64,000 nucleotides of DNA from Lepidodermella squamata (Eukaryota > Animalia > Gastrotricha): assembly GCA_047495785.1 (NCBI GenBank), contig JBLDXI010000046.1, forward strand, positions 1,674,001 to 1,738,000. The letters run 5' to 3'. The translations under genes were made by a program, and so were the position numbers. The notes beneath the pieces are model-generated. The model saw only the letters and a list, made by a program, of their open reading frames with translations, was not told the origin of the DNA and did no database searches. Positions 1 to 64,000 of the stretch are shown piece after piece. The first letter of the stretch is position 1, and the number at the start of each line of letters is the position of its first letter.

Positions 1-2119
1 GCCGATTCCGAGGATGATGCCCAGACAGTTGATATAATTGATGTAAGAGTCCATCGACTAGGTTTGTATTTAATGTTATCGGCTATTTAATGCATTGCTA
101 TATTTCGCTCGTGCCATAGAAACCTGCAATCCTGCGTGCGTTCGAGGCTACTGCGCGGCATCAACATGTCAATGCCCTGTTGGCTGGACGTCCTCCGACT
201 GCAGTTTGCGTAAGATTAGATTCTGGATGCAACTTGCAGGAAACAGAACATAGCTTACTTGACATAACATGTTATCTATCCGTCTGCACTTCATTGGAAT
301 TGTCATAAATTGAAGAAACAGTATGGGGCAAAATAGTTGAGGCAGGAAGATAAGTTTCCAAGTCGTTTGCCAAGCCATTCGCTTGTGAGGGATAATGAAT
401 AATATCAGAGAAATGAATTAGCAAATACTCGTGCGATGTCTCGTGTGCCGTCGTATACCAGCTGAGGTGAAAGAAGGGAAACGCCCGTGGTTAATGTAAG
501 TCGAGAATGCCCGAGTGAGCTTCATCAACCGGACGGACTCGACTCGATGACTCAGCAAGTATGACCGCCATACTCGGGCTCGACTCGAGACCTGAAAACA
601 TACTCACAGTACTCCAATTAACTATAATAGAGAAATCAGACTATAGTTTAAACTGAGCATCATTTTTCTCTATCGAACAGCCGCTTGCCAGCCAAACTGT
701 TCGCCGAGAACTGGAGTATGCCCCGGCCCTGGTCAGCGCTGCACCTGCCTTGCAAGATTCACAGGCGACAATTGCTCTCAAAGTATTGCCTCATGCTGTT
801 ATAAATCATTACCTTTTTTCAATATAACGTTTTTTTACAGCTATCGGCAAGCCCCTAAGTGATCCGAATTCGTATCTACCCGAGTATTCGTATAGTAATG
901 ACGACGCTATAAGTTGGTTCATTTTCATTTTATGAGCTTAGATATAATGTAGAATGGTTTTTCTCAGGTTCTCATTGGTGGATCAGGCAGAATATTAGCT
1001 CGAAGTATAATGCAATCCGATTATTGGTTGATGGTGGCCCTAGACATAGTTGTATGATCACCAAGAGAGTAACATTTGTTGTTTCTTCCTGATTTCTCAT
1101 CAGTCAACATTTCTTACATAGTTGTGGAACCTGACCGACTTCACGATCAATATCACCGCTGAAACTAGCGGGATGGATACCGCTGGGCAGGTGTCGCTCT
1201 TTATAACGACCAACGGCTCATACACCTACGCGACAGATGGAAGTACAGGCGCTTTCACGGGCGGCACTTTCACCGGTGCCATATTCCGCTACTTACAAAG
1301 CAACAAAACATTTATTTTTTGCTTCAACGCCTACTGCTACCAACCTCCCCAGCTCGCCTAAAATAACGTTGATTGATGCTAACAATGTCTACTACAAAGG
1401 GCGATTCAACCTGGGCTTAGTGGTCCGCTTTGGCGGGCAAGTCTCCGTCGACCACTGCAACACAACAGTCTGCGAGCGATTGATCGACGGCGTTGCTTTG
1501 CCTAATTTCTTAACTGGCACAACCCTTGTGATGGGTATCCTTGTTGATTCCGAGGGTGACTCCCAGACAGTTGACATAATTGATGCAAGGGTCTATCGAA
1601 TAGGTGAGTTACATAGTCGCGGCTATATTGCCCAGATGCTAATATATTTCGTGCATGCTACAGGAACCTGCTATCCTGAGTGCAACCGAGGCTACTGCAT
1701 AGCTAGAAATACATGCCAGTGTATTGCTGGATGGACGGGACCGAAATGCATGAATCGTAAGTTGCCAGGTCGTTGCCAGAAAAAATAGCAATGTTTTAGA
1801 AGCAGCCTTGCAAATTGGGAAGAATGACGCTTTTTCAGAAAAATTTCTCAATTTCTGCTTTAGAAATATGTGGCTCAAAAATCTGCTCCACAAATGGCTG
1901 GTGCAGTGGACCAAACACTTGTTCATGCTTTGATAAATGGAAAACGGGGCCCGACTGCCTACAACGTAAGGATTCTGAAGATTGTAGTATCATAAGTTGA
2001 TAATATTTCTTTTATCATCAGCTATTTGCGACTGCGCTGTTGCGAAGCGATGTGCGGTCATGATGTGCGACTGCCCAGACGGCAGACAGCGATACGATTG
2101 CAACGATCCTGACGAGTAA
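1..2119 (+). CDS. 3' part of a multi-exon EGF-repeat extracellular protein with repeated beta-rich module + EGF units (5' end outside window)
   Basis: Exons flanked by GT/AG encode EGF-like units (CNPACVRGYCAASTCQCPVGWTSSDC; CYPECNRGYCIARNTCQCIAGWTGPKC; CSTNGWCSGPNTCSCFDKWKTGPDC). The motif DSEDDAQTVDIIDVRVHRL / DSEGDSQTVDIIDARVYRI occurs twice before an EGF exon. Stop TAA at 2117-2119. Apparent 1-nt frameshift at 1347-1350. Confidence 0.75.
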
Positions 2120-3328
2120 TTGCGATGCGCTTTTAGCGCGATATAACCGAAAGGTCTCATGGCTGTGATTCGAGAAGAATACAAATTTTTTTACTTCATC
2201 TTTTCTGAAGAGCTTGTTGTAGTGGTGTTATTGCGAGAAAAAAGTTTATTTCTTATTTCCCTTGATCGCGCAGTTTCGAGATATTACGCATATTATAATG
2301 CACACTAGTCTGTTCTTAGCTTAACTTTTATCTTTTATTTTTATTCGAGGAAAATCAGTGTTTTCAAGGCCGCAATAAATATATACAGATCCAGGACGGA
2401 CCTGTGTTCTTACATAATACCAATCGGACCAACAAAGCAATCACTGATCATGAATACGGCAATTTGAAATACAAGAATTAACACCCGAAAAACATTAGGC
2501 CAGGCAAGTTTTTTCAACTTCAACCGAATGGCGTTGCTCAACTTCAACAAGCGAGGATTTTCAAGTACAGGATTCAAGAGATAGTTTCCGCCTCGTCAAC
2601 ATGCCCCTATCTCGTGCTACGAATATCAGATATAAATGAAACACTCGTACTATACAAAAATGAAAGTTATGAGTCCTGATGTTCCTGCAATCATTCATGC
2701 ACTCTAAACCGAGTAGGAACTGTCCTTTGGTTTATAACATAGAGATCAGATTAACCTGATTAACCAGATTAATCTGATCTCTATGGTTTATAATTGCTGG
2801 CAATAATCTGCAGTAAACTGTTTTCTGCCAACGAAACTTGAGCGGTTTTGAAGTTTTGCATCCGCTGTTTCCTTCAGTCATTTTTATTTCAAATGTTACC
2901 GGTATCAATCGCTTATTATCAATCGTCTGGAAGCTTGCCAACTCCCTCACCAGATGCATTTTTCATCCTGATTTCCTGAAATTAATGCAACATTTTAAAT
3001 GTTTCAGCTTAAGGCTATTCTCAGCAAAACTTGCAGCATATAATCGAATTGAAAAACTTAAACTCAACTTAAATTCTGGTGTTGCCTCTATAATTTCAGC
3101 AACTAAATTAGTGAGGCCAATGCGATGTTTCATGCTTTATTTGATAGCTAGATTCCCCTTGATTTGATAAAAACAAAGGAAATGTCCTGGGTCTTACTTA
3201 TCAGTTGTAGCGGTACTAAAAATAACCGTGTTATCTTTATAAATTAAACGAGACAGCATTATTTCTCTGGGCAAGGCAATTTACGGATTTGATGTGCATT
3301 TCATGTTTATTCTTAATTAATTGCACTA

Positions 3329-4543
3329 ATGTCTGCTGGATCCATCGATTTCGCTAAGCATTCAGCACACGAGACCGCCGTTAAACAGTTGCTACGACAA
3401 TGCTGGGAGATGGAATCAACGAAATGTCACGAAATACCCCAGGCCATTCATGATATCGTTACAAAAGCCAGGGAGCGAATAGATGCTGACAAGAAACTCA
3501 AAAAAGTAATCAATAAAAAACTGAACGAGCAAATGGCGCCTGCTCCGTCATCGTGGAAACAATCTGTTCGCAACCTTTTGAGCATAGCTGCCTTGCCAAA
3601 GAAATATCTGCAGGACAGTCGAGCACCGGGGACGAGCAATTCCGAGTTCAAGAAGCAGAAAGAGAATCCATGTGAAACAGCAATCAACAAATCAGAACAG
3701 TGCAAACGATTCGTTTTTGATCCATCTCTTGTTGAGGAGCGAAGGAAAACAGCTCAATCTCAGAAATCCGAGCCGCAGAAATCGGTAGGTCAGATCGACA
3801 ATGCTGATCCGATAAGCAAATGCTGCGCCAAGGCTCAGAACGCTGATTGTCGAGAGCAGGATCGAAACAAAACTGTAGCGAAAATCACGAAAACGTGGAG
3901 ATTCATTGATGATGTTCTCAAAACGGAACCATCAGCCTGGAATTCCTCACAGCCTGTAGATGGAGTTGAAACAGAGCGGGAGTACCTTAGGGAACTGCTT
4001 GGGGATGATGCTTCAGCAGGGGACGAAGTCGAACTAGATGAATTGCAGCTAATTGAGGTATTCGAAATGAGCTACGACGTCTTGCAGCACGACATCATTC
4101 AGAAACTAGTCGAAGTTCATGGCAAATTTTGCGTGAAAAGTCAGCCGGCGCCTCTCACGTCTAAAATTGCGGGTGTCCTGTTGATAAGTATGGCCAAGAA
4201 TCATTTCGCTGAGGATGAAACGCTCAATTTACGCTCTCAGCTATTCTACAACTTACACTCGCCATCAGCTGAAGAAATCAAGAAGGCTGCCTCAAATATA
4301 TTCTGGACGGAACGGTGTGAAACAGCTGGAGAGATGAACAAGGCTTTGGATGAATGGCTCAACGCGCATAATGAAGCCATACGGCATGCTGTTGAAGGCC
4401 GCGGATATTACGCCCATGGCGAACAAATATACTTCGATTTTAACCGCGACATCACGAGCCTGGATGCGGTCGAATCAGCTTGGAAGGTTCGTGCAGCATG
4501 GAAAGCATTCGACGAGCTGACTGGGCCAACAGAATTAACATGA
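3329..4543 (+). CDS. Intronless 404-aa ORF, unknown function
   Basis: Long ATG-initiated ORF in AT-rich flanks, with AATAAA ~35 nt downstream. No recognisable motif. Confidence 0.6.
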   Translation: MSAGSIDFAKHSAHETAVKQLLRQCWEMESTKCHEIPQAIHDIVTKARERIDADKKLKKVINKKLNEQMAPAPSSWKQSVRNLLSIAALPKKYLQDSRAPGTSNSEFKKQKENPCETAINKSEQCKRFVFDPSLVEERRKTAQSQKSEPQKSVGQIDNADPISKCCAKAQNADCREQDRNKTVAKITKTWRFIDDVLKTEPSAWNSSQPVDGVETEREYLRELLGDDASAGDEVELDELQLIEVFEMSYDVLQHDIIQKLVEVHGKFCVKSQPAPLTSKIAGVLLISMAKNHFAEDETLNLRSQLFYNLHSPSAEEIKKAASNIFWTERCETAGEMNKALDEWLNAHNEAIRHAVEGRGYYAHGEQIYFDFNRDITSLDAVESAWKVRAAWKAFDELTGPTELT

Positions 4544-5220
4544 CTCGATAATTCAACCAGCTACGACACGGGAAAAAATAAAACTCCATTTAAGCAAATT
4601 ACCACTTGAGTGCTTGTGCTAAATATCCTTACTATGTGCTTTATGATGCTTGTACGCCAATAAAGTTTTTTTAATTTTTAAGTTCAACATTTGGGAACGC
4701 TATTCCTCGCACAGTAGTTTAGCCTCATTCACATGAGAATGCCTTCGGTCACTTGCTGGACAGGGTCAAAATATTGTCCTCCCACCAATTGCACTCATCA
4801 AGGTTTGGCGAGAATTGTGTTATCTTATCTGGCTCAAAACCGTTCGTAAATTATATTCGTGAAGTTTTTAAATAATATGGAGTTCCTAAATAAAAAGCAA
4901 ATGCACCGAGCCAGGTATAATATTGTTATCGCCGGGTATGAATGATTCGCCGGTTTCCACTGGCCTAAACTTATTGTGACTCGGGATATTCCTTTGTACC
5001 TACATGAGATTTTCCTGTACTGTCGAGCTGCTCTCACTTAGCCTACTTGCTTTGCCCACTTAGGTGTGATAGCATATAAGTATATGAAGAACGAAAACAT
5101 GCTTTGTTCGTTTCCTAGGATAATTAAAGAATTGCATCAGCTGCTGCGTTTCCCAACTTCAATAGATCCAGGCATTACCTGGAGAGAGCAGCTGGTGAAC
5201 AGGATCCATCGCGGATAAGG

Positions 5221-5730
5221 ATGAGACTTCGACAGGCTGTCAAAGCATTCCGAGCCGAACGACAAGCAGCTCTCATCACCGCTGTTGTTGAATTCTGCGA
5301 GTTTGTTTCCAGCTACGGACCTAAAAGTTCTCCCGATGTGGCTACAGATCGCTATAATCAGCTTATAGGCAACAAATCAATCTTTCAATCAGCTAGAAAT
5401 TACAACCGTGACGAACCCCGCGAAGTGAGCATGCGCAAAATTGCTTGTGGTTTCTTGAAAACCGGCGGCGACGAGAGGGTGAAAACATTTTTGCAATGCT
5501 ACTTTGGTGGCTCAGCCAATGACAAAAAATTCTGGACTGATAAACTTCAGCCAAAGATCAAAGTATGGCTTGATTCGCAAACAAGTGAAAGCAACATCCG
5601 CGAGCGCATTAATGGGATTGTTCACGACCCTTTCTCGTCCGATTTTACCATTCAAGATGGTAAAGATTGGCGCCGATTAAGTCGACGTGCCGTTAAAAAA
5701 CTTGTGGTAGCATTAGATAATGCTTTTTGA
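5221..5730 (+). CDS. 169-aa ORF, unknown function (possibly last exon of a gene or pseudogene)
   Basis: Open frame with protein-like composition. A splice-acceptor-like tttcctag near 5111-5118 is not obviously in frame. Confidence 0.4.
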   Translation: MRLRQAVKAFRAERQAALITAVVEFCEFVSSYGPKSSPDVATDRYNQLIGNKSIFQSARNYNRDEPREVSMRKIACGFLKTGGDERVKTFLQCYFGGSANDKKFWTDKLQPKIKVWLDSQTSESNIRERINGIVHDPFSSDFTIQDGKDWRRLSRRAVKKLVVALDNAF

Positions 5731-6330
5731 TTGGCTAAGGCGATGAATCTGTTTCTAGAAACACTAGTTTCTACAACTCAGCCGCTTGAGTGAGATAGCC
5801 CGGTTTCATCCCGGTTCGACCGTGCCTACTAATCTGGATTGATTACTGTCAGATAACAGAATAAATACGTGACGATTCGAAATATTGAAATTGACGGGTT
5901 TTATTTCTCTTCCCGCTGATCGTCTGACGGGAAACGTGCAGTTGCAGAACCATCTGCGAATTTTGAATTGTGTCTAAGATAGGGGACGTGAAGTGCGTAC
6001 CAGGTTTCCTAACACCTGGTTTCGACAGCGCTTGCACGATTAAAATACTGTTTATAATCGATTCACTCATCACAATCCATCTGTGAGCCGCTGTTTGGCG
6101 TCGGGTCTGATTTGCTGATTGGATACGGCTTCGACTGCAGCTCACCTAAAGGCAAGGTATTCATCTCCCTACTCGCTCATACCAAGTTAACCAGGCATCG
6201 ACAAGAGGCAGCTCGAACCTGGTCGAGGTCAAAGTCCATCGTTCGAGTTTTCATTCATTCAAATACCTTACGTTTGGACTCTGTACTTTCTCCTCGTAAA
6301 CAACTCAACATGGTGAAGCGTGACAGCAGC

Positions 6331-6576
6331 TGTTGGGACCAGCAACAAAAGTCAATTTGAAAATTATCAAAAGTATTTATTGAAAAACCCCTAGTTAGTA
6401 AAGCAACGTCATTTTATAGAAATTTGGAGGTAGAATAATATTTGTAAATCGAAATCACTTATTTACACAACTGTTAGTGCGTATATTTTGATATTACGGT
6501 AGTTAGTAATTAAACCTGGGAATTGGGTTATTATTTGACCGATTTCTCACAAAGTAATAATTGCAAGAACCTAACA
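6331..6576 (-). repeat. 3' LTR (246 bp)
   Basis: Identical by eye to 8157-8402; TG...CA ends. Confidence 0.97.
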
Positions 6577-7187
6577 CCTCCACGCCAAGCTGAGAATGCA
6601 CCGAAGGCATTTGAAGCTGAAAATATAAGAACTCATAATAATACCGTTGAATTTCAGAATAATTCGTATAATTGAAATAAGAGAAAGCAATATAAATTCG
6701 AGAATTAGAGTAATAGACTAGAGAAAACCAGCCACAACATAGAGGACTGAAATGGACATTAATGAGGAAGAACACTAGTCTTGACGTAGCACAGACAGAA
6801 CTCGTAGAAACAGCAGTAGTCGTGACTTTGCAACAACCTTGAATCGTAATTAATTCGACATGAAAAATGATTCGATCGGAATCGCATCGAACTCATCGTA
6901 TATTTAGAAACAGTTGAATTCGCTCTTATGTAAAGCAGCGGAAAAGTCGAATTTGATTGCTCGCACTGGAGCATGAAGAAATAGGAACTCGAAAATATCG
7001 TAGCAGAAATTCGATTATGAAAATTACAGACTTGGCTGTATCAAATAGATTGAAGACATTGCCTCAACGAATGAGATATATTCGAAATTCGAAATTCGCA
7101 TCGGAATTCAGGAAACAAGTAATTGAAATTGCCGAATAGTAGAAGCTCAAGAAATGCAGTAAGAAATCGAGGTAAGTTTGAAATGAG

Positions 7188-8129
7188 CTAATTCCCTCCA
7201 CACTTAACTGAGTTCACCGGGATCTCCTCCGCCTTTAATTTGCTACGGCAGACGGCAGCCAGATGACCCTTTTTACCGCAGAAATCGCAAACAGCATTCC
7301 TATGATGGCAATTTTCGCGCAAGTGATTCGTCCTGCCGCACGAATGACAAGGTGGAAACGATTTTTGATTGGAAGGGGAAACATTTTCGTGCTTTGAACC
7401 ATCTTTGAACTTGGTATTGACTCGTAAAACCGACGATGTGGGCGTTGAGGAGGACTGAACTTCTTCACCTCGGACCGTCTCTTTCGCAACTTTAGAAGCT
7501 TCTTCGACCTCAATAGCTGTATCGATAGCCTTTTGAAAATCAAGATCTGTATCCGAAACTTTAAAAATCGCTTTCAGAACAGATTCGTTCTTGACTGAGC
7601 AGATGAAACGCGTCCGTAGGGCCTCATCTAAGGGGTTAGTGATACTCGAAAAATTACAGGTAGCAGCGTCCTGGCGAATTCTGGCAACCAGCTGAGGAAT
7701 CGACTCGCCTGCTTTTCTGCCAATATTATTCCAAAACTTGTGACGCTCGCGGACGACGTACTTCTTCGGGTCATACTGCTTCTGCATAAACACCGTGATA
7801 TCGTCGTAAGTCGCATCGTTCACTTTTTTCGGGGAAGGCAGCTGCTGAAGGTAAGTTTTGATCTCCTTGAAAATCGCCTCAGACTGGCAACTCAGGAAAT
7901 AGGCCGCTTTCGTCTTCGATTTCGCGTGGGCCTTCGTAAAATTATCGAACCGCTCTTGATAATCTTCCCATATCTCGGACTGCGGGTCGAATCCTGGAAA
8001 TTCTTTGGTAACCTTGGCTTCATTGCCGGATGACAACAAGTCAAGTGCAGCGGAATGTTGGGCTAATGCCTCGGACTGCGAAGCTGTCAGTGTAGTCAAA
8101 CGCTCCAAAATCGCGGCCAAATCGCTCAT
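7188..8129 (-). CDS. gag: Gag protein (capsid-like region plus two CCHC zinc knuckles)
   Basis: ATG at 8129 (MSDLAAIL). FDPQSEIWEDYQERF...ERHKFW...GESIPQLVARIRQDAATCNF...LRTRFIC is typical of Mag/K02A2.6-type gag. Knuckles: CHSCGRTNHLRENC and CDFCGKKGHLAAVC. Confidence 0.92.
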   Translation of the reverse strand: MSDLAAILERLTTLTASQSEALAQHSAALDLLSSGNEAKVTKEFPGFDPQSEIWEDYQERFDNFTKAHAKSKTKAAYFLSCQSEAIFKEIKTYLQQLPSPKKVNDATYDDITVFMQKQYDPKKYVVRERHKFWNNIGRKAGESIPQLVARIRQDAATCNFSSITNPLDEALRTRFICSVKNESVLKAIFKVSDTDLDFQKAIDTAIEVEEASKVAKETVRGEEVQSSSTPTSSVLRVNTKFKDGSKHENVSPSNQKSFPPCHSCGRTNHLRENCHHRNAVCDFCGKKGHLAAVCRSKLKAEEIPVNSVKCGGN

Positions 8130-8140
8130 GATAGTGTTTT

Positions 8141-8153
8141 TCTCGCGTCGCCA
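8141..8153 (-). promoter_or_regulatory. tRNA primer-binding site
   Basis: TGGCGACGCGAGA begins 3 nt after the 5' LTR; a TGG start is complementary to tRNA CCA. Confidence 0.8.
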
Positions 8154-8156
8154 ATT

Positions 8157-8402
8157 TGTTGGGACCAGCAACAAAAGTCAATTTGAAAATTATCAAAAGT
8201 ATTTATTGAAAAACCCCTAGTTAGTAAAGCAACGTCATTTTATAGAAATTTGGAGGTAGAATAATATTTGTAAATCGAAATCACTTATTTACACAACTGT
8301 TAGTGCGTATATTTTGATATTACGGTAGTTAGTAATTAAACCTGGGAATTGGGTTATTATTTGACCGATTTCTCACAAAGTAATAATTGCAAGAACCTAA
8401 CA
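8157..8402 (-). repeat. 5' LTR (246 bp)
   Basis: Identical by eye to 6331-6576; followed on the minus strand by the PBS. Confidence 0.97.
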
Positions 8403-8407
8403 GCAGC

Positions 8408-9079
8408 CAAAAAGCTAAATCGCTGCCACGCGCTAGTAGAGTCAAGAAGATTCCACGCGAGCACCAAATGGCGCCTGTCATTGATGAAAAATTAGGGCAA
8501 AAAATGGCTCCAGTCGTTTTTCTCGAGCGACTTAATCTACACCCGGGAGAAACATCTATCAAAATTCAGGACTTTGAACATAGATCTGGCTACGTTGGAT
8601 GCATCAAGAATGCGTGTTGGAAATGCAGAAAGGAATTCAACAATAGCGACGTTCGAATTAAATGCCGGCTTTGCGATAATGAAATTCATCAGGACTGTTC
8701 CAAATTGTCGAAATCTGTAATTAAAATTGTGATGCAAAAAGATAGTAATTTGGCTTACCTATGTGGTTGTGATAAACTGGATGATGTGCTGCTGCCTCTA
8801 CCAGAGCCTCCTGAACTTTCCCATCACCTTCTCAAAAATATTCCTGATTTCGCTCAGGTTTGTAATGCAAACGGCGGTGTGTGCAATGATGATCTACCTG
8901 TTCCACCAAGTTATGAAGCGTTTATTGCTCGTTTTGACTACCTATTTCATGATTCATGGGGAAAATATGGACTGCATGTGAAAAACAAAGCTCCGTCCGG
9001 TAAAGACTTCTTCGATACTCTCGACAAAGGCGTGAATGTATGCAATTCGCTCGCTTTCTCTGAACTATTCACCAAATAG
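8408..9079 (+). pseudogene. LINE ORF1 (PHD finger), split from its first 7 codons (6310-6330) by the LTR insertion
   Basis: Removing the LTR element and one TSD gives in-frame MVKRDSS-QKAKSLPR... (230 aa). PHD-like CWKC...CRLCDNEIHQDC...YLCGC. Confidence 0.85.
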
Positions 9080-9118
9080 GTAATTGGCGCCCCCACAGGC
9101 AATGCTTCTCGCAATCTG

Positions 9119-11965
9119 ATGTCGTTCGTAACTGTGCTTTATTGTAATGCTAATTCTTTTAACAATAAGATCGACAACTTGCTGATGAAAATTGGCGACG
9201 CTCCTCCGCTTGTTATCATAGTAGTAGAATCCGGCTTCAAAGAGGATAAGAAAAGCGCTAATGAGCTAGAAAGCCTTGGCTACATCTCGTTTACTCAAAA
9301 TAGAGTCGCTCATAAAAGTGGAGGGTCAGCCGGCTTCATTCATCACTCTCTCAATCCTCGCCTTCTTAGCACCTTCTCTTTCGATGGCTATATAGAATGT
9401 GTCACTTGTCTTTGTCAGCTCGATAGAACATCGCTACGGTTGGTTATCGTATATCGGTCACCTAATTCGCCAATGGAATCCATTCGTGATCTCGTGAGTT
9501 ACTTGCAAAAGCAAGTCGATACTACAGAACCCTGCGTAATGGTTGGTGACTTCAACTTGCCAGAGTTCAACTGGGTAACGTTCAAAAATCCTAGCAAATT
9601 ACTTTACTCATGTTTTACCGAGTTCTTTCTGAGAAATAATCTAATCCAATATGTTGATAAACCAACGCGTGGTGATAATATCCTCGACCTAGTCATATCT
9701 AATATTCCTAATATCGTCTCGTGTGTCGAAGTTGATGAACCGCTCGCGGCTTCTTGTGATCATAATGTTGTAAGATTCAGGATGAATGTGGAATTTTGCT
9801 CATCAAGTTCAAAGACTCATGTTTTGAGCGCCTTCAACTTTCGGAAATGCGACTACGTCAACTTTGGGAACTATGTAGATTCGGTAAACTGGCTTGTAAT
9901 GTTCTCAAACTGCAGCATGGACACCTGTTACACACGGTTTCTGCACACAATCTATCGAGGCATTTTGCTATTCGTACCTCGACGGAAGACTCGTAAGCGA
10001 AAGAAAGGGCGAATGCCCTGGGTCAGCGCGGCCATTCAGCGGTTATCAAATAGGAAAAGTCGCCTGTACCGCCAATGGAGAGCAAGTGGGAAATTATCAT
10101 CTGACTTTCTTCGCTATAAAGCGGCCTGCTTAATGTATGATTGTGAATATCGCAAGGCTAGACGAAATTACGAGGAAAATCTGCTCTCTGCTAACAAAAT
10201 TGATGATCTGTACAATTACTTCTCTATGCGTTTCAAAGCTCGCCCAGCGATTCCAGCCCTAGTTTTGAACAACGTTAGCATTGTGGATGATTCAGGTAAG
10301 GCTGAAGCCTTTAGGCAGCAATTCGCTGGAGCCTACAACAATAAGTCATTCTCAGCTACACCGAACTTTAAGGCTGTAAACGACTGTATTCAGACCATAG
10401 ATTTTACTGCTGATTTGGTGTATGATTATGTCTGTCAGATCAAAGAAAAGCCAGTAGGTGGTGTTGATAATCTACCAGCCGTCTTGATAAAAAAACTAGC
10501 TCGATCGCTTTGTACGCCTTTATCTTTGTTATTTCAAATATCATTAGTGACCGGTGAAATTCCTCTTGTGTGGAAATACGCAAATGTGGCTCCTATCTAT
10601 AAGAAGAGTGGTGATGCTTCTTCGGCGGGGAATTACAGACCCGTTAGTCTAACCTGTATTCTATGTAAAGTTCAGGAAACTATTGTAAAAGACAAATTGT
10701 TGATATACTTGAACAGGAATAACTTGATCCCAGATAACCAATTCGGTTTCATATCGCGCAGATGTTGCGAGACGCAGCTCCTCTCTTGTACTAACGACTG
10801 GCTTGGTTTTCTAGACCAACTCCTCGATGTTGTAGTTATTTACCTCGATCTTTCCAAGGCTTTCGATACAGTTCCGATCACATTGTTGTTAGCAAAGCTT
10901 CTTGACATTAACGTTTGTGGCGCGCTCCTTCGCTGGATAAAAGCTTTTCTTTCCGATCGTTTCTTTCGTGTGATTGTCAACTCTGAAGCCTCGGAATGGT
11001 CCCCCGTAACTTCCGGGGTGCCTCAAGGCTCGGTTCTTGGTCCGATATTGTTTCTGATATACACATCGGATGTAAACTCGTGTATTCTGAAATCGATTAT
11101 GAAGTTATTTGCTGATGACACGAAGCTATACAAGGTCATTCGTAATCTCACAGACTGCTTTGAACTTCAGGAAGACTTAGATCGGTTAATCAAATGGTTT
11201 GACGATAACGGATTGTCTGTTAATTCTAAAAAATGTGTCGTACTGAGAATGGGCAAAAATGAATTTCCGTTTCAATTTAGCATCAATGGTGTGGACCTGC
11301 AAGTTGTCAACTCAGTGAAAGATCTCGGTGTTACTATCGATTCAAAGCTATCTTTTTCAGATCATTGTCAGTCTCTCGCAGCGAAATGTAATCGTATTAA
11401 TGGAATGATAGCCAAATCATTTTCGTCTAAGGCCCTCCGATTTAGAGCGTATAAAACATACACATTATCTCGTTTGGACTTCTGTCCAGCCGTGTACTCG
11501 CCTTTTTCATTACAGGATATTGATGACCTTGAATCGGTACAAAAGCGGTTCACAAAAAGACTACTCTATCGAAGCTCGTATCACGAAACGGTCGAGGGTG
11601 CATCTTATGAGGAACGTCTACAGAAATTGGGCTTAACGACGCTAGAGGTTCGCCGCTTCCAACATGACCTCATTCTAATGCATAAAATGTATCAGGGTTG
11701 TATTGATATAAATTTCTCTGACTTTTTTATAATCTCCCGAAACTCTCGCCTTCCTCCTCATTCTGTGACGATGAAAGCGGTTAGAAATAACCTGAACTAT
11801 AAATTTAGCTTCTCCAGGCGCGTGCGTGCTGCGTGGAACCGTCTGCCGTCTTGCGTGGTTAACAACTCTCACAGTGCTTTTTGCAAACATATAAAATTTA
11901 ATTCGCCTTCATTGGTAAACTACGTGACTTCTGTGGTGAGGCGCCAAGAAACAACTTTCTGCTAA
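9119..11965 (+). CDS. LINE ORF2: apurinic endonuclease + reverse transcriptase, intact 948 aa
   Basis: APE motifs (YCNANS, VYRSPN, VGDFNLP, PTRGDNILDLV, CDHNVV); RT motifs (NYRPVSLT, YLDLSKAFD, SGVPQGSVLGP, LFADD); CR1-type C-terminus FSRRVRAAWNRLP. Confidence 0.97.
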   Translation: MSFVTVLYCNANSFNNKIDNLLMKIGDAPPLVIIVVESGFKEDKKSANELESLGYISFTQNRVAHKSGGSAGFIHHSLNPRLLSTFSFDGYIECVTCLCQLDRTSLRLVIVYRSPNSPMESIRDLVSYLQKQVDTTEPCVMVGDFNLPEFNWVTFKNPSKLLYSCFTEFFLRNNLIQYVDKPTRGDNILDLVISNIPNIVSCVEVDEPLAASCDHNVVRFRMNVEFCSSSSKTHVLSAFNFRKCDYVNFGNYVDSVNWLVMFSNCSMDTCYTRFLHTIYRGILLFVPRRKTRKRKKGRMPWVSAAIQRLSNRKSRLYRQWRASGKLSSDFLRYKAACLMYDCEYRKARRNYEENLLSANKIDDLYNYFSMRFKARPAIPALVLNNVSIVDDSGKAEAFRQQFAGAYNNKSFSATPNFKAVNDCIQTIDFTADLVYDYVCQIKEKPVGGVDNLPAVLIKKLARSLCTPLSLLFQISLVTGEIPLVWKYANVAPIYKKSGDASSAGNYRPVSLTCILCKVQETIVKDKLLIYLNRNNLIPDNQFGFISRRCCETQLLSCTNDWLGFLDQLLDVVVIYLDLSKAFDTVPITLLLAKLLDINVCGALLRWIKAFLSDRFFRVIVNSEASEWSPVTSGVPQGSVLGPILFLIYTSDVNSCILKSIMKLFADDTKLYKVIRNLTDCFELQEDLDRLIKWFDDNGLSVNSKKCVVLRMGKNEFPFQFSINGVDLQVVNSVKDLGVTIDSKLSFSDHCQSLAAKCNRINGMIAKSFSSKALRFRAYKTYTLSRLDFCPAVYSPFSLQDIDDLESVQKRFTKRLLYRSSYHETVEGASYEERLQKLGLTTLEVRRFQHDLILMHKMYQGCIDINFSDFFIISRNSRLPPHSVTMKAVRNNLNYKFSFSRRVRAAWNRLPSCVVNNSHSAFCKHIKFNSPSLVNYVTSVVRRQETTFC

Positions 11966-12012
11966 ACTAAACTTAACTATTTGCTAACTGTTGAAAAACA
12001 ATTTGCAATAAA

Positions 12013-12046
12013 AATGAGAATGAGAATGAGAATGAGAATGAATGAG
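12013..12046 (+). repeat. (AATGAG)n 3' tail of the LINE
   Basis: Five full AATGAG units plus one partial, directly after AATAAA, ~50 nt after the ORF2 stop. Confidence 0.9.
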
Positions 12047-12331
12047 TTTTAATCCTTCCGCCGATTTTCGTACACTTTCTTTAGAACGGATCTAGTTGAA
12101 ACTCGCGCATAACTACATGTTAATACATGTTTACATATACGATTCCTAGAATAGAGTAACGTGGTTGTTATATTATATAAGGTTGCGCGGTGTATCGGAT
12201 AACAGATTACGATATAAAAGAGCTCTAAGTTTTATCAGAGTTTTATCACGCCGTTTTCTTAGTTATAGGAACGTTGATATTAGATAACGGATTTCTCTCA
12301 AGAAAATCCCTTTTTCACAAAAACCTGAAAC

Positions 12332-13081
12332 ATGAGCCTTACATATGCGCCTACTGTTAGGAGCTTCGGCAAGAAGACACATTTACGGTGCAAATTGACG
12401 AATGCGAAAGGAAAAAACGTCGATTCGCGATCAGATCACCAGAATGGACAGCAGGAAGAAATGGAGTCGGCCTTCGCCAATCTACTGGATGCGCGAATTC
12501 ATTTGAGAAATGCACTGGAAGCTGATATGTTGGGGAATTCGAAAAAAAATTGCGATCGCAAGGAAAAAGAATTGACGTTTAATGCTCTTCACAAGAGCAT
12601 ATCATGCATTGGGGTAATTTATATCAATTCGAGTTGTCTTGGCGTCAAATATTTGGATATCACCGATTTTCTCAACGGCATGGTGTCACCGCATTGTGAT
12701 CGGCTTACATTTTTCCAAGACTGTAAGAATCGCACGTACGATATTCATGGCGATTTGATTCGCTTCCGAACAAGTGGCGTCGTCCTAAATGTCGCACAGG
12801 TTTATTGCCTGTCATGCAAAATCAGCTGCCTGAGAATGCTGTTTAATATACGACAGTCCACTGAGCCACCATCGCCGTGCTCGGAGAGCGAGAGTGAGAT
12901 CTTCGAGAGCGATGGCTCGCTGTACACGGGAGCTGCGGCTAGAATCCAGTTTATGGCAGCCCAAATTGACGCAAATATGCCAAAAAATATATTTGAAGCT
13001 ACATTTTACGACGGAGAAATGGCAACAAACCGGAATGCCCCAGTATGGCTCAATTGCTTTGGCAAACATATTATGGCATAA
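12332..13081 (+). CDS. Intronless 249-aa ORF, unknown function
   Basis: ATG-initiated ORF; TATA-like tatataa/tataaaa upstream at ~12174 and ~12213; Cys/His-containing (HCD...CLSC). Confidence 0.5.
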   Translation: MSLTYAPTVRSFGKKTHLRCKLTNAKGKNVDSRSDHQNGQQEEMESAFANLLDARIHLRNALEADMLGNSKKNCDRKEKELTFNALHKSISCIGVIYINSSCLGVKYLDITDFLNGMVSPHCDRLTFFQDCKNRTYDIHGDLIRFRTSGVVLNVAQVYCLSCKISCLRMLFNIRQSTEPPSPCSESESEIFESDGSLYTGAAARIQFMAAQIDANMPKNIFEATFYDGEMATNRNAPVWLNCFGKHIMA

Positions 13082-13431
13082 CTCATACTGTAACACACAC
13101 TTTGGCAAAGCTCAAGACGTAGAAAAAGCAAATGGCACACTTTCGATTCTAAACCACGAGTAAAATCAACAAAGTCAATTGTATTGCTAACTGATACGAT
13201 ACCGTAAGCTGGTCTTATTTCGTAATTTTGGACACTTATGACTTTGAAATTAAATTACTCCTCCGTTCAAAATGCATAATATAGTCCCGAGTCTTGTCCA
13301 TCAAACGGATATGTATGCGAAGAATTCTTCGCAGGCATGTCCCGCGCCCCAAAATTGCTAAATTTTCACCAAGTAGGTATTTTTTGGTGGAAAGAAGCGG
13401 AAAAGAAGAAGCGCCATCGATTTAGTAATGC

Positions 13432-14445
13432 CCCAGTCAAAAGCCGCTAGGCCTGTGGTAGGCCTAGAGGGCAATTTCCCGCTTTAGGCCTATGGTAGGC
13501 CTACGTTTGCCCCTTTTTCTAGGCCTAGACTAGGCTAGACTTAAGAGGTATACCCGCAACAATAATTATGACGGGCTACCCCTGCTCCCTGAGCTCTCAG
13601 GTGCCAGTAACCATTGCAGATCGACTCGAAACATTGTTTGAAAGAATCGAAAGACGAATCGCTCGATGTTGACTTGTGTCGTCGGTTGGAGTCGAACCCG
13701 GGTCGCCTTGCCAAAGAGGTGGACGCGCTACCACTAGACCAGCTGGTCACGCTTATACAGTAGGGGTTAATAGGGGTTTATAAGTTTCAAGTCGGTTTTT
13801 TCGGAATTTCTTTGCACGTGCAAGGGAGATAGAGATTCATCGAGAAGGTCAGTTTGCTCATAGCGCAGTTGGTCGGAGGTCCACGGTCACCCAGGGTCAC
13901 CCATGGTACCCACAGAGGGTGTCTAATTCCCATTATTGGTCATTTTTGTGTATAACTTATTTTATTTTTATTTTTTTTATTTTTTTATTTTCATTATTCT
14001 TCCTCTTCCAGTTCTTCATGAGGAATCTAATGGTTAAATCAGTTTCCACGTAGGACACATGGTCATTACGATGTGGGTAAATGAAGCCTGACCAGTAGAT
14101 TACCCAGAAAGGGACATAATCTGTAATGTTGTTAATTTTATCGATGGTATATATGGTAAGATGGATGAAGCTCTACGCTGAAATTGATTCACAAATGATT
14201 GAAATTCAAACATATTATCCTATGCTCAGATCTCATAATTTCATATACACAAGTCATAAATACACCAATCGGCTTCATGCAATGCCTAGGCCTACCCTAG
14301 GCCTAACCTAGGCCTACAGAGAAATAAGTAGGCCTATCGCAGGCCTAACAATCTCGAGCCATTTTTACCAGGCCTAGCCTAGGCCTATATCTCAACTGGG
14401 CAGGCGCGAATAGGCCTAGCCTAGGCCTAGCGGCTTTTGACTGGG
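13432..14445. mobile_element. Nested non-autonomous DNA transposon, CMC/EnSpm-like termini
   Basis: 23-bp TIR CCCAGTCAAAAGCCGCTAGGCCT; 3-bp TSD TGC (13429-31, 14446-48); many subterminal TAGGCCTA palindromes at both ends. Confidence 0.85.
13674..13750 (-). other. tRNA-derived sequence (SINE-head-like Pol III promoter), not a functional tRNA
   Basis: A box TGGTCTAGTGG and B box GGTTCGACTCC at tRNA spacing; acceptor and T stems do not pair. Confidence 0.65.
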
Positions 14446-14764
14446 TGCTGTTATGTTCAAAATTTTGACATCTTTTGACATAAAGCGCGTAAAATAATTC
14501 ATCCACCTCAAAGTATGAAGCCCGAAAAACACGTTTTTGTCCGAAATAAGACCAGCTTACGGTAATTAAAATTGAATTAGCAGTTCAAACGTAAAACGCA
14601 ACATTTTGACGAGTTGATAGAGAGACCATGTTGTTCAAACCACCTAAAAATGTTATTAAATCTTCATGCAGTTTTTCACAGTCATATTGAGATTCAATAA
14701 TTTTTAATAATAAATAAAATAATAATAAATAATAATTTCAAATGAATAATAAATAAATAATAAT

Positions 14765-15240
14765 TGCTTGGCCAGAGAATTAGTGAGACACTTATCAACA
14801 AAAATTTTTAAAATTAAAAATAACAAAGGCCCCAGCACTAATCGCTGTGGACAACAGATGGCAGAGAACACCAGGTAGGAAAACGTGAAGGAATTCTTAC
14901 ACGAAAGCACCGATCATAGAGATAAGATCGGAGCCAAGAGGATAGTTTTCGACTAATAATAGAAAATTAATGTCACCGGATAAGCCAAATCAGGAGCTAA
15001 TGTTTTAGTAAAAATTGAGGTAGTAAATCTGCCCCCCCCCCCCCCCCACCAAACTTTGGTTTCAAAGCAGAAAGTAAATGGCTGGGGTGGCGACTTCCGC
15101 TGATTGGCAAGCAGACAAGCTGATAGCTTTTGCCCCAGCTCGGACCAAACTGAAATGACTAGTTGCGGCGTTGAAGTTGTCGAGAAGTCATATTCGGACA
15201 TCAGGGAATCTTTTAAAGCTTCGTTGGACATTTTTGCTTT
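14765..15240 (-). pseudogene. Decayed CR1-type RT fragment
   Basis: Frameshifted pieces FTKTLAPDLAYPVTLIF / LSSWLRSYLYDRCFRVRI / CPQRLVLGPLLFLI align by eye with ORF2 segments IKKLARSLCTPLSLLF / LLRWIKAFLSDRFFRVIV / VPQGSVLGPILFLI. Confidence 0.7.
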
Positions 15241-15970
15241 CTTTTATTTTCTTGTTTGGCATACTGAGACTTCTAGTAGCTCACAAGAAAAAACCATGTT
15301 ATCAGTCCTGGGTGGCCCAAATATGACGAGTACCGAGGTGTCCAAGCCTAAGGAAGCTCGATATTTTTTATGTAAAATAAATATTTATGATACATAAAAT
15401 TATGTATGTATATGTGTTCATCGCGGAGCATTTCCAGAACAAATTTTTTGAATCTGTCCGAACCTTGACCATTAGGTAGCTGGAATTTAACGTCCTAGAT
15501 CAGTTAAGGCTGAGGATTCATTTAACAATCGAACAGAGGTGTTGGAAGTTTCTCAACCGGTGTTGGCTAAGGTGTTGCAGATTCCAAGATTTATCCTTAT
15601 GTAGAAAATTGAATGAGCAATTCTCGTTAAGTTGGCCTAATTTGTTTCATGGCAAGCTTCAAGGAGCAACCGATCAAAACAACCAGCTCACGCGACTCAG
15701 CAAAACATCAGTATCAAGTGGCATTGGTGTCAAAATTTGCTTTGGATAGCAGGCGAAAGCCCATCGAGCCCTACCAGCGGCTAGTGAAATTGGTAGACAC
15801 CTGGAATGAGCTCCCAAAACTTGCTTCCCGCAACGGGTTGACATCGAACGCTTCAAAAAGAGTGTGAATGCCCTAGGCTGCACCTCATCACCGTGATAAA
15901 CGCAGCCGAAATTTTTGCGTAAATGAAAAAAAAGCGACCATGCTGTAATTAAGCTGTGTCAGCCTGGCTG

Positions 15971-16098
15971 CTTTCGACAGTGACGGGGAAACTCCCCGTT
16001 TTTTAAGCGTACGCTCATATCCTCCTCGACTACGCACCGAACGAACGAACGACGGAATACGGCCGACGACAACGGGGAGTTTCCCCGTCATTCCAAGG
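15971..16098. mobile_element. Small MITE-like element
   Basis: 20-bp inverted repeat TGACGGGGAAACTCCCCGTT (15981-16000 / 16071-16090); related copy at ~61953-62046. Confidence 0.6.
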
Positions 16099-17159
16099 AA
16101 TTCTCGGCAATGAATTGAAAACTCAACATTTTTTCATAACTGTTCCGGAGGTACCGCTCTTACGGAGTTTATTTACGGAACTTCCCGCGAGATGATTCTG
16201 AATTCGTTTGAATTTTGATCTCTCTTACTGACCCTAAAACATGACATGGCCTCACATCAGAAACATTTATTGGGCGGTGGAAAACCCGATATTTAAACAA
16301 ATATGTAAGATAAGTAATTAAATATTCGAATACATATTTTATGTACATATTTTGGTACATATTACTCGGGCCCTGGTGATGAGTCTCATCAAAATTCTTT
16401 GCAAAAGAATTGAAAAAACTCGAAAGATAATTGACATCTTTATTAATCTTTTAAAACAATAAAACAATAGCATTGAAGGATTCACTAATGATCCATACTG
16501 ATTGATAGGACTTATCCATCGATGATTCGGTAAAGAACGCAAAGCTGGTCGGTAAATAAAGTGTCCAACGCTGAAATGAGGAATAATCTCTGCGGCCACT
16601 ACGTGCGCGGCAACGTTCATCGTGGACGTGTTGATGCCCAATTATGTAATACCTCAGAAAAGGCGATGCGTCAATGAGTGCTCCTTTCAATTACCGAATG
16701 TTGAAGCTGGAGGAGCAGCCTCGCCCATGCCTCTCCCATCCTTACTTACGCAAGCAATGAACAATGCAAGGCCGAGACACATGGAATCTTGAACGCCTTT
16801 ATCACCCTCTTTTCGCCCTCCTATGGACGTTTGCCACGATGCAATCACGTTTTGAAAATTTCCAGTAACTGTAATAAAGTAGAATAACTGGCAGCATAAT
16901 GATTTCTTAGAGCATAAATGACGGTCTTTTCCCCATTTATTAATGCAAAACTAGTTGAAAAAATGCGTGTTCTTTTGGGTAGTACAGTCAGGGAGATGTG
17001 GCCGAATAAATCCACCTTATTATTTGTATTTTGGCCAGTACAATAACATTGTTATTGTATCAATAATTTTTGTACCACCGGACGATGACACCGAGTGTTG
17101 TTTCCCAGTTGCTATATATTCTTGTTGAGACATTTTATTTCTCTATATTAACCATTCTA

Positions 17160-18802
17160 CTACTCAAGCAAAGATTTGATCTCGTCCATCAAGGACTGTA
17201 GCGATGCACTCGAGTCCTCGTCATCAGTTGATTCCCCTGAATCATCATCGATCTCACTATCCAAAGACTCTTCTTCCGTCTGTTGGCTATCGTCTTCGTC
17301 GTTCAAAAACGCAGCGTTTATTTGCTGAATAATGGCGACCATTTTTTCTACTGCGATTATGAATCGTTTCAATTCAGATCGATTTCCTGAGTTTAGTACG
17401 GGTCTGCCCCGAAGGTGTGTTAACATGATCTCGCAAATTTTTCTGGCCTCGTTTTTGAGGTGATTGTGAAAAGCCGTCGGATAGAAGCCAGTCGCGTCGA
17501 AATTAATCTCAAGACATTCCACGAAGCGCTCCAGAGATTTAGCGTGGAGCCACGGTTTCGATGTCGCTGAAATGTTCGATAGTAGCTCGCTGAGACCCTC
17601 GTGTTTTAGGGCCAAGCAAAACAAGATCAGTTTCTGAGAACCAAGACAGCTATCTGGTGCATTTTTTAAGTGATGATACGTTTGTGGCGGCATTTCAACT
17701 CGTTCGTACGCCTCAAGCCAAGCGAAGTTTTCCCTCCATTTGACAAGACGCTTCTCAGGCACTGAACATAACATGGGATCAGTTTCTTGTACGCCTAAGA
17801 ATTCCAACTCCTCGTCCTTGATGCGTAAAGATCGGTGCTCGTTACGAAAGCGAATGGCGTTCGATAACTTCATTACCCATGTAGAAGTCTCGAAAACATG
17901 TAGTAAGGACAACAAACAGAGCGAGGAAAGACCGGTCAAAATTGATGTAACGATTGAGGCGGGTGTTCCTATCGAGGTTGGACAACAAAAATAAACAATA
18001 GCTGCTAAAGCTATTGATACAGTAGCTCGAATCAGCCAAATAAAAGCAACAGTACTTTGCACACTGTAGCTAATTCCTAGGCAGCACCAAGAAGCGAAGT
18101 GCTCGCAATTCTCGAATATCAGGCCGTAACCTTTCCGCCCTAACATCGATTCCGCCCGTATAATGGTCGTCTCGCGGCAACATTTAGCTGCCTCTTCAAA
18201 GCTGACCATCGACCTTACACTTTGCTCATTGTTCAATGTTTGTTCATTCCTCCACCATGGCTTGGAATAGTCATCGTACACTTCGTCTGGAGAACAATAA
18301 TAAATGGTCAAACAGCGCAGCCTAGGGATGCTGATGACGTCTGCTAGATCGTCAGGTCGGATCGAAGCATGAATTAGCTTTTTGTCTATCCCCAACAGCC
18401 GAGATAAAAAAGAAGGTTCTCTTTGCTCGTCGTAAAGCGTATCTTTCCCAGCATCTTCTGCATGGCAAATCGGGCAGGCACAAGCCTGATCAGGGCCACT
18501 GTCGTACCTGCAAATCAATTTAAATTTCAGATGATTTTCGACTGGCCTTGTAAATTAACCGGTGAGCTAGTGTAACAGTGCCATTGTTGTTCTGTAAGAC
18601 AACGGCAAAATGTTCGACACCTCGTTGTCTTGCAAATACCACGACGGACCCAGCTTGAAGCAAGTTCTTTACGTCAGCTGAAGACATTACTGATTTGCAT
18701 TTTGGCTGTGAACTGTCACCTTCATAGTGGCTAACATCCCAAGAACCGACACGTTCCCCAATCGGAGAACAAACGTAGCGATATTTTGTATCAATACACA
18801 TT
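17160..18802 (-). CDS. LRAT/PLAAT (HRASLS)-like permuted NlpC/P60 acyltransferase/phospholipase with TM segments and acidic tail
   Basis: GSVVVFARQRGVEHFAV...LAHR joined by intron 18508-18559 to YDSG...; RAESMLGRKGYGLIFENCEHFASWC contains the NCEHF motif; followed by hydrophobic helices. Confidence 0.85.
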
Positions 18803-18922
18803 CTACACGTAGAAAAATAGACAGAAAAAATGCATGGAGCAAATATTTAAATAGTAGCGAACAGCAAAAATATAGGGGACGATCCTTGATCTATGTTAGG
18901 GTTAGGTTAAATCGCGTTAAAT

Positions 18923-19807
18923 CTATTTATAAACTGAGCCATAGACCGAAGCGGCTGACGAGCCAGATGAATCATTGTTGCGAGAAGAAATTTCGAAAAC
19001 TGATACGAAATTTGAAGAAGAGACGGTTAGAAAAGACATCGCATAATGTTGATGCGCAAATTGTTCTTTATACCAATCATCATCTGCTTTCAACTCTATC
19101 AAATAGCATAACAATGTTGTGAGCTTCAGAATTCAGAAATAACGCATACCTTTTTGCGTTGATAGAAGCTCAAAAATGGACGCGAAGGCAGCCATGTTCT
19201 TCGCGAAAGCAAGGCAGTCTGCTAACGTCAGCAGGTATTTAGAATTTGTTTTTAAGATTCGATTAGCCAACAGGCATGCCAATTTCTCTGTCTTCATCTC
19301 CTCCCAGTTGACTGTAGCGATGTAATAGCAGTGATCCGAGTACAGCCATTTTTTGAGACAACTGCTGCGGTCATACTTCAACCAATACTGGCCCGATTTC
19401 GGCAAGAAGCAAATGTGATAAGTGGTCGCTATTGCTTCGCCCGGAAGCGTCATTCCCATTTCAATGTCTTGCACAGGGCTGAATTCGACTTGCTGGAAGA
19501 ACGAGTGTTGACCATTTTCAGGCTGCTTGATGTAGTTCTTAGCGTGCTTTTCGTCCAAGCAGAAGATATAAGCATGGCCACTTGCACGCATGACTTCTCT
19601 ATTGGTATCGCGATCGTACATGATGCACAAAAATACCATTCTGGCATTCTTCTGAGGGCTATAAGATTCAGCCAATTTCTTCAGAGCATCCACTTCATTG
19701 TCTATGCCTTCGCATAGTGGTAAGAGGTATCGCAAGGATTCACAATTGAACATTGCCAAGCTGACGCTTTTACCGAAAACTTCCGCTGTTTTGCCTCGAA
19801 GGGACAT
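18923..19807 (-). CDS. Upstream exons: either the 5' part of the LRAT-like gene or a separate gene; possible second papain-like domain
   Basis: 224-aa ORF; intron 19096-19149 (GTATGC...TAG) joins in frame to ELKADDDWYKEQF; motif YLLTLADCLAFAK. Confidence 0.6.
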
Positions 19808-20796
19808 TCTGGTACATAGCAGTAACTTCCTTGAATCTCACGTGATTTATGCCGCGCCTTAAAAGTTTAGCCTACAAAAATGCCAACTAAAAAATAGTAG
19901 AGCAAATTCTAGGACACGTTGTAGAATCTGAAGTGCATAATAGGGATAGGTTTTACTAGTTTTTTAAACATATTTGATATTGTTTTTGGCAAAGCAGATT
20001 TCATTATTGCTGTATCACCCCTGGCCTTATCTACCTTCGTTTATGATAACCACAAACTAGTTGAAAACGAACAGTGAATAAACATCGTGATCCCGCGTTA
20101 TCTTGGCCCGCGCGGTGATGACTAGGTATTAGCAAGTGGGCGTGAAATCCGAGATGATATTCGGGAAATATTACGGGCTACCTGATTTACTCGCCTGAAA
20201 AGCAACCTTAATTATATTACCGACTCAGGATATTTCAAAACTTGATAGGAGTCTTAGCCTGATTTTCGCTGGCTTTCCAGCTGCGAATCCACAGCCATGC
20301 AATTTTGACTACCGAAAATATAGATCCAGTCGGGCAAATACTCAATTATTACCAACAAAAATTCTTCGCTTTTGATTTTCTCTGATTAGTATTTAGCTTT
20401 TAGATCAAACGCTCAAAGGGAAACCACTCATCGCTCTGGACGACAATGCTTTAATGGAATAGACTACATTTCTTCGGCATTGACGAAACGGCCGGCTAAT
20501 GATGTGGCTATTAATAACTTGAACTTCGGCTTGCACTGTGTTCTCGCTACCAGCTACATGACGGCACCAAAACGGCGTACTAGCAGGTGGTTAGTCGTGC
20601 TCGTTACTTCTGTACGGAGCTCGAATTTAAAATAAAATGAAGTGTGGATGAGTGATGATAGCAAGTAGGTAATGAGTCTTTATTCAACACCCTTATATGA
20701 TGCTGCAATATTTTCAAAAAAATTAAATTCCGATTTCGTAATTTCAATCGAAAACTTCTTAATCAAGTTTAGGATTTCGTAGACGAGGCAGGTCCT

Positions 20797-21180
20797 CCTC
20801 GTCTACGAAATGCTGTTCATCCGCGAGAAAAAACCAAAAATCAACAAACAAACAGACTCAATAAAGGCTAAATTGTTTACATAACACACATGTTACACCC
20901 TTATCGTGTACTTCTAAATTGTAAATATTCTTACTATTTACTACTTACCTCTCTCAAAATACCTAAAATCCTTGTTGTGTCTTCCTCTCTTTCCACTTCA
21001 TCCGCCTATATCCTAATTCTTATTTATATCTAACAGACCTTTGTTGATGACTTCTACTTTTAATTGTTATTTGTTTTGTCTTGATAGATGCCTGAAGATG
21101 ACGTTGAGAATAACGTCGAAACGTTGCAAACGAATTTTAAAGATAGAAGAATAAAAGCGCTTTCAATAAAGTTATGCCTT
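20797..21180 (+). mobile_element. 5'-truncated Penelope-like element (GIY-YIG C-terminus + 3' pLTR region)
   Basis: Encodes LVYEMLFIREKKPKINKQTDSIKAKLFT* (stop 20882-84), resembling the typical PLE GIY-YIG end. Followed by a pyrimidine-rich tract, a hammerhead motif and AATAAA. Confidence 0.8.
21089..21128 (+). ncRNA. Minimal type-I hammerhead ribozyme (Penelope-associated)
   Basis: UGC-CUGAAGA-U-GACGUU(GAGAAU)AACGUC-GAAAC-GUU-GCA: core CUGANGA/GAAA, 6-bp stem II, palindromic AACGUU in place of stem III, 3-bp stem I. Confidence 0.7.
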
Positions 21181-21470
21181 AGGTATTAAAAATTGTTCGT
21201 TGCTGAACTGCCAGCCTGAAAACCGTGGATCGCACGAAAATAGGCGATAAACGATGAGAACGGTTGTAGCCTCGTGACAAAATTCTAAGAACTGGCAACT
21301 TTTAATCGCGTTGAATAATTTTTTAGGGCCTAACAAGAATTTTTATTGATGTAATATTTTAATTTGAGAGTTGGGCTACATCTATTGCATAATGCATTAT
21401 CATACGATATTGGAAGACATCAAATCAGCGTTTTGATCTCCGCTAGAAAAATCACACGATGGAACGCAGG

Positions 21471-23633
21471 TTAATTTGCATTTGCCCGTAAAAGAATCTC
21501 AATTGTCTTCGCCTTGTTTCCTTGCTGCTGCCCGTACTGTATCGCGGCATTGTTGGCGTAGTACAAAGCCGTCTTCCCAGCATCGTCGACAAGATTGACG
21601 TTTGCGCGAAAATTATTTATCAGCTCGTCGACAACAACGTGATGACAACTTTCTGATGCTATCATCAATGGCGTCTTGCCATTGGCGTTGTGGACAGCAT
21701 CAACGTTTGCATTGAAGTCGCCGATTAGAATCCTAACCACCTCGACATTGCCACTCCAAGCCGCCGCATACAGTGGTGTCCCCCCATACCTGGTCGCAGA
21801 ATTGACGTCCGCCTTAAATTTACCAGCTATCATCTTAACAACCTCGCTGCTGCCATTTTGAGCAGCAGCAGTAAGGAGCGTGCCGCCACATTCGCTTTCA
21901 ACGTCGATCCTCAGTCCGAGCTCTTTGTTGGACAGCAGTCGCGCTAATTTAGTCCGATTACGATTATGCACACAGTCGAAAAGCAGCTGAAATCGTAAAA
22001 TGGCTTTTCCTAATGTAAGTCTAGTGTAGTCAGAAGCGGAGTTATACCTTAACGTCATCGGAAAGTGGTTCGATCCCGGGATATCGCGACTATGAAAATA
22101 GGTAGATAGAAACACAACATGAAAGGTATTTAAATGATCTTACTTTCAGAACTCTGTTACCGAATTTCCATCTGCTAACAGCTTTGAATAAGCCAAGCGA
22201 AACATTCTTGAACAAATGCTCCACATCTTCCATCGTCAGATCATTTGGATCTTCTATATCGTTAACTATCGCGAAAGCTTCACAGTTCAATGCTGCCTTA
22301 TTTTTAACATATACCTTCAAGTATGTTCCACATCTTTTCGTTCAATTCAGCATTGTTTAAAATCTTCTCACGGGAAGCTAGGCCTTTCTGCAAAATAACT
22401 CGTGTTCACCTTAAATAAAAGCCTAGCAAATTTCACTTGGTCTTTCTTTTCGACTTCGGACTGATTTTTTGCTATTTCGGGATCCATTTTCTTCAGTAGG
22501 AAGCTGCTGTTGTAGAGCTGAAAACCAGTCGCTCGGCGGGCGGTATCTTTTTCAAGCAGAGACGTAACGAAATCACAAAGTTCTGTCGAATAGCCACGGG
22601 ATTTATCAAACTGTTTTGAAGGGTTCCTTATTTCAATTTGAAATTGCAGAAATTGGATCAAAATATTTTAATCCAGCCTACTTCACGATGGCGAATGGGC
22701 TCTCAAACTAACGAGATATAAGATGAAATTCGAATGATTTTTTTAGTCATAATACAATTACTTACCGGTTTTCCGAAATTAAGGACTTCAAACAGCGTTA
22801 CGCCTAGTGACCACCAATCGCTCGCTGGCGCATAAGGCTTGCCTTCTAAAATTTCAGGCGATGCGTATAGCAACGTGGCAACGCCAGTAAAGGCACTCTT
22901 CGATTCCCTTATAACAAATATCCTTTCTAAAAAAAATGAATGCAATAGGGTATACGTAAAACATTACGGATTATAGGCCTTCGCAATTCCGAAATCGCCC
23001 AGTTTCGCGGTGTTCGCATCGCCGGTCAAGAAAATGTTCTCCGGTTTAATATCCCGATGAACAATCGATTTATCATGTAAAAACTTGATGGCTGAGACGA
23101 GTTGACGAGACCAAGATTGAACTCGGATCTCAGATATCGCGCGTTCCGCCTGTTGATAGAAACTCAGCAAATTACCACCGTCGCAAAATTCCATGACAAG
23201 GTAGTACATTTCATCGCCAATCTTCCCGATTTCCGCTTCATCGTTAACGCCTGGATGATTTCGAAGATATGAAAGAGGTTGCTGTCTAGGCATGGAGCTT
23301 TACCTTCAAAAGCTCCGAAAACTCTTACAATGTTTGGATGATTAACTTGGGCCATCTTTTGATGCTTGAATATTGCAGTTATTAGGTTTAATAATCAACT
23401 AGTACTATTAAAAGCCATTGTTATACCTCTCCTCTGGTCATTTCGACTATCTTGTCGGCCAATCCAACATCTGCATAATTTTTGCGCCGAATTTCGGAAA
23501 GGCTGGCTCCTTTCACAACGTAATCTGCATAGTCGCAATCTCGTCGACAAAGCCACGCCGATCCGAAGCCGCCACGGCCCAGTAATTTTACGCGTTTAAA
23601 CTCCGAAAGTGATTGATAAGATGGCGACGCCAT
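21471..23633 (-). CDS. Multi-exon NEK-like Ser/Thr kinase fused to C-terminal ankyrin repeats
   Basis: LGRGGFGSAWL, VVK, HPNIV, LVMEFCDGGNL, HRDIKPENIFL, KLGDFG, YASPE, SDWWSLGV spread over exons separated by ~50-nt introns; ankyrin repeats GTPLYAAAWSGNVEVVRIL and GKTPLMIA. Confidence 0.85.
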
Positions 23634-24054
23634 GGTTTCCTAAAATTTAAAATTTTTTAGGAAAATTCTGATGCTTGAAACAGCAACGTAATTCTAACCA
23701 ATGGTCATTTCGTTACTTTTGTTTATTTTCGCTGAAATTGCATTACATTTTATCAGGAGAGGATAAGGGAGATAACAACCGCAGCATGACCGCAGCTCAT
23801 AATCTCGTCGCCCTCGTAAATTTGTCGTATTGCTATGGAGATTACGGCAAGGATTTTACAGCAAAAAATCGAGCGAAAATCGAAACAAACCTAGACAAGC
23901 ATATTATCATTTCAAATTTGTCAGGAAAATAAATTATTTACCAGACTTCCACCGCTCTAAACCTTTAATTCTAAACCAAATTTGCATTGGTATGAGGTAT
24001 ATGGAGGTATGTAATATTGAAAAGGGCAAGCATAACCATTCAAATTCATTTTAT

Positions 24055-24501
24055 TTACAACACAACATGCTGAACAAAGTTGTCTTCAATCATGACGCTG
24101 CCTGGATGACAACGGCCGTTGCACGTCACCTTCGCCCTGTGGCATTTGCAGTTCGCACCTTTGCCCTTAGCACTACAATTGCCTTTGCAACCACAATGGG
24201 TACCAAAAAGAGACGATTTGAACACCACATCGGGGACATTTAGCGAAACTCGCCGCTTATTTACGATCGGCTTCGGCGCTCTCGTGATTTCACTTGAAAT
24301 GTCTGAGCTGCTGTTGGCTGGGGGCGTGATGTTCTTGATATCACCAACCTTGCCAATCGGGGCAATTTTGCTAGCCTTCTCTTGACTGACCTCAATCGCT
24401 GCCATCGGATTTTGCGAAACCCTCCGCTTTACGATTGGTTTCGGGGCTTTCAGGATTTCACCTGAGATGTCACTATTGGCTGCTGGGGGCGTGATGTTCA
24501 T
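24055..24501 (-). CDS. Small protein with an internal duplication and a C-terminal CXC-like Cys cluster (Ginger/KRBA2-transposase-tail-like)
   Basis: NITPPA...SDIS.EI..APKPIV.KRRVS.N occurs twice; HCGCKGNC...CKCHRAKVTCNGRCHP. Confidence 0.55.
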   Translation of the reverse strand: MNITPPAANSDISGEILKAPKPIVKRRVSQNPMAAIEVSQEKASKIAPIGKVGDIKNITPPANSSSDISSEITRAPKPIVNKRRVSLNVPDVVFKSSLFGTHCGCKGNCSAKGKGANCKCHRAKVTCNGRCHPGSVMIEDNFVQHVVL

Positions 24502-24950
24502 GTTGAAATGAAAGAATGAATGAAAGAGTGAATGAAAGAAGAAAAAAATGCAAATCGGAAATGCGTCAAGCTTCGTCATTTTTAAGGTGGCCATTTTAAA
24601 ATCGTTTCTTGCACCTGTCAAATATTCGAAAATAGGCGATAGACGATGAGAATCCAATTTCGAACGGTTGTAGCCTCGTGAAATGGGAGTAAAATGAGAC
24701 ATTTATTCCCAATAGCGAGGACAGTCATTCGACTTGAAGAGAAAAACCAAAAATCGCAATTTTAGGGGCTTGTCTTTGCCGTATAAGCCAGCCACGCTGC
24801 TGCGACTAATAATGACGTTCGAAACTGAGATGAAAAAAATAGCGAAAAAATGGAGTAGCGAGCATTTATTGGAGTGATTGAATGACACGAAGCGCACAAA
24901 ATGAGCAAGCAACAAAGAATAAACAACAGCAAACTCGTCAATTTTTTCGA

Positions 24951-27562
24951 TCAAAACTCAAACTGAGTTCTTCCCTCTTTACACCGGCCCTGCGTTGTCC
25001 ACCAGTCGTCGATGTCGCCGTACCATTTCGGCTGCACCGGGCTTGGGCTGTTCAGTACTTGGCACAGATCACAGAAATGTTTCGTAAAAGTAAAATTGTC
25101 CCCGAAATTCTCAATGTCGTAGTAAGGTTTCCACCAAAAATATGAATTGTACCGGGCGGCATCCTCGGCTAGTTCCAATAAAAAAGCTGCCAGTTCACGA
25201 GGCGACGCGAAATCACCGGCGTCAATATAGGAATGAGGCGGGGCGAATAGAGACATATTAGCGCCATTCATAACAACTGGAATCAAGTCCATGCTCGCGG
25301 CACGGTAAAATTTTTCAGTGACGTAGTCGCGGCATAGCGAGTTTTCGAAGGCGAGATAAAATTTGTATTTCGACGAGATGTGATCGAGGCATTCGGGTCT
25401 AGTGCCTTTGAACGCCTGCTGCCTCTGGCAAATACCAGCCGTCAGACTCGGCTGATTGTTGTTGCACCCGCCTATTGTATCGATTTCGATATATTTCGCC
25501 ATCTCTTGTATGTAGGCGTCTCGATGGGATATTGTGTCGCAATGAGATACCATCTTTAAATAAAGAATTTGATACACTGAACGCGAGTGATTTTTCACTT
25601 TTTCACCCAAACGACCGTTCCAGTTTTTCCGGCGAGTCGATTTAGCCGTCCTCTGGAGTAATCTGGAGTCTGCCGTGGTATGTAGCGGCCATAGTTGTAT
25701 CGAATGTCCGAATCGAGTCTAGTTTTTGAAGAAATAAACACAAATCGGATTGTCATTTGTCATTTTTCGGCCTTATTTTGTCATCTAATTTCCTCATTTT
25801 CTCACGGCTTTTCAGGGCAACTTGAGTCACCGCTGATGTAGCACGCTTGGGGTTCGTCTTTTCACCTAAAATTTCGGCTCTATCATCAATTTTTCATGCG
25901 TGATGACGGTGTGAAGAAAAGAAGACAACGCCCCCTCCTGGAATAACCTTAACCTTTTTTCATCTCACGCGCACTTTTTGATCGGGCAAATTAGAATGCA
26001 CTGTTATTGTAGCTGCACTTAATATTATAAGTTTATAAAACGCCTCTCTATGCGGAGGAAAATAACGAAACGATTCGCCTGCCGCGGTATTTAGCACGAA
26101 TAATAAAAAGAATAGCTATAAAGATGATGTTGCCGAGGCATTCAAGCGATGTCTAAAAAATCAGATAAAATATTAATTTTTAACGAAAATTTAAATTGAA
26201 ATAATTAGCTTGATGTGAAAATGTCAACTGCCAATTGATTAAGGAATCCTTGATGAGAACAAAATTTCAGCCTTGATAGTTCAGCGGCCTGAAACGCGAA
26301 ACGCCCCCGAAAATTGTGCATCCCTATTTCCATTCGGATGGTATCTTCGCCAAAAAACTTCGCATTCTGAATCGAAATCTGAGTAGAAAGGCCCAGCCGA
26401 TCGCCAACGATGAGCAAACAATTTGATTAACATGAAAGCAAATAAAAGGGGAACTGAATTTCTCGATTTTAATTTTGACTCGTTTTAATTCTTCAACGCC
26501 GTTCACCGCCGTGCGAATTTACAAATCTTCTATTCGCATGAGCTTTTGCTGAGAAGCTCACTTCAAATTTGGCCCTGAACATCAATCATGCGTCTGATTC
26601 AAATATCTTCATAAAAATTAAACATCCACCTTAAATGTTGTGCGTTGGCGAAAAATTGTACCCAATTTTTGTGAAAAAAAATAAAAAATAAAAAATGAAT
26701 GCCAGATATAGGTATATCCCAAATTTACGGATGAGTGATTCTGGTTGCGTTAACGTCAGAAAAATGACGTTTGAGTTCGGCGTTTCGAGGCAAATAAAAA
26801 ATTGACTATAATGCGTATTTTTGATACGGAAAAAATGCCGTAATCTCCAAGCACTAACCGGTAAGTCATAGTCAAATTGAAAAAATTCCGCAATTTTTTC
26901 AAATAACGTGCCGATGCGGAGTTGTAGTGCCAATCTCTACCTTTAGAGAGCCAGAAGAAAAGACATTTCGCTGATGAACAGAAAATTCATAACAAACTAT
27001 AAGTATGATCAGGTGATTCCCACAACACAAAAACCCATCCCTGCTCGGGCGTCCTTTGACTCGCTAATGGCAGGTCTCTATAAAAATAACCTTTGAACAA
27101 ATATTGCATGGAAATGAGGCGAAATTGTTTGACGAACACAAAATTGTAATTTCGAATATGGACCAAGACTGCATCTGCAGCAGGCAACACTGATCGATCA
27201 TTGGTCACCGAGCAACTGTTAAAAGGGCACTTCAGGTCGATGAAAGGCTGCTGGCCAGTCGCGCGAAGGTGCCAATCGGTATTATCGTAATACGAAGTCC
27301 ATAGTAAGATTTTCCTAATTGCTCGTTTTTTATCCTGCTGTTGGCTCGATGCGTCATCGCGGCTTGGTTTATTTTTCAAAGTATCATGGCGCTTCGGAAA
27401 AATCGGATAATGCCCCAGTTCAGAGTCAATTTGCAGCCGAAAAGTTTCCCTCGATTCGTAAACTGAAGGTAAGGCAACAAAAATTAAGTAGACGGATGAG
27501 GTTGAGACAAGGCCCAGTAGCAATTTCCTAAGCCGCCGTTGACTGATTGCTGTTGCTGTCAT
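24951..27562 (-). CDS. Alpha-1,3-fucosyltransferase (GT10)
   Basis: N-terminal TM anchor, ILLWT, CSVTNDRS..ADAVLVH, WESP, YKFYLAFENSLCRDYVTEK, SYID, YFWWK; ~1.3-kb intron between the halves. Confidence 0.93.
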
Positions 27563-28277
27563 CCTTTTTACGCGATATAACCTGTTTAGAATTGAGTTCG
27601 TCGTCCAAACCTAATTCGCCCAAACCATCATAGCGTGACGACACGTTATACAATAATAGCTGCACTATGGTTGCTATAGTATCTCAGGCGGCCTTAAACG
27701 GGGTTCATTTATTCTACTCGACAATAAAGTCTTGTGCTGTCATTAATTGCCACTACACATTTGCCGAGCCTTTTAAATTCAACGTTCTTGTTTTAATTTT
27801 GAATCTGAAGCTCCCTTAAAGGTGCACTCAACCAAATGAGCCATAAAAAGCTGATGAGCGGATATTTGAAGTGAAGTTCATCGGAATTCGAGATGCTTGG
27901 ATTTCCGTTTGCGCGATAGAAGCACTCCAATTTTCCGAGTTGAGCTGATTCTTTTGCTCGATAATTTTACTCTCCCCTAAGAATTCGGAAAAAAACCCGA
28001 AATTAAGCGATGCCATCAATTTTACTAAAATCGTAATTAAAAAACTTTTCAGGTCAAAATGTTTTTTTTTTATGTAAGCCACATGACTATAGGATCTCAC
28101 ACCGGGGACTATTGGGAACGAGATTTATATAGCGCCTGAATTTTCAATTAAACCGTCTCAAAATATTGTTCCTATCGACCGGTGACGTTTTGACATGCTT
28201 TTGTCAGCTGTAAAGGCGAGGAATAAAACTTGGACAATCGCAAAATATTCCTAAAAAATGCTTTTAGAATAGGAAAA

Positions 28278-28754
28278 ATGTCGATATTTTTGCTAGCTTT
28301 AGGCTACATTTCTATAGTCCTAGGTGGCGATAGAGTCGACCACGAGCAGTCGTTCAAATATGGCCACTGTTCGTTTCAGTTCGACTGTTTCACGGGTGAT
28401 CGATGCGTGAACGATCACTGCATCAGTAAACACCCTGTTCGGCACTACGGCCACTGCGATTTCGATTTCGACTGCCCGTCGCGCGACAAATGCTTCAACA
28501 ACCAGTGCTACAGTAAATCTCACGAAGCTGCATCATCGCTTCGCCAGGGTATCGATGTGTTGAAAACAAGTGGCCACAGCTATGGCCATTGCTCGTTCGA
28601 TTTCGAGTGTTTACCCGGTGATCGGTGTGTCGAGGATCAGTGCTACACTTTCAAATTTGTACCAAGGCCTTATCGCAAATGTTCAACGCCCTTGGACTGC
28701 TTCACGGGCGATCAGTGCATTGACTGGAAATGCTATAGCCGCAATCCTAGATGA
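28278..28754 (+). CDS. Secreted small protein with four Cys-rich repeats (C-x4-[DE]C-x5-C-x4-C)
   Basis: Signal-like MSIFLLALGYISIVLG; repeats YGHCSFQFDCFTGDRCVNDHC, YGHCDFDFDCPSRDKCFNNQC, YGHCSFDFECLPGDRCVEDQC, YRKCSTPLDCFTGDQCIDWKC. Confidence 0.85.
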   Translation: MSIFLLALGYISIVLGGDRVDHEQSFKYGHCSFQFDCFTGDRCVNDHCISKHPVRHYGHCDFDFDCPSRDKCFNNQCYSKSHEAASSLRQGIDVLKTSGHSYGHCSFDFECLPGDRCVEDQCYTFKFVPRPYRKCSTPLDCFTGDQCIDWKCYSRNPR

Positions 28755-28863
28755 ATGCCTGGACTGAGACAAAATGATAATAAAGCCTTTTATTTTCTTC
28801 TCCTTGAATTACGAAACAATTCAAATTTTGGTAGGTATCATTCAAGTTTTAGTTAGGATGGCT

Positions 28864-29577
28864 TCATTGGTGATAAGAAGTCAGGTGATGAAGTTTGCTT
28901 TCGTGCAGCTTCAACGAAATCGCCGAGGTGAATCTTTTTCCACACAATTCGCACACGAAATCACATTTTTCAGGGTGGCTGTGGCGTAGATGAGTTCGCA
29001 GTCCTTTTGCCGTCGTGTAAGAATGATCGCAATACGGGCAGACGTTCAATTTAGCTGGAGGTTTAACCGTGATAGGGTGAGTCATCGCAACCCATGATGT
29101 CAATCGCTCGAGTTCACGCTTACAGCCCAATGATCGAATCTGGTGTAATCGCAGTGAATTTACCGACTCGAATCGATTCGAACAAAATCCGCAATCGAAC
29201 GGGTAATCGCTCAGCTTTTCAGGGTGACTCTGTCGAATGTGTTGGCGAAGGGACGGCGTGGAAGCTCTCGCGATTGTGCAATGAGGGCATCGAACCTTGG
29301 CATCACCAGGGTCATTTTCCTCGACGGGCGGAACGCTGTTCAGTGGTACAACAGGCAGTGGGGTCGTAGGGTAGGCTGTTTGCCAGTACAGATATTCAAC
29401 GTTCGGCAGGCCGAGCTGAGAGTACGTCGGAAACGGCGAGTTGATTGTTGGCTGCAAATTAAGGTAATAGGTGCCCATATTTTTTGGAATGGCTTCATTT
29501 TCGCAGTTCTGTGTTTCACCATGATGTAAAACAACCCAGTTAGCCGCTGCATTACACCCCGACTGATCGTGCTCCAT
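28864..29577 (-). CDS. C2H2 zinc-finger protein (two duplicated finger pairs)
   Basis: CPHC...HIRQSH-PEK..FDCGFC...H and CPYC...HLRHSH-PEK..FVCELC...HESKLH. Confidence 0.85.
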   Translation of the reverse strand: MEHDQSGCNAAANWVVLHHGETQNCENEAIPKNMGTYYLNLQPTINSPFPTYSQLGLPNVEYLYWQTAYPTTPLPVVPLNSVPPVEENDPGDAKVRCPHCTIARASTPSLRQHIRQSHPEKLSDYPFDCGFCSNRFESVNSLRLHQIRSLGCKRELERLTSWVAMTHPITVKPPAKLNVCPYCDHSYTTAKGLRTHLRHSHPEKCDFVCELCGKRFTSAISLKLHESKLHHLTSYHQ

Positions 29578-29707
29578 TTCCTGCTAGAAGACATAAATAA
29601 ATAATGCGATTTAATTTTAACAAAGCTACCTGTGCACTCGCTAAAACTGTTAGGATTTATTCGTACGTGTTATATTATAACGTTAGAAATGAGATATTTT
29701 TTGATGT

Positions 29708-30326
29708 ATCGATGTTGGGGCCCGAGCCCGATTTCGGCCCGTACGCGTTCGGGCTGGCCCGTATGCGACCGGGTAACAGCACTTTACCACTCCGCGCTCG
29801 GGCCAGTCTATAACGTGCCCGTATGCGACGTTTACTGTAAATTTAACAAATTCGAATGAATCACGCTTCACCGCACACGGGCCGGCCAAGGTGTTAGCCC
29901 GAGCACGGCGGAGAACAATGGGATCCAGCGCTATTGTTAGGCATTCGCGCGCGCCGTACTCGGGCCGTCGGGTTTGGGCCGGGACTTGATACAGTTACCG
30001 GGTAGGGCTTTGGTTGTAGGATGACCCGAGCCCAGCGGCCCAAGCCCGGCGATCGATTCCAGAGGCCCGAGCCCTGCGGCCCGAGTGCGGCGCTGAACAA
30101 TAGCGCTGGATCCCATTGTTCTCCGCCGTGCTCGGGCCAACACCTTGGCCGGCCCGTGTGCGGTGAAGCGTGATAGTATCGAAATTGTTAAATTTACAGT
30201 AAACGTCGCATACGGGCATGTTTTAAAGCGGCCCGAACGCGGAGTGGCAAATCAATGTTACCCGTCTGCGTACGGGCCGGCCCGAACGCGTACGGGCAGA
30301 ATTCGGGCTCGGGCCCCAACATCGAT
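29708..30326. mobile_element. Foldback/palindromic GC-rich MITE
   Basis: Long (~250 bp) imperfect inverted arms starting ATCGATGTTGGGGCCCGAGCCCGA and ending TCGGGCTCGGGCCCCAACATCGAT; no clear TSD. Confidence 0.85.
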
Positions 30327-31014
30327 CACTTTAATTACTAGGTTACATCATGTGAGTTTGTAGGTGACCTTTGAGTGAAAGCATCATTATTGCCTGCAAT
30401 AAAGACGAAGAAAGCCGCATGGGTCGCCGCGCCATTCCATTTTTACTATTTATTAGCGCGAAAATGTGTGTCATCGGTTTACATCGCACTTTTCCACGTA
30501 AAGCTTGAAAATTTCGTAGTGTTGTAGGTGAATATTTCATGTCTTGAAAAATAACGGTTGATCAAAAATTAACCGGGTCTTGCTGACACTAATTTTGAAC
30601 TGAGATTAAATTGGATGACAAATATTATGCAAATATTGGAATATTAATGAAGCTTTTCATTTCCTTCTTCTTTCTTCTTGAATTATACAGCGATTAAAAT
30701 ACTGGAACTAAGCCATCTCCAGAAAAATCGCGAGGACACTTGAAAAAAATAAAACTTCAAATAAACTTCAAACACAAGTTAGTTGCTCACACTTTTATTT
30801 GGAAGTAACAAGAGCAGAAGGCTGAGATATTCAAATCACATGACATTTTTCTGATGAAGCGGACGTCAATGGACCATAACGAAATCGGCTATTTGCAGCC
30901 GGTTATTTAGCTTTCAAGTTGCTTATTGAGTCATTTTATTAATAATCACTGGAATAAATAGCATTAAAAATAAATAAATAAAAATAAAAATATTTGCATT
31001 ATTTTTGTTCCGAA

Positions 31015-34000
31015 TTATTTCATAGCTGAAATTCGATCATTCAACTGCTCCATTCCGTGATTTTCAAGCGAAACTGTGTCGGTCACGCCAGGCAAGCGTA
31101 TGGTAGTATGACCAGGCTGACTGGCGCGATCAGTCGATGTCATGCTGATCGGATCGCCAGTCGATTGAACACTTATCACAGGTGATAAATTTGCTTAAAA
31201 CAAGAAAAATTGATTCAAACTATCATTTCAACAAGCGAAACTTACGACGAGCTACGTTCCTATGGCTTTCTGATGACGATAGTTTGGAAAATCCGTCCGG
31301 ATCGTTGAATGCAATCACCTTAATGCCAGCAATTTCTTTAGCTGCATTCGCCGCGATGTTGCCTCCCAAAGAATGTCCCGTTACGACTATTTCTTTGTTA
31401 GGTCTCGTTTCTTTCACAGCTCTTATGAGACTGTTTGCTTCAGATTGCATGAAATTTCGCCCAGTCAGCAAAATCGATACATCGTTTATCAAATCTTTAG
31501 GCTTGGATAACTGCGTACCTCGGAATGAGATGATAACCCGATTTTCGTTCTCGACTACCATCGCCTGGCCATTTGGCATCCTACTGCTTAAATCACGATC
31601 AAGTGTGAAGCCTGAATTTTTCAAATCGTTTTCAACAGCATCCATGCCGCCTTTATCACTTGGCAACTTGTAAGCTTCATCAGCCATTTGAGCGCTTTCT
31701 TTGATCATTTGCCGGTCTTCTGGTGGAATCGCTTGCAGCGCGTTACCCGGGCGCTCAAACAAAAGATTCAACGCCGTTCTTGCACGGATGCCCATCGATA
31801 ATGCATCATGCTCTTCTGTACTTTTGAAGGCATTGCTAACATCAGTGTTAACGGAGCCGATCTGCAGCCTTTCGCCGCCTGATGTGAGAAAATCGCCTGT
31901 CCCGCCGTTTGAAATCGTGGCAGTTGCCGTTGTGGTTTTCTTGTCCTGCGACCAGTTTAGTTGGAGTTGTAGAGCAGGGTCAAAAGGGCTCGGTGCTGTG
32001 AAGCCGAAGGACGTCTCTTTGTAACTCGCCTCCACATTATTGTGTGTTAGCCGATCAATAGTTGGCGCTTTGTCTGGGTTTGAATTCTCCAGAACAGCAC
32101 CTTCTAGATGTAGCTTGCCAATGTGGAGCTGGTCACCGCCACCCTCGCCAATCGTCAGCGAACTTTGCTGATTGATGGTATCGCCACTGCCTTCGGTTCT
32201 GCTAAAGCTTAGATTTAAAGATGAAGTTAAGGCGACTCCAGTTGATTCCTTAGTTTCGTATCCTTTTGAAGTTTCAAAACGAGCATCCTCGATATTGCCC
32301 GATGCGCTGTTCGCATGAATATTGAAGTCACTAGCGTTCAATTGTTGAACATGTCCGAAGTCGAGATGGTTGAAATGCCCTTGGGCATTCACAAAAGTTG
32401 TACCAGACGCTTCTGATTGCTGTAAATTTGCGGATCCTCCCAAAAACGAGTGACTGGTGGCTCCGAAAGAAGCAGAAATGCCAGCCGAAAACCCCGAACT
32501 GCTATGATGCAATTCAGCTCCGCGAATCACGATATTGCGAATGTTGAAGGCGGCATAATCTGCCGTTATGCTAGCCCCGTTCTTCCACACAAAATTGTCA
32601 GCGTTGATTTGTAAATTACGCAGCATTCAGGCTATTGCCAGCTATGAATTGGTCATGCTGCTCTTGGCTGGACATTTTGAAGCCAAAATTAACGGTAGGA
32701 TCGATACCAGCAGTGGTACCAAGTCCAATATTCCGAAGTGCTCCGTCTGGATTCACCAAATTCGTCGCTGCATTGAAAGCCCCGTCAATAACACTGGTTG
32801 CGTTCATGACTTTGCTGTTTCCTAGGTTTCCGACGGCATTTGTAAACTTGGCCGTTGGAAGGCTTTCTAGTAATTTTTGCTTATCCATTACAGCCTGAGC
32901 CAACGGGACCTCGGCGTAAAATCCGAAGTGCTTCTCTTGGCGATCATGATTCAAAATTCGGTCTTCTAAGATTACGTCTTTTGCCGATAAAACACCTAAA
33001 CCAGGCGTCGAGAGACTGCTTCCTTGAAGGAGGATTTCCTCGCCAGCTTCGATGATGAAAGATGAGTTTTCATTTGTCGCCGTAAAATTTGTTCCAACTG
33101 AAAATTCGGTTTTGTCATGAACCGAATGATTTTTAGCGAGGCCGCCTAACCATTTATCACTAGATTGCTGATCAATCCGACCGAGTGCATCGCTGAATCG
33201 AGCCTTTTCTCTGGCATATATACTGCCACCATCTCGAGTTTCAAATTGCGTGCCACGAGAATCCACGTTATTCGCTGAAACAATTAGTTTACCTCCAGTT
33301 TCAACATTCGATGTTTCAATTTGAGTGACTGTGGTAGTTGAATTTTTACTCGCCAAAAAATTGCCAGATTTAGACGTTTGAACTTTGTCTTGGCTATGGA
33401 CATCACTGCGATATGTTCCTTTGTCAGCCATGATGGCCACGTCGCCTTGCCCTCGAATCGTTGAGGCTATTTGAGTGACGTCACCTTCAGGAGATTCGAT
33501 TATTACGCCAAGATTCCGAGTTTCTTCGAATCTCTGGCCATTCCTATCAATCGAGGTTGCAGTATACGCATCACCTTGCCCACCAGAAATCAGAGAACGC
33601 GTATAGGATCCATCAGCTTCAGCGATGCCTCGAATATCAACACCTTTTCTCCCACTTACGTAGGTCTGGTCCGCAATTGACGCTATTGTCGACCCGGCTA
33701 TAGCTATTTTACCGTCGCTGATCATGCTAGTTTTACCATCCGATTCGATGGTCACTTTGCTCGCAGTCAAATTGTCTTTAGCAATAAACATTTGACTACC
33801 GTGTGACTGCGAGACAGCTCCGTTTAAATTCATTGCAGCGCCCGATTCAACCAGACTATGACTCTCTTTGTCCGATGATGTCAGGTGTGTTACCTGACGT
33901 TGGCTGTTGTCGAGACTGTTCTTGTTTGTTTGAAAAATGCCCCCAAGAATGTCACGATGACGATGGACCTCTCTCGTTTTAACTATTTCCTCCATAAAGA

Positions 34001-37000
34001 CGCCTTTTTCGCCGTAGATTTGATGACCATCTTTATCTTTAATCTGGGCAGATGTTGCCTGAAAAACTCCTCCCGCCTTTGCGAAGATAGCTCCACCACT
34101 TAGAAGCGAACTGCCTTCGACATGAGTATCTGTGACCACAGTTGTCGTTTTGACTGCACCAAAGAACGAACTTTTAGTCGATTGATCCGATATGTAACGA
34201 TAGGAGCTGGCTTCAAGTTTGATAGATCCCTTTGCTTCTAAGCTGATATCGCCATCTGCTTTTACGTCGGAATCTTTCAGTTCGATATCGCCATCTCCGC
34301 CATCAATAACAACTCCCATATTGCGAGTGACAGTGTTCCCATCTTTGTCAACTGCCTCGTACTCTTGGCCCTTTCCAGCGCTGATGACAGTATGGTCGTA
34401 CGATCTCATTTCTGAAAATCGACCTTGAATAACTTCTTCGCCCGCGCGACCATAAACGCCAAGGCGACCTCTCACAAATGCTCCACCTTCGCCATGAATT
34501 TTCGTCGCTGTGAGGTCGATTTTTCCATCCGCTGTTGCATTGACCTTACCTTCACTGGCTCGGACGTTAGCACTGACAGCTGTGATATCTCCTTTAGCGG
34601 CTAAATCAATGTCTCCCTTGTCGGAGAGAATTTGAGCACCGCTTTTCGATTCAATGCTACCCTCGTCAGCAGCTAGCGAGACGCCATCGCGACCACTCAC
34701 GCCGTGTAAGACCAAATTTCCTTGCATTGCGTGCACATCAGCTCGACCTTGCTCAGCAGAAAGTTTTCCAGCAACTGATACCCCTTCCCGCCCTTCAAGA
34801 AAAAGGTTGCCATACTGGACAGACAAGTCTTCAACTTCGATACGTCTCGCAGAAACAATTAATTCATGCCAGAAATTAGCTTTGTGCTTCCGCACAAAAT
34901 CTTGGTTAGGAATTTCGAGGTCCAGCGATTTGGTGATTTGAAGATTACGGCATGTTCCAGCGCGGTCAATAATGTCATCCAAATTTTGAAGCTGACCTGT
35001 CACGCTTAATTTCAATGATCCAAAAACCTGCACCGCCCTCTCGCTATTGAGCGACATGTTCACGGCTTTGATGACAGCGCTGTCAACTTTCATACCATCA
35101 GATACCTGAAGGTCAGCTTTAGCCTCCACAAATAGCCGGTCGGCTTGAACATTACTGATAGTGACGTTCTTTCCCTGGATAACTGTCGATTCAGCCGAAA
35201 CACCATTGACCGTTGCCATCTCGGTAGCGTTGATTATAATTTGCTGTTGCGCAGAATTGTTAGTTGCGATGACATTTCGTCCTTCAACAACCGAGTTTTG
35301 AGCCGTAGTATTTGATGCAGTCACATCACCAGACTGCGATTTTACACTCAACTGATTGCCCGCTTCAACATTCTCAACCGTCGCATTGTTCACACTGATT
35401 GATTTGAAATCTTTGTTGGATTTTACACCCTTGACGTAGACCTCATCTCCTTTCACAGATACGTTACCGCCAGCTATTGCCTGCCCGTTCATGTAGACGC
35501 TACTTGAGGATACATTGATATCGTCAAAAGCATAGATTTTGCCTGTATTCACGTAGGAATCACGATAATCTGCCATATAAGTGCCGCTTGCTAAAATATA
35601 TCCGGAGTTATTGCCGGCTATTCCCCGATCAGTGATACTGTGAGCAACGCGGATGCCTCGATGGTCAGAGAATATTGTTGTTTCGTTCATTGAGGGCATG
35701 AAGTTATTTTTTACGAAATCGATCGCAATCTTTGTCCCATCGACTTTGCCTTCTGGGACTGCCTGAGCCTCTACGGCTGCTGTTTCATGCGTCCGTTGCG
35801 CTAGTCTGACTGCTGTATCACATAACGTATAAGCGCCCATGGCTTGAACAACGAGATCAATTATATCGGTTAGCTGCACGGCTGATAATGGCGAAGATTG
35901 CGATTCAAAAGATGCTTTCATGCCATTCAGTTTGACCAAGATAGTAAGAAGAGCTTTAAATGCACTCAAGGCACCAATACCAGACTGGATAATCATCGAC
36001 ACAAATTTTGCTGGGGGGAATAGTTGTTGCATGGTTGTAATGAATGCATTGATTATTTGCCGAGGACTGAGTAACAAATCCGGCGTTGGATAGGTTGGTA
36101 TTCCAGCATGAAAGAGTTCAATCTCCACCACGGCATTTATGGTACGTGAAAACGAAGCAGTTCCGCCCACCAGAAGCAAACATGCGATACCACTTAAATT
36201 CATGGCAGGGCCATGAATAACACCACAGTTAATAAGCGCAAATGCAGTGGATGAAAATAATCGAGAGGCGCATAAAGAGCCGCCGCAATTCACGCCAACA
36301 ATCTGAGCCTTTAATATAATTGATTTTGCGTAGACATTCGATACCAAATTGGCGAAGACCCATGCGTTGATGGACAAGGTCTCACTAGCACGGATCTTGG
36401 GTGACAGCGCGAAGAAAACACCTTTGGCCCGAATGTCAAGGTATTTAGAGTTCAACTTGCCACGGATAAAAATTGTCGGAAAGGTCGAAAACGTTTGACG
36501 GAAATCTTCCGCAAACTTGGCCAAGCGCGACTTGACCTGCTCTGTGCTTTGAATCGATTCATCGGGTTGCCTCTCTTCAATTCGCGACTGGATTGCGATT
36601 GTTTCGCAGCATTCCACATTAGAACCTGAAGCCATATCCAGTGAAACTTGGAAGAAAGCATTGCAAGATTTAGTCTTTGAAATGCATGTTCCCTCGATCT
36701 TAAGCTGTTTTCCAACAAGTGTCAACTGCGTATGGTCTGCTTGAATGGAGCCAGATATCAATAGTTTCCCACTTGAAATGAGCTTAAGGTCAATTTCGGT
36801 GAAAAAAGCGACATTGCCTCCGATACTGATCAGTTCAGATGTAGCTATTTCAATGCAAGCTGTTTTGGTCTTATTCGCAGATCTGCCAGCTGAATTTTCG
36901 TACAACGCGGGCATTACGGCTCGAGAGAATTCATCACCAAGGATGCTTGATACAATATAACGTTTGATTCTCTTGCTTGTGGGGTCATTTTCTACTTTAT

Positions 37001-40000
37001 CCGCCGTTCCATCTTTGTCTTGTTCTTTGCTATCGAGCGTAGTACACGTAAGCTTTGAGTCCGCAAATGTTTCAAATGTTGTTGCTGTTATTCGGGCGCC
37101 AATGTCGAATTGAAGCGTTCCGAAAAGTTTGAGATGAGCATTCGGCGAGATAACAGAGCTCACTAACGTTGATGACGAGTTTTGAGCGATTTCAACAGTG
37201 ATTTCATCGGCACTGCTTGACGTGTCCAATTTACCGATTTGAATGTGATCGATGCCCAGTTTCAAATTAGTGATGCCACTGCTTATTTCGATCTGTTCAA
37301 CAATCAGCGAGCCAGATCCTTTGAATGCGAGTTGAATGCTTGGATTCATTCCAGAAAGTTTAAGCGTGCGGATCATAACTACCCCTACAACTTCAATTGT
37401 AACAACATCACCGGGGCATTTTTCGGGGAGTCCGATTTCAAGGGTAGAGGCAACGAAATCGTTATGAAAAATTAACAAGCGACCCGGCACAATACGGAAG
37501 AATGATTTCGGTAGATCCAATGAACAAGCAAAGTCAAGTTCCGAATTCTGTGGAACCATTAGCACGACTAAATTAGGATGAGGCTCTAGATTAGGCTTGA
37601 AATTGATTTGCTGAGCTTGGGAAGCCGTAAATATTAGGCCTTTAGAAGTTGAGAAGCTTCCTTCAACAGTCACGGAATCTTTATCGTAGAGCTCGAGGTG
37701 GATGCAATCCTCTAAAGAGTCCAGCTTTCCCTTGCTGTTATCGAAACCATTCGCCATGATTCTCAAGGCACACGAATTTGCTTTGATGATACCACAATTT
37801 TTTAACGACTGAAGACATCCGACGGTCAACGATTTTGAAGCCTCCATAGAGCCAGCGTTCTCTACATATTTTGATACGACATAAAGGTTTTCCCCTATCA
37901 TCGATCCAAAGTTTGTAATTGTGTCTTGGCATTTTAGAACCAACTGAGAACCGCCCACCGATGTCAGGCTGCTATGGGCTTCAATCAGTAAGTTAGCAGC
38001 AATCACTTCCAAATGATTGCCACCTTGCATGGAAGCGCCCTTTTCCATCTGGAAAGTTCCCTTCTCCGAATAGAAAAGCGTTTTTGGAGCCATTTCAAAA
38101 ATGCCATTCGCTGTAAGGTTGAAAGACTCACCGAACGATACGGTAAATACTTTGGTCGGAGCAAGAAGGTGAACTTTGCCTGAATGCGTCCATGTTCGCA
38201 CAACTCTAATTTCAATGATAGAACCGTCGAATTCCAAAACACTGTCTTTCTCGGTGATCAGATCGTGGGCAAATAAGTTTATTTCACTGGTTGCATCGCT
38301 TTCCAAAAGCAGTTTTGATGTTTCCTTGAAATGAAGATCTGCCGATGGCGAGGCCAACATGCGCAAAACATTGATTGACTTTTCGATTGTGACAGATGGA
38401 ATACCTCGAAGTTCACCTTTCACCACTAAAGGTCCAGCGACAGTAACTGGGGCTTGTAGGATCAGCTTGCTGTTGTAATCAAGTTCAATTTTGGCGACGA
38501 GATCAACGAATATTTCCGCACCACAGTAAGCTACACCGCGAACCAGCCAGGAAAATTCGCGGACATGAATAAGGCCTAGAACTTCGTTGGTTCCGATGTC
38601 AGCTCTGGTTTCAAGGCAAAGAGATCCAGTTCGGCATTTTATCGAGGCATCCGAGGATTGCTTAAGTGTCAAAGTGGAGAGACGAAGTACGCCGTTCCAT
38701 CTGATGTGGCAACATTTGTTGATAGTTTGACCAACGACAAAAAGATCGCCCCCATAAGCCAGGTTCAAATAAGCCGTCTTTTCAATAAGGAATTCGCCGA
38801 CTTCGAGAGGCTTCTCTGCGCCAAGACCTGCCGTCAGCCAAGTTATTTTTCCATCGATTTTTAGTTGCTCTTCAATAAGACCAAACACGCTGCCTGACAG
38901 CCATTGCCAATGCCGAGGTTGCATTGCCTGTCCAGTGACCTGTAATTCGAGCGTTTTCAGTCCACGAAGCTGAGAGGCGTCTTCAATAGAACCACGAGCA
39001 ACAATTTGCAGATTTTCGGCTTCTATGTAACCATGTTGACGTTCTTTCCAGCATGTCATTTCTGATATCAATCGTGCGTCTTCCATATGCTCATTTTCAG
39101 CGCCAGCCGTCTTTCTTTTTGCCATACTTTTGGCAGCTCGTTTAGCACCGTAGTCGACAATGGCTCCGCTTTCAATAGCCATGTGCACTTGTTTAGGGTT
39201 TCCTTCAAACAAATAAAAATTGAGCTTCTGAAAGTTTCAATTTTTGGAACTTACTTTGTTCTCGAATCACATCACTCAAAGATGATTGCTGAAAGTCCGT
39301 TTGAGGACATGATTCCCTCAAGTTTCGCAAAACAGAGATAGCCTTGTATCCCCGTTCGACTGTATCTCTACCGCCAGCTGATTTAGCCATGTTTTCAAAA
39401 TTAATTGTAAGCTTCTTGCGAGCTCTAACTTCGCCGAAATTAATCAGGTCAGCATCTATGTTCAAATGACCGCTTTCGCAACTGAAGAAAAGTTTACCAT
39501 CTGTGCCGATTCGGAAATTCCCGGCAGGTACCGTGATACAGCCGGCAGATAATTCCAATGAGCCATCCAACACGACTTCATCGTCACATGTAAAAGAAGC
39601 GCCACCCTGAAGTAACATCTGCGAATCGGCCATGATTCTGATGCTCTTCCCTGCAGTTAGGGTTAGAAAGCCAGAGATAACAGAACGATTTCTACCAAGG
39701 AACACCAAATTATTGACAAAGGCCGTTAAATCTCCATCTCTAAGGCATGCGAAGTCAACCCTGAGAGAGGCAGCTTGCGCCTTTAACGTTTCATTCTTCA
39801 ATAAGGCCCGGTGAATTATGAGCGTGTTGGTATTTTGATTCAATTCTAATACAAGCGGCGAGCTTGTTCGGCAGTTTAACGATATTACAAGCGCCACGCC
39901 TTTTTTGCTCCATTTCCAGTCTCCTGTAAAACAGATTTTTGGGCTTGAAATTGAAAAATTCAACAGGACGGACAAAAGTTATACACAGCAGACAAGACTT

Positions 40001-40275
40001 GGCGCCTTTAAAACTTAATGAAATTCAACTAAAATCTTCACGGAAATAGCTCAGTTTCTCATATTTAGGCCTGTGTTTTTAAGGCCCTCTAAATGTCACG
40101 AAATGAATGTTGAAGACATCGAGAATTCCGTTTAAAAGTTACAGGTAATAAATAAAACAAACTAACCTTTGATGCCATTTTTTGACAATTCGAGAGCGGA
40201 TGAGTTATTCGATCTTGGATTTGTAACAGTAACATGGGCAGAATCGACTAATTTCAACTCCGTTTGCAGCTTCAT
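31015..40275 (-). CDS. Giant (~2950 aa) filamentous-haemagglutinin/CdiA-like repeat protein with C-terminal class-3 lipase domain, intron-containing
   Basis: Model exons 40275-40167, 39923-39255, 39202-32620, 32570-31246, 31193-31015 (8865 nt, frame-consistent if a 49-nt intron at 32571-32619 is used; otherwise a 1-nt frameshift there). Beta-helix-like G/N/S/V/I-rich repeats; FHA-2-like SKSGNFLASKNSTTTVTQIETSNVETGGKLIVSA; lipase ISFRGT...DLIND...VTGHSLGGNIA...AFN...GDPIS...NHGM. Confidence 0.8.
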
Positions 40276-41586
40276 AGCTGTAAACTCTCAGCAAATAATG
40301 AAGCGAAATCACCGGGCGCTCGAAATAGTTGTGTAGACGAGATAACGCTGAAAATTCAAGATGAGTCATCGACATTCACCTGGTAATTCCTATGCGTTAT
40401 CTATTGTATTTTCTCTGGAAATTTTTGCGCTATCGTATGTTTTTTCTCTGGTAATCGCTATCACTAATAGATATCACTCTAGAAAAGCCGCTATCACCTA
40501 CCTATTAATTATAACCCATTTATTATGAAATTTCTCATTCCTACCGCAGCGCGAAGATTTCAAGATAAGGTGTGATTCAGCCTCATCCGCTTAATATGAT
40601 TCAGGTTAATATGAATCAGCAGAGAAGCCGCGAGGGAGACACGTCAAAAAGCCCAAGGATGTCTTCCTGTTGACCACAGCAACACCACTAGTCAACGAAC
40701 CGTTATCTATCGTGGCACGGCAGCGTGGAACAGCGCAAAACCGACTTCATCCGGCAAATGATAACTCGTCATAAAGCACGCGTCAAGCTGCCTACGTCGT
40801 CGAATTCGCGAAAGAACTACTCGAAGATATTATTTTATTAGATCCGTAATCTATTTTTCTAATTTATTTTTCTACTCCTTTGTGCCACTTGGCCCGTGTA
40901 AAACATCGCTACAGCGGTGACTCGGGTGCTCGAATCAAAAATGAAATAATATTCTGAACAGTCATAATTGATGAATATGAAGAGAATACTGCGCATTGGC
41001 CTGTCAGGTGTGAAAGCAGGCCGACCGCAATTCTCGACCGTTTTCTCCACGTTTTCTCGACCGCGACTCTTCGGCGGGTATTTTTCTACAAAACGCATCA
41101 AACCGCGTCGAACTCTGTCGAAAACGTCGCATCACCTAGCGACAATAGGTAGCGATTTTAGCGAATGGATACAATTTTGACTACCTCGGTCCCATTCGAA
41201 ATTGCATGTTCTATGTTTTATTCGTTGCTCGACGCTGAAATTATCTAATTTTTGCAAAGATTTGTCTCGATTTTGTCTCGATTTTCGAGTGTAAAGGACA
41301 CCTTGAAAATCGCATCATTGCAGTAAGATCTAACATTGGTCGCTCCTCGAACATTTTCTCGATTATTAGCCACTCGAATCAAAGTATAGCAAGGAAATGT
41401 CTCCGGCTGCTGAAAATTCTTTGCAAACGTATTAATCAGCCAAAAGTACGAAACGGCTTTACAGTAAAAGAAACTTTATTGCGCTGGCAAAACACGTTTA
41501 ACATAGATAAAAAACACATGAGAAAGATCATTGGTTTATAGGTAATTGAAATGAGTTCTTGTTCTTGTTCTTCGCTTCCCAGTTTT

Positions 41587-43587
41587 TCAACTCGGCAACA
41601 CGTCATGCAGACGAAGCAGCTGCTTCATGGCATTCAAGGTGGATTCACGCGGTGGATGTGCGATATTCACATTCCCATCATTGTGGCACATCCACTCGGC
41701 TAGACGGGCGAGCAGGGTGAAGAAAACCGGCTGGTGGTGACTAGAAGACTTGACCGGTTGTTGAGATTCAATCAGTAACAGGACATTGAGAACAGCGTCC
41801 AAGACCAAGCCATTCAACATGTCGTCATTCGCCTCGATAGCCGTGGGCTTCCGTCGACTCAGTGAGGCAAGACCGATGTGGGACAGAACTCCGATGACAA
41901 TGGGCTGGCAGTGGCACGGGTGGTTGAAGAACCGCTCCATCGCACTGCTCGACAGGGTCACTATTCGAGTCGTCATTTGAACGAAAGCGAAGCAAACGCC
42001 ACGTTGATTCGCCTGTAATCGTTCATTTAGCGGCAGAAAACCAAACCAGTACGACAGAGCCGAAGCCAGAACGAATAAAGTGCAGTCAGTTGAGTTCGTT
42101 CTCAAATCGATAATGTTGAAATGCGAGGCAGCAGCTGCGAGTGCGACTAGGGCTGACTCAAATAAACGACTGAAAACGAACGCTGACGGGTCGAAGGCGA
42201 TTGAAGGCGTAATAGCCTTGTTGCTGCTCGGAAAAGCGCTTTCGATTGCGCCGTTGCCCAGTAAGCCCGGCAAAATCCGATCAAAAACCTAAAAAAAAAA
42301 CATTTCAGAATTTTTAAGGTGGATTTTTTAATCTCACCTGACGCAGGGTCCGTTGAAAATTTCCGAATAAATCATCCTGCCCAGTTGAGACCGGGTTCTT
42401 TCTAAGGGGCAGATGCATAAAAATTGCAGCAACGAGGCGCAAGGCTGCACATTGAATTTCAGTTCGAGCCAAGATCAGCTTGAAAACATTTGCATCCTCG
42501 AGAAATTCAGCGATTTTTTCCAGGGAATCAACGATCGCTTTCAGTCGATCGTCCGAGATTGCGGCAACATAACCGAGGCCACTATTTTGTTCGGCATGAG
42601 CGAGAAAACGAGTGAGAACATCGAATAATTTGACAAAATCCTCGCTGATTGACTTGGCCTCGATTTCTCCGTTCTTATTGTTGACAATCAATTTAGCGTG
42701 GTCAAGTACCCGATTCAGTTGTTTACTTGAAGCTGGTAGCGATACCAAGTCGCAGTTGAATGCTCGCTTCGTGACAGGACAACGCAGACTAGCAACAGGT
42801 CGTTGATCATTGCCTGATTCTCGGAGGCGAATACTGCCGGCATTGGGTAAAAACCACTTTCGATCGCAATCGCGAGGAGCCTGGGGTTCAATTTTAACCT
42901 GATTAACCGGCTCTTCATTCGGAATGGGTGAAGCTCGAAACGCATTAGCATGCCGGTTTGGGATATTCGGGTTCTTTTCGTTGAAATAATTCGCAATGCT
43001 GTTCCCTTGTTGCTTGACAGTTGCCTGTTTTTGTGCCTGTGAGGCTATCACTGAATTGTCGAGGCTAATCCGAGCATTTTTCGCCTGTTGAAGCTCGTGA
43101 TCAGCGAACTGCAACTGACTCTTCAAACTCCGCAGCTGCCCCTCTAAATCATCGACTTTCCTCTTGTAGTTCTATTTAAATGAAAGGTAAGGAATCTCAG
43201 CGGATGAAACGTAAACGAAATGAACCTGATTAAGTTGATCAATCGATTTGTGCATTTCCATGCGAGCAGCATCAGCCTCTTTCTGCTTAGATAACACTTG
43301 CTGGCGTAGCATTGCAGCCTCGCCTGTCAGAATAGTTTCCTTGTCTTGAAGCTGTTCAATTTGACGTTTGAAGTCTTCGACAGTCTGTCGCAAATTATCG
43401 ACATCGACCGGCGCAGTATTTTCATTTCTGAATCGATACGAGCAACAGATACTGAAGCAACAACAATGAATAAAATTACTAACTTGACATCCATTGGTTT
43501 GCCAAACGCCTGTGATTCGATCATGTCCAACTGTGACAGGAACTGGTCAGGCAGAACCATGTCATCGTCATCATCGTACATGTTCAT
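41587..43587 (-). CDS. ATRIP: ATR-interacting protein-like, multi-exon
   Basis: N-terminal DDDD..DQFLSQLDMIESQAF; coiled coil GEAAMLRQ...LRSLKSQLQFADHEL; C-terminal CHCQPIVIGVL. All resemble ATRIP signatures from memory. Confidence 0.7.
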
Positions 43588-43899
43588 CTTTAAATTAGAA
43601 AGCCGAGTTTTTCACCGCAAATCAATCTTTATTGTTTCGACTCGCTCGCGCGAATAATACGACCCTATACAATCCAAAAACAGGGGTTGAATGAAAAGCA
43701 AGGAGAAATCATGCAATAAGCATTTTATTGATTTTGAACCACTCATCAATTCACTCTATTTAGGTGTAACTTGGCAGTTACTTCTGGATAAAGCAACAAC
43801 ATCGGGATTTCAATTGCATTGAATATAATACGATCTATAAGTTTTCAAGCCAGAAGCGATGGAGGCTTCTTTACGGCTAGCCTGTATTGAGAGCTTGAT

Positions 43900-44478
43900 T
43901 TACTCGTACAGCCAGGTGGACTGGGCCGGAGTCCAGTTGAACAGCTCCTCAGGCTTGAACCAGAGGGCGATTTCCTTCTCAGCCGAGGCAACGCTGTCAC
44001 TGCCTGTTTTGAAATAACACAAACCAATGTAACAAACATACGCAACACAATAATATGAAACGAACCGTGGCAGATGTTGCGACCAACTTGAACGCAGAAG
44101 TCACCACGGATGGTGCCTGGGTTGCTCTGGAAGGGGTCAGTCGCACCAAGCATCTTGCGACCAGTCTCAACGACGCGAAGACCTTCCCAGGCCATGGCGC
44201 AAACCTATGATAACAAACAATGAAACCCCATTGCTTGATGTAACTTAGATCTAAATGCATACCGGGCCAGAGGCCATGTACTTAACGAGGCCAGCGAAGA
44301 AAGGGCGGCCGCTAAGATCAGCGTAATGCTTCTGAAGAAGCTCCTCGTTGGGATGGGTGAACTTCATACCGACCAGCTTGAAGCCACGCTGTTCAAAACG
44401 CTTGATGATCTCACCGACCAGACCGCGCTGAACACCGTCAGGCTTAACCATGATAAAGGTACGCTCGTTATTAGCCAT
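43900..44478 (-). CDS. NME1: Nucleoside diphosphate kinase (group I NME), 3 exons
   Basis: [35 protein letters not shown]...[19 protein letters not shown]|SDS...WLYE*. Confidence 0.97.
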
Positions 44479-45429
44479 TGTAGGAGTAACTTTAAAGTCG
44501 GATGAAGAACACAGGCAAATGCCGAAGAGACTAAAATTAACAAAATGATGACTGATAATGAATGAGTTACTAGTATTAGGAAAAGGCTTCAAAAGAGAGG
44601 AATGCGACTGGAAAACGGCAGAATGGGACAGAGAGGCAAAATTGAACACTTCTTTACGCTACAACCTGAATTGAACTGAACTGATCGGATGAATCGGATG
44701 CGCTGCTACGGTCAGCAGTCAGCAGCCTTAAAACCTCTTCGAAAAGATGACTTGAAAAATGCGGGGCACGTGGTTTAATTCAAGGTCAACATTAATATAC
44801 TTTAATTTGTGTAAACTTAAATAGTATAATAAGTTTTGATAATAATTAATAAAATGTAGATTAGTTTTTAACCGCATGAAAAAGGTGATTTTTTGCGGGC
44901 TCGCGAAAGTGAACGCGAGGTCTCCGATTAGTTGCTTGATGGAAGTTGGAAGATCCCTAGGCATGCAGATAAAGCGAAAACTGATGTAGGGTTGATATAA
45001 GTCTCATGTCTTTGGCTGTTCTAAGATTTTGAAAATGCTAGAGTTAGGTGCCTTTTAATGCCACGAAGGGGCGAGTTGTTGTCGCTAGAATTCTTCGTCG
45101 TTGGACAATCGCTTTCCGATTAGTTTTGTATTGAAAGATTGGCCATGCTATGTAATCAAGGAGGAAGGTCATTCGGAATGGGGAAAAGCTTAGCTATTAG
45201 CCAAAAGGATAGTTCACTAGCTACATAATCTTTGTTGAGCAATCCCAGCAAAAATTCTTATAGGCAACAATGTTTTCGTACCAACTGCTGGTAAGAGCCT
45301 TAATGCTGTCTGAAAAACCTCCACTATCATAAGAAATGGATCATCATAGAGATGCATGGATATACAAAATCGCTCCTCTCAATCGTGAATATTCAAAATC
45401 CTGAGAGGTAATGCTGAAATCCACCTCTT

Positions 45430-46150
45430 TGCCAACCGCCAACCTGTGCTTAAATTTTTTATACTCGCTGTAGACTTTGATTCACTTCAAGCATGAGACG
45501 TAAAATTCGGTCGTTCTATAATGGGGCTAACAAAATTTTACTTTCTCCTACCGAGTTGATTTTGGTGTCAAAATGTAGCTCTCATCAAGTGGAGTGTAAA
45601 AAGCATTACAACCAATACCGGGGCAGCCACTGCCTTTCTTACATAGCGTTCCGAAGAAAAAAATTCTTGGACCCAGACCTACGCAATTTAGTATGGAAAA
45701 ATGTGTTTTTAAGTTTTTTCATGGATATAGCTTTGTGATAGAGTTTTGGGATTAATATTCGATGAGTAAAGTCGACAAGCGCTATCGAATGGTGCTATCG
45801 ATTTGACCGTAGCTATTACGTAGCCCGTAGATCTGATTTTCTTTGGACCCATGATTCTTTTTGACCGATGTTGAAATTTTTAATATTAGAAAATAAATTT
45901 AACATTTACATATTTAAAAAATAAATAAATTGCATCCAAGGCCGATTTTTTGGGTCCACGAACGACCGAATAGGACGCCGCGGCTCGCAGAAAATCAGGA
46001 AAACTTGTTTAAGGAGTTGCAAGTCCAACTTGTTGACGTTTTGCGCATATATAAAAAAGTAAAATATTCACTCATGTAGCTCATTATTTTTAACCGAGGA
46101 AATATTATGGAGGCTTCAAAACCGCGGCGTCCTATCGTAGGTCTCATGAC
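45430..46150. mobile_element. Probable decayed non-autonomous DNA transposon
   Basis: Non-coding; internal 14-bp inverted repeat ATAGGACGCCGCGG (~45970 / ~46122) and a CATGAGAC/GTCTCATG inverted pair (~45492 / ~46141). Confidence 0.35.
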
Positions 46151-47081
46151 TTCATGGGATGGTTATAACTAATACTTACTTGATGTGCATCCAGCGTCTG
46201 AAATTGCATCAACAGCAGCAGTCTCGAAGAAAGTTGCCAAGCTTATAACAATCGACAATTATCAATGCAGAGAGGTAAATGCGCTGGCCACTCATGAGAT
46301 TAGCATGTAATCATTAATCAAGATTTCTAGTCATTAGTCTCAATCAATTTTATTTTTTTTCATCGAAAACACAATCAGCAGGGCAATCCAACGGCAGGGC
46401 GATTTCTGCACATAATATCATACAAATGCGCGCTCAACTCACAACAATAAATAATAAAAGAAAGAAATAACTAGCACGTCTGGCAAGTTAAACGAGAATT
46501 CGCTCTCAGATAGCTACTAAGATATATTAATAAAATCTCGCAAATATTTTTTCAAAACCTCGAAAGTTGATTGCACTCATATGATTCGCAATATCGGTTT
46601 TTGAGATCGCTCCAGAATAAATCAAAACAATAATTTTGATATAGCAAAAATGAGAAATTCACTCTCGTTTAGAAATAAGAGCCATGAGCCATAGTATACA
46701 ACAATATGTTCAATCTTTACAATGCACAATATAATTTCATATGCTACGGCGAGATAAGTTGCGTATATAACTGACTATCAACCTGGTAATTTGAACGAGT
46801 GGGGAAGGAGAGATCCAACTCGAATAATTTATAGGAAAATGTACAAATTGACGTAGAAATTGCTGAATATTCTGTCAGGTAGTTGGCGCTCGCTGTTTGT
46901 CATTTGTCGAATGGTGCGTAGGTTTAAAGATGAAATGACAAAAAAATTTCATACTTCTGTTTTTAGAGTGAAAACAAAAAAATCATGGTGCATGAGAAAT
47001 ACAAATTGAATAACCGCGTATTACAAATGTCATTTCGATAAAATAGTACAATTTTTGAGGAAGGGCTGCGAGGTGCTGGCG

Positions 47082-48809
47082 TTAGTTTTGCGACGACCGG
47101 CTGCTTGTCGAGCTGGTGCTAGGCGCAGAGATGGCGGCGCCGCCGGGCGACGCAAACTTCATGCGCTTCTGCTTTTGGCGCTGGTTGCAGAACCACACGC
47201 GAACGACGTTTTTCTTCAGGTCGAGCTTGTCCGCAATCTGAGCGATTTTTTCGCCGCTCGGCCGCGGTTGTAGTTGAAAGTACGCCTCGAGACTGCGCTT
47301 CTCCGGCGCCGGGATACTCGTTCGCTTGCGCTTCTTGCCCGACCCGCCCGCCTCACTGGCGTTCTCCTTGCGCTCGCGCATGTCCTTCTCGGCGCGGTCC
47401 AGCCACGCCTCCAAAATTGGCTTCAGTGCAATCATCTAAAATGGAAAAATTACATCAATAATTCACCCATGCGTAACAAATTTCACAATTTCACAATTAT
47501 TTTACGATTGTACGAGAATGATTGTTAAGCATAGAGTATACTTACGTTATTGTGAGAAAGAGTCAGCGATTCGAAACGGCAAATTGTCGATTGGCTGAGT
47601 GGTCCAACACCAGGAATTTGTAGCTTGCCAAGAGCGACACCTACGTCAGCCTGAGTCACGCCCAGCTTAATGCGCCGTTGTTTGAAACGTTCAGCAAAGG
47701 CCTCCAGTTCGCGAGGATCACAGTCGGGAGTTGCTGCTGAAACACCGGCCGGAATGCCGAGTTGGGTCGGAAGTCCGCTGAGTGACCCGCCAGCCCCACC
47801 GAGACTGCCGAGTTGCTGCTGGAGGTTGGTTGAAGTCGAGGCGCCGGCGTGGTGCGAACTCGACTGGTGATGCGACGATGAACGAGCACCGACTGGCCCG
47901 GAGGAGGCGGCATCGCTGGCGCCGAAGTTGCGGATGAAAGCGTTCGCGTTCGACTGATGGCTGGCCCACGTCTGGCCGAGGCTGCTCAGAGCAGGCGCGC
48001 CGTACATGGCGGCTGCGGCTGATTGCTGCTGCGACTGGTAGACCGGATGCGTTTGGTACGACATCATCTGATCGGCGAAGTGCAGCTGCTGCGCCATGGA
48101 GCCCATCGTCGACGTCAACTGCGACATGTGCTGGTTCGTCATGAGGCCCTGGTGGTGGAGCGACTCGAACACCGAGTCAGCCGCCGACGACTGGTGCTGC
48201 ATTTGCATCGGCCAGAACTGGCTGCGAGCCATCGAGGCGCTGTGTTCCGAGATGCCTGGCATGGCGCCGTAAAGCGATGACGAGTACAGCGATTGCATGG
48301 CATTTTTCGCCGACTCGGCGCCGCCTGACTGCTGCTGCTGCTGTTGTTGTTGCTGTTGTTGCTGCTGTTGCTGCTGCTGCTGTTGAGCAACAGCCTGAGC
48401 TGCCAGCACTTCGGCAACGCCATCGCCCAACGACCCGAACACGCCCTATAATAATGTAGACGAGGATGGAATGAAAAAAACGAACACTCTTGAATAAGTT
48501 ATATAGGTACCTAGTAGTTGACTTTAATATAATTACGCTGAGTCGAGATTGTGCCGGTGATACGCTTAATAATTCATGCAAGTTTTTTGCGCGCGGTAAT
48601 AAATTTAAAAATTAATCAAAAATTAATCGTCTTGCGCGATCTGGTTTTTTGTTATTTTGTTGCGCGCACGCTTTGATATTTTTTATTGTTGTTTTTGCAG
48701 TGTGTGAGCGGCCGGATTATTACCGGCAGTCAAAGTCATCTTTTTAAAAAATAATAAGGCAATAACTTACTCCTGGCAGAATTCGTTTCATGGCATTTGC
48801 ATCCATCAT
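47082..48809 (-). CDS. POU4: Class IV POU homeodomain transcription factor (Brn3/unc-86/acj6), 3 exons, polyQ tract
   Basis: Exons 48809-48771, 48445-47546, 47435-47082. [27 protein letters not shown]...[17 protein letters not shown]|MIALKP; [18 protein letters not shown]...[17 protein letters not shown]. Confidence 0.97.
48329..48385 (-). repeat. CAG/CAA coding microsatellite (19 Gln)
   Basis: Mixed CAG/CAA run in POU4 exon 2. Confidence 0.9.
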
Positions 48810-50339
48810 AAATTATATAATTCGTAGATTTTTATTTCTCGGTGTTGTAAAAATTTATAATTCGCACAGAAAACTATAAAATAAAATATGGATATCTGAA
48901 TGCGGAATCCAAGAAAATGGCAACGTCGCTTCGAAGAGTGAAAAATAATGTAATGCTCAGATCGCGGCAATATTAATGGCACGGTGAATACGTGATGGCT
49001 CGGGCGCGCAAGCTCGAATCGATGCGAACTTTGCGTGCAGTGGATTGCAGCTGCAGCGCCATAAATCCATCATCATCATCACCGCCATCATCGAACAGAA
49101 GGTTGCTGCCTGCGCGATCAAACTTGCACGCCATGGCACAACGACGGAATGACAAATGACACTTTCGATGCCACCGGGCGCGCTGCCATGGTGCGCGTCG
49201 CGCGCGGCGTGCCATTGGTCGCCCGCCACCGGTTGCGGCAGCTAATTTGCATAGGCCTGGTAGGCTGCGCGTGTTTACCTTAGCGCGCCCGCGTGACAAA
49301 GCGGCAACGCGCCGATCGGCTGCCGGCGGCGAAAACACGCCATCGATTAGCCGCCGCCTCACGCGCATTTATTGTTATTATTGTTTTTGCTACACCAGCG
49401 ACATCATCTTCATCGATGCGAACGCTCCAGGTAGATTTGTGCCACTCATCCTTCCTACCACCACTAGATAGAGGAGCGGCGAGCGGGCGCGCGTCCAAAC
49501 GTGAGTGTGCGCTAGTTATTAAAATTTTACACCAGTGAGTGGGTGCGCGCGTCCGCGCCAAATGCCGATGATCGGCTGCGGGCAGCGCGGGGCCTTTGAA
49601 CGGGCGCTGATCATCACCAGCAATAAACATGTTGAACCCAAATATTGACACGTAAGATGTACGGCGAACGCTTTGACCAGCCGATCGTCAATATTTTCAA
49701 TCGAACTCTCGACGCGACAACCAACTTAACGCCGCCGCCGTCGCTGTACACTTAGCAAAACGCTTATACTTGTGTGTCTCGTCAAATTTATTTCATTTCA
49801 TACACGTATAATGTCAGTAGTTTACGTAGCGAATATATCGATGCAAAAGCGCGGAAATAGACAAGTGCGAAAATGACAAGAAGTCCACCTTAACAGCTAC
49901 AGTTTTTTCCGAGTTAATTATTGAACGCGTATATTTATGTGTGTTGTCTACGAAATTCCAACGTTGTTGCACGAGAGACTGCGACAAAAACTGACCGACA
50001 ATTAATAAGTCATCACGAATCGCGAAATAATTAATAAGAATAGTAGTAGCAGTAGTAACATCTGATTCTAGTGCGAGTTCCGGTCTATTTTTATGAAAGA
50101 TTAATCGCGAATAATCGATTATTCACTTCTATTCGCCGCAGTCGTAAAATATACGCGTGTAATGACCACAACAGCACATATCATCACATGAGCTCTGAAT
50201 TATACATTTACCACAGATTTGTTTTATTTTTTGTTACACTAAAACACTGGCTTATTTATTTATATATATCATGAACATTCTCAGTGTCTGTTTTTTTTCA
50301 TTTTATTCCGCACTGATTGCTGTTCATAATAGTTATTGT

Positions 50340-54662
<4,323 letters not shown>

Positions 54663-54946
54663 TTAACAGCTATTAAATTGGACTAAATATTCAAAATTGA
54701 TACACCAGGCTAAAAGCGACAAAAAAGTGTTCATGCCACGAACATTTACAACAGACTCAGAGAGAACATGTCGGGGGTCGACAGTTTCACTAAAAATGCA
54801 GTGCCACGAAATTGACGGTACCGATCGGAACTAACGGTAAATAGATGAAACAGCAAAAGTTGGACAGAAAGTGTATATGAGAGCAGGCCCAAACAGTTGT
54901 TTCGATTCAGCGTTCCGCGTCTCTTATGGCGGTTGAATCACGCCGA

Positions 54947-54976
54947 TTCTAGACTTTTCCCACTTCGAGAAAGTTC
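54947..54976. promoter_or_regulatory. Heat-shock elements upstream of Hsp110
   Basis: Perfect TTCnnGAAnnTTC at 54964-54976 and imperfect TTCnnGACnnTTC at 54947-54959, ~300 bp upstream of the ATG. Confidence 0.8.
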
Positions 54977-56653
54977 GCAATCAGTCGTTCGCCGCGTTGC
55001 CGCGCGCAATACCGCGCGATATTCAAATTTAAAAATATCAAATTTTGTAAATCATTATAAAGTTTTATTAAAATACAGTCAATAATACAAAATAATTAAT
55101 CGGTGAAAGAAGCGCGGGCAAATATTTGAAAAAAGAAAAAAGAAATATTTTATTGTCCTCTTTTCATCGCGTTCACTCGAGTGAGGTCACGGCCACGTCA
55201 TTTTCCCTGGAGCCATACTTGCCACACACTTGTCGCTCAATGAGACATGTTACTACTCTGAACGATGTAAGATTGAAACCTCCAACACTACAGTACGATC
55301 TACGATCATTTGCTAGGGTATATCGAACATGAAACATAATGCAGTTTTTTTCCAAAATCCAAGACGTCGAATCATGTGCCTTACTTCTATTATGTTATAA
55401 TTCGCATTCTGATTCCGGATTGCGATTATGATATTGAATCTGTTTGATTTGATTTCAGCTTTAATCGAGGGGTTCCTGTGAAATGGCATTTGAAGATTGC
55501 CCGCTTTAAATATTGAACACTTCCCCGTTTTCTGGGGTGAAGAAATTCGCTAGATATTTCAACCGAAGATATTTAACAAATCTGGTAGATTAAGCATTAT
55601 TCTTGCGTCTACCGGAAGGGATAATATGTTCTCGTCACTTGAGGTGGATGGGAGCATCTAGAGGGAAATGGAATGGTACAGTGTGATTAAGAAAGCGCGG
55701 TCGGCGCCGCCCCAATAACAACCAGGCGCGAGTTTGACACGGCCAAAGAAAAAAATTGACCTGGATTCATCCAGTTTTATTGTGATGAATGAACGCGTGT
55801 TGTTATCTTTCGTTTCGGCATTTTTCAAGATGATCACACAAATCGCGCCAGTCACGACAGATAGCACGAAAGCTTGCAGTAATCATTCAAATTTCTTCCC
55901 TAATTTAAGCTTTTCCACCGCTTTTTAAGGCTATTGCTATCAAGAACAGCAAGAACTGCTCCCATGCATTTCACTTGTGTTAATAAACGACAGTTTTAGT
56001 CTCTTAGAATGCCCTCCGCATTTTAATAGTAATTTCGCAGGGTATGTATTTCGGAATTTCAAATTGCGAAGCTTCCACTAAAATTACTTCTGCCATAAGC
56101 CCTGTTCAGTTCTTCTTCTTCCTGCCTATCGATTCTTTGCACTTTGCATCATAGTCACATCTGTTATTCCTAGCTGTTATTATTTTTTTGCAAATATTTT
56201 TTCGAGTCGGCACGCGCGAGCTTTGCAACATTTTTTTGGAAAAACAAGCGGGAATAAAACTGATCGTGATTTGGGCGGCCTTTCTCAATCACAATGTACA
56301 TGAAAAACTAGTTTAGGACGTGATAGTCCGTTTTCAATTTTTCCCGAACCCCGCTTGCTAAATGTCATTTCTTTTCATTTCTGTCTCAAGGGTTATAGAT
56401 GCGAATTGTTTCCTTCAATTAAGTTACGGAGAATTACCTTGTGATATTCATTAAATACGCTCTATCTCCCTGATTTGCTGGAGATCCACCGGTTAAACTT
56501 TAGCGAGAAATGACTGATCTGCTGAATATTTTATATTATCAAAATTACGATTTCTTTGCACGTGTATATTACATATCGCAAATTCAGCATTGACTTCCAA
56601 GTATTCACGCGGTATTTGTTATTTGATAGAGCTTTGATCATCCGTCATTTACC

Positions 56654-56931
56654 ATGGCTGAAAATCTGACTCATGAGTTTGAATTCCAAATGACTTGCGA
56701 CGGCTGCAGCAACGCTGCTAAACGAGGTTCGAATTGCTGTTTTGTTATGTTTCACATGATTATGACTTTTTTACAGTTCTGGCCAAGCTGGGCGATAATG
56801 TTCAAAAGGTCGAGGCTGATCTCCAGAAGCAGCGCCTCTTCGTTACGACAAACTTGCCGGTTACTGATGTTAAAACTCAACTGGAGAAGACTGGCAAAGA
56901 AGCCAAGTTCGTTGCCTCGCACAAGAACTGA
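56654..56931 (+). CDS. ATOX1: Copper chaperone ATOX1, 2 exons
   Basis: HEFEFQMTCDGCSNAAKR|VLAKLG...LEKTGK; MxCxxC and KTGK motifs. Confidence 0.95.
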
Positions 56932-57241
56932 ACTGACTGGCCCTAAAACTGATTGAATGAAATCGTCACGGTGAACTGATCATCTCGGAAATTCTGCACT
57001 TTTCGAAAATTGACTGGATGCCAAAATTTAAATTTATACATTATTGATTATGTGGGAACGCAATATCGTGCTAAGAGTATATGCCTTTCACTAATTATTA
57101 TTGAAAATTATTAATTATCGTTGATAAATAAACTTGAATCTTCAACAATAGAACTTCCATTTTTATTTTTTATGGAAGCATAATTTGTCATGATCAATCG
57201 ATAAAAAACGGGTCCTTTGTTCAGCGTTCGTATGTTTTTTT

Positions 57242-58892
57242 TCAGGCATGAAGAGGTGTTGGAAGAAATGAAAGGATGTAGCCAAGTGTTAGCCCGAACC
57301 CGAAACTGCCCAGTAACAACACTTTGATCGGATGCAATGGAGAGACAGTTTGACGTTCCAAAAACTCGGCGACTTGCTCATCTCGCGCCATTGATTGAGC
57401 CGTTGCTCCGTCCACAGTTTTAGCCTCGAGTTTCGCACCATGTAAAATAAGGTGGTTAGCCGATTCCGTGCATCCTTTTTTACTTGCCAGCATGAGGGCG
57501 GTGATGCCTGTTTTAGGGTCAGATAGGTTGGGATCAGCGCCGCCTTCTTTAAGCAGCGCAGCTACCACGTTTGAATGACCGCGGCTAAAGAAAAGAAAGA
57601 TAATTATTGCAGATCCTGCATAGAATGGGTAGCATGAACTGCGAGAAATCGAAGACATGATCGCCAGTAAATTTTTACATAAAAAAAATGTCAGTGGCTG
57701 TGAAATATTCGGAATGCAGTGCTGACTTTCAGGGCATTTCCAAGTAATTGTCATCACAAGCATAGATTGAAAGACGAGGCATTATCAACTCATAAAAATC
57801 GCTAGCTGTCAATCGCAGGGACAGACAAGAGCAATAGAATAAAACCTGAATTTCTACTAGCATTTATCTAAAGCATTTAGGTTGCTAATCGGCGTGCAAC
57901 AAATAATTAATTGGATCTGCCTGGCCAACGAAAACGTGGCGCGATCAGCCATTTTTTGCAAGAAATAGCGCTGCGTGTCTTACGCTAGAAATAGTAATAA
58001 TTGGCCCGTCGCCACCCATTCATTGCGGGGTCGGTGCGTTCCTATGGTGCGTTCATAGAATTCAAAAAGAAATAAAAAGCTTGCTGCAGCCGAGGATTTC
58101 TAATTTTAAGGTGTAAATCTAAAATGTGGGTGCCAATTCGATTGCTTCAAAGCCCCATGCGCAGGCTATCTATTTTCACTCAAGAAGGGATCGCGCCACA
58201 AAACTAGGTCAGAAGCGATGAATCAGGTAACAATGCTTTGAAGACAACGCTATTATCTTTCATTCCTGCCCATTCTGCAAAGCTGCCATTTTTTGTACAT
58301 GGCGGGTCTAAGCTTGAAAGCCTCTAGCTTATCCTTCGCCACGTAACTTTCGGCTGTCGAAATCCCGACGCGGCTTTTATATGGATCAAAGCTGCCATTC
58401 CAAATTCTAAATCTAATTCTAAAACCGTAAATTGAGACTTCATAACGATAGTTGCTGAACCTTTCACTCGGTCATAATTGCAAAGATTCGCATCTCCTTC
58501 AAAATTGACTAATTTAATTGTTTAATTGTTGTCACATTTCCGCGGTAACTGGTCTCCAGTCTTTTAAATTCGCTGTGTCAACTTAAAATTGTGTATAATA
58601 CGTTACCTTGAAGCGCGTAAAAGAGCTGAATATCCTGATTTCGGTACTGCGTCAACTTTGGCGCCATTTCGAATAAACGCTTTCACGATTTCAACGTGGC
58701 CGTTCTCAGAAGCAAGCATCAAAGCAGTGACTCCTACGAAATTCACATATTTTCCGCCGAAAATGTTATCACTTGAGGTTGCATACCTTGGGAATCGGCA
58801 GAATTTACGTTGACTTTAGCCGCAATAAGGGCATCAACTTGGTCCAAGTTGCCCTTCTCGGCCGCCGAGAGCAATTTTTTGTCTTCCGACAT
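57242..58892 (-). CDS. Small ankyrin-repeat protein with C-terminal transmembrane anchor, 3 exons
   Basis: MSEDKKLLSAAEKGNLDQV...; GVTALMLASENGHVEIVKAFI; GITALMLASKKG; hydrophobic tail VLLLGSFGFGLTLGYILSFL. Confidence 0.85.
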
Positions 58893-60330
58893 TTCAAATC
58901 TAATTCGATGTAGTAAACTAGCTGAAATCGGAATGATTTTAAAGGCTAAATTTCGACTCGTCAATTGATGCTCTTTCACGATCATTATATTAGTACTATA
59001 AAGCGATGACGCCTTGCAACTATAGTGCTGCCTTCTAAAGCTGAAGAATGCTGAAAATAATGAGGAATATTTAATTAAAAATAATTGGAAGCTGCACTTT
59101 GGAATTAGCATTGGTCTCGAGAAATGACTAGGTAATACTTTGAAATTTGACTTCAACAAATGACAGCTTCTGATCCTTAAATGAAATAGAAGTGCTACGT
59201 GGTTTTAGTTGACCCTATGCAGTACCTATGCCCTACCTGTCTCGTGGCTACATTGTAGCAAAATTTCATGCACAATACACGCTCTTCAAGCCTCGAGTTT
59301 ATATACGAATAATAATATGCGATAACGTCAACCGCTAAGTGTTTTATGGCTAAACAACGTGCAAATTCATGTACAAAAAACATTTAGGTATTCGGATATC
59401 CAAGTCTAAAGGCCTAAATTATATCGCACTTGCGCATGGAAACAAGTTATAATGAATTTAAATATTATTCTGATTTGGCAAGGTGGGACAATCGCAAGGC
59501 GGGAATAATTTTGATAAAATGCCTTATACAGCAGTTTGCTAACATGTTGTATACTGTGTGAATTCATTTGGAATTTACTCAAGTTCATACGGAGCGTGCT
59601 CAAAGGTCCATTCACGAGATGGCTGAGTCTATTCATCCAGCACGGCTCTTTTCATTTACTTTGCAGAATAGGAACACGGCTTAATGTCGGTTCATTATTT
59701 CACCGGGTCTTTCGCCAGCCGTACTGGATTCTATTTAACCGCAAAAAACACCCAAGCTTCAGCGGCAAAATGCGATTTTTATTGTCGAAATGACATTATT
59801 GTTACTATGAAGATGCATACATGCACGGAAATTTTTGCTGATTTCGAGAGACAAGTTCCATATGTGTCGACTAAGGTAAAAAATGAACAACCTCATTTGA
59901 ATGCGCCAGCAAGTAAAAAATTGTAGCCCATGTTGAGTAGACAGCGAATGCAATAGAAACATTGATCAACAGAAAAAAGCACTTTCAAGTGATAGCGGAT
60001 AAAATTTAACAATTAGCATCAGCAACAAAAACGATTGATTATAGAGTGAGAAGAGATTGTGAGACTGGGATTTGCGAATCCTCGAGTCAAGACAATAAAA
60101 TTGATTGTAAGTCACGGCTTGAATTCGGCTGCGATCAACGCCGAGCCAAGATCACTTGAATATCGTGCGTGATTGGTCAGGATACAAAGTATTTTATGTT
60201 ACATATTAAAACGATTGAGGCACAGTTTATAAAATGTCAAACAGAACAAAAACTACAACAGACGTAAATTTCAGCTTATATTAACATGCAGGCTAATCAT
60301 CACTCTCGAGATCTCTCTTTCCTTTCTGCT

Positions 60331-61219
60331 CTATCCATAGTAAATTTTTCGAGAACCCATGGAATTCATCTCGTATTCCTGTTGCTCGAAGGCTTCTCGA
60401 TACTCGGCCACTTCACGGGTCAAACGGATTCGATTGCTATTAGCGACAAGAGTGGCAAGGAAGATCAACTGCGATAGGAAATAAATTATACAAAAATCCT
60501 CATTTTTAGGGCAATTTTACCAGTGCAATTGTGATCAAGAATGAACATCCGAGGGCAACATAAAAATAAGTGGCAGCTTGAGCGGCTTTTTGACACAACG
60601 CGTCTATTCGGAATTTATCGACAATTTCCGTACTCACAACACGCTCGGTTTGTTCCTGCAAGATGGTGGTGTTGTATTGTATTCCTGAAAGTAAAAGCAT
60701 TTTTATAAGTCAAGTTTTAGTCCAGACTCGATTCCTACCGTAATTTATCAACTGAAAGCGGAAACAGTCAGGCTTGGAATGCTCATTGTACAGAGTGTTT
60801 TGTTCGCAAAATCCTGAAGCCATAACACCAGCTAGTGTTGGAACTCCATGGAATATTGACAATGCTAGCCAGAAGACGAACGATACGAAGCAAATCACGA
60901 TGAGAAAAGTAGCCGTCGCCCGACCTCCCAAGACGCAGGCTTCCCGAGAATAAACTGCTTTCCGCGTGGCACCAGTAGCAAGAAATCCGAAAATCGTAAA
61001 CACCAAGCAAACAGCAAACATGAGAATCGGAAGAGCCAGCACTCCTATGCGAAGTTGATCGAGCCAACGGACGTCAAAATTGAGCAAGTCCTTGCCGATG
61101 CCCTCCACGGCAATGGGCAAGCCAATGTACATAACGTAAGACCATACGCCCAATGTTGGTGTAATAATTAGCAGCGCTATCAAGCTGCCAAACGGCGTAA
61201 GTTCCAGGCAATCCGTCAT
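60331..61219 (-). CDS. M6: Proteolipid protein M6/DM20 (PLP/GPM6 family), 3 exons
   Basis: CLELTPFGSLIA; GFLATGATRKAVY....C.LGGR; four hydrophobic segments; last exon LIFLATLVANSNRIR...YYG*. Confidence 0.88.
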
Positions 61220-61952
61220 ATTTGTCTAAATTGCCATCTAAAGAATTGTAGGGACAAACAGGATAGAGGAAATGCTGATGATAAGCATTGATGAAAGCGC
61301 ATTAAATTGCTTCAAACCGCGCTTTTCGAATTTGAACTTCCTGGCTTCTGCACAATTAATCATACTTATTGTATGATTCATATTAAAGAAAACTACCACG
61401 AGTATTATCAGAGAGCTTTGATAAGGCATGGGGGATTCCTGCGCTAAAACAATAGGCCTAGAATTTCGTAAATATCACTAATATCTCTCAACGAGTGCCT
61501 CCTGCCTCCATAATCAATTATCATTAAATCGCTAAAAATGTGTTCATCTAGCAATGATAGCACCTTGCCTGGCACGTTAAGCATTTTGGTCATAGCATAC
61601 CCTTACATGCAAAAGCAATTACTTGTATCTATACTCTATTGGGAAGAGTCTAATCCAGGAAATTTCTCTCAATTGAAAGTATATTCACTCAATTGACCAT
61701 GTCTTGGTGAGGATTATCGCTATCGGAAATCAAATCATGAATCAGTCTCAATGGCGCAAACAGGGCTAAGCTTGGCTTGAAGCCTTCAGAGAAACTCAGC
61801 TTCTTCTTTCGGGCTTGAAAGAAAAGAGACTGCTTTTAATCATCATTCATGTCTTCCAAAGTACGGATCATGGATAAATAAGTAACTATAGCTTAAAGGG
61901 ACTAACTAAGAAGAGTATAACACTTTATTATTACACACTGTCGACCTGATGG

Positions 61953-62046
61953 CCTTCGACAGTGACGGGAAACTCCCCGTTTTTCGTTTTTTACGCGCAA
62001 ACATATCCTCCTTGCCCCAAGACAACGAGACTGCGGGGAGTTCCTC
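61953..62046. repeat. Second, degenerate copy of the 15971-16098 MITE-like element
   Basis: Shares TTCGACAGTGACGGG(G)AAACTCCCCGTTTTT, CATATCCTCCT and CGGGGAGTT. Confidence 0.55.
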
Positions 62047-62876
62047 TTCACACGTTAGCCCAGCGTGTATATCTTTGCCTATTGGATGAGAGACCGCTAC
62101 CATGATCGCATTTCAGATCTCAGGCTCTGGCAAATGACCAAATATTCCCGATTCCCAATTCCTAATTCCTAATTCCTAACCAGTACGCTAAATGCTAAGA
62201 ATTAGATGTCTCGAGCATTGCATGCAACTGAATTAAAAGCTATATGCTGCTCACTCCAAGTTCCAAGATGGTGCAGGGAGCCGGCTGTACGCTGTACGAT
62301 GTTGCGTTGGAAAAGGCGGCGCTGGCGCCGGCGGCCGGCATCTGTTCTCGTTTTTTTTCTCCAATTTTGAAAATTTACGTCAAGGTCATTCAGACACACA
62401 TAATACTCAGATATATTATTTATAGCCTATTTATCATTTATTGATTTCAGTAAAGGGTTTTGATGTTTTAAGAAAACCGCCAAATCTCAGAGCCCCGCAA
62501 AGCTTCTTCCCGAAAAGTTGAGGTTCATTTAGAGCGTTCACTTCCTTCGAAGTCTTGTACGTTGTAGTTCGTCTTAGACATTTGATACCTCCCTATCGAG
62601 CCAAATATTCTATAGCTACCCAATTAAGATGGCGGAGTTAGCTAATTTTGGCATTTCACTCTTCGATTTGTGATCTGAAGTGAGAAGTGACCGTCTGATG
62701 CGTCGGTTTGACGTCTAACTTTTATCCCATGGGTTATGTTAAAGCGTTATGTTACAGCTGCCTACTCGTCAACGCTTGGTAATTTCACTGCCATTATTGA
62801 CGGAGTCTTTCTTTGATGATATTTCTTTGGAATTGAGTAATATTTCTCTTAATTCGCTCAGATAGGTGTTAAAACA

Positions 62877-64000
62877 ATGGAAGATCCGTCTGATGCTATC
62901 GAGTTGAGGTCGAACTCTGCTAGTCCACAAAGCCTGGAACTTTCCCCGGAACTGCAGGACCTCAGTGAAAATGGGCAATCACGCTACTCTAATCCATCAA
63001 TATGTGGCGTGTGCAAAGAAGCTTTCAAAAATCCTCGCCTGTTATCATGTCTTCATATATTTTGCGAGGCTTGCTTGGAGAAGCTGCTGAATAGCTCAGT
63101 TGACAAATGTGAGTAAACTCGCTTATTTTGACAAAGTCATCACTAATTTTTTTCCCCAATTCAGGTAGCATCAACTGCATTGTTTGTGGAGCTCACACTG
63201 ACATGAAAGACAGAGGAGTTCACAACCTCGACTTCGATTACTTGGCTCATCGCTTAACAAATGGAAGTAACCACAATGTGCCTATTTCTAGCACCTGCTG
63301 CAAATCAAAGGAGCCCAGCGTCGGCCATTGCCGCGACTGCATGAATTACTTGTGCCCTAAATGCGTCGATGCGCATGAGTCGATGCGTTGTTTTGAATCA
63401 CACCATGTATGCATTTTTTCGTGATCCCTGGGATTTTTGACCTAAGCATTGTTATTTACCAGGTAACCCGATTCGATCAATCGTCATCTAATTCGGCATT
63501 GAACGGTGAACCAGACGAATCTCCATTGCTTTGTCAACAACACAGCAACCAGTGCCTCAAAAACTATTGCTGTCAATGTCAAGTGGCGTTTTGTAATCAA
63601 TGCGCTGATCACCGTCTACAGGGTCATATGTGCCAACCCTTTAGCCAAATAAGTCTTACGATGCGATCGCAAGTCCAGATTGCTGTTGAGCAAGCCCGCC
63701 TGCGTCTCGAAACTTGCAACGACGCTGAAAATAACCTAAATACAGCTCTTCAACAGCTTCAGGAGCAGCGCGACACAGCACGCAGCCTCATCACTGAAAC
63801 ACTTCACAGCTGCCGATCAGCTTTACAGAAGGTTGCCGATAGTGCCCTAGGTAAGCTCGACGAATGCAAAGCGCTGGAAGAGGATCGTATTCTCGAAGCC
63901 ATGGAAGATGTGAAGCGTGTGGCGAACAGTATTGAAGACTCTTGTGCATATGCCGAGCGAGTTCTAAAGCTCGGTACCGTCAACGAATGTGCCGTTTTAT
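62877..64000 (+). CDS. TRIM protein (RING, two B-boxes, coiled coil), probably TRIM-NHL mei-P26/NHL-2/brat-like; runs off window
   Basis: CGVC...LSCLHIFCEAC...CIVC; CKSKEPSVGHCRDCMNYLCPKCVDAHESMRCFESHHV; CQQH...YCCQC...CNQC...H; coiled coil QRDTARSLITET. Confidence 0.85.

Follow-up and report, generated by a model that had tools for sequence, protein, structure and literature searches.

Eukaryotes are known to have received individual toxin domains from the polymorphic-toxin systems of bacteria. Teneurins, type II membrane proteins of animals that stem from bacterial polymorphic toxins of the YD/RHS kind (Zhang et al., 2012, PMC3482391), show that an animal can domesticate an entire bacterial toxin scaffold along with a toxin-like domain at its C terminus. 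On the bacterial side, the TpsA proteins of type Vb such as CdiA and BcpA combine a giant stalk with a variable C-terminal enzyme domain, and the cytolysin ExlA is reported to carry Fil_haemagg_2 (PMC5705979). Full-text searches of the literature yielded no animal protein with a stalk of the FHA/CdiA type that ends in an enzyme, and animals seem to have been without a description of a whole bacterial toxin stalk of this type. Here we report on such a candidate, a minus-strand gene at positions 31015-40275 of a 64-kb stretch of the Lepidodermella squamata genome (the window, i.e. the whole stretch of DNA that was analysed). With a probability of roughly 0.7, we consider it an invertebrate nuclear gene of a small and rare family that descended from a bacterial filamentous-haemagglutinin protein of the TpsA/CdiA type, for which delivery of a lipase by a stalk is proposed.

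Gene structure and paralogues

Three long open reading frames are present on the minus strand, at 39205-39975, 32616-39212 (2198 aa) and 31223-32626 (467 aa), and the exons and introns built on them are given in Table 1. The genome contains two further family members on two other multi-megabase contigs: C9 is intronless and consists of the stalk body (28% identity over 1954 aa) with the lipase absent, and C31 combines a shorter stalk and a lipase with a type II membrane anchor, namely an N-terminal cytoplasmic tail and one signal-anchor helix ahead of the scaffold. A GH3-family gene directly downstream of C9 was rejected as a swapped tip, since an ATG and a signal anchor of its own precede it. 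Likewise, the reading frames at 41587-43126, upstream of the window gene, form a separate gene and contribute no anchor to it.

Across intron 1 the protein is collinear with C9, with a local score of 75 compared to 35.8 +/- 5.9 (maximum 62) in 300 shuffles, while intron 2 is a predicted intron supported by frame continuity and typical splice signals as its sole basis. The last intron is spliced out in one contig of X1, a public run from 2015 that is presumably RNA; this contig joins 31193 to 31246 (CT..AC on the plus strand) with a 25-nt anchor, and the splice evidence for this intron consists of this single short-anchored contig. The sequence tttacag is located 2 nt upstream of the start codon. 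An earlier sequence-only reading of the window had placed the three long frames and their exons at these positions, had named RNA-seq junction reads as a check, had foreseen paralogues with different ends, which C9 and C31 are, and had noted that most of the introns have the ~50-nt size usual in the host, which agrees with the introns of about 50-60 nt in the neighbouring HSP110 gene. Of its four introns, the three at 39924-40166, 39203-39254 and 31194-31245 are retained, and the possible one at 32571-32619 is not.

Table 1. Positions, within the window, of the parts of the gene and of its predicted protein.
Feature	Positions	Strand	Details
Exon 1	40167..40275	-	ATG at 40275; 36 codons + 1 nt; without signal peptide or TM segment
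Intron 1	39924..40166	-	243 nt, GTTAGT..TTTTACAG, 34% GC
Exon 2	39255..39923	-	N-terminal beta-rich region begins here
Intron 2	39203..39254	-	52 nt, GTAAGT..TTTGAAG, 27% GC
Exon 3	32616..39202	-	protein body; open frame closes at TAA 32616-32618
N-terminal right-handed beta-helix	37113..38465	-	big-ORF aa ~250-700; confidently modelled part, pLDDT 70-90
Hydrophobic, mainly helical middle module	35493..36500	-	big-ORF aa ~905-1240, ~330 aa
C-terminal beta-helix, FHA-2 type	32955..35684	-	big-ORF aa ~1177-2086
Best Fil_haemagg_2 (PF13332) match	34167..34361	-	25.1 bits (six-frame search; cut-off 22)
Frame break	32616..32626	-	big ORF (stop TAA 32616-32618) overlaps by 11 nt with lipase ORF (ATG 32626); offset +1
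Possible intron of the sequence-only reading	32571..32619	-	49 nt, GT..AG, 41% GC; acceptor without T-rich tract
Beta-rich linker, ~300 aa	31727..32626	-	pre-toxin position; common to C31 and P0001
Lipase domain, first part	31246..31564	-	GHSLGG nucleophile elbow
Last intron	31194..31245	-	52 nt, GTAAGT..TTTTAAG, 27% GC
Last exon	31015..31193	-	lipase Asp (GDP) and His (NHG) motifs, stop codon

Predicted stalk, linker and lipase

From the N to the C terminus, the encoded product would comprise a TpsA-like beta-helix, a hydrophobic helical module of ~330 aa, a beta-helix of FHA-2 repeats of ~900 aa, a beta-rich linker of ~300 aa and a lipase-like hydrolase of ~200 aa. The N-terminal helix has no Pfam match by hmmscan. 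Its best PDB matches are the secretion domains of HMW1 (Z 19.0) and EtpA (18.1), followed by HxuA (16.8) and FHA (16.2), aa 273-575 have a fold similar to that of TPS domains of known structure, and the top Atlas row is a cluster with TPS and Fil_haemagg domains. For the TPS profile itself (PF05860), no match was obtained in any piece at E<=0.1 nor genome-wide, where the positive control was silent too. The FHA-1 profile (PF05594) has no match in the window gene and reaches 18.8 bits (E 0.29) in C9. The fold and language-model neighbours belong to Fil_haemagg clusters, and FHA-1 similarity appears confined to the fold level.

The middle module shows hydropathy peaks and helices that are modelled at low confidence. 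It is the best-conserved part of the family, with 43% identity to C9 and 36% to P0001, which of all homologues is nearest to the window (E 5.6e-101); the closest fragments, P0002-P0005, share 48-59% identity. The module matches no Pfam family and the Atlas gives leads only (0.83); the module is new, and no counterpart of it was found.

The model of the C-terminal helix (pLDDT 76.8, pTM 0.68) has as its top Atlas row a cluster with TPS and Fil_haemagg_2 domains (TM 0.53/0.62, 611 residues aligned) and matches EtpA with Z 21.6 over 688 residues. The best 10 Atlas rows for this half are all bacterial clusters of FHA type or similar; eight of them carry Fil_haemagg_2 and/or DUF637 (some also PT-VENN), the remaining two being one with TPS only and one S-layer family without a Pfam domain. 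The top PDB rows of both halves are mostly TpsA proteins, plus the autotransporter Vag8. A generic beta-helix likeness is visible in the same lists, in which tailspikes and lyases occur at Z 14-18. Foldseek against the PDB returned nothing at E<=0.001, and a profile of the FHA-2 region gave chance matches only among PDB sequences. For Fil_haemagg_2, the whole big ORF scores 20.1 bits (E 7.5e-4) by hmmscan, and the homologues P0001, P0006 and P0008 reach 45.2 bits (E 1.5e-11), 51.7 bits (E 1.5e-13) and 24.5 bits, respectively. Profile and predicted fold support FHA-2 repeats in the window gene. The gene's own score is marginal, lying at the Pfam threshold.

In the 299-aa linker no Pfam family was detected at E<=1, and PT-VENN (PF04829) and DUF637 (PF04830) are absent. 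The tail is a predicted class-3 lipase-like hydrolase with Ser, Asp and His motifs, scoring 31.4 bits for Lipase_3 (PF01764, cut-off 22), 27.8 bits for Mbeg1-like (PF11187, cut-off 21.1) and E 6.8e-10 for the SA1320 family; the nearest PDB sequences are fungal class-3 lipases. The triad, assigned by motif, comprises GHSLGG in the lipase ORF and GDP and NHG in the last exon, and C31 has the same set. The domain is short (~200 aa), and the profile match lies chiefly over the elbow region.

The N terminus of the window protein has no hydrophobic leader, signal peptide or signal anchor, therefore its export is unexplained. The TpsB/CdiB profile (PF03865) was absent from a genome search in which the control was likewise silent, and the adjacent genes are animal genes. 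An immunity gene is not recognisable by sequence. These results agree with the sequence-only reading where it saw a beta-helical body (both halves are modelled as such, with TpsA proteins as the best structural matches), a hydrophobic helical segment (which separates the two halves and is conserved in C9 and P0001), a C-terminal lipase (Lipase_3 over its cut-off) and neither signal peptide nor TpsB (no leader, TPS domain or TpsB was found). The CdiA/FHA layout that it had proposed is largely supported: the FHA-2 part, by profile and fold, and the terminal lipase hold, FHA-1 similarity appears at the fold level, and PT-VENN and DUF637 were not found.

The border of stalk and lipase

The lipase-like domain is present but offset by +1 from the frame of the 2,453-aa stalk. 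The ATG at 32626 of the lipase ORF has an in-frame TGA ahead of it, and no indel distinguishes the assembly at the break from X1 or X2 (a run from 2024) in a comparison that covered positions 30700-36600. The sequence-only reading had joined both parts into a single ~2950-aa protein; its five-exon model amounts to 8865 nt (2954 aa) only if 32571-32619 is spliced out. However, the 16 codons of this segment align in one frame to coding sequence of C9, C31 and P0001, and its GC content and acceptor are unlike those of the other introns, for which reasons the segment is not confirmed as an intron and the single protein is not upheld. Because the segment is coding in these relatives, stalk and lipase are separated by a frame break in the assembly. 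The window copy would then produce a lipase-less stalk, unless the poor 49-nt splice or a frameshift links both parts.

How this break came about can be read in three ways. A very young pseudogene or disabled allele, in which a small indel severed the lipase module and left a lipase-less stalk or a decaying locus, has slightly less than an even chance in our estimate. The +1 offset lies inside an 11-nt overlap at a site that is in frame in three relatives, the sequence is identical in X1 (2015) and X2 (2024) with zero indel rows, and the lipase is out of frame, therefore the window copy may be decaying. Against this, 8.9 kb are free of any further stop or shift and the downstream 1.5 kb are open with the catalytic motifs kept, while X1 and X2 may share one strain, with minor alleles hidden in contigs. 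That 32571-32619 is instead a genuine, recently evolved and perhaps alternative intron, whose removal would yield the 2,954-aa stalk-lipase and whose retention the lipase-less stalk, we regard as unlikely. Its GT..AG ends, host-like length of 49 nt and exact restoration of the frame fit such an intron, C9 is a natural stalk form ending near the same point, and no damage is seen anywhere in the 467-aa lipase ORF or in the last exon, which argues for continuing use. On the other hand, the 16 encoded residues are conserved in C9, C31 and P0001, the 41% GC and the G-rich acceptor lacking a T tract differ from the three good introns, and X1 is seemingly unspliced at both borders (its pieces appear to span them, judging from piece geometry), though in X1 the last intron, a true one close by, has been removed. 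A union of stalk and lipase through programmed +1 ribosomal frameshifting, as in antizyme, would agree with an offset of +1 exactly at the stop codon and with read-on sequence collinear with the homologues; it is highly improbable, as its prior is very low, a stable downstream RNA structure is absent (z -0.35) and no known shift-prone motif was recognised.

Origin, possible role and comparison with known systems

The gene is nuclear, lies amid animal genes and is no contaminant. Its neighbours in the window are POU, HSP110, NDK, fucosyltransferase, C2H2 zinc finger, ankyrin, PLP and LINE genes; for the HSP110 neighbour, the best named matches share only 47% identity. Bacterial contamination or misassembly of the stretch, which the sequence-only reading had named as a danger to its interpretation, has the bacterial-type domains as the sole point in its favour and is scarcely credible given spliceosomal introns of host size, animal genes on either side in the same window, a flank GC content close to that of the gene, a single 130-kb X2 contig across the compared stretch and paralogues on two further multi-megabase contigs. 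A lineage-specific eukaryotic beta-helix family converging on FHA repeats, i.e. one of no bacterial ancestry, would suit the eukaryote-like contigs of the closest relatives (L006 has a C2-domain neighbour, and in L007 the flanks are almost devoid of ORFs). It would also suit the failure to find a bacterial donor: exhaustive phmmer gave no bacterial relative beyond two ambiguous short contigs, and no match was returned by word-indexed protein searches with aa 1250-2198 and aa 900-1260, by metagenome scans with the middle module and a linker-plus-lipase alignment, by scans of GTDB genomes with P0009 and P0006, or by tblastn of a window piece and P0006 against plasmids. Convergence is nevertheless very unlikely in our judgement, since P0001 and P0006 clearly exceed the Fil_haemagg_2 threshold, each of the three parts has bacterial FHA clusters as its Atlas neighbours, and lipases of this type (Mbeg1-like, SA1320) are mostly bacterial. 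Descent from a bacterial TpsA/CdiA-type protein is our preferred reading. Because no donor was found, we infer the direction of transfer, and horizontal acquisition is deduced from the distribution of the FHA-2 family, which is overwhelmingly bacterial, rather than from a tree.

Topology, export route, target and toxicity can be proposed by analogy, and the use in antimicrobial defence or as an effector that the sequence-only reading had suggested is likewise putative. As in CdiA, ShlA and ExlA, and in view of the type II anchor of C31, the stalk may project from or insert into a membrane, and the lipase at its C-terminal end might thereby be presented or delivered to membranes of other cells, be they microbes, prey or competitors. 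A more specific and unlikely version would be a eukaryotic contact-dependent inhibition, in which FHA-type stalks on the animal's own membranes (by the type II anchor in C31, by the hydrophobic module in the window copy and C9) deliver lipase on contact into microbes or foreign cells, with the hydrophobic module as export or translocation device in place of TpsB and the frame break as a switch between armed and unarmed forms. The three paralogues and the frame break speak of a tip gained and lost. If functional, the family would be a second, independent case in which an animal took over a bacterial scaffold for toxin delivery. It would then also serve as a natural experiment on export in the absence of TpsB, with one paralogue anchored in the membrane and two equipped with a new hydrophobic module, and might form a new class of effectors for defence or attack in animals.

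With CdiA and BcpA, the gene shares the giant two-block beta-helical stalk whose second block is Fil_haemagg_2 (FHA-2), the linker followed by a variable C-terminal enzyme domain (offset in frame in the window copy), and family members that differ at the C-terminal end. In contrast to them, it has spliceosomal introns and resides in an animal genome, and lacks a Sec signal, a TPS domain, an FHA-1 profile match, PT-VENN and DUF637, with no CdiB partner or immunity gene seen; a hydrophobic helical module takes the place of the receptor-binding and YP regions of CdiA. The cytolysins ShlA, HpmA and ExlA and the adhesins EtpA, HMW1 and HxuA supply the best structural matches (EtpA Z 21.6, HMW1 Z 19.0, HxuA Z 16.7-18.4), a likeness at the level of the fold and to secretion domains that does not imply pore formation or adhesion. 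The GHSLGG elbow, the Asp and His motifs and Pfam scores over threshold connect the tip with class-3 lipases, Mbeg1-like (DUF2974) and SA1320 hydrolases and Tox-AB-hydrolase tips, although the domain is short here and matches mainly at the elbow. Teneurins share their type II topology with the C31 paralogue, whereas the window copy has no N-terminal anchor. Their scaffold is a YD shell rather than an FHA beta-helix, and while the teneurin toxin domain is inactive, the lipase described here has kept its catalytic motifs.

Gene model and reading frame

The three long minus-strand ORFs that the sequence-only reading had joined, with two short exons, into a single ~2950-aa protein through three and possibly four GT-AG introns are present as claimed, and the five-exon model from which the 49-nt segment is removed translates as 8865 nt with one stop, which is terminal. 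Intron 1 (39924-40166) is supported since the protein is collinear over the junction with C9, an intronless paralogue in the same genome (score 75 vs. 35.8 +/- 5.9 for shuffles). For intron 2 (39203-39254) the support consists only of frame continuity and sequence signals: the donor reads GTAAGT, the acceptor is rich in T and GC is 27%. The last intron (31194-31245), with GT..AG on the gene's strand, is precisely removed in one contig of the 2015 public run X1, with an anchor of only 25 nt. The small introns are host-like as proposed, those of the neighbouring HSP110 gene measuring ~50-60 nt. At 40276-40290, 2 nt ahead of the start codon, the sequence "tttacag" resembles a splice acceptor and could belong to a 5'-UTR intron or serve in trans-splicing.

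Features of the gene model in window positions
Feature	Position	Strand	Basis
ORF	39205-39975	minus	
Big ORF, 2198 aa	32616-39212	minus	
Lipase ORF, 467 aa	31223-32626	minus	
Exon 1	40275-40167	minus	model read by eye
Intron 1, 243 nt	between exons 1 and 2	minus	model read by eye
Exon 2	39923-39255	minus	model read by eye
Intron 2, 52 nt	between exons 2 and 3	minus	model read by eye
Exon 3	39202-32620	minus	model read by eye
Doubtful 49-nt segment	between exons 3 and 4 (32571-32619)	minus	
Exon 4	32570-31246	minus	model read by eye
Last intron, 52 nt	between exons 4 and 5	minus	model read by eye
Exon 5	31193-31015	minus	model read by eye

The remaining intron, put forward as possible, did not hold up: 16 codons within the proposed 49-nt splice align to coding sequence in C9, in a further paralogue, C31, and in the protein search match P0001, in one continuous frame each, and the segment has 41% GC and a G-rich acceptor without a T tract, in contrast to the three good introns. 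In X1, short-piece geometry and summed bin depth fit pieces over ~32557-32630, which we infer from tables that do not list the pieces and which would mean that the segment is retained. A TAA at 32616-32618 closes the big ORF, the ATG at 32626 opens the lipase ORF directly after an in-frame TGA, and the two frames, offset by +1, share 11 nt. Since the segment is coding by homology and the frames are offset, the beta-helical stalk (2,453 aa) and the linker and lipase module are in different frames as assembled; no indels relative to the window were reported in X1 or in the 2024 run X2. The 1.5 kb downstream of the break is fully open and keeps the catalytic motifs, so the break is of very recent date or an allelic variant, or else a weak splice or frameshifting bypasses it; no downstream RNA structure that might favour frameshifting was found at the break (z -0.35). 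It is slightly more likely than not that the window locus makes no stalk-lipase fusion at present.

The lipase-like end itself is supported, in a frame offset from that of the stalk. The tail matches Lipase_3 (31.4 bits) and Mbeg1-like (27.8 bits) profiles, both above cut-offs, as well as the NCBIfam SA1320 family (E 6.8e-10). Putative catalytic motifs are GHSLGG (exon 4), GDP and NHG (both exon 5), and the nearest solved sequences, of weak similarity, are fungal class-3 lipases.

Fold of the stalk and the middle module

The anticipated FHA-type beta-helix matches were found. Fil_haemagg_2 matches the big ORF with 20.1 bits (E 7.5e-4) in Pfam and with 25.1 bits against a 22-bit cut-off in a six-frame search. 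An exhaustive phmmer search with big-ORF aa 1250-2198 against 1.84 billion representative proteins returned just nine matches, the closest long one being P0001 (E 5.6e-101, 32% identity to the window protein); the same profile scores 45.2 bits in P0001 (E 1.5e-11), 51.7 bits in P0006 and 24.5 bits in P0008. AlphaFold confidently models aa 1150-2198 as one long beta-helix (pLDDT 76.8, pTM 0.68), whose nearest neighbour in the ESM Atlas is a TPS and Fil_haemagg_2 cluster (TM 0.53/0.62, 611 residues aligned, rmsd 3.9); the best 10 rows are all bacterial FHA-type or similar clusters, eight with Fil_haemagg_2 and/or DUF637. Among PDB representatives the TpsA adhesin EtpA ranks on top (Z 21.6, 688 residues aligned), followed by the EtpA secretion domain (20.6), the autotransporter Vag8 (19.9) and HxuA (18.4), with FHA at 15.0 and generic beta-helices at 14-18. 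For aa 1-1150 the model has low overall confidence (pLDDT 51.7), except at aa ~270-680, which it confidently shows as a beta-helix best matched by TpsA secretion domains (HMW1 Z 19.0, EtpA 18.1, HxuA 16.8, FHA 16.2), so that TpsA folds come out best for both helices. For each third of the protein the language-model neighbours are bacterial clusters with Fil_haemagg or Fil_haemagg_2 and, at scores of 0.83-0.89, serve as leads only. TPS, PT-VENN and DUF637 profiles have no match in the window gene, and its protein lacks an N-terminal signal peptide, as had been noted. Genome-wide TPS and TpsB searches were empty, which proves little since the controls matched nowhere either.

Conservation within the family is highest (43% and 36% identity) in a hydrophobic stretch of ~330 aa between the two beta-helices. 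Its hydropathy peaks reach membrane-helix strength in C9 and P0001; it is predicted with low confidence to be helical, and matches no Pfam family. Since the homologous module of P0008 is more polar, we would only hypothesize a membrane role. A single furin-type R-I-K-R site at 36960-36971 (big-ORF aa 748-751), ~150 aa ahead of this module, is shared by neither C9 nor P0001.

Relatives, host context and origin

The 121-Mb genome holds three family members including the window gene, and as expected their C-termini differ. C9 (~419-426 kb; L004:3039-9932, minus strand) is a 2298-aa ORF, 28% identical over 1954 aa to the window protein, comprising the complete stalk and the middle module, without linker or lipase and without the window gene's first two introns; its natural end lies ~45 aa past the point matching the window's break. 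A GH3-family gene distinct from C9, which has a signal anchor of its own, starts on that strand 450 nt further downstream. C31 (~926.4-932.2 kb; L013, L014, L015), located via its lipase, begins with a charged tail and one strong TM helix predicted to be a type II anchor; there follow a ~930-aa stalk matching the FHA-2 profile (E 7.3e-17), the linker shared with the window gene and a lipase in frame. It has canonical introns placed differently from the window gene's, and furin-type sites occur ~45 aa after the TM helix (RKRR) and in the stalk (KRRKR).

Among the search matches, P0001 and P0008 look eukaryotic, because P0001 adjoins a C2-domain gene on a 15-kb contig and P0008 (L007:10001-21859), a 3952-aa single ORF on a 1.6-Mb metagenome contig, has nearly ORF-free flanks. 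In the lipase's place P0008 carries ~700 aa of helical repeats, each roughly 70 aa. The short contigs that carry P0006 and P0009 are of uncertain origin. Short family fragments (L009-L012; 35-40% identity, opposite strands, ~1.6 kb apart) recur in contigs of several metagenomes, apparently as degenerate copies carried by a different organism.

The window gene is surrounded by animal genes (POU, HSP110, NDK, fucosyltransferase, C2H2 zinc finger, ankyrin, PLP/M6, EGF and ATRIP-like) and a LINE element, its GC content is that of the flanks, and a single X2 contig, which may be the assembly's own source, covers the compared stretch; bacterial contamination is thereby effectively excluded. Named proteins reach no more than 47% identity to the neighbouring HSP110. 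Elsewhere in the window are an intact-looking non-LTR retrotransposon ORF (9119-11965; 948 aa, endonuclease and reverse transcriptase) and, at 17160-18518, an ORF of 452 aa that carries an LRAT/NlpC-P60-type domain (PF04970, E 2.2e-8).

Apart from the present sequences, the FHA-2 family is bacterial in every cluster returned, and the class of lipase in the tail is mainly bacterial, so acquisition of the gene family by transfer from bacteria is the economical reading; we infer it, since neither a bacterial donor nor a bacterial sister sequence was found. The relatives that look eukaryotic suggest that the family was acquired long ago or has spread between eukaryotes.

Possible function and known systems

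TpsA stalks project from the membrane, and FHA-2 is implicated in engagement of the target membrane. By analogy, the type II anchor would serve to export C31, in which furin-type sites follow the anchor and recur in the stalk. The hydrophobic module may take this role in the window and C9 proteins, and the lipase would act on target lipids. We give a surface-displayed or shed family of attack or defence effectors a probability of roughly 0.45. An adhesive or structural role with no toxicity appears unlikely, and an intracellular membrane-associated role less probable still, on a par with all other roles together.

The literature searches yielded transfers of toxin domains and no FHA-type scaffold in animals. 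CdiA and ShlA-type TpsA proteins are closest in working, yet the window protein is not classed as a TpsA because several of the defining features are absent from it; the nearest animal precedent is the teneurins.
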